Part shown: positions 1 through 64,000 of the stretch, one piece after another
Layout of the letters: every line of letters starts with the position of its first letter
Numbering within the stretch: the first letter of the stretch is position 1
NCBI GenBank assembly: GCA_049968255.1
Contig: JBMFRB010000001.1
Coordinates: 160,001-224,000, forward strand
DNA from: Candidatus Sumerlaeaceae bacterium
GTDB lineage: Bacteria > Sumerlaeota > Sumerlaeia > Sumerlaeales > Sumerlaeaceae
Direction: 5' to 3'
Length of the DNA: 64,000 nt
The notes under the pieces: model-generated
The model's input: the letters and a program-made list of their open reading frames with translations, nothing else
What the model was told of the DNA's origin: nothing
Database searches by the model: none
Translations under genes and position numbers: made by a program

Positions 1-2878
1 AACCCACCCACCGACGCGCCAAGGCATCGAACTTGCTAAAGTGATGAGCGAGTTTTTTCGAACTGTGTTGGAATGTTATCGCCACCTGTGCGACGGCGCG
101 AAGAATCCTTCAGGCCACGACCTACTCGACTTCGCGGAACTTGAGCTGCGCACAGTTCGCCTTCTCCAAAACCCAGAAGTGCGCAGAGAGCTTCAGAAGG
201 AAATTAGAGCACTCATCGTTGATGAGTATCAGGATACAAGCGACATCCAGTGGGAGATCTTTCGCCTCCTTCTCTCGCCTCCCGAAAGTGAAAGAGAGAA
301 GAACCAGGCCTTGCCATGGCTTTATGTCGTCGGCGACCCTTACCAGGCAATCTACGGGTGGCGCCAAGCTGGTCATGAGGTCTTCGACAAAACCATACGC
401 TGGGCAGGCCAGCAATCGGCGGGCGAAGTAGTGCACATGCTTTCCACGAACTTTCGCACACAAACGTTACCTCTTAATATTATTAACAAATTATGCAGTC
501 ATCTTTTTGACTCTCAACGTGAGAACAGACCGAACTCTGAGCCTCAAATCAGTTTCCAACAACTCTTTGCCTGGCGCGCGAATACCTGGGGGCAAATGGT
601 CTGGCTGCATTATACCCCAGTGGATGAGAAAAACGGGGGTCCAAAGAAGCTAAGGCCTCAAGTCGCAGCCTCTGACACAAGCTCTGAACGTGAGAGCCCG
701 CAAAGCGCTCAACAGGAATCGCCAGAGATCGTTCAGGTCAAAAGTGTCGTGACCCTGCTCAAGCAAATCGTTGGCAGAGGCGAACCGTTCGTGCTGAAGA
801 ATGAAAACGGGCAGGAGAAGGCTTTGCAGTGGGGACATGTGGCATTTTTGTGCCGCAAACGTAAGCACTTTCCGACTGTGGAACTGGTGCTTCGTGCTTC
901 GGGTATTCCATTCAAGACGCATGCGGGCTCGGGATTCTATGAACGACCGGAAATCATTGAGATTCTCAACGCCCTCCGAGTGCTCGCCGATGAAGAGGAT
1001 AGCTTCTCATTGCTTGGCTTCCTGAGGGGACAACTTATTCGCTGTCCGGATTCGACCCTGTTTAAACTCTCCTGTCATAACGGCAACAACCTGTGGCAGA
1101 AGTGCAAGAGTGCTCTCGGAGACAAGCGCGGCACACAAGAGCTTCCCGAAGCGGTTCGTCTCGCCACCTGGGAGCGCGAGCGCATCAGATTTGCGTGCGA
1201 TGTCTTGGAGCAATGCCAGCGGCGCGTGGGTGTTACCCCAATTGACCAACTCATCACGGATATTCTTGAACGGACAAGCGCCTGGGCTGCGAGCGGACTT
1301 TATGACCATCCCGAACAAGTCAGGGAAAACCTCAAGAAGCTCATCGCGATAGCGCACCAACGCAAAACAACAAGTCTGGAAGGCTTTCTCGAATACATGG
1401 ATCAGCAGGAAGCGTCGGAAGAGGTCGAAGGATTGGCTCCGGTTCTGGAAGAAAGCGAGCAGACAGCAAAAATCCTCACGGTTCACGCGGCGAAGGGGTT
1501 GGAGTACCCAATCGTTGTGCTCCCCTTTTTAGAGGGAGGGCTTTTGCGCCGTTCGAGCAACAAACCTTTGACCGATGGGGTGGCATGGTTTTCTTCATCC
1601 AGAGTTTCTGATTCCGGCATTTTCCGCTACCTGCAGGAAAAAGAGCTTCGTCGTCAGGAGGAGGAAGAAAAACGCGTCTTCTATGTCGCTCTCACCCGGG
1701 CGCAGGACCTCGTGGTGCTCTCCTCTAGCAAGCCCAAACGACAGCCTTCGGGCCCTACGGTACTTTCGTGGCTTAACAACTATTGTGAACGCACAGAAGT
1801 CAGCTCGTGGGATGAGCTCGTCCAGGAAATGAGCAAGGCGTCGCAGAATGTGGCACTGAAACTGGAGTTCTCGGAGCCGCCGCCACAACAGCCCAATACG
1901 TGTACTTATGACATGCGCGCCGGAACTTCACTGGAAGAACTTTATTCGACCTACTTCGAGAGAGTGCAGCACTTGGCCGTGCAAACATTTCCTCGCGCAG
2001 AGCCACAGGACTGTGCCCTGTTAGATCGGCCACCGTTTGCTCCTCCCCTCATGCGGAAAGAGCGCAGCATTTCTGTAGGGGTAAGCGAGTTTCTCACGTT
2101 TTTGCACTGTCCGCGAGATTATTATGAACAGTATATTCTCGAACTCCCGCCGCTGCTCTCGGAAAGTAAACTGCGACGTGTGCCGCAACAGGGGGGCATG
2201 CTCAGTGCATCAGAGAAAGGCCGCCTGCTTCATACTCTCATAGAGGACCTTTTGTTGAGCCGGCCGCGACAATGGAATACTGATGTGGAACAGAAACTAC
2301 GGTGGAAGGCCAAGCAAACCGCCAATGAGAGCCTCGATCCCGCGGTGTTGGACGAACTCGTGGCCCATGTGAAGGGCGCCTATGACGCCGGCAAATTCGA
2401 GCGTTTGCTGAGGGCGCATCGGTGTTGGATCGAGCAATATTTTCTCGTGGTGGTTGACGAAAAGCTTGCCCTTAGTGGAAGAACGGATTGCGAGTACGAA
2501 ACCGAAGAGGGATTGGTCGAAATAGCAGACTTCAAAACAGGGACGGGCGAATGGGAGGAAACTTATGGAAAAGACTATTATGAGCTACAGATGAAGATTT
2601 ATCTTTGGATGTTAGCAACGCGCTTTCCACATCAGCCATGCTACCGAGCAACGTTGCTTCACACAGCACCCAGTGTGCCTAGTGAGGACATTTGCCTTAC
2701 AGCGCAAGAGCTCACAGGTTTCGGCGAGTTTCTAAAAGCGCAAGCAGCGGAGTTTCGCAGTTTTCTCAACCGCTATGCCGTTGGTGATCTTTGCCTCGGC
2801 GCCCAGCTCAACGATGCGCTCGATGCTGAGTGTCGCCGTCGCAAAAAACCTTGCCCGAAACACCTTGTCGCCGACTAG
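1..2878 (+). CDS. addA: AddA/RecB-like SF1 helicase with C-terminal PD-(D/E)XK nuclease (5' partial)
   Basis: Frame is open back to the window start. UvrD motifs LIVDEYQD, VGDPYQAIYGWR, TVHAAKGLEY, FYVALTRA; nuclease motif SGRTD...IADFKTG...YELQMKIY. Confidence 0.85.
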   Translation, partial: THPPTRQGIELAKVMSEFFRTVLECYRHLCDGAKNPSGHDLLDFAELELRTVRLLQNPEVRRELQKEIRALIVDEYQDTSDIQWEIFRLLLSPPESEREKNQALPWLYVVGDPYQAIYGWRQAGHEVFDKTIRWAGQQSAGEVVHMLSTNFRTQTLPLNIINKLCSHLFDSQRENRPNSEPQISFQQLFAWRANTWGQMVWLHYTPVDEKNGGPKKLRPQVAASDTSSERESPQSAQQESPEIVQVKSVVTLLKQIVGRGEPFVLKNENGQEKALQWGHVAFLCRKRKHFPTVELVLRASGIPFKTHAGSGFYERPEIIEILNALRVLADEEDSFSLLGFLRGQLIRCPDSTLFKLSCHNGNNLWQKCKSALGDKRGTQELPEAVRLATWERERIRFACDVLEQCQRRVGVTPIDQLITDILERTSAWAASGLYDHPEQVRENLKKLIAIAHQRKTTSLEGFLEYMDQQEASEEVEGLAPVLEESEQTAKILTVHAAKGLEYPIVVLPFLEGGLLRRSSNKPLTDGVAWFSSSRVSDSGIFRYLQEKELRRQEEEEKRVFYVALTRAQDLVVLSSSKPKRQPSGPTVLSWLNNYCERTEVSSWDELVQEMSKASQNVALKLEFSEPPPQQPNTCTYDMRAGTSLEELYSTYFERVQHLAVQTFPRAEPQDCALLDRPPFAPPLMRKERSISVGVSEFLTFLHCPRDYYEQYILELPPLLSESKLRRVPQQGGMLSASEKGRLLHTLIEDLLLSRPRQWNTDVEQKLRWKAKQTANESLDPAVLDELVAHVKGAYDAGKFERLLRAHRCWIEQYFLVVVDEKLALSGRTDCEYETEEGLVEIADFKTGTGEWEETYGKDYYELQMKIYLWMLATRFPHQPCYRATLLHTAPSVPSEDICLTAQELTGFGEFLKAQAAEFRSFLNRYAVGDLCLGAQLNDALDAECRRRKKPCPKHLVAD

Positions 2879-2890
2879 TGGGAAGAAACA

Positions 2891-3568
2891 ATGACGGATC
2901 GAACACCGCGCATTATGGCTTTTGCCTCAGCCATTCTTCTCTGGGTGCTAGGTTATGTGGCCGTCACGACGTTTTACGGAAAGTATTTTGACGTCATGGC
3001 GAGCCGTGGCGTTCATTCGCCCCAGGTTTACGAAGAGCGACTGAAGCGTGCTCTGCATTTTGATCCGACGAATGGCTACGTTGCGCTGAAACTTGCGCGG
3101 GTAGCCATGCGGCAAGGTGCAGATGGACTCGCCCTCAACTACCAGCGAGAGGGAATGAAATCGTTTTCCTCGGTGCGGAGCTATGGCCAGCTCGGTTCGA
3201 TCTTGATGCGCAAAACATTCGACCGCGAAGCTGCCGAAACGTTCGAGCGGGCAGTGCGTATGAATCCTAATTACATCGAAGCATGGGAGCAGCTCGGCAT
3301 TCTGGCTCTGCGAGCAGGCGAATCGCAAAATTTGCAGCAGGTGACAGAGGAGATAAGACGGCGCGACCTTAGGAACCTAAACGTTTACTATTTGCGGGCA
3401 AAAGATGCTGAGCGGCGCGGCGATACAAACGGAGCCTTATTGAATTATCAGATTATTTCGGCAGAGCTGGCCCGTCGCAACAAGATGCCGGAGCGGCCAA
3501 TGTTCTCCCGCGATGAAATCCAATCACGTATCAAGCAACTTCTGGAGGAGCGCGACGGACGGCAGTGA
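2891..3568 (+). CDS. Membrane-anchored TPR protein
   Basis: N-terminal TM helix, then TPR-like repeats (RALHFDPTNG, FERAVRMNPNYIEAWEQLG). Stop overlaps the next start (GTGA). Confidence 0.75.
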   Translation: MTDRTPRIMAFASAILLWVLGYVAVTTFYGKYFDVMASRGVHSPQVYEERLKRALHFDPTNGYVALKLARVAMRQGADGLALNYQREGMKSFSSVRSYGQLGSILMRKTFDREAAETFERAVRMNPNYIEAWEQLGILALRAGESQNLQQVTEEIRRRDLRNLNVYYLRAKDAERRGDTNGALLNYQIISAELARRNKMPERPMFSRDEIQSRIKQLLEERDGRQ

Positions 3569-5067
3569 ACGCGCGACGCCTTTTCTTCTTACTTGTCTTG
3601 GCAATCTTTGGGTTGATCGGTCTTGGTGGGATCTACCGTCTCCACTACTTTCTTTTGACTAACAAAGCGATCTACCTAGCCAACCGTCAAGAGTTCCACG
3701 AAGCGCAAGCGCTGCTAGAATATGTCGTCAATAATCATCCTCAGAGTGTACGTGCGCGACGGGCACTCGCCCAGGTTGAACTCGATTTGGGGAATTACGC
3801 TAACGCAGAATTTCTTCTCATCGGGTTGGAAACATCTCCAGACATCAAGCTGGAAAAAGCCATTTGCTACTACGAGAGTGGGCGAGAGGCGGAAGCTGTC
3901 GAGGAACTTGCCGCAATTCCCATTTCGGGAAAAAGTAGGTGTGAACCTTTGTTGGCAGCAGTCGTGACCAACGGACTCCGCGTGATTCAGGGCAATCCAC
4001 CTTCCTCGGAGTTTCTCTCGATCAAGTGCGACGAGCTAGCGCGTGCACAGGCAAGGTTTTTGCTTAGCCTTCAAAGCCGTGGGGCCCTCATGCGAGGGAA
4101 CCTTGTGCGGGCCCGTGAATTTGCAGCGCGTGCAGTGGCACTCGGCGATCGCAATCCCATCGCGCGGCGCGTTGCCGTCATCTCTTGCGCAGCGACACTC
4201 GACTTCGCAAAAGCGAAATACTTTGCCGACATCAGTGTTCGCCAGCAATTCGATTGGAACGCCTTGTTGGCAGACATTGCAAAAATTGAGACAGATCTCA
4301 CAAGCCGTACGATCGCACCTGAATTCACGAGCCTTCAGGAATATCGACGGCTAGCGTTAGCAGGCGCGAAAGCATGGGCCTTGGCCGAGATTGGCAACAG
4401 TAACGACGATACAAGTGCGGCGGCGGCCAGCGTGGATCTTGCTAAACTGATTGCTGAGAGCATGCCCTACGAAGTGCGCTATCGTTTACTCTATGCTGAT
4501 GCGCTGGCTGGAGCAGGAAGACAAGCGGATGCCTATCAATTGCTTCGGCGCTGGAGCGAGCAACACGATTCCTATGTTATTGATCTTCGCATGGCGGTTT
4601 TGGCCGGATCAGCACCGGATGATGTTTTTCAAAAATATGAAAACGCCGCGAGAGTGGTGGCACGTTTGAGTGCTGACGACTTTCTTACGACAAATGTGGT
4701 CCGAAAAAAGAATGTACTTGCCTTTTACGAGGCAGGCAAATGTGGGGCCTCGTTTTCCGTGCCTGCCCCCGGCAAGTACCTTCTTGTGTTGACCGCACGC
4801 GGCGACCGTGCATTTGGGCTGTCGCCGCTGGTTGCTGTGCGCCTGAACGGCAAGAAAGCGCAGGACGCTTACATTGCGAAGGAGCAATGGGATGTTTATA
4901 CCATTGCGGCGGAACTCGAAGCTGGGCATCATTCGCTTGAACTCGAATATCTGAACAATTCAGAAAGATTGCCCAGTAACGAGGAAGACCGAAACTTCTA
5001 CCTTCATAATGTGATGATCACTCGATTTGAGGATAACGAGAGTGGAACCAACTCAGTTGAACAGTGA
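3565..5067 (+). CDS. Membrane-anchored TPR protein with C-terminal CBM60-like carbohydrate-binding domain
   Basis: N-terminal TM, helical repeats, C-terminal beta-sandwich ARGDRA..PLVAVRLNG...LEYLNN...EDRNFYLHNV resembling the Ca-dependent CBM60 'DRNLY' signature. Confidence 0.65.
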   Translation: MNARRLFFLLVLAIFGLIGLGGIYRLHYFLLTNKAIYLANRQEFHEAQALLEYVVNNHPQSVRARRALAQVELDLGNYANAEFLLIGLETSPDIKLEKAICYYESGREAEAVEELAAIPISGKSRCEPLLAAVVTNGLRVIQGNPPSSEFLSIKCDELARAQARFLLSLQSRGALMRGNLVRAREFAARAVALGDRNPIARRVAVISCAATLDFAKAKYFADISVRQQFDWNALLADIAKIETDLTSRTIAPEFTSLQEYRRLALAGAKAWALAEIGNSNDDTSAAAASVDLAKLIAESMPYEVRYRLLYADALAGAGRQADAYQLLRRWSEQHDSYVIDLRMAVLAGSAPDDVFQKYENAARVVARLSADDFLTTNVVRKKNVLAFYEAGKCGASFSVPAPGKYLLVLTARGDRAFGLSPLVAVRLNGKKAQDAYIAKEQWDVYTIAAELEAGHHSLELEYLNNSERLPSNEEDRNFYLHNVMITRFEDNESGTNSVEQ

Positions 5068-7078
5068 GCAGCCCGTGCAACCAACGGTGAGCCGACAGAA
5101 TCTCACACCTGACGATATCATCCGTGAAATCGTCAGGTATTGGTGGGCCAAGCGGAAATGGATTGGCAAGATTGTCGTGATCGCGGCGGTTGTCTACGCT
5201 GTGATCTTGCTCCTAGTTCCAAACCGCTATTGTGCCGAAGCTAAGGTGATTATCCTGCCGCCTAAGTTTTCCGCGGAGATTCGCACAGAACCACTTTCGG
5301 TGATCACAGCAAAAGAACTTCTGAAAAGTGGCGAGATGGTGGAATCGCTTATCCGCACCATTCGCGAGGCGAAGCCGTTGGCCGAGAAATTTGTCAAGCA
5401 GTACGACAATGCCCGGCGAGCGGCCGAGGTTTTGCATGCCCTGGGGCGCGAAGGGATTGCAAAAAAGTTGGGCGAAAAATCTGCGGCCCTGGCCCCTTTC
5501 TTCGATCGATGGGGTGCTGAGGAGTTGCAGGCGCTTGCAGAACTCCCCAATTCCGAAATCGAGGACTGGACAATCGAGGTTCTCGGCAAATCATTGGATT
5601 GCGAGGAGATCATCGAAAAAAAGACTGCTGCTGACATTAAGATGTCGCCGCTGCTGAATCTTTACGCGGTCGCAAACAGCGGTCTTAAGGCCCAGCTTTT
5701 GGTGAACACGTGGGCGATCCTGTTCGAGAAAAAATACGATGAGCTTGCTAACGAAAAAACGCGTTATCAATATGATTACATTCTTGCTCAGCAGCAAGAC
5801 GCCGAAAAGGAGCTCGCTAAACAGCAGCAACGCATTGTAGACTTCAAGGCGAAGAACAACCTTGAGTTGCTCCTGCGGGAGATTGACGAATACTCGGCGG
5901 ACTACAAGGAATTCTTGAACCAGCTCGTCCAGAAACGGCATCAAGTCGCGATACTTCGGCAAAAGATCGAAGAGCAGAAAGCGACACTTGCAACGCTGAC
6001 GAAAGATGGCTTCTGGATTGGCGAGCTAGAGGCTGAGCAAATCATGAAGCCTGAAGTGGCAGAAGCCGAGTCGAAATCGGCCGATGTTTTTACGACACAT
6101 TCCGAGACTCCCTATGACGAAGCGCGGTTGCGCACCCTGGAACTGAGAAGCCGGCTCCTGCATTATCTTGCCCGACTAGGGCGTTTCCAGCAGGAGCAGC
6201 CGGTAGAGCTCATAAACAAGGAATTGGATCAGCTGCAGTCGGATTATTTCTCTGCGATTGGCAAATTACGCTCGGCTGATGCACGTGTGGCGATTCTGCG
6301 AGGCGCATTGGCAGCTCTAGATGCGGCACTTTCGTCAACCGAGCGCATCATTGTACTCTTCAAAGATGTTCCGGATGTAAACATTTCGGAGGCATTGCGC
6401 ACCAATCAGCCCCAGCAACTTAAAGCCTTGGCGGGAGTTCAATTCCGACGCGAGGAACTCAATCCTGCATGGACAATTCTTTTTGAGCAGCGGGCAAAAC
6501 TCGAAGCCGAATACCATCAGGCACAGGCGGAGTTGGCCGAATTGCAGCCACGCGTGAAGCAATACGAAGAGCAGGCGCGGGCGTTGCAAATACGCGCTTA
6601 CCGCGCGCGGTTGGCTGAAAGGATGCTGCTTGATTCATTGGAAGCACGAAAAAAGTCTCTCCAGGCCTTGCTTCAGCAATATCTCGACACTCGAAACCAG
6701 GTCCACGACGATTCCATCAGGCTGGGCCTTCTGCTGGGCGACATTCGGGAATTGGAGGAACAAACCAGCCGCACAAAGGCAATGGTGGAACAGCTTCAGC
6801 GGAGATATAACGAGGCCTCAGCACAACTCCAGCTTATGGAGATCCAATTGCGAGCCGTTCAGCGGAACGCGGACTTGCTGACCCAGAAACTGCAGGACGC
6901 TCGAATGGCTATTGCACAACCGGTGAGCGACGTCTCAATCGCGGCTTTCGCTCCAACGCCCACGAAGCACTATTTCCCGCCTCGCACGATCACTCTTATA
7001 GGCTTGACCTTCGTGACGTTACTTACACTCCTGACGTTGCTCGGCCGTTCCCGTTATGTGGAGCTTCAGCGCCGATGA
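5027..7078 (+). CDS. Wzz/GumC-like polysaccharide co-polymerase with long coiled coil and no kinase domain (start uncertain)
   Basis: Wzz-type N-terminus (TM then PNRYCAEAKVII), long coiled coil, Pro-rich APTPTKHYFPPR before the C-terminal TM. Confidence 0.75.
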   Translation: MRITRVEPTQLNSEQPVQPTVSRQNLTPDDIIREIVRYWWAKRKWIGKIVVIAAVVYAVILLLVPNRYCAEAKVIILPPKFSAEIRTEPLSVITAKELLKSGEMVESLIRTIREAKPLAEKFVKQYDNARRAAEVLHALGREGIAKKLGEKSAALAPFFDRWGAEELQALAELPNSEIEDWTIEVLGKSLDCEEIIEKKTAADIKMSPLLNLYAVANSGLKAQLLVNTWAILFEKKYDELANEKTRYQYDYILAQQQDAEKELAKQQQRIVDFKAKNNLELLLREIDEYSADYKEFLNQLVQKRHQVAILRQKIEEQKATLATLTKDGFWIGELEAEQIMKPEVAEAESKSADVFTTHSETPYDEARLRTLELRSRLLHYLARLGRFQQEQPVELINKELDQLQSDYFSAIGKLRSADARVAILRGALAALDAALSSTERIIVLFKDVPDVNISEALRTNQPQQLKALAGVQFRREELNPAWTILFEQRAKLEAEYHQAQAELAELQPRVKQYEEQARALQIRAYRARLAERMLLDSLEARKKSLQALLQQYLDTRNQVHDDSIRLGLLLGDIRELEEQTSRTKAMVEQLQRRYNEASAQLQLMEIQLRAVQRNADLLTQKLQDARMAIAQPVSDVSIAAFAPTPTKHYFPPRTITLIGLTFVTLLTLLTLLGRSRYVELQRR

Positions 7079-7104
7079 GCGTTGTCAGGGGGAGTGGATG
7101 AGAA

Positions 7105-8286
7105 ATGATCGAGGCCCGCTTCATTGCTCGAGCGGTGACGTTCCTTGTGCTGCTTCTTCTGCTGTTCGGAGCGGGCATGAGCCTTGAGAAAGTCACCATC
7201 GCTTTTGGGCGGTCGCAACCGGAGAACTACGCTGCGCTAGCGCGCGAAGCCATGCGCAAAGGCAATAACGAAGCAGCGCAGGCCATAGTCGAGAAACGCC
7301 TTTCAAAGTACTTTTATGATTTTGACGCGCTGTATCTCTTGGCCGAAATTCAAGCGGCGAAAGGCAACGTCGACGCAGCGGCGGACACGATTCGTCAGGT
7401 GTTCCAGCGCCTCCCCGGAGCTCGGGCAAACCAAGTGCAATCCTTTGGGTTCGATGAACCAAAGAGTTACTATCTTCTGGGGCTTTACCTGTGGCAGGCC
7501 AAACACTACGACGAGGCTGCCGAAATGCTGCGCGCCGCGATTGATGCAGGCTATCCCGTTGCACGCGAGCAACTGGCGGACTACGTCCCAGAGACGAAAA
7601 TCGCCCCCGCTCAGGCAAAGGCCGTCGCTCAGATGGCGCTCAAGCTACGCGAGCCCAAGGCATTCCTCGCTGCTGTGAAAATGCTGCTCAGCGACAAAAA
7701 AACTCACGTTGCCGGAGAACTGCTTTATGCCGAGTGGATGGAGCTCGTCGATAGAAACGTTGTGGGTGCGGACCTGCGTCTGCGCGCAGCGCTAAGTAGC
7801 AGCTATCCCGATCCAGCCCTTGCGCTGGCACTGGCCAATCTCCGCTCGCGAGTCTATCGCTCGGCAGACGCTGGAACAACATTTCGTCAGCTAGCGCACC
7901 AGACTACCGGCACAAAAGTGCTGGGACCAGGGCTGTTCAAACTCACTGCCGGCGAGACTGTGGACAGGCGCGGAATTGTCCTGGGCCGAAATGGCAAAGC
8001 GATAGCAGAAATTTCCACAGGTGCTTACAAAGTGACTCGGCTTATCCTGAACGCGGAGGGATCGTGGGCACTTGGAATGTATCCTGTGCTCATTGTACGC
8101 TTGGATGGCAAGGATGCAACATGGTTGTATCTTGATGGGCTTCAGCCACATCTCTTTGACCTCCCCCTGTGGCCTGCGGGCGCACCTAAGGATGTCACAA
8201 TTGAGTTTGACTTCATCAACGACGCTTTTGAGCCATTGAGCAAAGCGGACCGTAACGTCACCATTCGTGATATTCTTCTCTTCTAG
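7105..8286 (+). CDS. Membrane-anchored TPR protein with C-terminal CBM60-like domain
   Basis: TM, TPRs (FDALYLLAEIQAAKGN, SYYLLGLYLW), C-terminal AEGSWA..YPVLIVRLDG...FINDA...ADRNVTIRDI. RBS GGGGAG. Confidence 0.65.
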   Translation: MIEARFIARAVTFLVLLLLLFGAGMSLEKVTIAFGRSQPENYAALAREAMRKGNNEAAQAIVEKRLSKYFYDFDALYLLAEIQAAKGNVDAAADTIRQVFQRLPGARANQVQSFGFDEPKSYYLLGLYLWQAKHYDEAAEMLRAAIDAGYPVAREQLADYVPETKIAPAQAKAVAQMALKLREPKAFLAAVKMLLSDKKTHVAGELLYAEWMELVDRNVVGADLRLRAALSSSYPDPALALALANLRSRVYRSADAGTTFRQLAHQTTGTKVLGPGLFKLTAGETVDRRGIVLGRNGKAIAEISTGAYKVTRLILNAEGSWALGMYPVLIVRLDGKDATWLYLDGLQPHLFDLPLWPAGAPKDVTIEFDFINDAFEPLSKADRNVTIRDILLF

Positions 8287-8312
8287 CCTCAAACCCAAGA
8301 AATGATAAAAAC

Positions 8313-10619
8313 ATGACTATTGAACTTATTAACATATTGCTTGGCAAAGGTTGTGTCGTAGCTCTCGCGCTTATTCTGTGCAGCGTTGCGACACCGTTGG
8401 AGCTATGGGCCAGCCTGGGCACCCCAGTCCAGGTGCAGTTGCCGGATGTGGCACGGAAAATCGAGGACGTTGGACCAGGAGTACGCCACATTCACGAGTT
8501 CCTCACGAGCGGCCCCGTCAATATTCACGTCCTAGAAATTGATTTAGAAACTAGTGGTCTCTACCTAACCCCTCAGTTTGGAAAAGGACGATTATTTACT
8601 GGCGCGAAAGTGCAAGAGATGGCGCTCGCGTCTGAGCGCGACGACAGGCACGTCATTGGGGCGGTTAATGCGGATTTTTGGAAGAATTCTCCGAAGCTTT
8701 TCACGCCTGTCAATTTGACCGTCCTCGACGGGATGGTGGCCCGCTTGCCCAATGCCCCAGCCCCACGGGCAATTTTTGCGAAGACCTTGTCGGGGCGCTA
8801 TGTCATGGTGGCCGCTCCAGCAAGCCTTACCCTCACCGCAAATGGCAGGCGACTTGGGCAAGTCAAGTTGAACGAGCCCTTCACATCGAGCAGTGCAGTG
8901 ATTTACAATCGTCATTACGGCGGTGAAATCTCCCTTACGCGCTTTGCTAGGGCGTACGAGCTGGAGCTTGTTTCGCCGCGGTTCATTCCGAACGAGCCGG
9001 CTGTGGCCAGGGTTGTGCGAAAGCTCGAGGAGTCGACAGTCACAGTGTCGGGAAGAACCCTTGTGCTCGGGCTCCATCGGGATGCTGCGCGGCAACTTCC
9101 GCGCCTTTCGACCGAGGCATTGGTGAGGCTGGATTTGCGTATTCCGCACGTGAAGGAGCCTCTTGAATTTGCGGTTGGGGGAGGCCCCTTGTTAGTGCGC
9201 GACGGGCGTCCTTTCATCGATTGGCGTGAGGAAAAAATCCTTAAGAGTTTTGTGGAGAACCAGCACCCACGAACTGCAGTCGGCGTCTCGAGAGATGGCA
9301 AAAAGTTGTACCTCGTCACGGTGGACGGGCGTCAGCCGGCTGTGAGCATCGGGATGAGTCTTTATGAACTTGCTCAGTATCTTCGTGCCCTAGGATGCTG
9401 GACAGCGATGAACTTCGACGGAGGAGGCTCGACGACGATGGTGGTGCGCGGGGAGGTGGTGAACAAACCAAGCGACCGTTTGGGCCCCCGGTCGGTGGGG
9501 AACGGGCTGCTGGTGATGCATGAGGGCCCAGCTGGGCCCCTGACTCGCCTGGAGCTATTGCCTCGCCTCGCTCCGCTTCGGGTTCCCGCAGGCACACAAT
9601 TGACGCTAGAATGCCGCGGGTGCGATGCCCAAGGCAATACCGTTGAACTTTCTCCAAGCCGAATCCGGTGGATCACCGAGTATGGAGTAGGGTCACTTGA
9701 CCCTCATGGAACAACCTGCACACTAACCGCAGCCACAAATGCTTGCACAGGCACGCTCACTGTTGTTTACGAGTTGCCGTCTGGAAAACAGCTTAGTGCT
9801 GCCGCAACGGTAAGCGTCCAGCGCGTGACCTCGTTGGTATTCGAACCTTCGCCTATCTTACTCTCTGCCGGCGAGCAGCTCGTGCCTAAAATCGAGGCCA
9901 AAACAGCGGAAGGGCCACTCGATTTGACGTTCTCGATGCTCCGTTATTTCACGACCGACCCAAACGTAACGGTAACAAAACATGGTATAAAAGGGCTCCG
10001 GCGCGGAGAAGGTTGTTTGGAAATCGAGTTTGGCACTTATCGGACGGAAGTCCCTTATTATGTGGATCATGTCACGACGCGTATGGTTTGCAGCTTCGAT
10101 CGAGCTACCACAGCGCGCCTCCAAGGAACACGATTCGATCTCCGCAAATCACAAGTGTGTTTAGACCAAATGCGTCAGCGCGAGGGACGCGGCTGCCTGG
10201 CGTGGCAATACGCAATGACGAAAGGCGGAACGAGCAAAATCATCTTGCCTGTGAGTTGGGAGATTGAAGGCCGGCCATCGAAACTCTCGCTCTGGATATG
10301 GGGCGACGGCAAAGAAGCATGGCTACGAGGCGAGGTTGTTGACGCAGCTGGCAAACATTTCCTTCTTGATTTTACCGAGGGAAGTGTCGGCATCACGTGG
10401 AAGAATCAGTGGAAGCAGGTTATTGTTCCGCTGCACACGCTCGCGCCGCGCCCATCAAATCCGGGCGCAAAACCCCAATTCCCGATCAAAGTTACCCAAC
10501 TCTACTTGGCCCAGGACCAGGAAGCGCTCAAGGCCAGTGGGTTGATTCTCCTTGATGCGTTCGAAGCATTGTCCCCGCCAGAAAATTCACCCTTGAAATG
10601 CGGTGGAAGCGGCCGTTGA
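8313..10619 (+). CDS. Exported phosphodiester glycosidase (NAGPA family) with Ig-like and C-terminal CBM11/CIA30-like domains
   Basis: GAVNADFW, AVGGGPLLV, HPRTAVG, VTVDGRQ, AMNFDGGGSTTM; C-terminal LSLWIWGDG...TWKNQWKQVIVPL. Confidence 0.85.
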   Translation: MTIELINILLGKGCVVALALILCSVATPLELWASLGTPVQVQLPDVARKIEDVGPGVRHIHEFLTSGPVNIHVLEIDLETSGLYLTPQFGKGRLFTGAKVQEMALASERDDRHVIGAVNADFWKNSPKLFTPVNLTVLDGMVARLPNAPAPRAIFAKTLSGRYVMVAAPASLTLTANGRRLGQVKLNEPFTSSSAVIYNRHYGGEISLTRFARAYELELVSPRFIPNEPAVARVVRKLEESTVTVSGRTLVLGLHRDAARQLPRLSTEALVRLDLRIPHVKEPLEFAVGGGPLLVRDGRPFIDWREEKILKSFVENQHPRTAVGVSRDGKKLYLVTVDGRQPAVSIGMSLYELAQYLRALGCWTAMNFDGGGSTTMVVRGEVVNKPSDRLGPRSVGNGLLVMHEGPAGPLTRLELLPRLAPLRVPAGTQLTLECRGCDAQGNTVELSPSRIRWITEYGVGSLDPHGTTCTLTAATNACTGTLTVVYELPSGKQLSAAATVSVQRVTSLVFEPSPILLSAGEQLVPKIEAKTAEGPLDLTFSMLRYFTTDPNVTVTKHGIKGLRRGEGCLEIEFGTYRTEVPYYVDHVTTRMVCSFDRATTARLQGTRFDLRKSQVCLDQMRQREGRGCLAWQYAMTKGGTSKIILPVSWEIEGRPSKLSLWIWGDGKEAWLRGEVVDAAGKHFLLDFTEGSVGITWKNQWKQVIVPLHTLAPRPSNPGAKPQFPIKVTQLYLAQDQEALKASGLILLDAFEALSPPENSPLKCGGSGR

Positions 10620-10676
10620 TAAATTTACTAACGCATAAATTTTGAAAGCTTTTCGTGTGGAAACAACGGGTGACCT

Positions 10677-11468
10677 GTGAGACTGATCCGCCCCGAACGA
10701 ATTGAAGAACTTATGCAGTTTCTGACGCGCTACAATCTGCCCATGCAGAATCTCGACTTGCTGGATCAGTCGCTCACACACGCAAGCTACGCCTTCGAGC
10801 ACCAATTGCCTTACAACAATGAACGCCTTGAGTTTCTGGGAGATGCAGTGCTTGGGCTCATCGTCAGCGAATATCTCTACAAGGAATTCCCACATTCCTC
10901 GGAGGGGGTGCTCTCAAAACAGAAAGCGGCGATCGTGAGCCGGCCGGTTCTGGGCAAGCGAGCATTGGAAATGGGGATTGGGAAGCTCCTCCTTCTTGGG
11001 CGTGGTGAGGAACAAAGTGGCGGACGTGAACGGCCTATCCTTCTCGGGTCTGCGCTGGAAGCAGTCGTCGGGGCGCTGTATCTTGAACTCGGGATCTCAA
11101 AAATCACGCCTTGGCTCATCAAAGAAGTTTTTGAACCAGGCAGGCAGCTTTCCCATACTGACGAATTTAGCGATTTCAAATCGCTGCTTCAGGAATACGT
11201 TCAGAAGACGTTTCAAACCGTGCCTGAGTATGAGCTAGTGAGCGAAAGTGGCCCGGACCACAACAAACAGTTTGAGGTTGTGGTCAAAATCGCAGGAAAG
11301 GTCTACGGCCAAGGCGTGGGACATCGAAAAAAAGTGGCAGAGAACCAAGCCGCTATGCGTGCTTATTGGTCCCTCATTCACCCCCTACACCTCATTCCTC
11401 CAGAGGATGTTCCCCAAACTCATCATGCAGAAACACAAGTCGAACGGCACGCCCCCCAATCTGAATAA
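10677..11468 (+). CDS. rnc: Ribonuclease III
   Basis: NNERLEFLGDAVLGL signature; dsRBD DFKSLLQEY...GPDHNKQF. Confidence 0.97.
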   Translation: MRLIRPERIEELMQFLTRYNLPMQNLDLLDQSLTHASYAFEHQLPYNNERLEFLGDAVLGLIVSEYLYKEFPHSSEGVLSKQKAAIVSRPVLGKRALEMGIGKLLLLGRGEEQSGGRERPILLGSALEAVVGALYLELGISKITPWLIKEVFEPGRQLSHTDEFSDFKSLLQEYVQKTFQTVPEYELVSESGPDHNKQFEVVVKIAGKVYGQGVGHRKKVAENQAAMRAYWSLIHPLHLIPPEDVPQTHHAETQVERHAPQSE

Positions 11469-11487
11469 CGTTGGCTTCTTTTTACTT

Positions 11488-14400
11488 TTAGTTGGACTTA
11501 GCCTTCACAGTTTCGAGTAGTTTTTTTACGTCAGGGTCGGTCGGATAGGTCCGGGCAAGATTGTTCGCAATAACCGAAACATAGTCCCACTGACCTGCTG
11601 CTTTTAAATAATCGGCCGCCCGCAGGCCCTCATCGAGTTTTAGCAAGACGCTGCTATCAGCTCGAACCAGATTCGCCAATTGCGCACTTCCCAGTGCCAC
11701 GGGGCCGAGAAGAAGCGTTCGCAAGCGCTGGCGATAGTACCAAAATTCAGCGCTCCCCTGCTCGACCCAACGAAGAGACCGGGGCGAATTTGCACGTAAG
11801 CCTAATTCATAGCGGAGTACGTCCAGCTCTGGGTCTCGCACTTCGGAGGACAGGAGCAAGCGATCTGCCAAGCCTAATGCGTCTGTAGTTTCTCCGCCAG
11901 CAGCGAGTAACTCAAGACGGAACCGCTGGTAGACCGGATTCTTTTCCAGAAGTGGCGCAAGCTCATCCGCGAGCGCTCTTGCAAGGCGGTAGCGCGACTC
12001 GAACCACCGCCGCGCTTCCGGCGTCGTGGTGGCCACATCAAGTGCGGGAGGCGGCCAAAGGGCTTCCTTCAGGTACAGGCGGGCTTTGGCAAACTGCACA
12101 CTCCAGTGCTCACCGACGACGTCGGATATTTTGTTCAGCGAACGCCAGGCCTGAGAGAAGCGCCCGCGTCGAGCTGCGTCGTCCACCGGTAGCAAAAAGC
12201 GACGCGTCCCGAAATCAGGATCGACTTCGAAAATTCGACGCCGGAGTGCTCGCGCACGCTCATAGTTGGGCGGCTGTTGCTCCTCGTAGACGTCGGCAAG
12301 TTCTTGGAGGGAGGCCACATCAGCGTTGTTGAGGCCTACTGCCTGCTCGAAGGCCCGTCGCGCTGATTCAAGATACTCAGATCTCTCAGGGTAAAGCTTG
12401 GCAAGGAGGTGGTAGGCCTGACCTATAAGATAGTAGGTGTAATGATAGCGAAGTTCACCACGCTCCATAGCCAAGTTGGCGTACTCGACGGCCGAGGTAA
12501 GAGCGCGGGTGGCATTGAGGCGGATTGCTTCGGCCGCTTTTTTGTGCGAAGGATCATCGCGAAGCTCGAGCCAAAGCGCCGAGTCAAAACTTCCTGATAG
12601 GAGCTGGGCCGCGGCAAGCCCCTCCATAGCTGCACCGTTAAACACATTGATCTTAACTGCTCTTCGATAAAGTTCTTTTGCATTATCAAGAGCCTGATAC
12701 TTTGCCCCTCCGGGTAGCGTTGCAAGCGACTGCGCCGTGCTCACCCAATTGCTGGCGTCGCGCAGAAGGGTGTCCGAAATGAACTCACGGAGAAGAAGCT
12801 CAAAGGCCAGCGGCGAGGCCAGCCATGCTGACACGACTGCGACCAAACTCAAAACCAAGCTCGGACGAAAGTTGCTCGCTGGTTCGATATGAAATGTTCG
12901 ACTTTCTTGCTCGGCAGACCCAGCATCCGTCTCATTTGTGAGCGCAGCTAGTGCAGAGCGACGTGGGGCGCAACTCGCTCCTCGCCCAAGCTGCGACGTC
13001 GGCTGTAGGACACGAGTTGCCCCGGCATACGAAAGAGCAAGGCTCGTGACAGCGGTAAAAGCGAGGGGATGCACGTGGAACGGAAAATCAAAAAAGGCGT
13101 GCACGGCTATGGCCGCGGTGGGTGCGATGAGCCCGGTGAGAAGGATTTTTTCCTTTTCCCACGGCAACGCGCGATAAGCGCGGCGCACGCGCCGTAGCAC
13201 AAGGACCAAAGACGTAAGGAGCAAAGCCGTGCCGATAAAACCAGTCTCAACTACAAGCTGTAGATAATCATTGTGGGCGACATCGGTGCGCCGAACTGTC
13301 GTGCCGAGGATCGAGTCAGGATGCCGCAGAAAGTATTCGCCGTGGGCCGGCGGATAGACATACTGAAAGGCCCCCAAGCCGTGACCGATCAGGGGCGACT
13401 TGACAACGAGCGGAACCGACACAACAAAGATGCGGAGTCTGGTTTCCTTGGCTAGCTGAGCTGGACTAAAGTCGCGCCGCAGGCGTTCGGAAAGCCTCAC
13501 TGCATGGCGGGCGAGAGGATTTACCGAAGGGGCAATACTTTGGACGGCGGCGAAAAGAAAAAGGATCGCTATCGCAGCGAGCAGAAACGTGCTTAGGCGG
13601 ACGCGAGCTCCTACTCCGCGCAGAAGCACTGCCGACTGCGCTATGACCATAACCGTGCCAATCGCCCAAATCGCACGGCTCTGCGCCGCAACTAAAACAA
13701 ACAGAACTAACATGACCGACAGGGCAATGAAAAGACGCGTAAGGCGCCGGCGAGCGATGAACCAAAGCGAAACCGAAAAACTGAGCGGGAAAAGCAAGTA
13801 GGCCGACAGCCCGGTATTGTGACCGATGAGCGAGCCGACACGGTTGCGAGGATCATCGAAGCGCGGAAGAAACCACCACGCTGCTTCGATGTGCTGAAGA
13901 AAAGAAATGAAACTTATGAGGCACCCTGCGAGGGCAACGGCGACCATGAACTTTTGGATCTCGGACCAGCTGGGTGAAAGAACAGAAATGACCCACGCGC
14001 TCCCGAGAACGAGAGCGCAGAGAAGGAGAGTCCAAAGCGAGTGATGGGGAGTCGGTGACCAGAGAAAGACAGAGATTGCAGCAAAGAGAAGAAATCCGCC
14101 AGCCCAGAAGAATGGGTGAGCAAGTAAGGAACGGAGCTTTGTTTGCGGATTCTTGCCTGAGACCGAAAATTGGTTTTGTTCAGCGGATTGTACACTTATT
14201 GTTCGCAGAAGGTAAAGCAAAAAGAAACACATTGAAGCGACTAAAAAAACGCTGCTAACACATTCTTTGATGACGAGTGGGGCATGGTTGAATGCAATAA
14301 TCGAACGGAGCTGTCCAAGATACAGGTTACCCCAGGCGTCGCGATGTTCGTCAGCACTGGCATCAAGCTGCGCCAAAAGGATGTTCGGGATCCGCAACGG

Positions 14401-14514
14401 GTAGACGAGCGCCGTGCTGAGCAGTGCAGCGAGAAGGCATACAAGGACAAAACGCCTGAGAAAGGAGTTCTCTTGTTTGACGTGTGCGATAAAGCGTGAG
14501 TTTAGTGTTGCCAT
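11488..14514 (-). CDS. O-antigen ligase / O-oligosaccharyltransferase-like (Wzy_C) membrane protein with large C-terminal TPR region
   Basis: About 12-13 TM segments; QSRA, PLIGHGLGAF, AHNDYLQLVVETG, HAFFDFPFH motifs; about 430 aa helical-repeat C-terminus. Start set at ATG 14514 (RBS AAGGA). Confidence 0.8.
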   Translation of the reverse strand: MATLNSRFIAHVKQENSFLRRFVLVCLLAALLSTALVYPLRIPNILLAQLDASADEHRDAWGNLYLGQLRSIIAFNHAPLVIKECVSSVFLVASMCFFLLYLLRTISVQSAEQNQFSVSGKNPQTKLRSLLAHPFFWAGGFLLFAAISVFLWSPTPHHSLWTLLLCALVLGSAWVISVLSPSWSEIQKFMVAVALAGCLISFISFLQHIEAAWWFLPRFDDPRNRVGSLIGHNTGLSAYLLFPLSFSVSLWFIARRRLTRLFIALSVMLVLFVLVAAQSRAIWAIGTVMVIAQSAVLLRGVGARVRLSTFLLAAIAILFLFAAVQSIAPSVNPLARHAVRLSERLRRDFSPAQLAKETRLRIFVVSVPLVVKSPLIGHGLGAFQYVYPPAHGEYFLRHPDSILGTTVRRTDVAHNDYLQLVVETGFIGTALLLTSLVLVLRRVRRAYRALPWEKEKILLTGLIAPTAAIAVHAFFDFPFHVHPLAFTAVTSLALSYAGATRVLQPTSQLGRGASCAPRRSALAALTNETDAGSAEQESRTFHIEPASNFRPSLVLSLVAVVSAWLASPLAFELLLREFISDTLLRDASNWVSTAQSLATLPGGAKYQALDNAKELYRRAVKINVFNGAAMEGLAAAQLLSGSFDSALWLELRDDPSHKKAAEAIRLNATRALTSAVEYANLAMERGELRYHYTYYLIGQAYHLLAKLYPERSEYLESARRAFEQAVGLNNADVASLQELADVYEEQQPPNYERARALRRRIFEVDPDFGTRRFLLPVDDAARRGRFSQAWRSLNKISDVVGEHWSVQFAKARLYLKEALWPPPALDVATTTPEARRWFESRYRLARALADELAPLLEKNPVYQRFRLELLAAGGETTDALGLADRLLLSSEVRDPELDVLRYELGLRANSPRSLRWVEQGSAEFWYYRQRLRTLLLGPVALGSAQLANLVRADSSVLLKLDEGLRAADYLKAAGQWDYVSVIANNLARTYPTDPDVKKLLETVKAKSN

Positions 14515-14672
14515 GTATTGACGCCTTGTTTCCTTCTTTGCGAAATTCCTGCACTCTACTAGGCTGATTTCAAAAGCATGCAAAATGCCATAAGTATTCT
14601 CGATTGCATTGGCGCAGCTCTCAGTCTGCTCTGGAACATAGACAGTGGCGTAGGAGGAGAATCAAGTAGCTG

Positions 14673-16949
14673 ATGGCCGATGAGGATCCGATCCTTGCGT
14701 CGCTAAATCCGCAGCAGCTTGCAGCAGTCACTGCGCCCGAAGTGCCGTTGCTTATTGTCGCTGGTGCCGGCAGCGGGAAGACGCGTGTTATCACCCGTCG
14801 TATCGCCTACCTCATCCGCGAGTACGGCTACTTTCCCTGGCAAATCTTTGCGGCGACGTTCACGAACAAAGCGGCTAGCGAAATGAAACGCCGTGTTTGC
14901 CAACTCTTGCCGCACGTGCCCGAACAGGACTTACATATCGCGACGTTTCATTCGCTCTGCGCCAAAATCTTACGGCGCGAAATTTCTGCCCTCGGCTATC
15001 CCACAAGCTTTACCATCGCGGACGAGCGCGACCAGCTTTCGGCAGTCAAACACGTCATGCGTGAGCTGGGCATTAGCGACAAGGAGATCAAACCAGCGTT
15101 CGCTCAGGACGTTATCAATCGGTGCAAAATTCGAATGGTTGAACCTCAGGATATTGGGCAGGTGGTGCAGTCTCGCTACGAAGAACAGCTTGCGGCCATT
15201 TACGACGCTTACGTGAAGTACCTCCAGAAGAGCTCTGCACTGGATTTTGAGGACCTTATCCTCATGACCGTGAAGTTGTTTACGGAGCATCCCGACGTTC
15301 TCGAGCGTTATCAGAGACGGTATGCTCACGTGATGGTGGACGAATTCCAGGACATCAATGACAGTCAGTTCGCCCTCGTGCGCCTACTCACGGCGAGCCA
15401 TCATCGGCTCACAGTGGTGGGCGACGAGGATCAAACTATCTATTCGTGGCGCGGCGCTGATATCCGCCATATCCTTGATTTCGACAAGTACTACCCCGAG
15501 CGGCTCGTGGTTCGCCTCGAACAAAACTATCGTTCTAGTGCGAATATCCTTGAAGCAGCGAGTTGCGTGATCGCACACAACACGCAACGCTTCCACAAGA
15601 AGCTTTTCACGGAAGCTCCGCCAGGATATCCGGTCTTGGTTGTGGAAGCGGAAAACGAACGCGAGGAGGCCCAAGCCGTAGCCGAGCTCATTAGGGAAAT
15701 CACGTTGCGCCTACGCATTCCGCCGTCGGAGATCGCTGTGTTCTATCGCATAGCAGCTCTCAGTCGGACCTACGAAGAAAAATTGCGCGAACTTCGCATC
15801 CCCTATCGCGTGTTGGGAGGTGTGCGATTCTATGACCGCGCCGAAGTGAAAGATCTTCTTGCCTATCTGCAGGTGGCGCTGAATCCGCACAACACGCTTT
15901 CGCTTTTACGCATTGTGAACACGCCGAAGCGAGGCTTGGGCGACAAGACCATCGAGAAGCTTTTGCGTGCAGCGCGTGAGCGCAACATTTCTCTGTTTGC
16001 TGCTATGGAGCAAGCAGCTCAAGGCAACATCACCTCGGCCAGTGCCACTGCCGCCTTGCGGGACCTCGTCGCCCAAATTCACACCTGGCACAAACTTGCG
16101 GGCGAGATACTGCCTTCGCAGCTTTTTCAACGCATACGCAGCGACATTCATTACGACGCTTCGTTGGGCGATCCGGAGCAAATGGAAGTGCGAAGTCGCT
16201 TGGAGAATCTCGATGAGCTGTATCGAGGCATTGTCGCTTATGAGGGGGAGACATATGAACCAACTTTGCAAGGCTACTTGGAGAATGTAAGCTTATACAG
16301 CCCCAGCGACGAGCTTCGGGATGGCGAAGAGACGGCAACGCTGATGACCCTTCACACAGCGAAAGGGCTAGAATTTCGCTGCGTTTTCATCGTGGGATGC
16401 AATGAAGGCTTGCTGCCGCACGGGCGTGCGGCGGAAGAAGGAAGAGTGGAAGAGGAGCGACGGCTGTTTTACGTGGGCATGACGCGTGCGCGTGAGCTGC
16501 TTGTGCTCACTCACTGCAGCCACCGCGTTTACTATGGTGAACCACGTTACGATGTGCCGTCGCCGTTCCTGGGGGAACTTCCCGCGAAAGGAGTCCACCG
16601 ACTCGATGCGTCGCGCACCGATTTGGCCCGCCTCATCCACAGCCTGGGGCAGAGTGCGAGAGTTGTTAGCGATTTGCAACCAGCGCACGAGACTGCAGAA
16701 GAACAAAGATTCCAGCTGCCCCTTTCGAGTAAGCCAGCATCGCAAGGCCCTATTCCTTCTGCGTTGACGGAAGGGACATTTGCGCGCGATCATTTGATAG
16801 GCAAGCGGGTCCGGCATCCCCTCATTGGCGAAGGGGTCGTTGTGGAAATGGGGGGGACAGGGCGAAATCGCTGGTACATTGTCGAAACCAGTGATGGCTC
16901 TCGCACGAAGTTCCTTGCGCGATTCGCAAAACTCGAGGTATGCGAATGA
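14673..16949 (+). CDS. pcrA: ATP-dependent DNA helicase PcrA/UvrD
   Basis: AGAGSGKT, TFTNKAA, VDEFQD, VGDEDQTIYSWRGA, LEQNYRS, FYVGMTRA, C-terminal Tudor-like domain. RBS AGGAGG. Confidence 0.95.
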   Translation: MADEDPILASLNPQQLAAVTAPEVPLLIVAGAGSGKTRVITRRIAYLIREYGYFPWQIFAATFTNKAASEMKRRVCQLLPHVPEQDLHIATFHSLCAKILRREISALGYPTSFTIADERDQLSAVKHVMRELGISDKEIKPAFAQDVINRCKIRMVEPQDIGQVVQSRYEEQLAAIYDAYVKYLQKSSALDFEDLILMTVKLFTEHPDVLERYQRRYAHVMVDEFQDINDSQFALVRLLTASHHRLTVVGDEDQTIYSWRGADIRHILDFDKYYPERLVVRLEQNYRSSANILEAASCVIAHNTQRFHKKLFTEAPPGYPVLVVEAENEREEAQAVAELIREITLRLRIPPSEIAVFYRIAALSRTYEEKLRELRIPYRVLGGVRFYDRAEVKDLLAYLQVALNPHNTLSLLRIVNTPKRGLGDKTIEKLLRAARERNISLFAAMEQAAQGNITSASATAALRDLVAQIHTWHKLAGEILPSQLFQRIRSDIHYDASLGDPEQMEVRSRLENLDELYRGIVAYEGETYEPTLQGYLENVSLYSPSDELRDGEETATLMTLHTAKGLEFRCVFIVGCNEGLLPHGRAAEEGRVEEERRLFYVGMTRARELLVLTHCSHRVYYGEPRYDVPSPFLGELPAKGVHRLDASRTDLARLIHSLGQSARVVSDLQPAHETAEEQRFQLPLSSKPASQGPIPSALTEGTFARDHLIGKRVRHPLIGEGVVVEMGGTGRNRWYIVETSDGSRTKFLARFAKLEVCE

Positions 16950-17374
16950 CAAAGCGGCCTCCCCTAATTTTGATTGCCGATGACGTGCGAGAAATTCGCG
17001 ACCTCATGCGGTGGACGTTGCAGCGAAGCTATGATGTGATCGTGGCACGGAATGGAGAAGAGGCATGGGAATTGTTTAATGCCTATGAGCCCGATCTCGT
17101 GATTAGCGATGTCGTTATGCCGCGCATCAACGGCCTCGATTTAGTCAAAAAGATAAAATTGCAGTCCTCTCGGCCAGAAACGCCGGTAGTGCTTGTGACC
17201 GCGGTGACCCAAGACAGAGAACTGCCCGACGCGTTCTGGCAGGGCTTTGCCGGAAGCGATGGGTACATCACTAAGCCTTTCACACCACACCAGGTTCTGG
17301 CCATCGTCCAAAAACTTCTGAAGAATCACTCAGGCGAAGAAACTGCAGTCAGGGAAGACAAGACGGACGCATGA
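16946..17374 (+). CDS. Stand-alone response regulator receiver protein
   Basis: ILIADD, ISDVVMP (phospho-Asp), LVTA, YITKPF. ATGA overlap with pcrA. Confidence 0.9.
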   Translation: MTKRPPLILIADDVREIRDLMRWTLQRSYDVIVARNGEEAWELFNAYEPDLVISDVVMPRINGLDLVKKIKLQSSRPETPVVLVTAVTQDRELPDAFWQGFAGSDGYITKPFTPHQVLAIVQKLLKNHSGEETAVREDKTDA

Positions 17375-18015
17375 TCCTATTAGGCAAAAGGGGGTGGTTT
17401 CTTGTGGGAGTGTGCCTAGCCTTTGCGTTCGTGCTGGCAAGCTGCAAAGTTGGCCCACCCAAAGGCGTGACAGCTTTTGTTATTGAGGACTCCACAGAGT
17501 TTGCCTCAGCGATGCTCCTTTATCCCAAATCCGAAGAGTACCGTCTACCGTTGAAGCTCAAATATGTGGACACGAACACCTTTCAAACAACCGCGAGTCT
17601 AGCGCCCGGACTTTACACCCTTGTGGTGCGAACAGAGATGGGACGCTACACGAAAATTCCTGTCGAAATTGAGAGCGGCAAACAACTCTATCACGTGAGT
17701 CTTGGCCCTTCGATCGCGGACGAGAGCAACGCAAGCGAAACCACAGGACAGCACAAGCTGCGCGGCAAACTCTACGTTAGCCAAGGGCAGATGCCCAGCG
17801 AGGTCGTGGCGATTTTTGCCGATCGTGACATCGTGGTGCGGCGGGCGAACGTTCAGAGTGATGGTCGTTTCGAGCTGGAGGCACCGCGCAACGGCGTATT
17901 CTGGATCGAGCTTTTTGCTTTTACATCGGACGGCAAGCAATGGAAATGGGAGAAACGCATAGACCTGAGCAAGAATCAGGAGGTGCCGTTAGTAGCCTTG
18001 CGCGCGCTCGAATAA
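17371..18015 (+). CDS. Lipoprotein with two beta-sandwich (carboxypeptidase-regulatory-like) domains
   Basis: Lipobox LASC after a hydrophobic signal; ANVQSDGRFELEAP pattern. Confidence 0.65.
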   Translation: MILLGKRGWFLVGVCLAFAFVLASCKVGPPKGVTAFVIEDSTEFASAMLLYPKSEEYRLPLKLKYVDTNTFQTTASLAPGLYTLVVRTEMGRYTKIPVEIESGKQLYHVSLGPSIADESNASETTGQHKLRGKLYVSQGQMPSEVVAIFADRDIVVRRANVQSDGRFELEAPRNGVFWIELFAFTSDGKQWKWEKRIDLSKNQEVPLVALRALE

Positions 18016-18699
18016 AGGCGGTGCCGCCTCGACGTCACAAATCCGTCCGTCGGTGATGCGAACCACACGGCAAGGCAGCGCGTTAGCAAGTTCATACTGA
18101 TGCGTAACGACAAGTTGAGCCTGCCCCTGGCGAGCTAACTCGCCCATGAGTTTCCAAATTTCACGGGCTCGATCCACATCCAGCGATGAGGTCGGCTCAT
18201 CGTAAAGCAAATAAGCAGGCTCCATAGCAAGGGCCCGCGCAATAGCCACGCGCTGCTGCTCGCCACCAGAAAGTTTGCCCGGCCGCATATGGGCTTTTGT
18301 GGCAAGCCCAAGCTGCTCTAGGAGTGCCATGGCGCGTCTTTCTGCTTGTTCACGGGGTATCTTGCGCACATGGAGGGGAGCTAGCGTGAGATTCTGCATA
18401 ACAGTCAGATGCGGGAAGAGGTGGAATTGCTGAAAAAGTAGGCCGCAACGAAGGCGTATTTCATGAAAACGCTGCTCCCGCTCGATTGGCGGCAAATCGG
18501 CGGACACAACAATGCCGTCCACCTCGATTTCGCCAGCATCGAACCGTTCGAAACCGACGATACATCGCAGGAGGGTGGATTTGCCGCTTCCAGAAGGACC
18601 GAGCAGCACCACGGTCTCGCCCCGTACCACCTCAAGAGAGACTCCGTGAAGCACGCCATGAGCGCCGAACAACTTAGTGATGTTGCGCACCGAAATCAT
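17989..18699 (-). CDS. Polar amino acid ABC transporter ATPase (GlnQ family)
   Basis: GPSGSGKS, FQQFHLFPH, LSGGEQQRVAIARAL, DEPTS. Confidence 0.93.
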   Translation of the reverse strand: MISVRNITKLFGAHGVLHGVSLEVVRGETVVLLGPSGSGKSTLLRCIVGFERFDAGEIEVDGIVVSADLPPIEREQRFHEIRLRCGLLFQQFHLFPHLTVMQNLTLAPLHVRKIPREQAERRAMALLEQLGLATKAHMRPGKLSGGEQQRVAIARALAMEPAYLLYDEPTSSLDVDRAREIWKLMGELARQGQAQLVVTHQYELANALPCRVVRITDGRICDVEAAPPLFERAQGY

Positions 18700-19483
18700 G
18701 GTGAGGATGAACCTTCTTTTCTAAACGTCGCGCAAGAAGTGAAAGCGGATACGCCAAAGCGAAATAAATAAGGGCTGTCAAAATGGCAAACTCTACATAG
18801 CGGCCTGTAGCCATCGAGGCCGAACGGAACGTCATTGTGAGCTCGGCTATGGCCAGAATTGAAACGATGGACGTATCCTTGAAAAGCGCCACAAAATCGT
18901 TGGTCACAGGCGGAATAATGAGGCGGAGGGCCTGAGGAAGCACGATGTAACGCACTGCCTGACGTTGGGAGAGTCCCAGTGCCAGCGCAGCTTCGATTTG
19001 TTGACGTGGGACGGCCATGAACCCACTGCGATAGATCTCGGCTTCGTAAGCTGCGTAATTGAGCCCAACGCCCAGCACAGCCGCAGTAAACGGATCGAGT
19101 TCTACGCCGACAACAGGTAGCTGGGGTAGGCCATAATAGATGAAGAAAAGCTGGATGAGCAGTGGAGTTCCCCGCATGAATTCCACGTAGCCCACCACGC
19201 AGGCCGAAATCCAACGTGGACCGTAAATGCGGAGCAGGGCAAGGAGGAGCCCAAGACCCGTGGCAAGTGCCATCGAAAGCACACTGATGGCCACAGTGAG
19301 CCCCGTGCCCTTCACAAAAAGTGGTAGAAAACGCATCAAAAGTTTGCTGGTGGGCACACCGAGGGCTTGGGCAGCCTCAGCAGAGAAAACGGGACACGGC
19401 AAAGCCAGCTCAGCAAGACCAAGAGCACATATCGCAATAATGTGAGGGCGGGATTGGCACGGACGCGCGTCTCGACTTCTCAC
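18674..19483 (-). CDS. Polar amino acid ABC transporter permease (HisM/GlnP family)
   Basis: YVEFMRGTPLLIQL, EAALALG, LFKDTS. GTG start overlaps the stop of the binding-protein gene. Confidence 0.92.
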   Translation of the reverse strand: MRSRDARPCQSRPHIIAICALGLAELALPCPVFSAEAAQALGVPTSKLLMRFLPLFVKGTGLTVAISVLSMALATGLGLLLALLRIYGPRWISACVVGYVEFMRGTPLLIQLFFIYYGLPQLPVVGVELDPFTAAVLGVGLNYAAYEAEIYRSGFMAVPRQQIEAALALGLSQRQAVRYIVLPQALRLIIPPVTNDFVALFKDTSIVSILAIAELTMTFRSASMATGRYVEFAILTALIYFALAYPLSLLARRLEKKVHPHHDFGAQHH

Positions 19484-20343
19484 TCGTCGCGGCTCACCCT
19501 CTTGCCCAGAGATGTTTGCGCATCGTTCCAAAGCTCCCATTTTTCCAGGATGCGGCGAAGTGTGCCGTCGCGGATCATCTCGTCAAGCACCCGCTGAAGT
19601 GCGTCACGCAATTTGGGGGACTTCTTATTCACGGCGATTCCATAATAACCTTCGCCAAAAGGTGGTCCGGCGAAGTGGAGCTTGGGATTTGGCTTCGCGT
19701 AATAAAGAGCGATGGGTAGATCGAGCAGCACGCCATCAATACGCCCAATGGCCAAATCGTCATAGGGCCGCACATTGTCATCGTAGCTGACAACCACGAT
19801 ACCCGGCGTGGCCTGCAAAATTCGCTCTGCAGCGGTATTATTGAGTGTTCCTACTTTTTTGCCAACAAGGTCGTGGAGCGACGAAGTTTTTGTGTCATCC
19901 GCACGCACAACTAACTGCTGAAGATACACATAGTAGGGGCCCACAAAATCCACGACCTGCTTGCGCTCGGGGGTCATTTCAATTCCCGACATGGCAAAAT
20001 CAAAATCACCGCGTTGAAGAGCCGGGATCAGGACAGCCCAGTCCGTTTGCACAAACTCAATCTTCAGGCCCATGCGACGACCGAGTTCTTCCGCGATGTC
20101 CACCTCGAAACCGATTCGTTGCGAGGGATTATTCGGATCTCGAAATTCATACGGTGCGCCGCCGGCCTCATCGCTTCCCCAGCGCAGTACGCCGGAAGCC
20201 TGAATCTCGTCAAGATCCAACACCTTTGCTTTGTGGCCGCAGGAGGCCAAGCAAACCGAAAGCACGATGAGTATGCTCCCAAGAGCCCAGCGCACTTGTT
20301 TCATAGTTATCATCAAAGGCGCTTCCCGAAGGGCCATTGTCAA
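19480..20343 (-). CDS. Polar amino acid ABC transporter substrate-binding lipoprotein (SBP family 3)
   Basis: Lipobox LASC; GGAPY, GFEVDIA, LIPALQRGDFD, ILEKW. True start may be ATG 20304. Confidence 0.92.
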   Translation of the reverse strand: MTMALREAPLMITMKQVRWALGSILIVLSVCLASCGHKAKVLDLDEIQASGVLRWGSDEAGGAPYEFRDPNNPSQRIGFEVDIAEELGRRMGLKIEFVQTDWAVLIPALQRGDFDFAMSGIEMTPERKQVVDFVGPYYVYLQQLVVRADDTKTSSLHDLVGKKVGTLNNTAAERILQATPGIVVVSYDDNVRPYDDLAIGRIDGVLLDLPIALYYAKPNPKLHFAGPPFGEGYYGIAVNKKSPKLRDALQRVLDEMIRDGTLRRILEKWELWNDAQTSLGKRVSRDE

Positions 20344-20380
20344 AAACTATCTGTTTTTCTGTGCTCCAGGAGCAGCCTGC

Positions 20381-23300
20381 TTAAGAGGTCCGTGCCAGTG
20401 CCTGCCGATCTTCTTTGTGCGAATAAAGGACCCAGTAGACTACGGGAACTACCACGAGCGTAAAGGCCGTTGAAACAAAAAGCCCAAAGATCAACGACCA
20501 GGCTAGTCCGCTGAAGATGGGGTCAAGGGTGATGGGCCACGCGCCTAACATTGCAGCACCCGCCGTGAGGAAAATTGGGCGAATGCGGACCGCCACGCTG
20601 TCCACAATGGCACGCCACAAGGGATCGCCCGCATGCGTGCGCAGGTGGATAAAGTCGATAAGGATAATCGAATTGCGCACGACAATTCCCGAGAGAGCAA
20701 TCATACCGATCATCGCTGTAGCCGTGAAGAACACAGGGTTTTGGAATCCCCCGACGGGCCGCGCCGTTATGAGATTCAGTAGCCAGAAGCCAGGCATGAT
20801 TCCGATCACTGTTAAGGGAATTGATAACATGATAACAATGGGCAGGAGATAAGACCCTGTGTCGTAGACGAGGAGAATGTAAATACCGAAGAGTGCTGCA
20901 GCGAAAGCCAAGCCAAGGTCACGGAACACATCCACGGTGATTTTCCATTCTCCTTCCCCAGTCCAAACAACGTGTGTGCCTTCGCGCGTGGGCTTGTGAC
21001 GGATATCGGATTGTGTTTCGAGGATTACCTCGCCTGGCGCTCGTCCCGCTGTTTCGGCAAAAACATACACCACGCGGTTGAGGTTTTTGTGGTAGATTGA
21101 CTGATCCTCGGTAACCGGCTTGAACTTTCCGATTTCGCCGAGCTGGACGAGGTTACCTTTCATTCCGCGCACGTAAACTGATGCGAGACGTTCCACGGAA
21201 CTTCGGTCAGCGCGCGACAGGCGCAGTGTAATATAGAGCGGGTTGACCTCGTAAGGTGAGTGAAGAATGTCGGGACGTGCGCCGTTGATGAATGTTGCCA
21301 AGGTGCTGGCAATCTCTGCCACACCAACTCCGCTAAGGGCAGCTTTTTCACGATCTACCTCGAAGACGTATTTGGGCTGCACGGCCTCGATTGTGGAGTC
21401 TGGTTCGACGACGGCTTCTTTGCTTGCTAGCCGCTGCCGGACGTCTTCAGCTGCCTCTTGGATCGCCGAATAAGGGAGATTGGGCTCGCCGTAGACCTCG
21501 GCCGTAATTGTTGCAGTGACTGGCGGCCCTGGGGGAACTTCGACGAGCTTAGCGATGGCACCATTGGCTCGCGCGATTTCTTCGATGCGTCGGCGCAAGC
21601 GCAACAGGATGGCGTGGCTTTGCATCTCACGTTTTTTCTTGGGAGCAAAGTTGACACGGATGTCCGCATAGTGCGGCGCTGTGCGGAAGTAGTATTGACG
21701 GATGAGCCCGTTGAAGTCCACGGGCGAGGGTTCGCCTACATACGTGGTGACGTTGACAACCTCGGGGACGGTGGAAAGATAGCGAGCGATCGCATCAGCC
21801 GCAGCAGCCGTGCGCTCGAGCGGCGTTCCCTCCGGCATGTCAATCACCACCTGAAACTCGTTCTTATTGTCAAAGGGAAGCATCTTGAGCGGTACGCGTT
21901 TTGTAAGCACAAGAAGCCCGCTGAAGACCATAAGTAGGAGAATCACGAAAAGCAAGAACCAGCGCAGCAGGGGGTGGCGAAGGAAGGGAACTAGCCCCGC
22001 GTGAGCTATCCGCCGCATGACGGCAATCAAGCGGTCTGCCTCTTCACCCGCGTGAGCCCCTCCGTGCCCACCATGAACTTCGCCTTCACTGTCGACGTGG
22101 CCTTTTAAAATGTGGTAACTCATCCAGGGGGTCACTGTAAGGGCTACCACCAGTGACATAAGCATGGCCAGCGGGACATTGACGGCCATAGGGCGCATAT
22201 AGGGACCCATCATTCCGGTGATGAAGAACATCGGCAGGAAAGACACGATCACCGCAAAGGTGGCAAGGATCACGGGGGGACGCACCTCGTTGACAGCCTC
22301 TAGGACTGCATCGAGCGGTGGCTTCAAACGCATCTTGAGGTGCCGGTAGATATTTTCCACATCCACAATTGGATCGTCCACAATGAGCCCGAGAGCAAGG
22401 ATGAGGGCGAAAAGGGTGACGCGGTTGATTGTATAGCCGAAAAGATAGTTGATAAGAAGCGTGAGGGAATAGACGATCGGTATGGCCACGGCAACAATGA
22501 AGGCTTCGCGCCAGCCGAGTGTGAGAGCCAAAAGGGCCACGACGGTGACTATTGCAAGGAGAAGTCCGTCCACTAGCTCATTCACCTTGTCGTTGGCAGT
22601 TTCGCCGTAGTCGCGGGTGATGACCACGTTGACGTTTTGCGGAATGACTGTGCCGCGCATTTCCTCGACAGCTCGCTCGACAGCACGTGCGACCCACACG
22701 GCATTTGTTCCTTTTTTCTTCGCCACAGCGAGCGTGACCGCAGGGAAATCACCCGCACACACAACCGACTGACTAGTGGGTGCGTCGAAAATAGCGCGGC
22801 GTTCCCCGCTGATTCGGCTGAAGTGGGCCGCAGGGCCGAAACGTATACGGCAATATGAGCGTGGTTCGTCGGGACCGTCGGAAATCATTGCGACGTCGGA
22901 GAGATAAACAGGACGGTTGTCCACAACTCCAACGACAAGATGCTGAAGCTCTCGGATGTCGCGGAGGAACTCCCCTGCTGTGACCAAGTATTGCTGGTTA
23001 TCGTGCGCGAACGATCCTGCCTGCAAACTGGCGTTCATCGCCCTCAACGCACGCTGGATGTCGGAAACGGCCAGATTGTAGGCCGCCATTTTGCCGGGAT
23101 CGAGCTGAACAAGGGCCGTACGTGGCTGTCCACCCACGATGTAGGTGCGACCTGTATTAGGCACAGCCTGGACGCGCGATTCCACCTCTTCGGCGATGCG
23201 GCGCAGCGCGTATTCGTCGAGTTGGCAACTTGCAAAGGTGAGATTGATAATTGGGACATCGTCCACTTCGACGGGTTTCACAACCCAGCCGGCAACGATC

Positions 23301-23689
23301 GGCGGCACGAGGTCTTGATTGGAATAGACCTTGTTGTAGAGCTTTATGAGACTGCGTTCTCGGTCCTCTCCAACGTAGAAGCGCGCCGTCACGACGGCCA
23401 GGCCAGGCTTGGAAACCGAATAGACGTATTCGACGCCGTCCACCTGATAGAGAAGTTTTTCCAGTCGGGTGGCCACCTGCTTTTCAACTTCTTCAACGGA
23501 AGCACCTGGCACCTGCACGATCACATCAGCCACAGGCACGACGATTTGCGGCTCCTCTTCGCGCGGTGTAACGAGCAGAGCAATTACCCCCACGGCCAGA
23601 GAGAGGATAATCAGAAGGATCGAAAGGTTGCCGCGGAGGAAAACGGAAACGATTCGCTGTGTGAGGGGAACCGAACTCTGCTTCTCCAT
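20381..23689 (-). CDS. RND efflux transporter permease (AcrB/CusA superfamily)
   Basis: PREEEPQI, GLIVDDPIV, GIVVRNSIIL, RIRPIFLT; 12-TM RND layout. Confidence 0.95.
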   Translation of the reverse strand: MEKQSSVPLTQRIVSVFLRGNLSILLIILSLAVGVIALLVTPREEEPQIVVPVADVIVQVPGASVEEVEKQVATRLEKLLYQVDGVEYVYSVSKPGLAVVTARFYVGEDRERSLIKLYNKVYSNQDLVPPIVAGWVVKPVEVDDVPIINLTFASCQLDEYALRRIAEEVESRVQAVPNTGRTYIVGGQPRTALVQLDPGKMAAYNLAVSDIQRALRAMNASLQAGSFAHDNQQYLVTAGEFLRDIRELQHLVVGVVDNRPVYLSDVAMISDGPDEPRSYCRIRFGPAAHFSRISGERRAIFDAPTSQSVVCAGDFPAVTLAVAKKKGTNAVWVARAVERAVEEMRGTVIPQNVNVVITRDYGETANDKVNELVDGLLLAIVTVVALLALTLGWREAFIVAVAIPIVYSLTLLINYLFGYTINRVTLFALILALGLIVDDPIVDVENIYRHLKMRLKPPLDAVLEAVNEVRPPVILATFAVIVSFLPMFFITGMMGPYMRPMAVNVPLAMLMSLVVALTVTPWMSYHILKGHVDSEGEVHGGHGGAHAGEEADRLIAVMRRIAHAGLVPFLRHPLLRWFLLFVILLLMVFSGLLVLTKRVPLKMLPFDNKNEFQVVIDMPEGTPLERTAAAADAIARYLSTVPEVVNVTTYVGEPSPVDFNGLIRQYYFRTAPHYADIRVNFAPKKKREMQSHAILLRLRRRIEEIARANGAIAKLVEVPPGPPVTATITAEVYGEPNLPYSAIQEAAEDVRQRLASKEAVVEPDSTIEAVQPKYVFEVDREKAALSGVGVAEIASTLATFINGARPDILHSPYEVNPLYITLRLSRADRSSVERLASVYVRGMKGNLVQLGEIGKFKPVTEDQSIYHKNLNRVVYVFAETAGRAPGEVILETQSDIRHKPTREGTHVVWTGEGEWKITVDVFRDLGLAFAAALFGIYILLVYDTGSYLLPIVIMLSIPLTVIGIMPGFWLLNLITARPVGGFQNPVFFTATAMIGMIALSGIVVRNSIILIDFIHLRTHAGDPLWRAIVDSVAVRIRPIFLTAGAAMLGAWPITLDPIFSGLAWSLIFGLFVSTAFTLVVVPVVYWVLYSHKEDRQALARTS

Positions 23690-24759
23690 TAGTGGCGCAC
23701 TCCAGCTGACGTTTTCTCAGGTACTAAAACGGGCTCGTTTTCGGCAATGCCGCTGAGGATTTCGACTTTCGCGCCGAAGCGTCGCCCAGTTTGCACGAAA
23801 CGTCGCTCCGGACCATGCGATGTGGGAGTGAGCACATATTCAAGTTGCCCCACACGCTCGACAGCGTCGGCCGGCACGACGAGGACATCCTCTTCTCCTG
23901 TGGGAATGAGAACGCGGCCAAACATGCCAGTGTAGAGATCGGTGGCATTTGGAACAAGCACTTTCACTAGGACGGACCGACTTGCAATGTCGGCCTGGGG
24001 GACAATTTCGTCCACAATTCCTGTTGTACCCCGCTCTTCCGTCCCAAGTCTCACCGTGAGAACGTCGCCAACCTTGATAAAGCGCACGAGAGCTTCACGC
24101 ACGGGGGCTTCGAGTCGCACCAAAGAGGGATCGTAGAGCTGAAGAATGGGTCGCCCTGGCATGGCAAGATCCCCGGCATTTTGCAATTTGTCTGTTACAA
24201 TTCCTGACACCGGCGAATGGATTTCAGCGTAAGAAAGGGCAACCTTCGCCTGTTCGAGAGCGCGACGGGCCTGGCCGACCGTGGCCGAAGTGACCTCCAC
24301 GCGCAGGCGGGAATTGTCCGCTTCCTGGGGCGAGATCACGCCGCGTTGGAGAAGTTCCATGTTGCGCTGATGGTCGGTGAGCGCCTGGCGATAGTTGGCT
24401 TCAGCGGCCTTGAGTGCTTGTTCGGCCTGGCCAACATTGGCTTCGAGATCGCGTCTGTCGAGGCGCACAAGAAGATCGCCTTGCTTGACGCGATCACCGG
24501 CATTCACGCGAATCTCTTCGATCACTGCCTGAATGCGTGGTGTCACATCCACCTTGTGGCGAGACTGGATAGTGCCGACGGCTTCTTCCATCATGGGGAC
24601 TTTGATTTTCACTGCTCGGTCGACATTGCCTGGGAGCTCGGGTGTTCTCGGAAGCGGCGGTGTCTCGGCCGCAATCTTTGATTCAAAACCGCCGGTTTGC
24701 CATGTAATGAGAAGGGCAATGACGGCAATGGAAGCAAGGGCTGCAAGTATGCGTTTCAT
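23689..24759 (-). CDS. RND periplasmic adaptor (membrane fusion protein)
   Basis: VNAGDRVKQGDLLVRLD lipoyl half, helical hairpin, IHSPVSG, GMFGRV, VPADAV. Confidence 0.93.
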   Translation of the reverse strand: MKRILAALASIAVIALLITWQTGGFESKIAAETPPLPRTPELPGNVDRAVKIKVPMMEEAVGTIQSRHKVDVTPRIQAVIEEIRVNAGDRVKQGDLLVRLDRRDLEANVGQAEQALKAAEANYRQALTDHQRNMELLQRGVISPQEADNSRLRVEVTSATVGQARRALEQAKVALSYAEIHSPVSGIVTDKLQNAGDLAMPGRPILQLYDPSLVRLEAPVREALVRFIKVGDVLTVRLGTEERGTTGIVDEIVPQADIASRSVLVKVLVPNATDLYTGMFGRVLIPTGEEDVLVVPADAVERVGQLEYVLTPTSHGPERRFVQTGRRFGAKVEILSGIAENEPVLVPEKTSAGVRH

Positions 24760-24859
24760 AGAAGCACTCTCTTGTGCAGTCGTGTGCATGAAGTAGACGA
24801 CTACTTTTTGTACCACTAACAGCCTTTTTCTTCTTCGCATTCATCGCGCTGGAGGGCAC

Positions 24860-24890
24860 AAAAAATCGGGCGGAAAAATTTTTCCGCCCG
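24860..24890 (-). terminator. Intrinsic terminator downstream of 24949..25491
   Basis: Perfect 24-nt palindrome CGGGCGGAAAAATTTTTCCGCCCG (24867-24890) followed by ATTTTTT on the minus strand. Confidence 0.8.
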
Positions 24891-24948
24891 TTGCGACTGC
24901 TTTTACGGAATTGTTGTGTCCGTGTGTACTACGGTAGCTTCGCGGGAA

Positions 24949-25491
24949 TTAGTCCCACGGATTGGGACCGAGGTCATCGCCCTGCAGGTCAATCATGAGG
25001 AAGCCGACGATGAAGTCAGCAGCCTCAGCGACCGACACTGCAGCCTGGGCGCCAACCACGCCAACATGAACGTCCGCACCGATTTCGGTGGGATCACGCT
25101 GCAGGCATCCGTTGACGAACCCGAGGAAGGCTACGCCAGCTTCGTCAATGTTCTCCTCGTAAATCGGGAGAATACGACCCTTCATACCAAAGCGGGTCGA
25201 CTCGTAATTGCCGAGGCCAACCTCAGCAAGCTCGGTCAGGCGTACGTTGATGCCATAGCCCACACCCACGCCGACGCTCAGGCGGAAGATATCGACAAAG
25301 TCGAGAACACGGTTCGGCACATAATAGAGAATCATGTGCAGAACGTCGCCCTTCTGCGAAGCAGGCTTCTGGACCGCAGGGGCGCAGGGCTTTGCCGGCA
25401 TCTCACCACCGGCCATCGAAGGCAGCGGGCACAGAGACAGAGCAGCCGCAGCAGCTACCGACGCGAACAGTTTCGCTGTCGTCGAAAACAT
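24949..25491 (-). CDS. Secreted conserved hypothetical protein with amphipathic beta-hairpins
   Basis: Signal peptide, strong RBS (GAGGAAAGGAGA), YVPNRVLDFVDIF...EAADFIVGFLMIDLQGDD, own terminator. Confidence 0.75.
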   Translation of the reverse strand: MFSTTAKLFASVAAAAALSLCPLPSMAGGEMPAKPCAPAVQKPASQKGDVLHMILYYVPNRVLDFVDIFRLSVGVGVGYGINVRLTELAEVGLGNYESTRFGMKGRILPIYEENIDEAGVAFLGFVNGCLQRDPTEIGADVHVGVVGAQAAVSVAEAADFIVGFLMIDLQGDDLGPNPWD

Positions 25492-25698
25492 ACCACAATC
25501 TCCTTTCCTCTTTTAGATTCGTTTTGCGAATCTACTCGACCATAAATTACAACAGGGGGGTCCACTTCAACAAAAAAAACATGGAAAATGTGATTTTTTT
25601 TGAGGGCCGTAACTGTAGGTTGTTTGCGGTAGCCTTTGTGGCACATTTCGCTTGCCACAAGCTGATCTCTTGCGTCTGCAGACCAAAGCAATTTGGCA

Positions 25699-27186
25699 AT
25701 GATCTTCTCGAAACCAGAGCCAGAGTGGCGCCAGCGATTCTCCGCTATGCAAGCGCAGCGCTTGCTTGTGGTGGGTGATCTGATTCTGGATCATTATGTG
25801 TACGGCCGTACGGAACGTACATCGCCAGAAGCGCCCGTGCCGATTGTGGTTTTTGAGCGCGAGCATGCTGTGGCTGGCGGCGGAGCCAATGTGGCACGCA
25901 ATATTGCAGAATTTGGGGCGCAAGCCGTCTGTGCCGGAATAATTGGTTCGGATGCGGCGGGCAAACAATTGCGCCAATTGTTGGAGCATGCGCACATTGA
26001 TTGTTCTGGAGTCATCGAGATTGTGGAGCGTCCGACCACAGTCAAGACACGTATCGTCAGCCAGAATCAGCAAATGCTGCGGTTGGACAAGGAATGCGTT
26101 GCCCCGCTTGAGGCGGTGCACGAGCAGACACTGCTCGAGCGGATTGCAGGCACGCTCTCGCAATGTGCGGCTATTATCCTCTCGGACTACGCGAAAGGCG
26201 TCCTGACTCCGCGGGTCCTGCGCGAAACAATCGCTCTAGCCCGCCAGCACGGAGTTCCCGTTTTCGTTGATCCTAAAGGACGCAATTACTCGCGCTACCG
26301 CGGTGCGTTTGCGATCACCCCGAACGCACGGGAGGCGACTGAAGCTTCCGGGCATGACACCTCCACGGAGCAGGGAATTGCCGCAGCAGCAGAAAAACTG
26401 TGGGAGATGACGCAAAGCAATTGGATCGTCATCACGCGGGGAGCACTGGGCGTGGCACTTTGCGCTCGCGACCAGACGCCGTTGATGATCCCAACGCTGG
26501 CCCGAGAAGTTTTTGACGTTACCGGTGCCGGCGACACCTTTATCGCTTTCCTTGCGCTCGCGGTCGGAGCCGGCTTTGACATGGCAGAAGCATGCGCCCT
26601 GGCAAATGCTGCCGCCGGTGTGGTTGTGGCCAAGGTGGGCGCAGCAACAGTGCGCCCAGAGGAACTTCTGGCGCTTCTCACGCCGAGTTCGGTGAATCGA
26701 AAACTGGTGGCCCAAAGAGATATTGCGGAGCTGGGCGAACGGTTGCGGCACGCAGGGAAACGTGTGGTGTTTACGAACGGGTGTTTTGATTTCTTGCATG
26801 CAGGGCATGTGGCGTTGCTGCACGAGGCAAAACGGCTTGGTGACGTTTTAGTGGTGGCGATCAATACCGATGAAGCTATCACGCGCTTGAAGGGTGCCCC
26901 TCGTCCTATTCTCAAACAGGGAGACCGTGAGCGGCTCCTTTCGGCTATCGAGGCTGTCGATTATATCGTCGTTTTTGAGGAGGACACGCCGCATGAGCTT
27001 CTGCGGGCGCTGAGGCCTGACGTGCTCGTGAAAGGCCGCAATTACGAGCGGCAGCAGGTAGAGGGGCACGAAATCGTCGAGGGCTATGGGGGGCAAGTTG
27101 TGCTGCTCGACACGCTCGAGGCGATCTCGACCCGTGAACTCATCGAGCGCCACCGGGAAGCAGGCCAAAATCCGCCATTTCGCTGA
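25699..27186 (+). CDS. hldE: Bifunctional heptose-7-phosphate kinase / heptose-1-phosphate adenylyltransferase
   Basis: VGDLILD, SPEAPVP, GGGANVA, DVTGAGDT; C-terminal FTNGCFDFLHAGH. Confidence 0.96.
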   Translation: MIFSKPEPEWRQRFSAMQAQRLLVVGDLILDHYVYGRTERTSPEAPVPIVVFEREHAVAGGGANVARNIAEFGAQAVCAGIIGSDAAGKQLRQLLEHAHIDCSGVIEIVERPTTVKTRIVSQNQQMLRLDKECVAPLEAVHEQTLLERIAGTLSQCAAIILSDYAKGVLTPRVLRETIALARQHGVPVFVDPKGRNYSRYRGAFAITPNAREATEASGHDTSTEQGIAAAAEKLWEMTQSNWIVITRGALGVALCARDQTPLMIPTLAREVFDVTGAGDTFIAFLALAVGAGFDMAEACALANAAAGVVVAKVGAATVRPEELLALLTPSSVNRKLVAQRDIAELGERLRHAGKRVVFTNGCFDFLHAGHVALLHEAKRLGDVLVVAINTDEAITRLKGAPRPILKQGDRERLLSAIEAVDYIVVFEEDTPHELLRALRPDVLVKGRNYERQQVEGHEIVEGYGGQVVLLDTLEAISTRELIERHREAGQNPPFR

Positions 27187-27424
27187 GTAGGCCCGATTGC
27201 CCCTCGTGTGCGAGGGACGCGCGCGGCGAGGCCTCGGGAGTGGAAAGGTGGAGCCGTTTTCTCCCGCTGCCAGAGAGCTAAGCCAGCGCATAGGTGCCTT
27301 CGGGCGTCAGCCGATGACCTGCGCTCTGAGCTTCAAAATTCTCGGCCACCAATAAAGCGGCCCGCTGAACCGCCTTTTGACAGCTCAGCGGGCTATCCCC
27401 TCTCTTACGACTGGTGCAGCTGCT

Positions 27425-28765
27425 TCAGTTTGCACCAGCAAACACAGCTTCGACGTCTGCTTTCGCGCTCGCGCCGATGGGCTTAAGATCGAACTTTTCC
27501 TGCAAGATGCGGAGAATGTTCGGCGTGATGAAAGCCGGAAGGGCTGGCCCCAAACGAATGCCTTTGACGCCGAGGTAGAGCAGCGTAAGCAGCACGGCGA
27601 CAGCTTTCTGCTCGAACCAAGAGATGTTGAGGGTGAGTGGCAGATCATTCACGCCGCAACCAAAGACTTTAGCGAGCGCCAGTGCGACCTGGATAGCGCC
27701 GTAAGAATCGTTGCACTGGCCCATGTCGAGCAGTCGGGGAACTTCGAGATCGCCGAGCCGAATTGTGCCATAATCGTAGTCGCGAATCCGATACTTCCCG
27801 CAACCGAGCGTAAGAATGATTGTGTCGGGCGGCGTGAGCTGAGCAAACTCGCTAAAGTAATTGCGGCCAGGCTCTGCGCCATCACAACCGCCAATCACGA
27901 AGAAGCGCTTGATTTTGCCCTCTTTGACCGCCTCGACGATCTTGTCGGCCAAGCTGAGCAACACCGTGTAATGAAAGCCAACCGTGGATTTTTTCAAGGG
28001 TGTCGGGCGGAGTGGGCCAATTTGCTTGGCACGCTCAATGACGGCAGAAAAGTCATTTGTCTTGAGGCGGGTGGCTCCTGGCACCGCCGTGACACGCGTG
28101 GTGAAAAAGCGATCAAGATACGTATTATCGGGCCGCGGAATGAGGACGCAGTTTGTCGTGCCCAGAATGGGCCCACCGAAGCGCTCGAATTCGTCACGTT
28201 GCTTTTGCCAAGCACCCCCATAATGGCCAGCAAGGTTCGGGTATTTTTTCAGCCCGGGATACATGTGGGCGGGAAGCATTTCGCCATGAGTGTAAACCTT
28301 GATATCGGTGCCTTTTACCTGTTCGAGGAGATCCCGCAAATCCACCATATCGTGGCCGGTCACAAGGATGCCAGGCCCCTCCTGGATTCCTTCGAGCACC
28401 TCCATGGGTTGCGGTTGTCCAAAGGTTTCTACGTGACCGTCGTTGAGAAGCTGCATGGTTTTCAGGTTCATGCGCCCGCACTCCATGCAGAGTTCGAAAA
28501 GGCTTTCTATGTCGAAGTTCACATTGGTGACGGTGGCAAAAAGAGCTTCCTCGATGAAGGATTCAATTTCTTCGTCCGTTTTGCCTAGCCGCCGGGCATG
28601 GTGCTTGTACGCGGCCATTCCCTTGAGGCCGTAGAGCAGGAGTTTCTGGAGCGATTCCATATCGGGATCTTTCCCACACACCCCCACGTCTGTACAGGCT
28701 TTACCACGGAACGTTTGTTCGCACTGGTCGCAGTACATTTTCCAGCCGTTGCCGTTCTCGCTCAT
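27425..28765 (-). CDS. hcp: Hybrid cluster protein / hydroxylamine (NO) reductase, short form
   Basis: MYCDQCEQT...CTDVGVCGK, ILVTGHD, THGEMLPAH, GTTNC, GGCDG, GQCND, SWFEQKA. Confidence 0.96.
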   Translation of the reverse strand: MSENGNGWKMYCDQCEQTFRGKACTDVGVCGKDPDMESLQKLLLYGLKGMAAYKHHARRLGKTDEEIESFIEEALFATVTNVNFDIESLFELCMECGRMNLKTMQLLNDGHVETFGQPQPMEVLEGIQEGPGILVTGHDMVDLRDLLEQVKGTDIKVYTHGEMLPAHMYPGLKKYPNLAGHYGGAWQKQRDEFERFGGPILGTTNCVLIPRPDNTYLDRFFTTRVTAVPGATRLKTNDFSAVIERAKQIGPLRPTPLKKSTVGFHYTVLLSLADKIVEAVKEGKIKRFFVIGGCDGAEPGRNYFSEFAQLTPPDTIILTLGCGKYRIRDYDYGTIRLGDLEVPRLLDMGQCNDSYGAIQVALALAKVFGCGVNDLPLTLNISWFEQKAVAVLLTLLYLGVKGIRLGPALPAFITPNILRILQEKFDLKPIGASAKADVEAVFAGAN

Positions 28766-28856
28766 GACTCAGTCTCCTCATGTTTAAGATTTGGAGCGCT
28801 CGCTGACGCGCTCACGTTCTATGACAATCTGGACTCAAGCGGTACTCAGTCTGGCC

Positions 28857-28870
28857 TTGACTTTGATCAA
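28857..28870. promoter_or_regulatory. Crp/Fnr-family (HcpR/DNR-type) operator
   Basis: TTGACTTTGATCAA matches TTGA-N6-TCAA and lies between divergent hcp and the Crp/Fnr gene. Confidence 0.75.
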
Positions 28871-28895
28871 GAATCACTGAGCTTGTTCTAAAACC

Positions 28896-29666
28896 GTGAA
28901 ATGTGGAGAGGAAAACAGATTGAGTTCGACCTCACAAGGCAGAAAACCAAGACATGAAAAGCCAGCAAAGCCGACATCAACGGATAAGGTGGGGAGAGTG
29001 GCTGAGCTTTTTCTTTTTCGCACGTGGGAGCCAGAAGATCTTGCCATCCTCGCGAGGAAAGGGCGCTTTGTCCGCTACAGGCGTGGTGACATGGTCTTCG
29101 AGGGCGGGACAGATTGTGAACATCTTCTTGTGCTGTGCGATGGCCAAATTCAGATGTTCCGCGAGTTGGAGGATGGTCGGAAGGTGGCCCTCCATACCGT
29201 GTGGGCGCCTGCACTCGTGGCGTGTGCTGCGCTATTTTTAGATCAGTGCTATCCGGCCAGCGGCCTCGTTGTTTCCCCCAGAGCTGAAATCTTCGAGTAT
29301 CCGGGCGACGAATTCCTGCAGCTCTTGGAACGCCGCCCGGACCTCGGCCGCAGAATGATTTCGGCCCTTGCCAAACGCATCAGTGAATTGGCAGACCGAA
29401 TCGAGGCCAGTCAATATCTGACGGCAAACGCCCGCCTGGCCCGTTGGCTAAGCGAACAGAAAACCGCACTGCAACCTGACGGCAAGCAGGCAGTTGTTTT
29501 GCAAATGACGAAGCGTAATCTTGCAGCAACACTTGGGATTAAACCGGAAACGCTCTCGCGCGCAATTCGCGACCTTGTGGACGCAAACATTATCGCCATC
29601 CGGAAGAAAGAATTTCTCATCCTCGATCCGGACCGACTGATTGAGATCAGCTCGGCTACTCGCTAG
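28896..29666 (+). CDS. Crp/Fnr family regulator (HcpR-like)
   Basis: cNMP-like domain plus HTH LAATLGIKPETLSR (E..SR recognition helix); divergent from hcp. Start uncertain. Confidence 0.9.
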   Translation: MKCGEENRLSSTSQGRKPRHEKPAKPTSTDKVGRVAELFLFRTWEPEDLAILARKGRFVRYRRGDMVFEGGTDCEHLLVLCDGQIQMFRELEDGRKVALHTVWAPALVACAALFLDQCYPASGLVVSPRAEIFEYPGDEFLQLLERRPDLGRRMISALAKRISELADRIEASQYLTANARLARWLSEQKTALQPDGKQAVVLQMTKRNLAATLGIKPETLSRAIRDLVDANIIAIRKKEFLILDPDRLIEISSATR

Positions 29667-29699
29667 GCGCGCCCACCCTTCTTTTCAGCACCTAAGAGT

Positions 29700-32600
29700 T
29701 TAGGCCATGGGAAAAGGTGGCTCTTCTTTGCCAGGTGCACCGCAACATTTTTTGTATTTTTTACCACTGCCGCAGGGGCAGGGATCGTTGCGCCCGACCT
29801 TGGGGCCTACCCGAACCGGACGCTGAACAGCAAGCGGGCGCACAGAGGGCTCTACCGCACCACCATCGCCTTCAACCTCCTCAGGTGAGGGAGCAACTGG
29901 AACAACTTCCTCGACGGCGGCTTTGCGTGCTTCCATGGAGCGAATCTGCACGTCGGGTTCTTCCGCCTGTTGCAGCACCGGCTGGGTGAGGAAGAAGTGT
30001 TCAAGGATCCCCTTGTGGATGTTATAAAGCAGATCTTCGAAGAGAATAGCGGCTTCTTTTTGGTATTCGACAAGGGGATCGAGCTGGGCATAACCACGCC
30101 AACCCACGTTCTCGCGAAGGTCGTCAATGGCCAGGAGGTGATCCATCCAGTTCGAGTCAATGTGGCGCAGGACCACCCAACGCGATAGCCGCAGCATCAG
30201 TTCGTCGCCGAGCTGGGCGCGCTTGGCTTCGTAAGCTTCGACGAGCTTCGGCTCAATTGCCTGGAGAAACATTTCGGCGTCGAGTCCTTTTGTTTCCTGA
30301 AGAAGGCTGCGGAAATCTGTGTAGGGGATACAGTGCTGTAAATAAGCTAATAGGCCTTCGAGATCCCAATCTTCGGATGGTTTGGCTGGGTCGCCGTATT
30401 CGCCGATTGCATTACGGATGGCGTTTATGTGAAGGCTGAGCATCACATCGCGCAGGTCCTCGCTGAACAGCACTTCGCGGCGCAGGCCATAAATGGCCTC
30501 GCGTTGCTTGTTCATGACGTTATCGTACTCGAGGGTGCGTTTGCGGATTTCGAAGTTACGCGCTTCGACCTTTTTCTGCGCGTTCTCGATGGCGCGTGTA
30601 ACCCACGGATGGGTGATCGGCTCGCCCTCCTCGATGCCGAGACGATCCATGATGCGGGCAAGACGCTCGCTTCCGAAGAGGCGCATCAGATCGTCTTCGA
30701 GTGAGACGTAGAAGATCGAGCGCCCCGGATCGCCCTGGCGGCCTGCACGACCACGCAATTGCCGGTCAATGCGGCGCGCCTCGTGACGTTCCGTGCCGAT
30801 GACCTGAAGCCCGCCCGTCGGGCGCCCTTTCTCGTCATAACGCACGACGTCGGGGTGGAGCTTGATGTCCGTACCGCGACCGGCCATGTTTGTGGCGATA
30901 GTTACGGCGCCGGGCTGGCCGGCGAAACGGATGATTTCCGCTTCGCGCTGGTGATTCTTCGCGTTGAGCACGTTGTGAGGAATGCGTTTGCGCTGGAGCA
31001 TACGGCTGAGCAGTTCGCTCACTTCCACCGAAACGGTTCCCACCAGCACAGGTAACCTTTGCTCATGCAGGCGCACGATTTCATCAATGATCGCGTTATA
31101 TTTTTCGCGTTTTGTCTTATAGATGAGATCGTCTTCGTCCACCCTGATGCAGGGTTTGTTCGTAGGGATCACCACAACGTCCATGTTGTAGGTATGCAAG
31201 AACTCGTTGGCTTCCGTTTCGGCCGTGCCGGTCATGCCAGCAAGCTTCTTGTACATGCGGAAATAATTTTGCAGGGTGATCGTGGCAAGGGTCTGAGTTT
31301 CAGGCTCGATTTCGACGCCCTCTTTGGCTTCGACCGCCTGATGCAGCCCGTCGCTCCAGCGACGCCCGTGCATGAGACGGCCTGTGAACTCGTCCACGAT
31401 GATCACCTTATTATCCTGGACGACATAATCCACGTCCCGCTCGTAAAGTGAGTAGGCTCGCAGGAGTTGGGCAATGTTGTGGAGCTTCTCCGTTTGAACG
31501 GCGTGTTCGGCACGAAGAAGTTCTTTGATGTGCTCACGCTCGAGGCGTGGCACTTCGCTGCCGGGGATCACTTGTTTGACCGCCGAGTGTGGGATTCGTT
31601 GGAGACCGTCGTGGCGCGGAATTTCCCAATGTGTTTCTTTGCGGTACGAAGCCCGCTCTTCGGGGCGTCCGTTGACGAGAACCTTTTGCCCATCCACGAG
31701 TTCGAGTACTTCGAAATCACCGCTATCAACCGCAGCAATTTCCTCGACGATGTCGGGCAGCTCCCAGAGCTTGGGATTTGTGGGCGAGAGTGTGGTGCGC
31801 CCCTGTTCGGTGAGATCGACTTGGTGGCCTTTTTCGTCAATGACGTAGTAAAGCTGCTCTTCGATCTCGCTCATACGCTTGTCGCGCAGATAATCGAGCT
31901 CGACTTTTTCGATGAGGCTTTGCACGCCTGGTTCGCCGCGAAGCTTCATGAGGCGTTTGTGCTTAGGAAGTCCTTTCTGCGCGGTGAGCAGCTTGATGCC
32001 CGCCTCATAGCTTTGCGGATCTTGTTTGAGAAGGGCCTCGGCCTCATCGAGTAGGCGGTTTACTAACTCATTTTGCCTCTTAACGAGATTATAAACGAGC
32101 GGTTTGATTTCGTTATAGCGGTGCGTTGAGCGATCCACGGGGCCGCTGATGATAAGCGGCGTGCGTGCCTCGTCGATGAGGATATTGTCCACCTCATCCA
32201 CGATAGCATAGAAATGCCCACGGCGCTGCACAATTTGGTCAGCATCGGTGGCCATGTTGTCGCGTAGGTAATCGAAGCCGAACTCATGATTTGTCCCATA
32301 GGTGATGTCGCATTCGTACTGGGCTCGGCGCTCGGGCGTACCGGGCTGGGTTTTATCGAGACACCCCACGGTCATGCCAAGAAACTCGAAAATTTTGCCC
32401 ATCCACTCGGAATCGCGGCGGGCCAGGTAATCGTTGACTGTGACGAGGTGCACGCCTTGGCCGGCAAGCGCGTTGAGGTAAAGCGGCATGATTGCGACGA
32501 GAGTCTTCCCCTCGCCGGTCGCCATTTCAGCAATTTTCCCCTGGTGTAGGACAATGGCACCGGCCAGTTGGACATCAAACGGCACCATGTCCCACGTGAT

Positions 32601-32867
32601 TTCAATGCCAGCCGCAGTCCACTTTTTGCCTAAATGTCGACGACACGCTTCCTTTACGACAGCGAAGGCTTCGGGGAGAAGGTCGTCGAGGGTCTCTCCT
32701 TCGCTTAGGCGCTGGCGAAATTCCTCAGTCTTGGCTCGCAGTTCTTCATCCGTCAGAGACTGAAGCTGTTCGTAATGCTCATTGATGAGCTCGACAATGG
32801 GCCAGATGCGGCGCATATCGCGCATCTGTTTGTTTCCGAAGATTTTCGAGATTATGTTTTTGAGCAT
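29700..32867 (-). CDS. secA: Preprotein translocase subunit SecA
   Basis: [65 protein letters not shown] motif [18 protein letters not shown]. Confidence 0.98.
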
Positions 32868-33063
32868 CGCTAAATCGTCTGCCTTGTCCGGCTTCCTCGC
32901 TCGATAGGGCCATCAGTAGAGAGGCATGCAACCACATTTGCGGGGCAAGGGGGAAATTATGCTCGAGCTTTTTCCCTGGCCGACTTGCAACATTTTGCTC
33001 GCTCTCGGCTCGGTGGTTTTTCCCCGCTGTGGACCGTTGGATGTTACCCCTGCGTAGAGGAAA

Positions 33064-34173
33064 TTATTTGAGTGCCGGTGCCTTCGCTCCCCGGTCCGTT
33101 GAGCTTTTGAGGAGACCATTTTGGCGCATGGCCTCGACGATGTGATCATTCACGTGAGCCCCGGCCATTTCGGCTGCCACGCGAATGGCATTTTTTATGG
33201 CTTTAGCGTGCGAGGATCCGTGAGCAATAATGCAGTTACCCCGCAGCCCCAGAAGGGGCGCTCCCCCAAACTCGGCGTAATCAACCTGACGCTTGAAGTT
33301 GCGCAGAGCTGGCATCATAGCCACCGCGCCGAGCTGAGAGACCAGGCTCTTTTGGACTTCGCGCTTGATGCTTTCGAGGATGAACTCAACCACCGCTTCG
33401 CCAAATTTTAGCACGATATTGCCAATAAAACCGTCGCACACCACAACATCGAATTTGCCCTTCACAAGGTCTCGGCCTTCAGCGTTCCCCGCAAAACTAA
33501 GATTGGTCTGTTCCAGAAGCTCACGCGTCGCAAAGACGAGTTCGTTGCCTTTTGTCTCTTCTTCGCCAATGGACAGGAGAGCGACTTTGGGGTGGCGGCG
33601 GCCGAACATGTAACGCGAGTACACCGACCCCATAATTGCAAAGTGGAGCAGGTGTCGGGGCTTGCAATCGACATTTGCTCCCACATCGAGAAGAACGCAG
33701 GGGCGCTCCGGATGCGGCAGAATTGCCGATATGGCAGGACGACTGATGCCCGGCAAGGTTCGCCACATCAAGAGGGTAGTGGCCATTGTGGCTCCGGTGT
33801 TGCCGGCCGACACCATGCCCTCAGCACGCCCTTCGTGCACAAGCCGCGCCGCCACGGCAACCGAAGAGCGCGTTTTGCGGAGACTATCAGAGGGCGCCTC
33901 GTGCATGCCGACGACCTCAGGAGCGTCCTCAACTAGCAAACGTGGATGAGTCCATGCGCGGTGACGCAAAATTGATTCAAGTCGGCTGCGTGGGCCCGTG
34001 CAAATCACGGTAAGCCCCGGATATTGATTGATGGCAAGATAGGCGCCTTCGAGCAAGACTTCGGGGCCGTGATCGCTGCCCATGGCGTCGAGAGCAATGG
34101 TGCTTTGGCTGAGCTGGCGCAATCTCCTCCGCTGGCGGACTAGTTGGCGCAGTCTCTGAAATTCTGAAGCCAT
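33064..34173 (-). CDS. plsX: Phosphate acyltransferase PlsX
   Basis: IALDAMGSDHGP, SAGNTGA, LDVGANVD, DGFIGNIVLK, AHGSS; follows rpmF. Confidence 0.96.
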   Translation of the reverse strand: MASEFQRLRQLVRQRRRLRQLSQSTIALDAMGSDHGPEVLLEGAYLAINQYPGLTVICTGPRSRLESILRHRAWTHPRLLVEDAPEVVGMHEAPSDSLRKTRSSVAVAARLVHEGRAEGMVSAGNTGATMATTLLMWRTLPGISRPAISAILPHPERPCVLLDVGANVDCKPRHLLHFAIMGSVYSRYMFGRRHPKVALLSIGEEETKGNELVFATRELLEQTNLSFAGNAEGRDLVKGKFDVVVCDGFIGNIVLKFGEAVVEFILESIKREVQKSLVSQLGAVAMMPALRNFKRQVDYAEFGGAPLLGLRGNCIIAHGSSHAKAIKNAIRVAAEMAGAHVNDHIVEAMRQNGLLKSSTDRGAKAPALK

Positions 34174-34192
34174 CGTTGTGCCCTTTTCCCTC

Positions 34193-34231
34193 AAAAAATA
34201 ACGACAGTTCGGAGCCCCTCCTGAACTGTCG
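34193..34231 (-). terminator. Intrinsic terminator between rpmF and plsX
   Basis: Minus strand CGACAGTTC-A-GGAG-GGG-CTCC-GAACTGTCG followed by TTATTTTT. Confidence 0.65.
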
Positions 34232-34273
34232 CCATTCCGCGAAGCTTACAGATCGTAAGTTGGGACGAACTTT

Positions 34274-34468
34274 TTACTCTGCCGTCACTGGCTTGACAGG
34301 GCCGTATTGGCGGCCTTTGTATTCGCCGCAGTTCGGGCACACCTCGTGAGGCAACCGCGGTTCGCCGCACTTGGGGCACGGGGCAAAGCTTTTGATCTCT
34401 TCTAATTTATGATGTGCACGTCGGCGGTCGCGCCGCGACGGGCAGTGACGCCGTCTCGGAACCGGCAT
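34274..34468 (-). CDS. rpmF: 50S ribosomal protein L32 (Zn-binding form)
   Basis: [21 protein letters not shown]...HEVCPNCG; RBS GGAGG. Confidence 0.96.
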
Positions 34469-34505
34469 GGTTTATCCTCCAGGTCAACTTGCTTGCAACG
34501 CTGTG

Positions 34506-34535
34506 CTTATACTAAAGGCTGTGGCCAAAATTCAA
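34506..34535 (-). promoter_or_regulatory. Putative sigma70 promoter for rpmF
   Basis: TTGAAT-N18-TATAAG on the minus strand. Confidence 0.45.
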
Positions 34536-34549
34536 GAGAGCTCCCCTAG

Positions 34550-35005
34550 CTAGTGACGAATAAGATGATCGTCGTTTGGATCTGTGTTATTATTTGTGCC
34601 GATCGAACACTTGGGGAGATCCTGAATGTTGCCAAGAGTGTAGGTGCCACCGTCTGGGCACCTTGGCATGAGCTGCTTGACAAGCTCCGGCGTGAGACCG
34701 CGGCGAGCTTTGTCCGGATACATGACCGCTAACACCTCCTCCCATGTGACCGCTCCCACGGCGGTGGCACGCATCTCCGCGATTTTGCGTTTGGCGGCTT
34801 GAATGCGCTCGAGATTTTCCCTGCAAATCCGGGCGTGTTCAAGGTTTCCGGTGGGATTTGATTTGCCGATTTTACTGACCTTGTGGCGGCCGACGAGATA
34901 AAAATGCTGGCCCCAGATAAGAAGCTGGTCGCGATCGAAAAAGCCAAAAGCGAATAACGCGACGATTGCCATTACAGCGCCAATCATGACGGTTTTTCGT
35001 TTCAT
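34550..35005 (-). CDS. Membrane-anchored protein with pilin-like disulfide domain
   Basis: N-terminal TM; ICRENLERIQAAK...PRCPDGGTYTLG...PKCSIG...H; no class III signal. Confidence 0.65.
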   Translation of the reverse strand: MKRKTVMIGAVMAIVALFAFGFFDRDQLLIWGQHFYLVGRHKVSKIGKSNPTGNLEHARICRENLERIQAAKRKIAEMRATAVGAVTWEEVLAVMYPDKARRGLTPELVKQLMPRCPDGGTYTLGNIQDLPKCSIGTNNNTDPNDDHLIRH

Positions 35006-35034
35006 GGCTCCGCCGCTCAACAGAAATTCCTGCT

Positions 35035-35064
35035 ATTACAGCGCAGGCCCACGAGAACTGTCAA
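35035..35064 (-). promoter_or_regulatory. Putative sigma70 promoter
   Basis: TTGACA-N18-TGTAAT on the minus strand upstream of 35005. Confidence 0.45.
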
Positions 35065-35100
35065 GTCATTGCCGTCGCAGTGAATCGTGAGCTAACAAGC

Positions 35101-36336
35101 CTAAGCCAGGCGACGCGAAGGCGACGCACCAGCAATCATGTGACGCACAAGTAAAATTGCGATCGTCAACAGAACTGCCGTAAAGGCGGCCCCCGCAGCC
35201 AGGAGCGTGCGCTTTGGCCAAACGCGAACGTCTGGCATCACAGGCGCGGACAACGCGCGCAAATCGCCCGCAGTGGGCAGGCCTTTCCCGTCCCATTCAA
35301 AATAAGCGGCGGCCACGCTTCGATAAACGTCGAGGGCACTGCGCAGGCGCTGACGCTCTGCCTGTTTTTCGTCGTAGAGCCGAGACACGGTGCTTAGGCG
35401 TTGCTGAGTTTGTGCGAGCAGCGTTTCGAGTTGGCGAATCCTTGCTTCGAGTTGAAGGATCGTGGAGCTCAGAACACTCTCCTCCTTCGCAAGGAGCTCT
35501 GCCGTGGCAGTTGTGGCAAGTGGCAGGCCGACGCGGGCGCGTTCGAGTTCAAACTGAAGACGAAGATACCGTGACCAAAGCCCTTCAGGCTTGGGAGGCG
35601 GTTGATTGACCGATACCAGCACATTTGCAGCATTGGGGGTATTTCTGGCATTCATGGCATCCAACGGTGCTTCCGGCCACTCCGCAGGTGCTAGCACGTC
35701 GAGCGTTTCGGCCAAAAGTTTGCGCCGACCAACAATTTGACTGTCCAGCTCTGCCCTTTCTTTGTCGAGTGCTGCAAGTTCAGCGTCGAGTTGTCGGTCG
35801 CGCTTGCCCATCGCATCCGCGCGCTTTTGGGCCTCTTCCAGGGAGACATTGCCAAATTTAGTGACGAGATTGCGCACCCACGACTCTGCCAGAAAGCGTG
35901 TTTGCTCGCGTCCGCGGAATCTGACCTTCAGCTCCAAGACTGGCGAGAACTCTTTTTTTACTGTCGTATCCTGCAAGGTTTCCGATGCGACCTCGAACTG
36001 CTTTACGAACTTTTCAAAGTCGCCAGGCTTATTGCCAAATTTTGCTGTGTACTCGTCGTAAACGCGCCTCAGAAGCTCAGGGTTCTTGGCCAGCCCCGCC
36101 ACAGTCATTGGGCTGATGGGCCTGATATCAAAGATCTCCATGCGGTCCACATAGACCGCCGTCTTGGCTTCAAACTCCTCAGGCACAAACCTCATGGCCA
36201 GGTAGGTGAGAAGTGCCACGAAAAATCCAACCGCAAGAATAAGCCAGCGATAGCTCCAAAGATAAACAAGGCGCTCAGCGGCTACTGTCGCCACCGCCCC
36301 GGTCGACGAAATCGAAGATGAACGCTCGATGGCCAT
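35101..36336 (-). CDS. Second Wzz/GumC-like chain-length determinant, no kinase domain
   Basis: LWSYRWLIL-TM-PEEFEAKTAV, coiled coil, APVMPDVRVWPKRTLL-TM. Confidence 0.8.
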   Translation of the reverse strand: MAIERSSSISSTGAVATVAAERLVYLWSYRWLILAVGFFVALLTYLAMRFVPEEFEAKTAVYVDRMEIFDIRPISPMTVAGLAKNPELLRRVYDEYTAKFGNKPGDFEKFVKQFEVASETLQDTTVKKEFSPVLELKVRFRGREQTRFLAESWVRNLVTKFGNVSLEEAQKRADAMGKRDRQLDAELAALDKERAELDSQIVGRRKLLAETLDVLAPAEWPEAPLDAMNARNTPNAANVLVSVNQPPPKPEGLWSRYLRLQFELERARVGLPLATTATAELLAKEESVLSSTILQLEARIRQLETLLAQTQQRLSTVSRLYDEKQAERQRLRSALDVYRSVAAAYFEWDGKGLPTAGDLRALSAPVMPDVRVWPKRTLLAAGAAFTAVLLTIAILLVRHMIAGASPSRRLA

Positions 36337-36451
36337 AGTGGCTTTGACGGGACCGCAAGTGGTTCGGGGTGTCAATCCCGAATCAGCAGAGGCAGCCCCA
36401 TAGCCGGTTGGAGTTGACTGCAGTCACCGCGGCTCCCTGCATTACAACGAT

Positions 36452-38485
36452 ATGCCAGAACTTAAACCACTTCCATTTGCCACGCTGTTGCGCCGACTTG
36501 TTTACGAGTATGAGCGCGAGAAGAAAATTTTCGATTTGCCCGCCACAAAGTTTTGGCGCGGTGCGGAAGGCGTTTCTTTCGGTGTGCGCTCTCACGGCAA
36601 ACCTGCGGGGACACCTTTTGGTCCTGCGGCAGGTCCGCACACGCAGATGGCACAGAATATCGTGCTTAGCTGGCTAGCCGGGGCGCGAATCATTGAGCTG
36701 AAGACAATTCAGATCAACGATCGCCTCACGATTCCGCGGCCGTGCATTGATGCCACAAACGTGGGCTACAACGTGGAGTTCAGCCAGGAACTGCGGCTCG
36801 AAGAATCGCTCGAAGAATATGTGAAAGCCTGGATGCTCATTCAGATTGCCGAGCGGTTGGGTGTGCTCAACGTCACGCCTCGCCAGGAGCCCACACAACC
36901 TGAGGGGATGCCTCATTTCTACGACTGCATCTTTGATCTTTCCTGCGGCTACAATCTCGAAGGAATCGCAAGTGACCGTGTGACGTGGTTTATCCGCTCA
37001 ATGATCGATGCATCCGCAGAGATCGAGAGGCTGCGCCGCCAGATTCCTACGGAATTTCGGGCTTTGCTTGACGTTGAATTCGATCCGCACATTGTCTCGA
37101 CGGCGACGCTCTCGACGTTTCACGGTTGTCCGCCACACGAGATCGAGGGAATCGTTGAGCATCTCTTGCGCGTGCATGGATTGCATGTCGTCATCAAAAT
37201 GAACCCCACCATGCTGGGGCGTGAGCGCGTGGAGGAGCTACTCCACCGTGTGCTAGGTTTCGAAGACATTCAGCCAAATCCGGAAGCGTTTGAGTCCGGC
37301 CTTCAATTCGACGAGGCCATCGGGTTAGTGCGGCGGCTGCGCAAGCTCGCCTACGAACGGGGACTCGACGTGGGCGTGAAATTCACAAACACATTGGAAG
37401 TGGTCAACCACCGTGATTTCTTCCCGCCATCAGAAAAGATCATGTATCTGAGTGGAGCGCCACTGTATCCCATGGCAGTGGAATTAGCACACAAATTCCG
37501 CGAAGCTTATGTCGCCACAGCTACGGAGCCGTGGGAAGCTGAGTTACCGATTTCGTTTTCGGCGGGTGTCGACAAGCATAATTTTGCCGATTGTGTGGCC
37601 GCAGGCATGGTGCCTGTGACTGTATGCACCGACTTGCTCAAGCCTGGCGGTTATGGTCGGGCGATCGATTACCTGCAAGCTTTGGCCAATGAAATGAAAT
37701 CCCTTGGTTGCGAGAGCATCGAGGATTTTATCCTCCGCGCGAGTGGAACGACATTCGACCGACGGACAGCCTCGTCAGCAAATCTAAGGCGTGCGTGGGA
37801 AAAGGCACTTCAGGATCCCCACTATACGAAGGCCAAGAATTCCCTTGTGCCCAAGCGCTTGGGGAGCCGTTTGTGGTTGTTCGATTGCGTGACCTGCGAC
37901 AAATGCATCCCCGTTTGCCCCAACAATGCAAATTTTACCTATCCTGCCGACACAGTGCCCGTGATCTATCGAGACTATATCATCGAGGACGGCAAGTTGG
38001 TTCCGTCAGAAGAAAAGCATTTTGCGCTGAAGAGAGCACGGCAAATTGCGAACTTCGGCCAATTTTGCAATGAATGCGGCAATTGCGACACGTTTTGTCC
38101 GGAATATGGTGGACCTTATATTGAGAAACCAACCTTCTTTTCAACGCGCGAGGAGTGGGAGCATTTTCACAAATGGGATGGCTTCGTCATCGAACATGAG
38201 CCCGATCTCGATCGCATTTTAGGTCGGATTTCAGGCCATATCCATTCCCTCACTCAGAGGCAAGGCGCTCAGGCGCAGGCAGATGAAGACCTTTTCGAAA
38301 GTCCCACGGGTCTGTTTGCCATTCATCGAGAAACCCTGGTCGTGCGGCCTATCGAGCTACGTTCGAATAAGGGAGAAATCAAGGTCGGCACCTACCTTAT
38401 GTTGAGAACCATGCTAGCCGGTATCCTGCGAGGTGGGAGAATTAATTACGTCAATGCCGCGTATAGTGACTTGTTATCTCAATGA
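36452..38485 (+). CDS. YgfK-like Fe-S oxidoreductase lacking the central GltD-like module
   Basis: GPAAGPHTQMAQNI...ELKTIQ...PCID, STFHGCPPHEIE, TVCTDLLKPGGY; ferredoxin motifs CVTCDKCIPVCP and CNECGNCDTFCP. Confidence 0.8.
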   Translation: MPELKPLPFATLLRRLVYEYEREKKIFDLPATKFWRGAEGVSFGVRSHGKPAGTPFGPAAGPHTQMAQNIVLSWLAGARIIELKTIQINDRLTIPRPCIDATNVGYNVEFSQELRLEESLEEYVKAWMLIQIAERLGVLNVTPRQEPTQPEGMPHFYDCIFDLSCGYNLEGIASDRVTWFIRSMIDASAEIERLRRQIPTEFRALLDVEFDPHIVSTATLSTFHGCPPHEIEGIVEHLLRVHGLHVVIKMNPTMLGRERVEELLHRVLGFEDIQPNPEAFESGLQFDEAIGLVRRLRKLAYERGLDVGVKFTNTLEVVNHRDFFPPSEKIMYLSGAPLYPMAVELAHKFREAYVATATEPWEAELPISFSAGVDKHNFADCVAAGMVPVTVCTDLLKPGGYGRAIDYLQALANEMKSLGCESIEDFILRASGTTFDRRTASSANLRRAWEKALQDPHYTKAKNSLVPKRLGSRLWLFDCVTCDKCIPVCPNNANFTYPADTVPVIYRDYIIEDGKLVPSEEKHFALKRARQIANFGQFCNECGNCDTFCPEYGGPYIEKPTFFSTREEWEHFHKWDGFVIEHEPDLDRILGRISGHIHSLTQRQGAQAQADEDLFESPTGLFAIHRETLVVRPIELRSNKGEIKVGTYLMLRTMLAGILRGGRINYVNAAYSDLLSQ

Positions 38486-38511
38486 TAGCAGCAAGCTTTG
38501 TGAGGTGACGA

Positions 38512-40791
38512 ATGGGGGAATTTGTGCGCGAAGTGGGCAGTTTTTTTTCTGAAGACGGCCCACTGGCTCGCTATGCTGCCCGTACGGGCAGGCCTTTTGC
38601 CTTGCGCGACGAGCAGGTTTCGATGGCCAAGTTCGTCGCACGAACTTTGCTCAACGGGCAGATCGGAATCGTTGAAGCTGGAACAGGTGTGGGCAAGTCA
38701 TTTGCCTATCTTGTGCCGGCATTGTTGCTTGCAGTGCAGCGGAAAAAGCGTGTTGTCGTTGCCACCAATAAGATCAATCTTCAAGAGCAACTGATCAAAA
38801 AAGACTTGCCGATGCTCAAGGAAGCGCTTGGCCTGGAGCTCTCGTGTGTGCTTCTCAAGGGGCGTAACAACTATCTGAGCCGGCGCCGTTTGAAAAATGC
38901 TCTCTCTGCCATAGAACCTGGCCTTTTCTACGAAATGGACCGGGCGGCTCTCAGTGTTATAGCAGACTGGGTGAGAGACTCGAAAACAGGCGACAAAGCA
39001 GAACTCGGGCAAAGACTTGAGGAAAAGCGTCTGTCAGGTGCTGTGAAGAGCGAGATCTTAGACCGAGTTCTCCGCGTGTGGCCGGAGGTGCAGAGCGATA
39101 ATTATGACTGCCGGGGAGAAAGATGTCCGCATTTCCGCGAGTGTTTTTTCCACCGCACAAGAGCTAAGGCGGAAAACGCTGACCTCATTGTGACCAACCA
39201 GCATGTTCTGGTCTTTGACTATTTCGTGGCGCAGAGCACGAAAGGGAAACTGAGAATTCTGCCACCGTTCGATTTTCTTATCATCGATGAAGCGCACTCC
39301 CTTGTCGAAACAGTAACCACTGCTTTGGAGGGTACGGTTGATTCGGACTCGGTGTCAAGAATCGTGCGACGCCTTCTGACTTGGCAAGGAGGTGGCGCTA
39401 GTTCATCGGGAGAACACGGATCTCTTCTTCAAAAACTTTCGAGCAGCCTCGAGGCGGGCGCCGCCCGAGCAATTCTGCAAGATCGTTTACCGGATCTGTT
39501 GAGTGAGCTCGAAAGAGAATGGAAGAACTGCTTCGCCAGTCTCGAACAACTTGCTACTTGCTGGCGCAACGAGAATACGAACCACGCCAAGAGGCGACGT
39601 GGCTCTTGCCAACTCCCCTACTCGCCTGACGACATGCAGAATGGCGAAACATGGTCGTGGAAAACGAACCCTCACTTTCAACGGCACTGTCGCATCTTTG
39701 AAATCCAGAGCGCTCTCGAAAATTTGCTAAAACAACTTTCCGGAGCAGAGGTGGAGGAAAGCCTTGGGCAACAAGCGCAAGATCTTTATCAGCGTGTTTT
39801 GGCGCTGCTGAACAGGCTTTGCGAGTCGCTCGAAACTCTGCGTCGGTTCGCAGACCTGCAGGACCGGAAATGGTGTCGCTGGTTTCAGTTCGACCCTGCA
39901 GGCATAAATAAGTATGAACAGCTGAAACTCTGTGTGGCTTTGATCGATGTCGCGACGCAAGTTGCAGACATGCTCAAATCTGTCGGTGAAATGCAAGGGA
40001 GTGTGGTGCTCACCTCGGCGACACTCTCGGTGAACAAAAACTTTGATTATGTGCTGCGCGACTGGGGACTGTCCCAGGCACACAAGCAAGGTTACGTAAC
40101 AACACTCATCGAAGAGTCTCCCTTCGATTATCAGAAGCAGTGCCTGCTTGCTGTCCCCACTGACTTGCCTGAAGAACGCATCAATGAAGACTTCATGGTA
40201 AAAGCGTGCAATCTGATTCTGGAAACGCTGAGCATAACGAAAGGACACGCCTTCCTTCTTTTCACTTCGTGGGAGGAACTGCGTGTTTTTTGGAAGCATC
40301 TCGAGCAAGAACTGAGGCAGCGCGGTTTTACGCCATTGGTTCAAGAACAGGAAGGCAATCGCACTGCCATCACCGACTTATTTAGGATAGCGCAGGCACC
40401 CGTCCTTTTTGGCGTGGCCTCATTCTGGGAGGGCGTGGACATCGCCGGCGATCAATTGAGGTGTGTGATCATTGTGAAACTCCCATTTCCCATCCCCGAT
40501 GATCCTCTTACGCTAGCTCGAGCAAAGCGTTGGGGGTTTGAGGACTCTCATGTTTTCCATTGGGTGCTAAAACCACGCATGATCACAACGCTGCGTCAAG
40601 GTTTCGGTAGACTCATTCGCGCGGAAACCGACTACGGCGTCGTCATGATCCTCGACTCCCGACTCTGTACGAAATCGTATGGCAGGGAAGTTCTCGCGAG
40701 CTTGCCGCCAGCGCGATTGGTAAAGGCGCGAGCCCTTGAAATCATCCCAGAGATACGACATTTCTTCGCAAAGAGAAATATGAGCGGGTAG
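38512..40791 (+). CDS. dinG: DinG/YoaA family helicase
   Basis: EAGTGVGKSFAYL, IIDEAH, LTSATL, FWEGVD, KLPF, QGFGRLIR. Confidence 0.92.
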   Translation: MGEFVREVGSFFSEDGPLARYAARTGRPFALRDEQVSMAKFVARTLLNGQIGIVEAGTGVGKSFAYLVPALLLAVQRKKRVVVATNKINLQEQLIKKDLPMLKEALGLELSCVLLKGRNNYLSRRRLKNALSAIEPGLFYEMDRAALSVIADWVRDSKTGDKAELGQRLEEKRLSGAVKSEILDRVLRVWPEVQSDNYDCRGERCPHFRECFFHRTRAKAENADLIVTNQHVLVFDYFVAQSTKGKLRILPPFDFLIIDEAHSLVETVTTALEGTVDSDSVSRIVRRLLTWQGGGASSSGEHGSLLQKLSSSLEAGAARAILQDRLPDLLSELEREWKNCFASLEQLATCWRNENTNHAKRRRGSCQLPYSPDDMQNGETWSWKTNPHFQRHCRIFEIQSALENLLKQLSGAEVEESLGQQAQDLYQRVLALLNRLCESLETLRRFADLQDRKWCRWFQFDPAGINKYEQLKLCVALIDVATQVADMLKSVGEMQGSVVLTSATLSVNKNFDYVLRDWGLSQAHKQGYVTTLIEESPFDYQKQCLLAVPTDLPEERINEDFMVKACNLILETLSITKGHAFLLFTSWEELRVFWKHLEQELRQRGFTPLVQEQEGNRTAITDLFRIAQAPVLFGVASFWEGVDIAGDQLRCVIIVKLPFPIPDDPLTLARAKRWGFEDSHVFHWVLKPRMITTLRQGFGRLIRAETDYGVVMILDSRLCTKSYGREVLASLPPARLVKARALEIIPEIRHFFAKRNMSG

Positions 40792-40925
40792 CATCACAGT
40801 CACCGAGGTCCCTACCGCTTTGTGAATAAAACTTCGCGCGACGTCACAATTATCGCGAATCGGAGGAGAGTGCGTTGGGTGTGCCAACCCGAGCGCAAAG
40901 AATCCACTGCCCGACAGGAAGCACG

Positions 40926-43406
40926 GTGACGAAAACTCGGACCAAAACTTCGAAAACCGCGAAAAAATCAAACACTCAGGCGACCGCAAAAAGCCGCGCC
41001 ACAACTCTTGCGTCCGCGGCAAAAAAAAAGATGGCTGGCCGGCATGACGGCAATCGGGCCCTGGTGGTCGTGGAATCGCCTGCCAAGGCAAAGACGCTCA
41101 GCAAATACCTTGGCAAAGACTACCACGTTGAGGCTTCGGTGGGCCACGTCAAGGACCTCCCTGAAAAACGGCTCGGGGTGGATGTGAAACATGACTTCAA
41201 ACCCCAATATGTGGTTTTGCCCGGCAAAGAGAAGGTTTTGCAGCACATCCGCGAGTATGCTTCGCGGGCGCCGCGCATCTTCCTGGCGCCAGATCCTGAT
41301 CGCGAGGGCGAAGCAATTGCGTGGCACATTGCGGAAGATTTACGCGAACACGGAGTGAACGGCGAGATTCTCCGCGCAACGTTCAACGAGATTACCAAGC
41401 GAGCTGTTGAAGAAGGCTTGGCTCACCCCCGCGATCTCGATAAGAACCTTTTCGAGGCGCAGCAGGCGCGCCGCATTCTCGATCGGCTCGTGGGCTACAT
41501 TCTTAGCCCGCTGCTTGGGAAAAAAGTTAGGCGGGGGCTAAGCGCGGGAAGAGTGCAGTCGGTGGCTGTCCGCCTCATCGTCGAAAGAGAACGCGAAATC
41601 CGGAATTTCGAGCCCGAAGAATTTTGGCTAGTCCAGGCCCAGTGCAGCGTTGGCGACGCAGCAACCTTTTCGATGGCGCTGGCTTGCGTTGACGGAGAGA
41701 AAAGCAAACTTAGCTCGGAGGAACAAGCGAGAGAAATCCTGCAGCGGCTTGGCTGCACGGACATTGTCACATCCACGGAAGAGTCAGACTCTGGCGCGCA
41801 AAAAGGGCAAGAGCGGCGTGTGCTATCAGCCAACATTCGCGCCCAATGGCAAGTGAGCAATGTCCAACGCAAACAAATCCGCCGGCGGCCCTCCCCTCCG
41901 TTCATCACAAGCACTTTGCAGCAGGAAGCTGCGCGCAAGCTCGGTATGTCGCCGCGTCAGACCATGCGTGTGGCCCAGCAGCTTTACGAGGGTGTAGAAC
42001 TTGGCGAGTTAGGCGTGACGGGTCTGATCACCTACATGCGCACGGACTCGACACGGATTGCCGCAGAAGCTGTGCAAGCAGCTCGCACCTACATCAAAGA
42101 GACTTTCGGCGCAAACTACTTGCCGGAGTCTCCGAACTTCTTTGAGAAGAAGAAGTCTGCACAGGACGCCCACGAGGCGATACGTCCCACTGATCTCTCG
42201 CTCACGCCCCAGCGAGTAGGCCCGTACTTGGACAAACCACAGCAGCGACTTTACGAATTGATCTGGAACCGCTTCATCGCATCCCAGATGGCGGATGCCA
42301 TTCTCGATCAGGTGCGGATCGAAGCCGAGCCGGCACCTGGCCTCATCTTTTCGAGCGTGGGCACAACGGTGAGATTCCAAGGATTTCTTGCTGCTTACAT
42401 GGAAGGAAAAGACGAGGGCGATAATGGCGACAACGCAGAGGACCGTGTGCCACCTGTGCGCGAGGGTGATTTGCTCGACGTGGTTGGGCTACGCGCCCTG
42501 CAGAAATTCACGCAGCCTCCACCGCGGTTCACCGAGGCATCGCTGGTGAAAGAACTTGAGCGACTGGGAATCGGGCGCCCCTCAACGTACGCGACCATTG
42601 TCTCAACAATTCAGGACCGCAAGTACGTGAAGAAGGCCGAATCAAAGCGGCTTTGTCCCACCGAAATGGGCGAGCTGGTGAGCGATCTCCTCGTCGAGCA
42701 CTTTCCCGACATCATGAATGTGCAATTCACCGCGAAAATGGAGGAGAAGCTCGATGAGATCGAAACGGGAAAGAAAGACTGGCTTGAGCTGCTGCATGAG
42801 TTCTATGCGCGTTTCGCTGAGCAAGTAAAGAAGGCAGAGCAGGAAATGCGCAATGTGAAGCGCGAATACGAGGAAACAGATATCGTGTGCGATAAATGCG
42901 GCCAGGCCAAGATGGTGATAAAGATGGGGCGCAACGGGCGCTTCCTGGCATGCCCACGCTATCCCGATTGCAAGAACACCAAAAATCTCGACGGAGAAAA
43001 ACCTGAAGAAGTCGCACAATTCTGCCCCAACTGCGGCAAGCCTATGGTTATCCGCTCTGGCCGATATGGACGTTTTTTGGCCTGCTCAGGATATCCCGAG
43101 TGCAAAACGGCTATGCCCCTTTCCACGGGGATAAAATGTCCCCAATGTGGAGAGGGCGAACTTGTAGAGGCACAGTCTACGAAAACAAAACGAGTGTATT
43201 GGCGGTGTTCGCATCGAAGCTGCACATATGTTTTGTTCATTAAGCCTGTTGCCCGGCCTTGTCCCAAATGCGGTGCCTCTTTCCTCGTGGAGCGCACGCG
43301 GAAGGATAAGATCTGGTTCGAGTGCATAAAGTGTAAGTATCAGAGTGTCGGTGACTCCGAGACAGAAACTTCAGGTAGCGAATCTTCTGCTAAGGAGAAA
43401 GATTGA
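40926..43406 (+). CDS. topA: DNA topoisomerase I
   Basis: VVESPAKAKT, DPDREGE, SAGRVQS, ITYMRTD, GIGRPSTY, C-terminal Zn ribbons. Start at GTG 40926 (AGGAAG RBS) or ATG 41031. Confidence 0.96.
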   Translation: MTKTRTKTSKTAKKSNTQATAKSRATTLASAAKKKMAGRHDGNRALVVVESPAKAKTLSKYLGKDYHVEASVGHVKDLPEKRLGVDVKHDFKPQYVVLPGKEKVLQHIREYASRAPRIFLAPDPDREGEAIAWHIAEDLREHGVNGEILRATFNEITKRAVEEGLAHPRDLDKNLFEAQQARRILDRLVGYILSPLLGKKVRRGLSAGRVQSVAVRLIVEREREIRNFEPEEFWLVQAQCSVGDAATFSMALACVDGEKSKLSSEEQAREILQRLGCTDIVTSTEESDSGAQKGQERRVLSANIRAQWQVSNVQRKQIRRRPSPPFITSTLQQEAARKLGMSPRQTMRVAQQLYEGVELGELGVTGLITYMRTDSTRIAAEAVQAARTYIKETFGANYLPESPNFFEKKKSAQDAHEAIRPTDLSLTPQRVGPYLDKPQQRLYELIWNRFIASQMADAILDQVRIEAEPAPGLIFSSVGTTVRFQGFLAAYMEGKDEGDNGDNAEDRVPPVREGDLLDVVGLRALQKFTQPPPRFTEASLVKELERLGIGRPSTYATIVSTIQDRKYVKKAESKRLCPTEMGELVSDLLVEHFPDIMNVQFTAKMEEKLDEIETGKKDWLELLHEFYARFAEQVKKAEQEMRNVKREYEETDIVCDKCGQAKMVIKMGRNGRFLACPRYPDCKNTKNLDGEKPEEVAQFCPNCGKPMVIRSGRYGRFLACSGYPECKTAMPLSTGIKCPQCGEGELVEAQSTKTKRVYWRCSHRSCTYVLFIKPVARPCPKCGASFLVERTRKDKIWFECIKCKYQSVGDSETETSGSESSAKEKD

Positions 43407-43530
43407 GGATCCTGCAAAACGTTTGGCGCCGCTTGCCTGCCGGAACATTTTTTTATTGATGTAGCCCCCTTGTTCTAGGAGCTGCATCCGGGAATTCTTG
43501 TGAGAGATTTCGCTAGGAACGTGGAGAACG

Positions 43531-44277
43531 ATGACGAAATGTGATCGCAGCGTGTGGCTGCAAGGTGGAAGCGAGGTTTGCTGCCGCGAGGATGTCCCTC
43601 CGGCGCGTCCTTACCGACTTGTGCTGCTTGGCGCGCCTGGCGTTGGCAAGGGCACTCAGGCCGAACTGCTGAGTGAGCGCCTGCAGGCGTGTCAGCTGTC
43701 GACTGGAGACATCTTCCGTACGGCCAAGGCGGCAGATCCCAGCGCGCTTACGCCGCCTATGCGCGACGCACTTGGTTACATGCAGCGCGGCGAGCTTGTC
43801 CCCGACGACACGGTTATTGCCTTGGTTCGCGAACGCATGGCGTGTCTACGCTGCCCTTACGGCTTCCTCCTCGACGGTTTTCCACGCACGGTGCAACAGG
43901 CAGAAGCATTAGACGAGATGCTCAGCCAGGCGAACCTGCACCTCGACTTCGTGCTCAATTACGTGCTGCCGCTGGAAGAGGTTGTGGACCGCCTAAGCGG
44001 TCGGCGGACATGCCGAGTTTGCAAAACGACCTACCATGTCGTGACGAAGCCGCCACGTCAGCCTGGGATCTGTGACAAGTGCGGCGGCGAGCTTTATCAG
44101 CGTGAAGATGATCGGGCCGAGTCTATTCGCGTGCGCTTGCAGGCGTATCAGGAAAGCACGGCACCGCTTGTGGATTACTACGCCACGCACGGTATCCTGA
44201 GAACAATTTCCGCAGAGGGGACACCCCAAGAAATTTTTGAGCGCACAATGCAATTGCTGAACGAGCGGTCATCCTGA
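43531..44277 (+). CDS. adk: Adenylate kinase with Zn lid and N-terminal extension
   Basis: GAPGVGKGT, STGDIFR, LDGFPRT, CRVC...CDKC lid. Confidence 0.95.
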   Translation: MTKCDRSVWLQGGSEVCCREDVPPARPYRLVLLGAPGVGKGTQAELLSERLQACQLSTGDIFRTAKAADPSALTPPMRDALGYMQRGELVPDDTVIALVRERMACLRCPYGFLLDGFPRTVQQAEALDEMLSQANLHLDFVLNYVLPLEEVVDRLSGRRTCRVCKTTYHVVTKPPRQPGICDKCGGELYQREDDRAESIRVRLQAYQESTAPLVDYYATHGILRTISAEGTPQEIFERTMQLLNERSS

Positions 44278-44283
44278 GACTGC

Positions 44284-45921
44284 TTACGGTGCTGTCACTT
44301 CCTTGAGCGGGCTGATGATGGCGGCCCATCGAATCGCAGAACTACCTTTGCGCAAGTAGACGCTTACACCGCAAAAGTCCGTTTGGAGATACGTGTGCGC
44401 GAGATACTTCGGCGCATCGGCCAGGGAATTGCGCCAGATGGCACACACGACGTCAGGCTGAAGCGTGCCAATCGAGTAAGCATAGTCCCATTTGAGGTGC
44501 CCCGGATAGAATTCCCGATAGGCAGGGAGCCGGAGCATGCCCCGATGAGCCGGCAAACGCGCCACGTGCCAATCGGATTTACCGAGGAGGTCAATCATGT
44601 TGCGTTCGAGGAAATAGGGTGCCGTTCCAGCATAGTCGATAGCGACCCGTGCCTGCGGCGTAGTGATTTTTGCCAACCATCGCGCAAGCTCAACATTGCG
44701 CTGGTTGTCTTCACGATAAGGTGGTGGCGCAAGCAGGAACGCCTGGCGCAAGGATGTTACTCCATAAAAGCAATTTCCCCACACCGCGAAGGCAAAAACT
44801 AAGAGCGCGACGATGCCACTTCGCCAGCGATGGGTGGCGCGCTGATAGGTGCTGGCGATCAGCGCTGTGAGAAGGACAAACGCAAGGGGCATCGCAGGCG
44901 CAATGAATCTGTTCGCGCCAGTCACGCCCTCCCACGCATCACCTCCGACATAAATAGAATAAGCGGTCTGCATCACCACGAAAGCGCCCACAATAAGAAG
45001 CTGGTCGCGGTGATGGCGCCAAAGATCGCGCAATGCCGGGAGCGTCACGCGCCAGAGGATGACAAAGGCCCCAACGAATGGAAGTAACAAAATTCCCCAG
45101 AACTTTGCTGCCTGAAAGGCCCCGCGAGTCGCACGCAAGAGCGGGGGAAACCCAGTCATCTTGAGATAATACGTATTCGGCAACCAGTCTCCATAGTAAA
45201 GCCGGCGAAAAACTGTCCAACCGCCAGCAACGACGAAAAAAAGCAACACGGCCGCAAGAAGAATACGTGCCCTCTGTTTTGGCCAGATTCGCGTGGCCAG
45301 GATTGCCGCTGTGGCGTGCGGAACAACTCCGTCGGGGCGCAACGCCATCGCCACAGACGTAGGAGCGAAACAAACAGCGCGAAAGTTTCGACTTTCTAAT
45401 CCCCGCAAGAGAGATAAGCTCGTGAGCGAAATCAAGGGGGTGAGAGGGGCAACGTCCATCCCCTGAAGAGCCCAGTTATTTAGAGGGAAATAAAAGGCAA
45501 CGAGTGTCGTGCATGCGAGGGCGAAAGGCAACAAGAGCAACCGCCTAGCAATAGCAAAAACTATTATCATGTTAACAAGCAAACATAGTTCTCCAAGCAA
45601 CTGAACGACGAGGCTTGTCTTCGATTGTGGTATCGGCGCGAAATGCACGAGCGCCATGACAAGGCACCACAGCGGATTGGTGTAACCTTCGACTGGCGGC
45701 TCTCCTGGATTCCAAACCCATCCATACCCGAGTGCAAGATTACGCGCATAGCGCATGGACACCATGGCGTCATCCATCAGGCAGAAGTAACGTTCCCCCT
45801 GCACAACAAAGCTCGAACGAAGGATGAACGCCACTGCATAGAACACGTGCGCACAAAGCAGCAAGAAAAGCCACCTCGCGCCAGAGTGAGAGAAAAAGCT
45901 TTTTTTCACCGCGTGATTCAT
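44284..45921 (-). CDS. GT-C fold membrane glycosyltransferase-like protein
   Basis: DDAMVSMRYARNL after TM1, VEGYTNPLW, RPDG, PNTYYLK, many TMs, C-terminal periplasmic AGTAPY...DLLG. Confidence 0.7.
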   Translation of the reverse strand: MNHAVKKSFFSHSGARWLFLLLCAHVFYAVAFILRSSFVVQGERYFCLMDDAMVSMRYARNLALGYGWVWNPGEPPVEGYTNPLWCLVMALVHFAPIPQSKTSLVVQLLGELCLLVNMIIVFAIARRLLLLPFALACTTLVAFYFPLNNWALQGMDVAPLTPLISLTSLSLLRGLESRNFRAVCFAPTSVAMALRPDGVVPHATAAILATRIWPKQRARILLAAVLLFFVVAGGWTVFRRLYYGDWLPNTYYLKMTGFPPLLRATRGAFQAAKFWGILLLPFVGAFVILWRVTLPALRDLWRHHRDQLLIVGAFVVMQTAYSIYVGGDAWEGVTGANRFIAPAMPLAFVLLTALIASTYQRATHRWRSGIVALLVFAFAVWGNCFYGVTSLRQAFLLAPPPYREDNQRNVELARWLAKITTPQARVAIDYAGTAPYFLERNMIDLLGKSDWHVARLPAHRGMLRLPAYREFYPGHLKWDYAYSIGTLQPDVVCAIWRNSLADAPKYLAHTYLQTDFCGVSVYLRKGSSAIRWAAIISPLKEVTAP

Positions 45922-46038
45922 TGCGCATTCTTGCTCAGTGCGCTATCGCAATCTACTTGAGAACAACTTTTGTTGCTATGAGGACTTCATGCTCAAGATC
46001 TTCGTGTAAGTTAACATGCGTTGAAGGAATGTCACGTC

Positions 46039-47220
46039 ATGGAAGTGAGAACTCTCAAAGCCACCGAGTTGGAGAAACTGGGGCTTCTTTACCGCAATGC
46101 CTACCGCATCGATAAGGCAACCGCACTGCAGTGGCTGGAAGGGATCGTGCCCGAGCAAACGTATGTGCTGGCTGATGCGCATCGTGTGCTGAGTGCAATC
46201 CAGATTATTCCTTACGAAGTGGTCATTGGCGAGCGAGCTGTGCCTATGGGTGGCATTGGAGGCGTGGCAACTTGGGCCGATCAACAAGGCTTTGGCTACG
46301 CGGGTCGCCTGATGGCCTCCAGCGTTCCCCGAATGCACGAGCTGGGGTGTGCGGTATCGTTCCTTTATCCGTTTTCGTACCGCTATTATGGAAAATTTGG
46401 ATGGGCTTTGGCGTCGCGGCGTGCTGTGTACACAAACATCCGCCCCCAAGATCTACCGCGCGGGAAAGAGGCCCCACGCGTGAGGGCGGTAGTGACGGAG
46501 GATGATTGGGCGCAAGCGAACACTGCCTACACCCTGGGGTTCCGCACGTACAATTGTTTGGCAAAACGTGGGCCACGCGAATGGAATCAACAGAAAAAGA
46601 AAGTTGCGGAGTCGCGCTACCATGCCTATCTGGTGCTGGACGAGGGGGGAAACGGCCAAGGTTATTTCACATGCGAAGATGTTCAGCTCGGGCCGTTCGC
46701 TTACGAGACTGTGGTGAAGGATTTCATTTGCGCCGACGCTTCTGCCTGTCGCGAAGTGATCAGTTTTCTCGCACAGCTTCCGACGAACGTGACAAAAGTG
46801 ACCATTGGTCTGCCCGAGAAACCTTGGCTTTGGCAGTTTTTCAAAGAGCCGTTCGTGGAGACGCGCATGGATCCATGGTTTATGGCACGTGTCGTAGATG
46901 TGGAAAAGGCCTGCAGTGCGCGCGGCTATGCTTGCACCAGCCCCGTGGATGTTAGTTTTGCGCTGCACGACACATATGGTCCCTGGAACGAGGGAACTTG
47001 GCATCTGCACGTGGATAACGGCCATGGGATTATCGAACGCACCAGTAAAACGGCGGAGCTCGACCTTTCCATCGGGCAATTTTCCGCGATTTTTGTCGGT
47101 TTCTCCGATCCGCTCGAGCTAGTCGAACACGGCGAGCTTCCAGTCAGCAGCGCAAATGCGGCGACACGAATGGCGGAAATCTTCCACGACAAGCCGACTC
47201 ATCTCATTGATTTCTTTTGA
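46039..47220 (+). CDS. Eis-like GNAT acetyltransferase
   Basis: GIGGVATWADQQGFGYA, LYPFSYRYYGKFGW, MARVVDV, C-terminal SCP2-like domain ending in DFF. Confidence 0.9.
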   Translation: MEVRTLKATELEKLGLLYRNAYRIDKATALQWLEGIVPEQTYVLADAHRVLSAIQIIPYEVVIGERAVPMGGIGGVATWADQQGFGYAGRLMASSVPRMHELGCAVSFLYPFSYRYYGKFGWALASRRAVYTNIRPQDLPRGKEAPRVRAVVTEDDWAQANTAYTLGFRTYNCLAKRGPREWNQQKKKVAESRYHAYLVLDEGGNGQGYFTCEDVQLGPFAYETVVKDFICADASACREVISFLAQLPTNVTKVTIGLPEKPWLWQFFKEPFVETRMDPWFMARVVDVEKACSARGYACTSPVDVSFALHDTYGPWNEGTWHLHVDNGHGIIERTSKTAELDLSIGQFSAIFVGFSDPLELVEHGELPVSSANAATRMAEIFHDKPTHLIDFF

Positions 47221-47298
47221 GAAAATGAGAGGGGGGGCAGCCACACTTCGCTTGAATGATTGACTCAGTGCCTGTAGTGCGCGAGAAGCCGTGACGCG

Positions 47299-48792
47299 AT
47301 GGCTCGCGAGAACATTTTGATCGTAAGCTACGACTTCCCGCCGGCGCTTTCTGGAGTGAGGCGGGTTGTCAAATTTGCGAAGTATCTTCCGGAGTTTGGT
47401 TATCACCCGATCGTTCTCGCAGCGACAGCGGTTCCCACCCAGCCGATGGATCGGCTTGCTGAGCAAGAGGTGATCGCCTGCGGTTATCCTGTTTACCGAA
47501 CCGCCGCTTGTGACCTAAACCACGTCTGGGCCGCTATGGCGTCTGTAGGGCCCGCCATGAGAGCCCTGAAACAGAGGCTCATGGCCAAACTTGATCTTTC
47601 CGCAAGTGAGCATTTGGCGCACTTGAGCAAAGAAAGAAGTGAACAAGTTGAAATAGGACCGCAAGTTTTCGCAGAGGCCCCATTGAGCGCGAGAAGCGAA
47701 ACCTCATCGCGTTTGCGTCCATGGCTGCGGTTGTTCGCCAAACAAGCACGCCGTTGGCTTTATTTTCCTGACGATCGTGTGGGTTGGCTGCCGTTTGCCA
47801 TTCCGACGGCAAATCACATTTTGGACACGCGGCCGGTCCGTTATGTTCTCACAACGTCGTATCCAAACTCCACGCATTTGGTCGGTCTGAGCTTGAAGCG
47901 CAAGTACCGCCTTTTCTGGATTGCTGACTTTCGTGATGGTTGGACAACCAACCCGTATTTTGCGAATTATCCGACACGTGTGCATCGGCTGCTCAACAAG
48001 CGGTGGGAACGCGCAGTGGCACGGGAGGCTGATCTGCTGCTCGCCGTGAGCGAGCCGATCGCGGAGCACCTCCGCGAGCTATCTTGCGATCCGGGGAAGG
48101 TGCACGTGATTGCGAACGGTTTCGATCCGGACGACTATCCACCGGTGCTGGCACCGGCCAACGACAAATTTACGCTGGTCTACACCGGCACTCTTTTCGG
48201 CCAACGCTCTCCTGAGCCACTCTTCGCAGCCATGCGCATCTTATTCGATAAATATCCCAAGCTGGAAGACGAGTTTCAGGTGGTGCTGCTGGCGCAGCTT
48301 CAACCCGAACATTATGCAATGCTTGAGCGCTATGGTCTTGCAGGAAAAGCGCTCAAGGGCGGAAAACTCGTTTCTCATCGTGAGGCGATCGAGGCCCAAT
48401 GGCGTGCTGATGCGCTTCTGGCAATCGAGGGAGCTGCATTGCATGGAGAGATGATGCTGACGCAGAAAGTCTTCGAGTATATGGCCGCCGGCAAGCCCGT
48501 GCTGGCAATTACACCAGAAAATGCGCTTGCGCGCATCGTGCGCCACACAGGGATTGGCTGCGTAGTGTCCCCCGACGATATTGAACTGCTCGTGACAAGG
48601 CTGTATGAGCTTTTTATGGGAACGTTCCCATATCGGCCGCAAAGCGAAATTATAACAAAATATCATCGGCGAAATCAAGCGGCGCAGCTTGCCCACTTGC
48701 TGGAGAGGCTGCGCGCCAATGAAATCTCGGCATTGCGCGGCAAGGGGGATAACCGGGTACAAGAAGGCCCCCATGAATATTGGACCAAATAA
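47299..48792 (+). CDS. Glycosyltransferase family 4
   Basis: YDFPP..SGVRR..KFAKYL, ADFRDGW, IANGFD, YTGTL, KVFEYMAAGKPVL. Confidence 0.9.
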   Translation: MARENILIVSYDFPPALSGVRRVVKFAKYLPEFGYHPIVLAATAVPTQPMDRLAEQEVIACGYPVYRTAACDLNHVWAAMASVGPAMRALKQRLMAKLDLSASEHLAHLSKERSEQVEIGPQVFAEAPLSARSETSSRLRPWLRLFAKQARRWLYFPDDRVGWLPFAIPTANHILDTRPVRYVLTTSYPNSTHLVGLSLKRKYRLFWIADFRDGWTTNPYFANYPTRVHRLLNKRWERAVAREADLLLAVSEPIAEHLRELSCDPGKVHVIANGFDPDDYPPVLAPANDKFTLVYTGTLFGQRSPEPLFAAMRILFDKYPKLEDEFQVVLLAQLQPEHYAMLERYGLAGKALKGGKLVSHREAIEAQWRADALLAIEGAALHGEMMLTQKVFEYMAAGKPVLAITPENALARIVRHTGIGCVVSPDDIELLVTRLYELFMGTFPYRPQSEIITKYHRRNQAAQLAHLLERLRANEISALRGKGDNRVQEGPHEYWTK

Positions 48793-48856
48793 GTACTATT
48801 ATAAAACATCTCTGGTAATAACAAATCATCGCGGACAATGAAAGGAGAGCGAAACT

Positions 48857-49489
48857 ATGTCGTCCCCAGAGGGGAACAATGTCGCCTCACTCTCGGAACG
48901 GAGCCAGCGAGCCTTAGCTCGCCTGCAAGAAATTTTCCAGGTCTCGTGGATCCCCGAAGGACTTCGCGCTTTTGCGCTTTCGGAAAATGGCATTAACGAT
49001 CTCTACATGAATCTGAATCGTCATTTGCAGGACGGCAAACTTAGTCGGAAAGAAAAACTGCTCGTAGCACTCGGCGTCGCCGCGGCGACGGGCTCAAGGG
49101 ATGCGATGCGTTTTCTTCGCGATGCAGCAATTGCCGCAGGGGCAAGCCAGACCGACGCGACTGAGACGCTTGCCAGTGCTGTGGCGTGCAGCATCTATAA
49201 CGGCTATTACAAATTCCGCAGCTTGGTGCCGGAGGAGTTTGCACCTGCATTTGCGGAATTCAAGGCATCGTTCAACGCCACTATGTTTGTGAAACCGCCT
49301 TTCGACGAGAAATTGGTCGAGGCGATTTGCATTGCCGTCTCCACTGTGAACAATTGCAAGAAGTGTGTCGAGGGCCACGTGGCGAAAGCGAAAAGCCTGG
49401 GCCTGAGCGATGAGCAGATTGACGAGGTTCTCAAGGCGGGAACTGTGGCCTTTGGGTTCGCGCTCGCCTGTGAGACGTGCTCGTGCTGA
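48857..49489 (+). CDS. ahpD: Alkyl hydroperoxide reductase AhpD (CMD family)
   Basis: Two CMD halves, VSTVNNCKKCVEGH active-site motif; directly upstream of ahpC. RBS AAAGGAG. Confidence 0.85.
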   Translation: MSSPEGNNVASLSERSQRALARLQEIFQVSWIPEGLRAFALSENGINDLYMNLNRHLQDGKLSRKEKLLVALGVAAATGSRDAMRFLRDAAIAAGASQTDATETLASAVACSIYNGYYKFRSLVPEEFAPAFAEFKASFNATMFVKPPFDEKLVEAICIAVSTVNNCKKCVEGHVAKAKSLGLSDEQIDEVLKAGTVAFGFALACETCSC

Positions 49490-49596
49490 GCTTGCAGGTC
49501 GTCGCCGTTTTTCGCGAAGTTCCGAAATGAAGAGAGTGTGGTCATGGTAAATATGACCGGATCGGTACGACAACTACCAGCGAAAGGAAAAGGAGT

Positions 49597-50124
49597 ATGA
49601 TCACAGTTGGTCAAAAGTGCCCGGATTTCAAACTCAAGGCTCTTGTAGGTGAAGACATTAGCCAGACAGTTTCCCTTGAGGACTATAAAGGGAAGTGGCT
49701 GGTCATCTACTTTTATCCCCTGGACTTCACATTTGTTTGCCCCACGGAAATCAAAGGGTTCAGCGATGCGGTTCCAGATTTCGAAGACCGCAATTGTGCG
49801 GTCATTGGTGGCTCATGCGACAGCGTTTACAGCCATCTCGGCTGGGTCCGTGCCAAGGAAGAATTGAAAGGTTTGAAGCACCCACTCTTCTCTGACTACA
49901 CGAAGTCGTTCTCGCGCGCTCTTGGCATTCTCGATGAAGAGTTGGGTGTGAGCCGCAGGGCCACCTTTATTGTGGATCCCGACGGAATCGTGCGTTTTGT
50001 TTACGTTACGGATCTGAACGTTGGGCGTGATCCCAAAGAGGTATTGCGGGTGCTTGATGCGCTGCAGAGCGGCGAGCTCTGCCCGTGTGGTTGGAAGCCT
50101 GGCGATCCGACCATCAAACTATAA
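49597..50124 (+). CDS. ahpC: Peroxiredoxin AhpC
   Basis: FYPLDFTFVCPTE, RATFIVDP, ELCPCGW (CxC tail of AhpD-partnered AhpC). Confidence 0.95.
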   Translation: MITVGQKCPDFKLKALVGEDISQTVSLEDYKGKWLVIYFYPLDFTFVCPTEIKGFSDAVPDFEDRNCAVIGGSCDSVYSHLGWVRAKEELKGLKHPLFSDYTKSFSRALGILDEELGVSRRATFIVDPDGIVRFVYVTDLNVGRDPKEVLRVLDALQSGELCPCGWKPGDPTIKL

Positions 50125-50152
50125 AATTTTCTCGTAACAAGATACTCAGCAG

Positions 50153-50199
50153 CAAGCCGGTGTCCGTCCTCCGCGGTCGGCCACCGGCTTGTACATTTT
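50153..50199. terminator. Hairpin between convergent ahpC and thiG
   Basis: CAAGCCGGTG...CACCGGCTTG stem followed by TACATTTT. Confidence 0.55.
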
Positions 50200-50231
50200 G
50201 AACCCACGCGTAATTGGGCCGAGGCCTTTTC

Positions 50232-51035
50232 TCAGAAATCTTTCATAGGGCTGCTTGCCGAAGCATAGCGCTTTTTGGGAATCCGGCCAGCAAGGTAAGC
50301 AAGTCGCCCAGCTTCGCAGGCTAGCTTCATGGCGCGAGCCATCTTGACGGGATCCTGTGCACAAGCGATGCCAGTATTGAGAAGGACGCCATCCACACCC
50401 AGCTCCATCGCGATAGCGACGTCGGAAGCTGTGCCAACTCCTGCGTCCACGATGATCGGGACTTTGGCATTTTCCAAAATAATGGAGATATTTGTGGGAT
50501 TCAAAATGCCGAGCCCGCTACCTATGGGGGAACCGAGAGGCATCACGGCTGTTGCACCCGCCTCTTCGAGTTTTTTTGCGATGACGGGGTCATCGTTGGT
50601 GTAGGCCAGAACCTTGAATCCTTCCTTCACTAGCAGCTTTGTGGCCTCCAGCGTTTCAAGGGGATCCGGCAGAAGCGTTTTCTGTTCGCTAAGAACTTCG
50701 AGCTTGACCATATCACCGAGGCCAAGTTCGCGCGCCAGCAGGCACACTTTGATCGCGTCTTCCTTAGCAAAGCAGCCAGCCGTATTGGGCAGGATCGTGT
50801 ATTTTTGGCGATCGAGATAATCGAGGAGATTCTTCTGGCCGCGCTTATGAGCATCGAGGTCCACGCGGCGCAGCGCCACTGTGACGACTTCGCACCCAGA
50901 GGCTTCGAGCGCTTCGACCATGAGTTCAAACGATGCGTACTTACCGGTACCGACGAAGAGGCGTGAACGGAATTCGCGTCCTCCGAGGACCAGCGGTTTG
51001 TCTGCCGGCAAAGGGCGGGCGTTGTCACTTGTCAT
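50232..51035 (-). CDS. thiG: Thiazole synthase
   Basis: [47 protein letters not shown]. Confidence 0.96.
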
Positions 51036-51169
51036 GGGTCTTGTTCATCCTTTCCAGAGGCGGAAAACCAGTGGACAATCGTGTGTCCCACTTCAGCTTT
51101 TGCGCAAAACTTAGGTAAAAACGAAGCGGGCTTTTCTATTCAGCCTCTTTGCAACGCACGTCCAGTCAC

Positions 51170-52495
51170 TCAGTTTTTTTTCTTTGTCATTTCCTTCTCG
51201 GCAGGCCGCAAAATAAACATCAAAGGACGCCAGGCTCGCTTTCGCCATGCGGCCTCGTTATGAGCTGCTCCGACGTCTTCGAAATGCTCGAACTCCCCAC
51301 CCTCCGTCCAAGCCTTCTGGCGCGCTAATACAGCAAATTCGCGCGTTTCAACCACACCATCGTCCTGAATGCCGGCGGTGCCAGAGTCGATATAGAGCCG
51401 AAATTTCCCGCGCCCATGCTGACGAACCACATCAAGAAGGGTGTGGCCTTTCGCGTCAGGTATCCAGAACGACGTGGATAATGCAGCCACGTTTCCAAAT
51501 ACGTCGGGATAGGCGTAGCCACCATAAATGGAAATCATGCCTCCCATACTGGAGCCCATGAGCGAGGTGTATTCGCGTGGCGGACGCGTGCGAAATTCGC
51601 GATCGATGGTGGGCTTGACGACCTCGACAAGGAATCTAAGGTAAGGCGAGGGCTGCAGAGCGAGGATGTCGTCGCCAATTCCGTACTCTGCCCGCCGCGC
51701 ACTCGAGTTGGGAATTCCCACAAGGATGGCTCGCGGAATGGTGGTGTTCTCTTCAAGAAGGCGATTGAGACGCCAGCCCCCATGGCCAAAGCAGCAAGAA
51801 TCGTCGTCCCAAACATTCTGGCCGTCGTGCAGATAGACGACTGGATAGCGCCGCCTGAGGCCTGCTTTTGCGTAACCGGGGGGAAGATAAACGAAAAGGG
51901 GACGGGACGCGATCGTGGCGCTTGTTTCAGGAACATCGGGCGGATACCAGAAGCGCCTTTTGCTGAGAAGCAGCTGACCTCGACTTGGGTCAGGCACAGT
52001 ATCGCCGTAGACAAGCTTGCCTCCGTAGAATTTCACAGGGATCCATTTTTGGTGGAATTTTGGGGGAAGGCCTTCGACAGAAAAGGTTACAGGTTCACCG
52101 GTCTTCTGCTGGGGCGTCATAAATTTGACGGGATCGTACTTGGCATTACCAACAATGAGAATGGAATTTCTTCCGCCAAAACCATCAGGGACGTAGTGAG
52201 GATTTTTTGGATCCTCGAACCAGCGCTTTCCTCCATCGACGACAAATTTGTAAAGATATATCCCCTCAGGAAGCGACACCTTGACGGAGTAACTGCCATC
52301 CTGCTGCTTTTCCATCGGGATGGCATTCGTCTCCCATTTGCAAAAATCACCTGTGAGGGTGACGGTGGTTGCATCGGTCGGCGGGACAAAACCCAAGCGG
52401 ACGTCGTATTTCCGTTTCTCGGCAGAAAAGACCATAGAAGCCACTCCCAGAAGGGTGAGAAGAATAAGACTGGTATGGAGTTTTGGTTGTTTCAT
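51170..52495 (-). CDS. Exported CBM48/AMPK-like glycogen-binding domain fused to an alpha/beta hydrolase esterase
   Basis: Signal peptide; VTLTGDFCKW...YKFVVDG..WFEDP..DGFGGRNS; YLHDGQN, GSSMGG, YIDSG, AHNEAAW. Confidence 0.85.
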   Translation of the reverse strand: MKQPKLHTSLILLTLLGVASMVFSAEKRKYDVRLGFVPPTDATTVTLTGDFCKWETNAIPMEKQQDGSYSVKVSLPEGIYLYKFVVDGGKRWFEDPKNPHYVPDGFGGRNSILIVGNAKYDPVKFMTPQQKTGEPVTFSVEGLPPKFHQKWIPVKFYGGKLVYGDTVPDPSRGQLLLSKRRFWYPPDVPETSATIASRPLFVYLPPGYAKAGLRRRYPVVYLHDGQNVWDDDSCCFGHGGWRLNRLLEENTTIPRAILVGIPNSSARRAEYGIGDDILALQPSPYLRFLVEVVKPTIDREFRTRPPREYTSLMGSSMGGMISIYGGYAYPDVFGNVAALSTSFWIPDAKGHTLLDVVRQHGRGKFRLYIDSGTAGIQDDGVVETREFAVLARQKAWTEGGEFEHFEDVGAAHNEAAWRKRAWRPLMFILRPAEKEMTKKKN

Positions 52496-52717
52496 GCGTC
52501 TATCGAATCGTTTCAACCATCGCTCGTCGAGTAAAAAAATGGATCTGCAAGCTTTGCCAAACGGTGATTTCTGTCGCACGGTTCTCAGAATCCTGAAAGA
52601 AACGTGCCTAACGATTGACGTCTGCGCCCTTCTGACTTGCATTTGCTTCAAAGATTGCCAGCTACTGCTAACGATCTAGCCACAAGAGAGGCCTAGAACG
52701 AAAGCTGACACACAACG

Positions 52718-52746
52718 TTGACGCGTTATGGCTGCGGCAATATAAA
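52718..52746 (+). promoter_or_regulatory. Sigma70 promoter for the prepilin cluster
   Basis: TTGACG-N17-TATAAA about 50 nt upstream of the start. Confidence 0.65.
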
Positions 52747-52796
52747 GAGGGTGAGCACGGTGGAGTCGGGCCGGCGCCCAGTGAGCTAATTTCTGA

Positions 52797-53387
52797 ATGC
52801 AGCGAAATAAGGTACATAGGCGGGGTTTCACGCTGATTGAGCTGATCGTGGTCATCGCGATCATGACATTGCTGTCTCTTGTCTCCGTGAATGCCTACAT
52901 AAGCCTGACGGCTGCGAGGCGGGCACGGGCAGGGGCTGAAATGCTTGCGAGCACGCTGGCCGCTGCACGATCGGACGCGATTTCGCAACAAGTGCCTTTT
53001 CGGGTTGTGATTCAGCGACTCGATCCGCTGACCAATACCCCGCGGCCGGCGTTTTGGATTGACGAAATAGATCCCTCGGTGCCCACGACAACCCTTTATC
53101 CTACGGCTACTCAGTTGGCTACGGGCGTGCGACGACAACAGGTGCGAGGGGTAATCTCGCCGCCAGAAGGAACAGTGGTTAGCAGTGTGATTGTGGGAAC
53201 TACGAGCACGATGACCGCACCGCCAAACCCAGCTTATGCGCTCGTGGTTTTCTCCCCGAGCGGGGCTTCAAACTACGCTTCTATCCAAGTCGAAGACACG
53301 CGAGCCCGCGACGCGAGCATCCGAACCGCCAGCGTCACGGTTTATCCGGCGACAGGAAGAGCGAGCGTACAAGGAGGCGGCTTGTGA
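52797..53387 (+). CDS. Minor (pseudo)pilin, GspH/FimT-like
   Basis: Class III signal RRG|FTLIE, ARSDAI, VVFSPSG, VYPATGR. Confidence 0.85.
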   Translation: MQRNKVHRRGFTLIELIVVIAIMTLLSLVSVNAYISLTAARRARAGAEMLASTLAAARSDAISQQVPFRVVIQRLDPLTNTPRPAFWIDEIDPSVPTTTLYPTATQLATGVRRQQVRGVISPPEGTVVSSVIVGTTSTMTAPPNPAYALVVFSPSGASNYASIQVEDTRARDASIRTASVTVYPATGRASVQGGGL

Positions 53388-53812
53388 AACCGAGCGTCGT
53401 AAGCGGCCGCGCGTTCAGCCTCGTCGAGGCTCTCATTGCACTGACCATTCTCTTGGTGGGGATTATCGCAGTGGTGCAGATTTTCCCGTTGCTCTTCGAG
53501 TCGAGCACGCGGGCAACACTTCTCACGCGTGCGGCCTTGCTTGCGCAAACCAAGGCAAACGAAATCCAACGCGATGACGATACGAGTCACACCCTAGCCA
53601 CCGCCATCGCGAACCGGACCACTCCAACACAGCCCGTCGTTTTTCCTGACGAACCAGCCCTGAGCTATTGCTTCAGCGGAAAATCGTTGCTGTATCCAGA
53701 AACGGATCCAGTGAATGGCTCCCCAAATGTGGCACGCGTCATTGTGCGTTATTCGTCAACCTACCGCCCCAGCGAGGACGTTCTCTATGAGCTGCAGTTC
53801 TACAAACCGTGA
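53384..53812 (+). CDS. Minor (pseudo)pilin, GspI/PilV-like
   Basis: GRA|FSLVEALIAL; GTGA overlap. Confidence 0.8.
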   Translation: MKPSVVSGRAFSLVEALIALTILLVGIIAVVQIFPLLFESSTRATLLTRAALLAQTKANEIQRDDDTSHTLATAIANRTTPTQPVVFPDEPALSYCFSGKSLLYPETDPVNGSPNVARVIVRYSSTYRPSEDVLYELQFYKP

Positions 53813-53837
53813 GGGCGGCCGTCTGGCTATTCGGGCG

Positions 53838-54713
53838 ATGGCAGCACCCCGCGGCTTGACGTTGGTCGAGCTGCTCGTGGCGCTCCTGTTTGTCGCTGCT
53901 GTAATGGGCGGAGCCATTGTGGCGTTTGTGGCATTGCAGCGCCATTCGAGGGAGACAAAGGCACGCCTTTCAGCCATGGCAGAGGCACGCTTTGCTCTGC
54001 AAAGCCTGTCACACGACTTGGCGCAGGCGCAACTAGGCCCGCCTTCCGCCTTCCCCCAGAACCTTTTCATCGGCGCCAATTCAGTTCTCGCTGAAGGCAA
54101 TCGCAAGGACGACGATGGCGACGACAGAATTGACGAGGAGGTTTACGACGGCATCGATGATGACGTTGACTGGAGTTCCACTGACGATCGCCATGCCCAG
54201 ATCACGCCGGCACTTTTCGAGCGTCCGCAAGGACGCGGCTTTCCGGACCTCGGAGATAGGCACGTGGACGAGGATACAAAATTTGGCCACGCCGATCTTC
54301 GGTTCCGCATTCCTGGCCAAACGACAGGTACCGTTGTGGAAGTGCATTACTACGTTGGGGACTTCGATGGGAAATCCAATGTCCTCATTCGCGAAGAGGT
54401 CACGAGCGCAGGGGTTGAAGCAGGGCCCATCGCGTTTGACGTCCTTTCTTTCACCGCGCTGTTCTGGGACGCAAACCCGCCGCCGGGACCTCTGCGCAAG
54501 TGGGTCACGGCGTGGGATTCGACACAGATCAACCCAGCGACCGAAGTGCCACTGCCGGTAAGTGTGGCACTGGAAGTGACTGTTTACGCGGGCACTCGAC
54601 CGTACCAATCGCTGAAGCCCACCGAGCCGATTGAGACCGTCCGCCTGACCACCGTGATCAACGTGGAAGCCGCCTTATGGCACCCGAATTATCAGCGCAA
54701 CACACTCCCCTAG
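53838..54713 (+). CDS. Minor (pseudo)pilin, GspJ/PilW-like, with Asp-rich insert
   Basis: PRG|LTLVELLVAL, ARFALQSLSHDL, VHYYV...LIRE, C-terminal LPVSVALEV. Confidence 0.8.
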   Translation: MAAPRGLTLVELLVALLFVAAVMGGAIVAFVALQRHSRETKARLSAMAEARFALQSLSHDLAQAQLGPPSAFPQNLFIGANSVLAEGNRKDDDGDDRIDEEVYDGIDDDVDWSSTDDRHAQITPALFERPQGRGFPDLGDRHVDEDTKFGHADLRFRIPGQTTGTVVEVHYYVGDFDGKSNVLIREEVTSAGVEAGPIAFDVLSFTALFWDANPPPGPLRKWVTAWDSTQINPATEVPLPVSVALEVTVYAGTRPYQSLKPTEPIETVRLTTVINVEAALWHPNYQRNTLP

Positions 54714-54855
54714 CCTCTCTTTTGCATTTGTCCCGTACAATGCGTGCAGAGACGTCGGTTGTCACAGTGCGCTGCAAGGTGGTGGCTGGACGTTGTGCAT
54801 TCGAGACACGAAACGCGCGACGTCTCGCGGTGCCTGACCGATGGCGTTTGCTGTA

Positions 54856-55821
<966 letters not shown>

Positions 55822-57339
55822 CTATGGTTTGGGCACGAGTATGAAAAAGGTTGGTTCGCCTTCCGATGCGAACATTTCAGGAAACTCGCGCTCCAGCCTG
55901 TAGTGTTTGTCGATGGCTTCGAGCACCCGTATCGGCCAGCGTGCTCCTGCCTGGTTGGTGATTTGGACGGCGCCAAATTCGCGCGCCTCAACTTGCTTAG
56001 CCAGCTTGTCGGCTGGGCGCACACCAGCGACGTCCAGGATGCGATCGATGTAAGGCACCGCGGGAGGGTCCGACCCTGCGCGGAGACCAAACCCGATGAA
56101 TTCGGTGAGGAGGGGTTTGGACGATTGAGCCAGCAGTTGCGCCACTTCTTGAGCGCGGCGAAATTGGTCCGGTGTGGGATAGCGGGGAGGAATGAGCACC
56201 TCGAACACCAGAATCCCTATCGCGAGAGCTAAGAGAGCAGCACTTCGCCGGAAAGTTGGCGTGGTTGTCAGTGATCCTAGGCCAAACGCTGCGAGGCCGC
56301 ATAGCGCCCACGTGACATCAAAAAAATAATTTACGTCTGCGCCATCCTGGGCTGCAAGCAAGATCAATGGAAAGCTTGCGAGAGTCGCCCACAGAAAAAG
56401 CTGACCAACACGATCACGCCTTGCTGCTCGCATCCCCAGTATAGAAAGGACAAGAAGAACAACGTTAGCGAAGAGAAAGCCAACCAGCCAAGGCCAGAGG
56501 AAGGCCAAGCTTAGTTGGCGGCGAACATCCCAGAACACATTGGCGAAGAAATGGCGTCCCAGGATTGCAGCGACAATAAGATAACAACATAACGTCGCAA
56601 AAAGCCATGCGAAAATAAAACTGAGGGAACGCAAACGCCTTTGCCTCCACCAGAACGCTGATAGGGCGAGGGCTGACGTGAACATCGTTTGTTTGGTGCT
56701 CATCGCCATAGCCGATAGTAGGGCTGCTGCCGCGACTTTGCCAACAACAGTGGGCAAGCTTACAGCCGCTAAAAGACTGATGCTCTCGAGCATGCGCCCA
56801 AGAGAATCGACGCGTCCCATGGCTGCAAAGGTGCGGATGAAGGGATTAGTGAGCCAGAGGAGGGCTGCGGCCATCGCCCAAGGCCAAGACAGCTGAGTCC
56901 GGCGCAATAAGGCCACTAGGCATGCTGCAGAAAGAAGATGCGACAGTTGTGAGAGAAGGCGGGGCCACAAAAAATTGAGCGTGGGCCACAGACTCACGAG
57001 CCAAGCGAAAAGCGGAGGATATGGCGAAATCCAAACACCTTGCGCCGCGGGCGCATAGATTGTCTCTCCTCGCGCAAGACGAATGGCATCGAATAGCACC
57101 CCGCCTTCGCCAAAATTGGCTTCGTAGGGATAGCGCACGATCATGAAATTTGCGTAGACGGTGCGGACTGTTGCAAAAACGAGAACCGCAAGAAAGCACC
57201 ATGCGGAAAAGCGAGGCACCCAAAGCGCAGACTCAGAAGTCGAGGGCTTGTCCTCAAGTTGGAGATTTTTGCTGGATAGGGGTTTAGACTTGGCCGGCCT
57301 TTGCGATGAATAACGCGACTTTTTCCGCGCGCTTCCCAT
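55822..57339 (-). CDS. GT-C (ArnT/PMT-like) membrane glycosyltransferase
   Basis: YPYEANFGEG after TM1, YPPLF, GRVD, TKQT, NYF; about 11 TMs. Confidence 0.7.
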   Translation of the reverse strand: MGSARKKSRYSSQRPAKSKPLSSKNLQLEDKPSTSESALWVPRFSAWCFLAVLVFATVRTVYANFMIVRYPYEANFGEGGVLFDAIRLARGETIYAPAAQGVWISPYPPLFAWLVSLWPTLNFLWPRLLSQLSHLLSAACLVALLRRTQLSWPWAMAAALLWLTNPFIRTFAAMGRVDSLGRMLESISLLAAVSLPTVVGKVAAAALLSAMAMSTKQTMFTSALALSAFWWRQRRLRSLSFIFAWLFATLCCYLIVAAILGRHFFANVFWDVRRQLSLAFLWPWLVGFLFANVVLLVLSILGMRAARRDRVGQLFLWATLASFPLILLAAQDGADVNYFFDVTWALCGLAAFGLGSLTTTPTFRRSAALLALAIGILVFEVLIPPRYPTPDQFRRAQEVAQLLAQSSKPLLTEFIGFGLRAGSDPPAVPYIDRILDVAGVRPADKLAKQVEAREFGAVQITNQAGARWPIRVLEAIDKHYRLEREFPEMFASEGEPTFFILVPKP

Positions 57340-57340
57340 C

Positions 57341-57976
57341 TCAGCACCCGGTGAGAAAAGGATTCGTCACGCGCTCATGCCCCACTGTTGTCTTGGGCCC
57401 ATGCCCAGGAAAGAGAACCACTTCGTCCGGCATTGTAAGAATCCGTTCCCAGAGTGAGCGAAAAAGCGCTTGAGCATCGCTTCCAGGCAAATCGTAGCGC
57501 CCGATAGCTCCGCGGAAAATGAGGTCCCCACAAAAAGCACGACCATTCACTTCGTCATAAAAAGTCACACTGCCCGGACTGTGCCCCGGGGTGTGGATCA
57601 CAGAGAGCGTTGTTGGCCCCATGCTGATCACGTCGCCATCTTCGAGCAAGCGATCGGGCATAATTGGCTCAACGTCCAAACCAAATATCACCGCACCGCC
57701 CCCATAACGTGGCCCCACCAAGTCAGCATCGCCACTGTGGATAGCAATGGGAATATCCCATCGGCGTTTGAGCTCTGCAGCACCCCCGAAATGGTCAAAA
57801 TGTCCGTGCGTCAACAAAATCATTTGCGGCTGGAGCGACTGCACTTCTACGAATTCAATGAGATTCTCCGACGCCTCGCCGGGATCGATGAGCACACATT
57901 CGCCAGAGGAATCGACCAGAACATAGCAATTTTCTTCGAATGGCGTGAGAACAAAAGTTTGCGGCTCGTAGCTCAT
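57341..57976 (-). CDS. MBL-fold metallo-hydrolase (glyoxalase II/YcbL-like)
   Basis: THGHFDH, HTPGHSPG, GDLIF, PGHG, NPF. Confidence 0.93.
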   Translation of the reverse strand: MSYEPQTFVLTPFEENCYVLVDSSGECVLIDPGEASENLIEFVEVQSLQPQMILLTHGHFDHFGGAAELKRRWDIPIAIHSGDADLVGPRYGGGAVIFGLDVEPIMPDRLLEDGDVISMGPTTLSVIHTPGHSPGSVTFYDEVNGRAFCGDLIFRGAIGRYDLPGSDAQALFRSLWERILTMPDEVVLFPGHGPKTTVGHERVTNPFLTGC

Positions 57977-57995
57977 AGGGCGCCCGATATCCTTC

Positions 57996-58829
57996 TTAGA
58001 GTTCGTCTGCGAAATGCCGACTCATTCGGCGAAAGAGATACGCACCGGGAATAAGCAAGAGCAAGCTGAGAAGCCCAGCGAGGAAAAGATATAGCAGGAT
58101 TTCGCTCGTCGAAAGTTCGGCCGTGGCGCCCGAGTACAGGAGTGCATGGCGCCCCGCAACGACCGGCGCAGCAACAGGGTTGAGCATGTACAGGACAAAC
58201 AGGCGATCGAGGCCGCCATGCTGCAGGCGTTCGCGCACCATCCAGACGGGGTAAAGCACTGGCGTGACGTAGAACCATGCCATGGTCAGAAGCTCGAGCA
58301 AACTGCCCACATCGCGGAAGTAAACCTGGAGCGCAGAGGTGTAGAGCGATACAGCGAGAACGAACAGTGCCAGCACCCCAACAGCCACCGGCAGCATGAC
58401 AATCTGCCACGAAATGTGACCGGTGACAAACACTGCGATGACAAGAGCAACTGCCATCGCTAAAACGAAGTGTACGCCGTTGGAAAGAATTGCGGAAATC
58501 GGAAACACTTCCGCATCGAGAGGAACCTTCTTGATAAGGTTTGCGTTTGCCACGACGGAATGGGTCGCCTCGACGATCGAGCCGACAAAAAAGTTCCAGA
58601 CAAGCACCGACACTAACATGTGCAACCAATACGGGACGGATTGGCTCGGCGGCGGAAGGCGAAGAATTTTTGAGAAAACCACCCAAAGGATGAGCGTGAG
58701 GAATGCGGGGCGGAACAGCGACCAGAAAAAACCGAAAACGGAATCTTTGTAGCGAGCTTTCAGGTCGCGCTTGGCAAGGCTCAAGATAAGCTCGATCTGC
58801 TGACGCCAAGGGCGCGTGAGAGTGATCAT
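57996..58829 (-). CDS. wzm: Polysaccharide ABC-2 permease (Wzm/RfbA/TagG)
   Basis: RDLKARYKDSVFGFFWS, NLIKKV, YFRD, FYVTPVLYP, LNP, FADEL. Confidence 0.92.
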   Translation of the reverse strand: MITLTRPWRQQIELILSLAKRDLKARYKDSVFGFFWSLFRPAFLTLILWVVFSKILRLPPPSQSVPYWLHMLVSVLVWNFFVGSIVEATHSVVANANLIKKVPLDAEVFPISAILSNGVHFVLAMAVALVIAVFVTGHISWQIVMLPVAVGVLALFVLAVSLYTSALQVYFRDVGSLLELLTMAWFYVTPVLYPVWMVRERLQHGGLDRLFVLYMLNPVAAPVVAGRHALLYSGATAELSTSEILLYLFLAGLLSLLLLIPGAYLFRRMSRHFADEL

Positions 58830-60052
58830 TGTGAGTTGCCTCCGCTGCACTGGGCGATGAGCTGGTGGTCCTGATCGCGCAGAGCCACGCCAAGCTCGGC
58901 ATAAAGTTTCAAAATGCGTGCGATATTGCAGTCCCAGGAATAGTGCCGAAGGACACGCTCGCGTGCTCTTTCCCCCAATTGTGAAGCTAAGAGTGGATCA
59001 TTGAGCACCCGCTGCAATTTCTCGATCATGTCGCGCGCGTTGCCGCGCTCGAACAGAAGTGCCCCAACCCCATCGCCGCCTACTGCTTCTGTGATTGCTG
59101 GTACGGAAGCGGCAACGACAGGGCGCGCTGTCGCTGCCATCTCAAAATACTTAGTGGGACTGGACCAATCTTGCGTGTCAGGGATAATACAGACCTCCAT
59201 GCCCGCAAGTAGCGAAGGGATCTCTTCGTGAGGAACACTGCCGAGGAAGCGAAGTTGGTCGCCAACTCCCAATTCCCACGCCTTGCGACGTAGCGATGAG
59301 ACTTTTTCGGGTTCCCCACCGACGACAACAAAACAGATAGGTAAGCAGCGGTCGCGTGCAACTGCGGCGGCATCGAAAAGCAAATCTATACCATGCCAAC
59401 GTGTGAGTGTGCCCGTATATCCCACAATGCGCTTCCCGTGAATGCCGAATTTCCGCCAATCAGCAGGGGGCACCGCAGAATGAAATTGCTCGGGGTCAAC
59501 GCCAACAGGGGAAACGATAATGTGTTCGATGGCGCCTCCAAGGAGCTTTACTTGTTGGCATATCCTCTCTCTAAGCAGCTGCGACACGCAGATGATAGCG
59601 CGTTCACGTGCCCAAATGTTGCGCTCGGCATGCGCTGCCCAGCCAGGAAATCTGAGGCGATGCTTCATTTCTTCGGAAAGAATGCTATTGACCTCAAGGA
59701 TCCGAGGCAGACCCGAGACGCTACAGAGGCGTTGACCTGCTTGCTGGTAAAGCGCATAGCGCTCGTATACAGCGTCGGGGCGGAATTGCCGAATCAGTTG
59801 GGAGAGAAGACGTCCGATTTTTTTGTCGAGAAGCACATAGCGCAGGTCTACTCCCAACCATTTCGCTCGCAACGGTTCAATGGTAACGACTTCGAAATTT
59901 TGCGGTTCACACTGCCCCAGGCAAGGGGTCACAAGAAGAACTTCGTGCCCACGTCTGGCCAATTGGCGGCATGTCTCGCGGATATGAGTGGAGGCGCCTT
60001 TGCGTCCGCCCACTTCGATCCCGAGGTCTCCGCTTATGTAAAGAATGCGCAT
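58826..60052 (-). CDS. Glycosyltransferase family 4
   Basis: GASTHI, YERY, LEVN, GYTGTLTRWHG, SPTKYFEMAA..RPVV. Confidence 0.9.
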   Translation of the reverse strand: MRILYISGDLGIEVGGRKGASTHIRETCRQLARRGHEVLLVTPCLGQCEPQNFEVVTIEPLRAKWLGVDLRYVLLDKKIGRLLSQLIRQFRPDAVYERYALYQQAGQRLCSVSGLPRILEVNSILSEEMKHRLRFPGWAAHAERNIWARERAIICVSQLLRERICQQVKLLGGAIEHIIVSPVGVDPEQFHSAVPPADWRKFGIHGKRIVGYTGTLTRWHGIDLLFDAAAVARDRCLPICFVVVGGEPEKVSSLRRKAWELGVGDQLRFLGSVPHEEIPSLLAGMEVCIIPDTQDWSSPTKYFEMAATARPVVAASVPAITEAVGGDGVGALLFERGNARDMIEKLQRVLNDPLLASQLGERARERVLRHYSWDCNIARILKLYAELGVALRDQDHQLIAQCSGGNSQ

Positions 60053-60113
60053 CGTTTGATCTGCGGCTGCTTAGATAACTTTTTCGTTCAGAATTTGCAC
60101 CGGCCTCACGAAC

Positions 60114-60776
60114 TCAGCCTGCCTCGCCGGGCCGTATGTAAGGCGAGGCAATGTAATCCCATGGGCAAGTGAGCTCGTCAATGCTGCGGACAATCCGTGC
60201 GGGGTTTCCTGCAACAACGACTCGCGGCGGTACATCGCGCGTCACGACGGCACCAGCAGCCACAAGTGCCATTTCGCCAACCGTTACGGAAGGGAGCACG
60301 GTGGCACCTGCGCCGATTTTTGCACCGCGGCGGATCGTGGGACCTTTAATGCATTTAGGAACTTCGGGGCACAGCGGATGGAGGACGTTTGTGAAAACAA
60401 CATGGGGGCCAATCCAGCTTTGATCTTCGAGCACGGAATATTCCGGAATGAACGCACTCGAGTGAATGCGCACGTGATGGCCAATCTTGACGTGATGTTC
60501 GATCACACTGTGCGAGCCAATGCTTACGTTGTCGCCTATTTCGTTTTCTTCCCGGAGGAGAACACCGTGGCCCGTCGCAAAACATTCTCCGATGCAGTTG
60601 CCTGCGTAGATGACCGTGTGAGAGCGGATGAGCGCGCCGCTGCCAATGCGCGTTTGCAGTTCGCCCTCTCTGGCGCCTTTTGGCGGATGCCCAATAATCA
60701 CAAAGTCCTCGATCGTGCAGTCGTCTCCGAGGATGACATTCGGGTAAAGGCGAACCGTGTCGGCGCGCTGGGCCAT
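60114..60776 (-). CDS. Hexapeptide-repeat sugar N-acyltransferase (WbpD-like)
   Basis: Left-handed beta-helix repeats, IGPHVVFTN, AGAVVTRDVP...AGNPAR. RBS GAGGAG before ATG 60776. Confidence 0.88.
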   Translation of the reverse strand: MAQRADTVRLYPNVILGDDCTIEDFVIIGHPPKGAREGELQTRIGSGALIRSHTVIYAGNCIGECFATGHGVLLREENEIGDNVSIGSHSVIEHHVKIGHHVRIHSSAFIPEYSVLEDQSWIGPHVVFTNVLHPLCPEVPKCIKGPTIRRGAKIGAGATVLPSVTVGEMALVAAGAVVTRDVPPRVVVAGNPARIVRSIDELTCPWDYIASPYIRPGEAG

Positions 60777-60892
60777 GCGGTCGAACTCCTCTCTCGTTGT
60801 GATGGCGTTAGCCTTGCGCGAAATCGTTGCGCGTGTTTGTGTTGTATGCCTAAAAACGCAATGAAATTCCCTTCGTTTGTTGAGGGACACTC

Positions 60893-61876
60893 ATGGAGCA
60901 AACTCAACAGCCATTTCGCGGCAGAATCGCGGTCATTGGCGCGGGCGCGCTCGGCATCTTTTATGGCGCGAAGCTTTTTCGCGTCGGCTTTGATGTGCAT
61001 TTTTACGTGCGAACTGGCTATGAAATTGTTCGAGACAATGGCTATCGTATCCGATCTTGTGACGGCGATTTTGAGATCCATCCTCCCGTATACGACAACC
61101 CAGCAAAGATCGGCGTGTGCGACCTTGTTTTGGTTGGGCTGAAGAGTTTCGCAAACGAACATCTAGCCTGGTTGCTTGGGCCGCTGTGCACAGCTCGGAC
61201 GATTGTGCTCACACTCCAGAATGGCCTTGGCAACGAAGAGGCCATTGCTGCCGCACTCACTGCAACAGGTGTGTGCCCGGATGTTGCGACCGCTAGGCAG
61301 CAAATCATTGGAGGCACGGCCTTTCTTTGTTCAAACAGAGTAGCGACCAACGAGATTCATCACACAGCGCATGGCTTTGTCCGCCTTGCTGAATTTAGTG
61401 GTCCGCCACGTGCGCGAACCCATGCCGTCGCCGCAATGTTTTGCGCGAGCGGGATTGACTGCCAGGTGCGTGAGTCGCTCTCGGGCATCCGATGGGAAAA
61501 ACTCGTATGGAACATCCCGTTCAATGGTCTTGGCGTGGCAGCTCACCACGCAGACACTGCGGCGATTCTTGGGGACGACGAACTTCGCCACGTGGCCGTT
61601 GCACTTATGCAGGAAGTGGTTGCTGCTGCAAGAGCTGACAACGTGGAGATCGATCCAAGCCTTGCAGCGGACCTTCTGGCCAAAACCGAAAGCATGGGCG
61701 CTTACAGAAGCTCGATGCAGATCGATTACGAAGAGGGGCGGCAGCTCGAAGTGGAGGCAATTTTGGGCGAACCAGTACGGCGCGCCAGGCGAGCTGGCAT
61801 TGCTGTCCCGAAGATGGAAATGCTTTACGCCATTGTGCGTCGGATGGATGCCCAGCGCAGACGTCATCTCTCATAA
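60893..61876 (+). CDS. panE: 2-dehydropantoate 2-reductase family protein
   Basis: GAGALG, LQNGLGNE, WEKLVWNIPFN, SSMQID, LEVEAI. Confidence 0.88.
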   Translation: MEQTQQPFRGRIAVIGAGALGIFYGAKLFRVGFDVHFYVRTGYEIVRDNGYRIRSCDGDFEIHPPVYDNPAKIGVCDLVLVGLKSFANEHLAWLLGPLCTARTIVLTLQNGLGNEEAIAAALTATGVCPDVATARQQIIGGTAFLCSNRVATNEIHHTAHGFVRLAEFSGPPRARTHAVAAMFCASGIDCQVRESLSGIRWEKLVWNIPFNGLGVAAHHADTAAILGDDELRHVAVALMQEVVAAARADNVEIDPSLAADLLAKTESMGAYRSSMQIDYEEGRQLEVEAILGEPVRRARRAGIAVPKMEMLYAIVRRMDAQRRRHLS

Positions 61877-62034
61877 CAGAATCTGGGACGCCTGAAAAGA
61901 GAAGCGCCAAGACACAGAGCGTCAAGGGGGGCCAAGCTGGGTTTTTTAGACAAGAAATGCAGGGTGCATTGTCTAGGTTCTCTGCATCTTGGCGCGCAAA
62001 ATAATCGCGAAAATTCGCGCCGCAGTTTCAAGAG

Positions 62035-62084
62035 AAAAAAAATAAGAAAAAGCATCTCCGTACCGTAAGAGCACGGAGATGCTT
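62035..62084 (-). terminator. Intrinsic terminator of the riboswitch-controlled gene
   Basis: 12-bp stem AAGCATCTCCGT/ACGGAGATGCTT (62050-62084) followed by a long T-rich tract on the minus strand. Confidence 0.85.
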
Positions 62085-62092
62085 GAAATGAC

Positions 62093-63199
62093 CTAGTATA
62101 GGGCCCATTCATCAACCGCAGCGGGCGGAGTTGTCGGCTCGAGCCAGAGCAAATTTGTGGCGGCATTCCAGGAAGCGGTCCATCCGCCGACGTACAGACG
62201 TGCCCGCGGAGGCGCGGCGTTAGCTGCAAAGGTTCGAGTTGGTTCATCGAAGCGGCAACAGGAGAGATACGATGCATTGGTCGTCGCAAAAGTGGTCGGC
62301 GTTGCCGTGCCACTCAGTAGATTTGCCGGCAGGGCAAATTTGCGGATACTACCCGAGGATTCAGTGAAATACACATCATTTTCCGCCGACACACTGAGAT
62401 CGCTGAGGCCAGCTGCAAGTGAAGATTGGTCGACGAGAATGTGGCTTTCCCCCGGCTCAATCATCTCGTTCGAGTTCAAATTAACGAGCGCATAGATGCG
62501 TCCGGAAGAAGTGAAAGTGAAGAAATCGAAGAGACTTTCGCCCATGATGACATGACCTGCCGTGTCGAAAGCCATACCCCCATTGAATTGAAATCCCGAG
62601 AAGAATGCGCCGCCGCTGGGACGATAGGCAGGAGCACTCAAGGGATTCTCGACCACCAGCAACTCCGAACTGGTCTGGCCGTCGGCGGTTTGGACGACTA
62701 ACGATCCCGCCGGAATTGCTGCCGCGTTGCTGGGCGGAGCGATAACCACCTGAGCTCCGGTGAAGTCCCCCCCGTCCGCAAGGATTGGCGCAATGAGCTG
62801 TGTGACTTCGCCAGGATCGAGGAAATCGCCATCGGCGTTGGCATCCTGTGCCCGAAGAATAGTGTCGGACCCTGCGTTTTCAGTGATCGCAAGATCACCG
62901 TTAGCAAAAACGGCAATGCCGCCAATGGAGCTAAAACCTGTGGCAACAGTAGTGGTCGTTTGAGCAACTGTGTCGAGCAGCACAATTTGCTCGTTTCCAT
63001 AGGACCCCACAGCCACATAGAGTTTTGTTGGGTCTGACGGTGAGGCAGCGAGTGCACCGGCAAAGGGGGCACCGACCTCGATCGAACCGCTTGTGTAACC
63101 AGCCGGAACGCTCGAGAAGTTGATCTGGTCGGCCGCGCAAAGACTAACCAGGGAAAATGTAACGCCAGCTATCGCTGGCTTGAGCAGTTTGCTCCACAT
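62093..63199 (-). CDS. Secreted beta-propeller-like protein with EF-hand-like loops and C-terminal 'AAVDEWALY' tail
   Basis: Signal peptide MWSKLLKPAIAGVTFSLVSLCAA; blade-like repeats (GGIAVFANGDLAITE, GGMAFDTAGHVIMGE, SDLSVSAENDVYFTE). The ORF-track start at 63421 lies in the riboswitch leader. Confidence 0.8.
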   Translation of the reverse strand: MWSKLLKPAIAGVTFSLVSLCAADQINFSSVPAGYTSGSIEVGAPFAGALAASPSDPTKLYVAVGSYGNEQIVLLDTVAQTTTTVATGFSSIGGIAVFANGDLAITENAGSDTILRAQDANADGDFLDPGEVTQLIAPILADGGDFTGAQVVIAPPSNAAAIPAGSLVVQTADGQTSSELLVVENPLSAPAYRPSGGAFFSGFQFNGGMAFDTAGHVIMGESLFDFFTFTSSGRIYALVNLNSNEMIEPGESHILVDQSSLAAGLSDLSVSAENDVYFTESSGSIRKFALPANLLSGTATPTTFATTNASYLSCCRFDEPTRTFAANAAPPRARLYVGGWTASWNAATNLLWLEPTTPPAAVDEWALY

Positions 63200-63423
63200 A
63201 GCAATAACCCTTCCGTTTGAGATGTTTTTGGACCTGACACCGAGGTCCGATGTGTTGTGGGAGAGATTTCCCAATGCGGAGGACGCTGGACTAAGGCATG
63301 TGACGCTCTCAATCCTGCCAGTGAGACGCCTCGTTCGTCCGCAGCCGAACGAAGCCGCAAAGATGCATGTTGCAACACCTCCTTTCCCTTGCGACCGAAG
63401 GGTGGATCGCTTTTTTCTCATGG

Positions 63424-63596
63424 AGCAGGTCTTCTGACTCGCGGATCGACCTACTTTCCCACGCCTTCCCGGCCGAACATTCGTGCGATATTCATGACCA
63501 GTGGCTTGAGTGTGGGATTTCGTCCCCGCTCACAGCGGCGGGCCCGTACCGGATTTTCACCGGTTTCCCTCGCGGCCGAGCGATCTTACTGCTCCG
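63424..63596 (-). ncRNA. Cobalamin (B12) riboswitch
   Basis: Minus strand AGGGAAACCGGTGAAAATCCGGTACGGGCCCGCCGCTGTGA...GCCACTG...GGGAAGG...GAGTCAGAAGACCTGC, all canonical B12-element boxes. Confidence 0.95.
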
Positions 63597-63788
63597 CCGT
63601 CGCTCTTGCGCAGCGGATTGCGCAAAAGCTGCTCTCCATGATTCGCGCATAGCATGTGGGGCAGCTTCTGTAGCAGGCAAGTGTTTTTTCGCTTCCACCG
63701 GATCGACTGGACAATGTGAGTTTGGTATGTTTGAGTGAGCACGAACAGCCAAAAAAAACGGCAGCGGCTTTTGACGCGGGGAGAAATC

Positions 63789-64000
63789 ATGATTAAATTA
63801 GACTATCATCGCACGCCGAATTTTGAACGCCTTCGAAAAGTGCTCTTTTGCCAGGGCGAGCCCGATATGGTTCCCTTTATTGAGCTCGGAATTCATCCCA
63901 TGTTTAAGTCCAAGTTGCTTGGACGTCCGTGCACAACAGTCGCGGACGAGGTTGAATTCGCGAAGATAGCAGGTTACGATTATATCAAGTTACAGCCGAT
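63789..64000 (+). CDS. Probable uroporphyrinogen decarboxylase / MtaA-CmuA family protein (3' partial, not in the ORF track)
   Basis: ATG 63789 after GGGGAG; MIKLDYHRTPNFERLRKVLFCQGEPDMVPFIELGIH...AGYDYI, the typical 'ER...PDxVP' URO-D-family N-terminus; open to the window end. Confidence 0.65.
   Translation, partial: MIKLDYHRTPNFERLRKVLFCQGEPDMVPFIELGIHPMFKSKLLGRPCTTVADEVEFAKIAGYDYIKLQP

Follow-up and report, generated by a model that had tools for sequence, protein, structure and literature searches.

A B12 riboswitch in the genome of a Candidatus Sumerlaeaceae bacterium precedes a single gene for an exported six-bladed beta-propeller, which we consider, with a probability of about 0.6, to be a B12-repressed protein that serves cobamide scavenging and resembles BtuG in its working without being BtuG kin. 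What is understood of extracellular B12 capture through accessory proteins comes mostly from gut Bacteroides, in which all of it feeds the TonB-dependent receptor BtuB. Here, an uncultured, diderm, B12-auxotrophic phylum from which TonB-dependent receptors are mostly absent places B12 riboswitches on an unnamed exported propeller. The recurrence of this riboswitch-propeller pairing across a phylum unable to make B12 makes the protein a strong candidate for a new B12-scavenging component. Moreover, the conservation of the riboswitch, together with operons shared with BtuH-like and pilin-like proteins, makes a BtuG-like role in cobamide acquisition a well-supported prediction.

Results

Organization of the Riboswitch-Controlled Locus

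Sequence, Rfam and ORF analyses of the window, i.e., the whole stretch of 64,000 nucleotides that was analyzed, confirmed the order of riboswitch, one gene and terminator on its minus strand (Table 1). The sole Rfam match in the window was RF00174, which reached 91.8 bits where the gathering score is 31.5 bits, and covered the full model, in agreement with the canonical cobalamin riboswitch recognized in an earlier, sequence-only reading of this DNA; the aptamer extends 25 nt past the end that this reading had assigned to it. Just 3' of the aptamer, the leader contains a conserved segment, AGCGAU..ACCCUUC, which can pair with the region of the ribosome-binding site and start codon (GAAGGGU..AUUGCU-AUG), and it also carries the SD-like GGAAAGGAGGUG and two conserved hairpins. 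An intrinsic terminator was not seen on the minus strand between aptamer and start codon, and the leader sequence suggests that the riboswitch likely acts through occlusion of the ribosome-binding site at high cobamide. A 19-codon upstream ORF that follows the SD-like element (ATG at 63367) does not qualify as a conserved peptide, because its ATG is absent from the locus of the closest relative (L001) although the SD-like block is retained there.

The start codon that fits the homologs is the ATG at 63199. The 442-aa frame of the program-made ORF list (62093-63421, ATG at 63421) was rejected as the gene, since it runs into the aptamer and the homologs begin at the position of its M75. The terminator hairpin directly 3' of the stop codon has 15 bp and is followed by a T-run, and the next gene, a PanE-like gene on the plus strand (60893-61876), converges on it, so that the propeller gene forms a monocistronic unit, as the sequence-only reading had stated. 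The divergent URO-D-family gene lies outside riboswitch control, and its matches to MtaA and CmuA were weak and far under the curated cut-offs. Among 15 loci it adjoins the propeller gene only in L001, and it is 4 kb away in L002; as the adjacency is not conserved, this neighbor was rejected as a functional partner. The nine neighboring ORFs and 37 large ORFs from window positions 1-53 kb contain no btu or cob genes. The earlier statement that btuB, btuFCD and cob genes are lacking holds for these ORFs; the genome has a single BtuFCD-like set about 58 kb past the window end. One hot-spring metagenome DNA sequencing run contained 0.40 of the sampled words.

Table 1. Coordinates of the features of the propeller locus within the window.
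Feature	Positions	Strand	Basis or remarks
Intrinsic-terminator-like hairpin, 15 pairs (7 GC pairs), loop of 5, then T-run	62050..62084	-	directly past the stop codon
CDS of the exported six-bladed beta-propeller, protein P0001, 368 aa + stop	62093..63199	-	homolog-fitting start, alignment, model, fold matches
C-terminal tail AAVDEWALY, short tag common to exported proteins of the genome	62096..62122	-	W365 kept in 56/57, Y/F368 in 55/57
Ca-loop-like motif 2, N240-x-N-x-[DN]-x-x-I-[DE]-x-G-E251	62447..62482	-	flanking strands 230-238, 252-256
Ca-loop-like motif 1, D119-x-N-x-D-G-D-F-L-D-x-G-E131	62807..62845	-	between third and fourth strand of a blade; flanking strands 113-117, 132-136
Signal-peptide-like N-terminus, residues 1-23, MWSKLLKPAIAGVTFSLVSLCAA|DQ; not a lipoprotein signal	63131..63199	-	read by eye from the sequence
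Leader and expression platform, 207 nt	63200..63406	-	MFE fold, z -2.64; blocks identical in L001
Cobalamin riboswitch aptamer RF00174, full length, B12-box GCCACUGG	63407..63621	-	91.8 bits, E 1.8e-21, model positions 1-189/189
Start of divergent URO-D-family gene (373 aa, continues past the window end)	63735..64000	+	PF01208, E 7.9e-21; outside riboswitch control

Fold, Conserved Residues and Export Signals of the Propeller

The AlphaFold model of P0001 is a confident six-bladed beta-propeller (pLDDT 92.7, pTM 0.90), which substantiates the propeller-like blades noticed earlier. Its best structural matches were likewise six-bladed propellers with Z values of 24-26, including the PQQ sugar dehydrogenases 3a9g and 2ism (Z 26), the lactonases 3dr2, 8djf and Drp35 (Z 25), NHL domains and designed Pizza6 proteins, on which the model could be superimposed with an rmsd of 2.5 over 247-248 of 251 residues (Z 25). 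The Foldseek comparison with BtuG that had been proposed gave no such entry: neither BtuG nor BtuK was among the best 50 matches of each of three lists (Foldseek; VIA, 48,161 representative chains; VIA, Foldseek top 1000). At the sequence level, no Pfam family matched P0001 at E<=1, the sole NCBIfam match was ScyE_fam (17.7 bits vs. a cut-off of 80), a PDB profile search with the propeller gave no match below E 0.18, and an ESM Atlas search returned only generic SGL/NHL clusters (0.90-0.91). The flat Z values over enzymes, lectins, NHL domains and designed proteins argue that the fold alone is shared.

The N-terminus corresponds to a helix of low pLDDT in the model (residues 2-19), and hydrophobic N-termini are found in all aligned homologs. 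A lipobox is lacking, as Cys21 is preceded by S-L and the 57 homologs do not conserve it. The signal peptide thus stands as a signal-peptide-like N-terminus, and the assignment as a non-lipoprotein was confirmed. The mature propeller (residues 24-368) is one soluble protein of 345 residues, with 34 D/E vs. 10 K/R and a pI of 4.05, which equals the family median. The two loops that had been described as EF-hand-like were recovered as conserved Ca-loop-like motifs in the 57-sequence alignment, with D119 and E131 invariant, D123 in 55 and G124 in 53 sequences for motif 1, and N240 in 54, N242 in 55, I247 and E251 in all 57 and G250 in 53 for motif 2; their sequences suggest that both loops may bind Ca. 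Besides these, invariant or near-invariant polar residues occur at about one position per blade (E107/N108 within TEN 106-108, Q170/D173 within QTAD 170-173, N206, D267 and N349), and these could equally make a catalytic metal site.

The C-terminal tag terminates 21 ORFs of the genome (about 3 expected), and an extended form of the tail motif had 18 matches vs. 0.12 expected. The tag is found on a GH18 chitinase, an S8 subtilase and a GH57 enzyme, among others; this argues that export goes beyond the periplasm, and the propeller is predicted to be located outside the cell.

Conservation of Riboswitch Control and Operon Partners

The propeller family comprises about 60 hypothetical proteins and is nearly restricted to Sumerlaeota. 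The presence of riboswitches upstream of homologs had been set beforehand as a test in the sequence-only reading, and the association holds: a riboswitch lies directly upstream, on the same strand, in 15/15 genome loci with homologs of 39-79% identity, in seven of eight metagenome loci (the eighth lacks upstream DNA), and in 33 of the 36 phylum genomes with a homolog, according to a hand cross-tabulation; these three sets overlap. In 17 genomes the propeller-linked riboswitch is the only RF00174 match, and second propeller copies without a riboswitch were encountered twice (G011:C21, which has an in-frame TGA, and G010:C241). The family is present in 36/75 phylum genomes. Almost all of the 39 genomes without it also lack CbiC, which indicates that the propeller is dispensable or replaceable; in the sampled genomes without the family, a PQQ_2-type propeller takes its place in the operon.

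The propeller gene is followed by a gene for a BtuH-like protein (A2) in 13 genomes and by c4, another exported and unnamed protein, in seven genomes, both in the order riboswitch, propeller, partner, and a pilin-like third gene was found in four of six such operon loci that were checked ORF by ORF. Of the 36 genomes with the propeller, 35 have A2 or c4, and the BtuH-like gene is also present at locus L025. The c4 family occurs in 40/75 phylum genomes, and in L035 c4 shares a riboswitch operon with a pilin-like protein and BtuF/ABC genes. In the present genome and its family, the propeller gene is transcribed separately and has a riboswitch to itself; in the genome itself the BtuH-like and pilin-like genes are located elsewhere, behind a second riboswitch. 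The best structural match of the BtuH-like family was BtuH2 (7biz; Z 13.1, rmsd 3.3, 160 residues aligned, 19% identity), with an equal Z of 13.1 for BtuG1 (8blw) and a next match at 9.3; at the profile level, its sequence matched no solved structure. This family is large, with 2669 matches, some of which are named 'cell surface protein'. The predicted complex of propeller residues 24-368 and BtuH-like residues 38-272 scored 0.04 against a mark of 0.32, in a prediction without control runs that leaves binding neither favored nor disfavored.

B12 Requirement and Uptake Functions of the Host

CbiC and CobS were not found in the genome, and CbiC was detected in only 2/75 phylum genomes; the genome encodes B12-dependent enzymes, with 11 matches to B12-binding domains, one of which lies in a 1249-aa frame. 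We read these data as a probable need of the phylum for imported B12. The Plug domain of TonB-dependent receptors gave zero matches in this genome and was found in 12/75 phylum genomes. Omp85/BamA is present and the host has an outer membrane. As the genome is 95.75% complete, absences from it are no proof.

Discussion

A Proposed Route of Cobamide Capture

In the reading that we favor, plentiful intracellular cobamide would bind the riboswitch and lower expression, and scarcity of B12 would lead to synthesis of the propeller and its export by the Sec route via the N-terminal signal. Recognition of the ..V-x-[DE]-W-x-L-Y tail would then probably move the protein across or onto the outer membrane, like the exoenzymes of the host. 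There, the acidic propeller, stiffened by its two Ca-loop-like motifs, would bind cobamides on one face or dock a cobamide-loaded partner, direct binding by the propeller or such docking being the most likely mode of action. The cobamides may subsequently be handed to a relay of the BtuH-like and pilin-like proteins encoded behind the second riboswitch, and from there reach the one BtuFCD-like ABC importer, in an order of hand-over that is itself conjectural.

The best fold matches of the propeller are enzymes (3a9g and 2ism at Z 26; 3dr2, 8djf and Drp35 at Z 25), and its conserved polar residues, about one per blade, and its Ca-loop-like motifs would also suit an exported enzyme, e.g., a six-bladed hydrolase, lactonase or quinoprotein-like oxidoreductase, that acts on extracellular corrinoid-related substrates instead of binding them passively. 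Such an enzyme could liberate cobamides bound to carrier proteins or debris, or trim analogues before uptake, and riboswitch control is equally compatible with it. We nevertheless consider this unlikely, in view of the lack of SGL, NHL or PQQ matches in Pfam at E<=1 and of profile matches to a solved enzyme, of Z values that do not set enzymes apart from lectins, NHL domains and designed proteins, and of a fixed operon partner that is a candidate BtuH-like binding protein. Moreover, the capture proteins of the Bacteroides surface, BtuG, BtuH, BtuJ and BtuK1, are described in PMC13616437 as binders and not enzymes.

The co-occurrence of the candidate binders A2 or c4 with the propeller in all but one of the 36 genomes would also suit an adaptor or structural part that binds no cobamide itself but serves as a docking platform at the cell surface for the BtuH-like binder, the c4 binder or the pilin-like fiber. 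Propellers are common interaction platforms. An obligate structural partner would not need the own riboswitch and separate transcription unit seen here, and the strongly kept polar residues and the overall charge suggest a ligand site, which leaves an adaptor about as improbable as an enzyme. The acidic nature of the protein and its two Ca-loop-like motifs could furthermore fit a function other than cobamide uptake, such as the capture of cobalt or another metal, or that of a B12-independent substitute. We give this very little credence, since cobalt for corrin synthesis is unneeded where CbiC is missing, as in this genome and 73/75 of the phylum, and an extracellular protein cannot replace a cytoplasmic B12-dependent enzyme; the partners, moreover, are BtuH-like and, via c4, linked to BtuF/ABC.

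Beyond the preferred scavenging role, the propeller may be the outermost part of a TonB-independent B12 route over the outer membrane, a wider proposal that we put forward tentatively and regard as rather less probable than not. Tail-tagged exoproteins, i.e., a six-bladed or PQQ_2-type propeller together with a BtuH-like or c4 binder, would capture cobamides, and a dedicated pilin-like fiber, in a role modeled on DNA uptake by competence pseudopili, would draw them inward to the BtuFCD-type importer. If the propeller does bind B12, the question arises of how B12 passes the outer membrane without BtuB; about 60 hypothetical proteins and the large 'cell surface protein' family would then receive names, and vitamin dependence in communities of hot springs and sediments could be predicted better.

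Comparison With Known Systems

Literature searches on cobalamin in Sumerlaeota, and on hypothetical propeller proteins with a cobalamin riboswitch in general, yielded no description of such a protein, and the main text of the Sumerlaeota genomics paper PMC8092238 has no mention of B12, cobalamin, vitamin, outer membrane, TonB or pili. The SMP-30/gluconolactonase/LRE, NHL and soluble PQQ-dehydrogenase propellers (3dr2, 2dg0, 3a9g and 1rwi) have the same fold (Z 24-26, rmsd 2.5-3.1, 245-280 residues), whereas a family-level sequence match to the six-bladed SGL, NHL and PQQ enzymes (PF08450, PF01436, PQQ families) is lacking. Specific to the present family are its riboswitch control, its export tail at the C-terminus and the insertion of two Ca-loop-like motifs. 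The resemblance to BtuH2 (PDB 7BIZ; PMC8941943) concerns the partner encoded behind the second riboswitch rather than the propeller; this partner differs from BtuH in not being a lipoprotein and in the lack of a profile-level match.

BtuG is a B12-capture lipoprotein of the Bacteroides surface (PF16819/DUF5074; PDB 3DSM, 8BMZ; PMC6143338, PMC13616437), which is reported in PMC6143338 to be restricted to Bacteroidetes. The propeller and BtuG have in common the beta-propeller fold, a B12 riboswitch, a B12-auxotrophic host, an acidic character and, as predicted for the propeller, export to the exterior; the negatively charged binding face of BtuG2 is described in PMC13616437 as attracting B12. 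Each is also genetically paired with a BtuH-type protein, BtuG1 being fused to a BtuH domain. They differ in that BtuG has seven blades and the propeller six, and there is no Pfam or sequence kinship between them; PF16819 had no matches in the whole genome, with a positive control in B. thetaiotaomicron. BtuG furthermore carries a lipobox Cys and a Bacteroidetes export signal, both of which the propeller lacks, and it docks on an adjacent BtuB, whereas the window has no btuB gene and, with the Plug domain absent from the genome, there is no BtuB for the propeller to cap. B12 binding has been demonstrated for BtuG, whereas the propeller is a candidate binder. The view of the propeller as a functional analogue of BtuG, advanced in the sequence-only reading, is therefore supported as regards the acquisition role, by the riboswitch loci and the operons with BtuH-like and pilin-like proteins. 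Kinship with BtuG is not supported, in view of the six blades and of the missing PF16819, lipobox and btuB.

BtuK1 of Bacteroides, which consists of a PKD domain and a seven-bladed propeller, is described in PMC13616437 as binding cyanocobalamin. It resembles the present protein as a propeller from a B12 locus, and it binds B12 on one face; it differs in its blade number, its lipoprotein nature, its PKD domain and its unrelated family. As BtuK1 is a second, independent B12-binding propeller, propellers have been recruited for B12 more than once, and the Sumerlaeota protein, if our reading is true, would add a third propeller family, independent of the other two, to those that capture B12.

Results

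The riboswitch unit and its surroundings

A scan of the whole window against Rfam returned a single match, a full-length RF00174 aptamer with the B12 box GCCACUGG (91.8 bits, gathering score 31.5, E 1.8e-21). The mechanical open reading frame 62093-63421 (442 aa) was rejected as the gene because it overlaps the aptamer; by comparison with homologs, all of which it fits, ATG 63199 is the start of P0001, the riboswitch-controlled protein, giving 368 aa. The stop codon is directly followed by a hairpin, and the next gene, which is PanE-like, is convergent on this terminator; the unit thus consists of a single gene between a riboswitch and a terminator, in agreement with the sequence-only reading. 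The absence of btu and cob genes noted in that reading was confirmed for the 9 neighbouring ORFs and 37 large ORFs elsewhere in the window.

The stretch between aptamer and start codon lacks a terminator on the minus strand, and the ribosome-binding site (RBS)/start region is paired, in the minimum-free-energy fold, with AGCGAU..ACCCUUC, a segment immediately 3' of the aptamer; both pairing blocks are identical in the closest relative. Control of P0001 is therefore likely to be translational. The leader also contains a Shine-Dalgarno-like GGAAAGGAGGUG, identical in the closest relative, which may serve the expression platform as a decoy RBS; a 19-codon ORF behind it is unconserved.

For the divergent URO-D-family gene, earlier suggested to be possibly corrinoid-related, such a link finds no support: it lies outside riboswitch control and adjoins the propeller gene only in the nearest relatives. 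Beyond it, on the opposite strand, an aldehyde-oxidase/xanthine-dehydrogenase-type molybdopterin subunit is encoded. Other ORFs of the window are included in the table.

Coordinates of features in the window, the source genome (G000) and extracted loci (L)
Feature	Position	Strand	Remark
RF00174 aptamer	63621-63407	-	full length
SD-like GGAAAGGAGGUG	63340-63400	-	in riboswitch leader
P0001 gene	62093-63199	-	368 aa
P0001 tail AAVDEWALY	62096-62122	-	C-terminal end
Hairpin, 15 pairs + T-run	62084-62050	-	directly after P0001 stop codon
URO-D-family gene	63735-64000, on to G000:C1:224857	+	373 aa, weak MtaA/CmuA-type matches; divergent from P0001
505-aa ORF	55822-57339	-	no Pfam match; between metallo-beta-lactamase-fold gene and DAHP synthase
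ORF with prepilin N-methylation motif	52797-53387	+	
ORF with prepilin N-methylation motif	53715-54713	+	weak, E 0.029
Second riboswitch unit	G000:C4:188980-190682 = L019 10981-12683	-	P0131, then pilin-like gene
Pilin-like orthogroup	L019 10981-11652	-	last gene of B12 operons; also third genes in L069, L070, L072, L074
Long propeller forms	L009 5959-8068; L011 1731-3797		also G008:C575, G045:C36, G002:C388
Heme oxygenase gene	L005 4842-5474; L012 4866-5498	+	directly upstream of riboswitch-propeller unit

P0001 is a predicted exported propeller

No Pfam family matched P0001 at E<=1, and the only NCBIfam match, ScyE_fam, was sub-threshold (17.7 bits, cut-off 80). The N-terminal sequence, MWSKLLKPAIAGVTFSLVSLCAA/DQ, looks like a Sec signal peptide but has no lipobox, and the Cys in the signal region is unconserved among homologs. 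The AlphaFold model, built on 57 homologs (pLDDT 92.7, pTM 0.90), predicts a six-bladed beta-propeller, which bears out the propeller-like blades noticed earlier. The best-scoring folds, all at Z 24-26, are those of PQQ sugar dehydrogenases, SGL lactonases, Drp35, NHL domains and Pizza6, a designed six-bladed protein that superposes with rmsd 2.5 over about 247/251 residues; only the fold is thus common to P0001 and those proteins. PDB profile searches gave nothing below E 0.18.

The two EF-hand-like loops of the sequence-only reading proved to be family features, with key residues retained in 53-57 of 57 homologs (loop 1: D119 57, D123 55, G124 53, E131 57; loop 2: N240 54, N242 55, I247 57, G250 53, E251 57). 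In the model each of them joins strands three and four of a blade, and their motif suggests that they may bind calcium. Mature P0001 contains 34 D/E against 10 K/R, and its pI of 4.05 equals the family median.

Tails similar to that of P0001 end P0131 (the protein under the second riboswitch of this genome), PQQ_2-type propellers and proteins of c4, a second exported family in Sumerlaeota B12-riboswitch operons. Among source-genome ORFs of >=100 aa, W-x-[LIVMF]-[YF]-[EDQ]? ends 21 (about 3 expected), and the extended motif ..[VAI]-x-[DE]-W-x-[LIVMF]-[YF]-[EDQ]? ends 18, where shuffles gave 0.12 and internal offsets 0. As the proteins that carry it include, besides both riboswitch-controlled ones, two glycoside hydrolases (a GH18 chitinase and a GH57-CBM53 enzyme), an S8 subtilase and a polysaccharide deacetylase, the tail marks exoproteins; it makes a candidate for a sorting signal, specific to the phylum, of exoproteins that lack a transmembrane segment. 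A literature search not dedicated to the tail found no description of it.

The propeller family is linked to RF00174

A word-indexed search yielded a family of 58 proteins (345-441 aa), all unnamed or 'hypothetical' and originating from Sumerlaeota/BRC1-type MAGs, and an exhaustive search of 1.84 billion representatives gave 73 relatives at E<=0.001 and 31 at E<=1e-10. No description of this family, or of B12 uptake in Sumerlaeota, was found in the literature.

The homologs do adjoin B12 elements, a check proposed with the sequence-only reading. RF00174 is located directly upstream on the same strand (61-96 bits) in 15/15 loci of species-representative genomes encoding relatives of 39-79% identity, directly upstream in 7/8 metagenome loci, and 100-710 nt upstream on the same contig and strand in 33 of the 36 propeller-containing genomes (hand cross-tabulation) among 75 from Sumerlaeota; these three sets overlap and the relatives are not independent. 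The eighth metagenome contig starts 16 bases before the match and lacks upstream DNA, and in the three exceptional genomes the gene is a fragment on a short contig (G056), or the match sits at contig base 2 (G002) or is weak, with E 1.7e-9 (G050). The propeller occurs in 24/43 high-quality genomes and RF00174 in 71/75; in 17 of the propeller-containing genomes the upstream riboswitch is the only RF00174 match (Infernal, stricter filters), and the association persists down to matches of E 1e-17. Two second copies of the propeller, G010:C241 and G011:C21, the latter with an in-frame TGA, are not preceded by a riboswitch.

Longer propeller forms of about 690-860 aa also occur, some with a C-terminal extension of no known family and others with tandem propeller halves; six long representatives (502-747 aa) gave no Pfam match. 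The two loci with a heme oxygenase gene upstream of the riboswitch-propeller unit also have a pilin-like gene on that side, at a distance of up to about 4 kb.

The second riboswitch and operon partners

The source genome contains only two B12 riboswitches. The second precedes P0131, an exported protein of 272 aa without Pfam model, whose family counts 2669 matches, some labelled 'cell surface protein'; the N_methyl/GspG-like protein encoded next carries the prepilin N-methylation motif. The P0131 model (pLDDT 87.8) has its best matches in the B12-binding domains of BtuH2 (7biz; Z 13.1, rmsd 3.3, 160 aligned, 19% identity) and BtuG1 (8blw; Z 13.1), the next matches being CBM32 modules at 9.3. 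No profile-level sequence match was obtained, so this predicted likeness is fold-level evidence.

Phylum-wide searches with the BtuH-like family of P0131 and with c4 revealed the operon order riboswitch, propeller, BtuH-like gene in 13 genomes and riboswitch, propeller, c4 in 7, the c4 family being exported proteins of 436-526 aa whose matches to BNR_4 and PDIAV are weak. In the taxonomic family of the window, propeller and BtuH-like gene are under separate riboswitches in all 11 genomes having the latter. Gene order was confirmed at ORF level at six loci, with a specific pilin-like orthogroup as third gene in 4/6; its member in the source genome reaches 326 bits, whereas at least 11 paralogs there do not exceed 108.

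Sampling was extended to 20 other riboswitch loci; four of these (L029, L030, L034, L041), all from genomes without the six-bladed family, have a PQQ_2-type (BamB-like) propeller first, followed by c4. At L035 (G046:C13) the riboswitch is followed by c4, pilin-like, BtuF-like and ABC ATPase genes, which ties exoproteins of the c4 type to a BtuFCD-type importer. The sample also includes classical targets: the genes of NrdD and its activase and, in the sole CbiC-positive genus, cob genes. In that genus the riboswitches of L031 and L032 (G069:C1) control a CobQ/CobD-type fusion, CobT, a ThiC-family radical SAM enzyme and a histidine phosphatase.

B12 economy of the host

The source genome (3.12 Mb, 95.75% complete) encodes Omp85/BamA and 11 B12-binding-domain matches, one of which lies in a frame that, at 1249 aa, has the size of a methionine synthase. 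CbiC (present in only 2/75 Sumerlaeota genomes), CobS and the Plug domain (12/75) were not found in it, and PF16819, the BtuG family, is absent; without a Plug domain, there is no TonB-dependent receptor. The organism is therefore a diderm dependent on the import of ready-made cobamides but without the usual outer-membrane route. A single BtuF/ABC/FecCD set is encoded some 58 kb beyond the window, without a riboswitch of its own.

Discussion

Comparative genomics strongly supports a B12-acquisition role for P0001, in line with the earlier proposal of a BtuG analogue; direct cobamide binding, the other part of that proposal, stands as a candidate only. B12-bound riboswitch would lower P0001 expression, and under B12 scarcity the acidic propeller would be exported. 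Outside the cell it would most likely capture cobamides, or dock the loaded BtuH-like protein, and then feed a pilin-like/BtuFCD-like chain. P0001 may also be an exported enzyme or a non-binding adaptor. It may likewise capture metal, a reading that the lack of corrin synthesis makes less likely.

The working logic of B12 acquisition by P0001 is most likely, by analogy, that of BtuG, BtuK and BtuH in Bacteroides. According to the cited sources, BtuG is a seven-bladed, Bacteroidetes-only lipoprotein capping BtuB (PMC6143338, PMC13616437), BtuK1 a second B12-binding propeller (PMC13616437), BtuH a binder of B12 through its C-terminal globular domain (PMC8941943), and DUF4465/BtuJ domains jellyroll binders in eight clades (PMC13398666). 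Among the testable characteristics of BtuG, P0001 shares riboswitch control alone, and it is thus an analogue of BtuG and not a member of its family.
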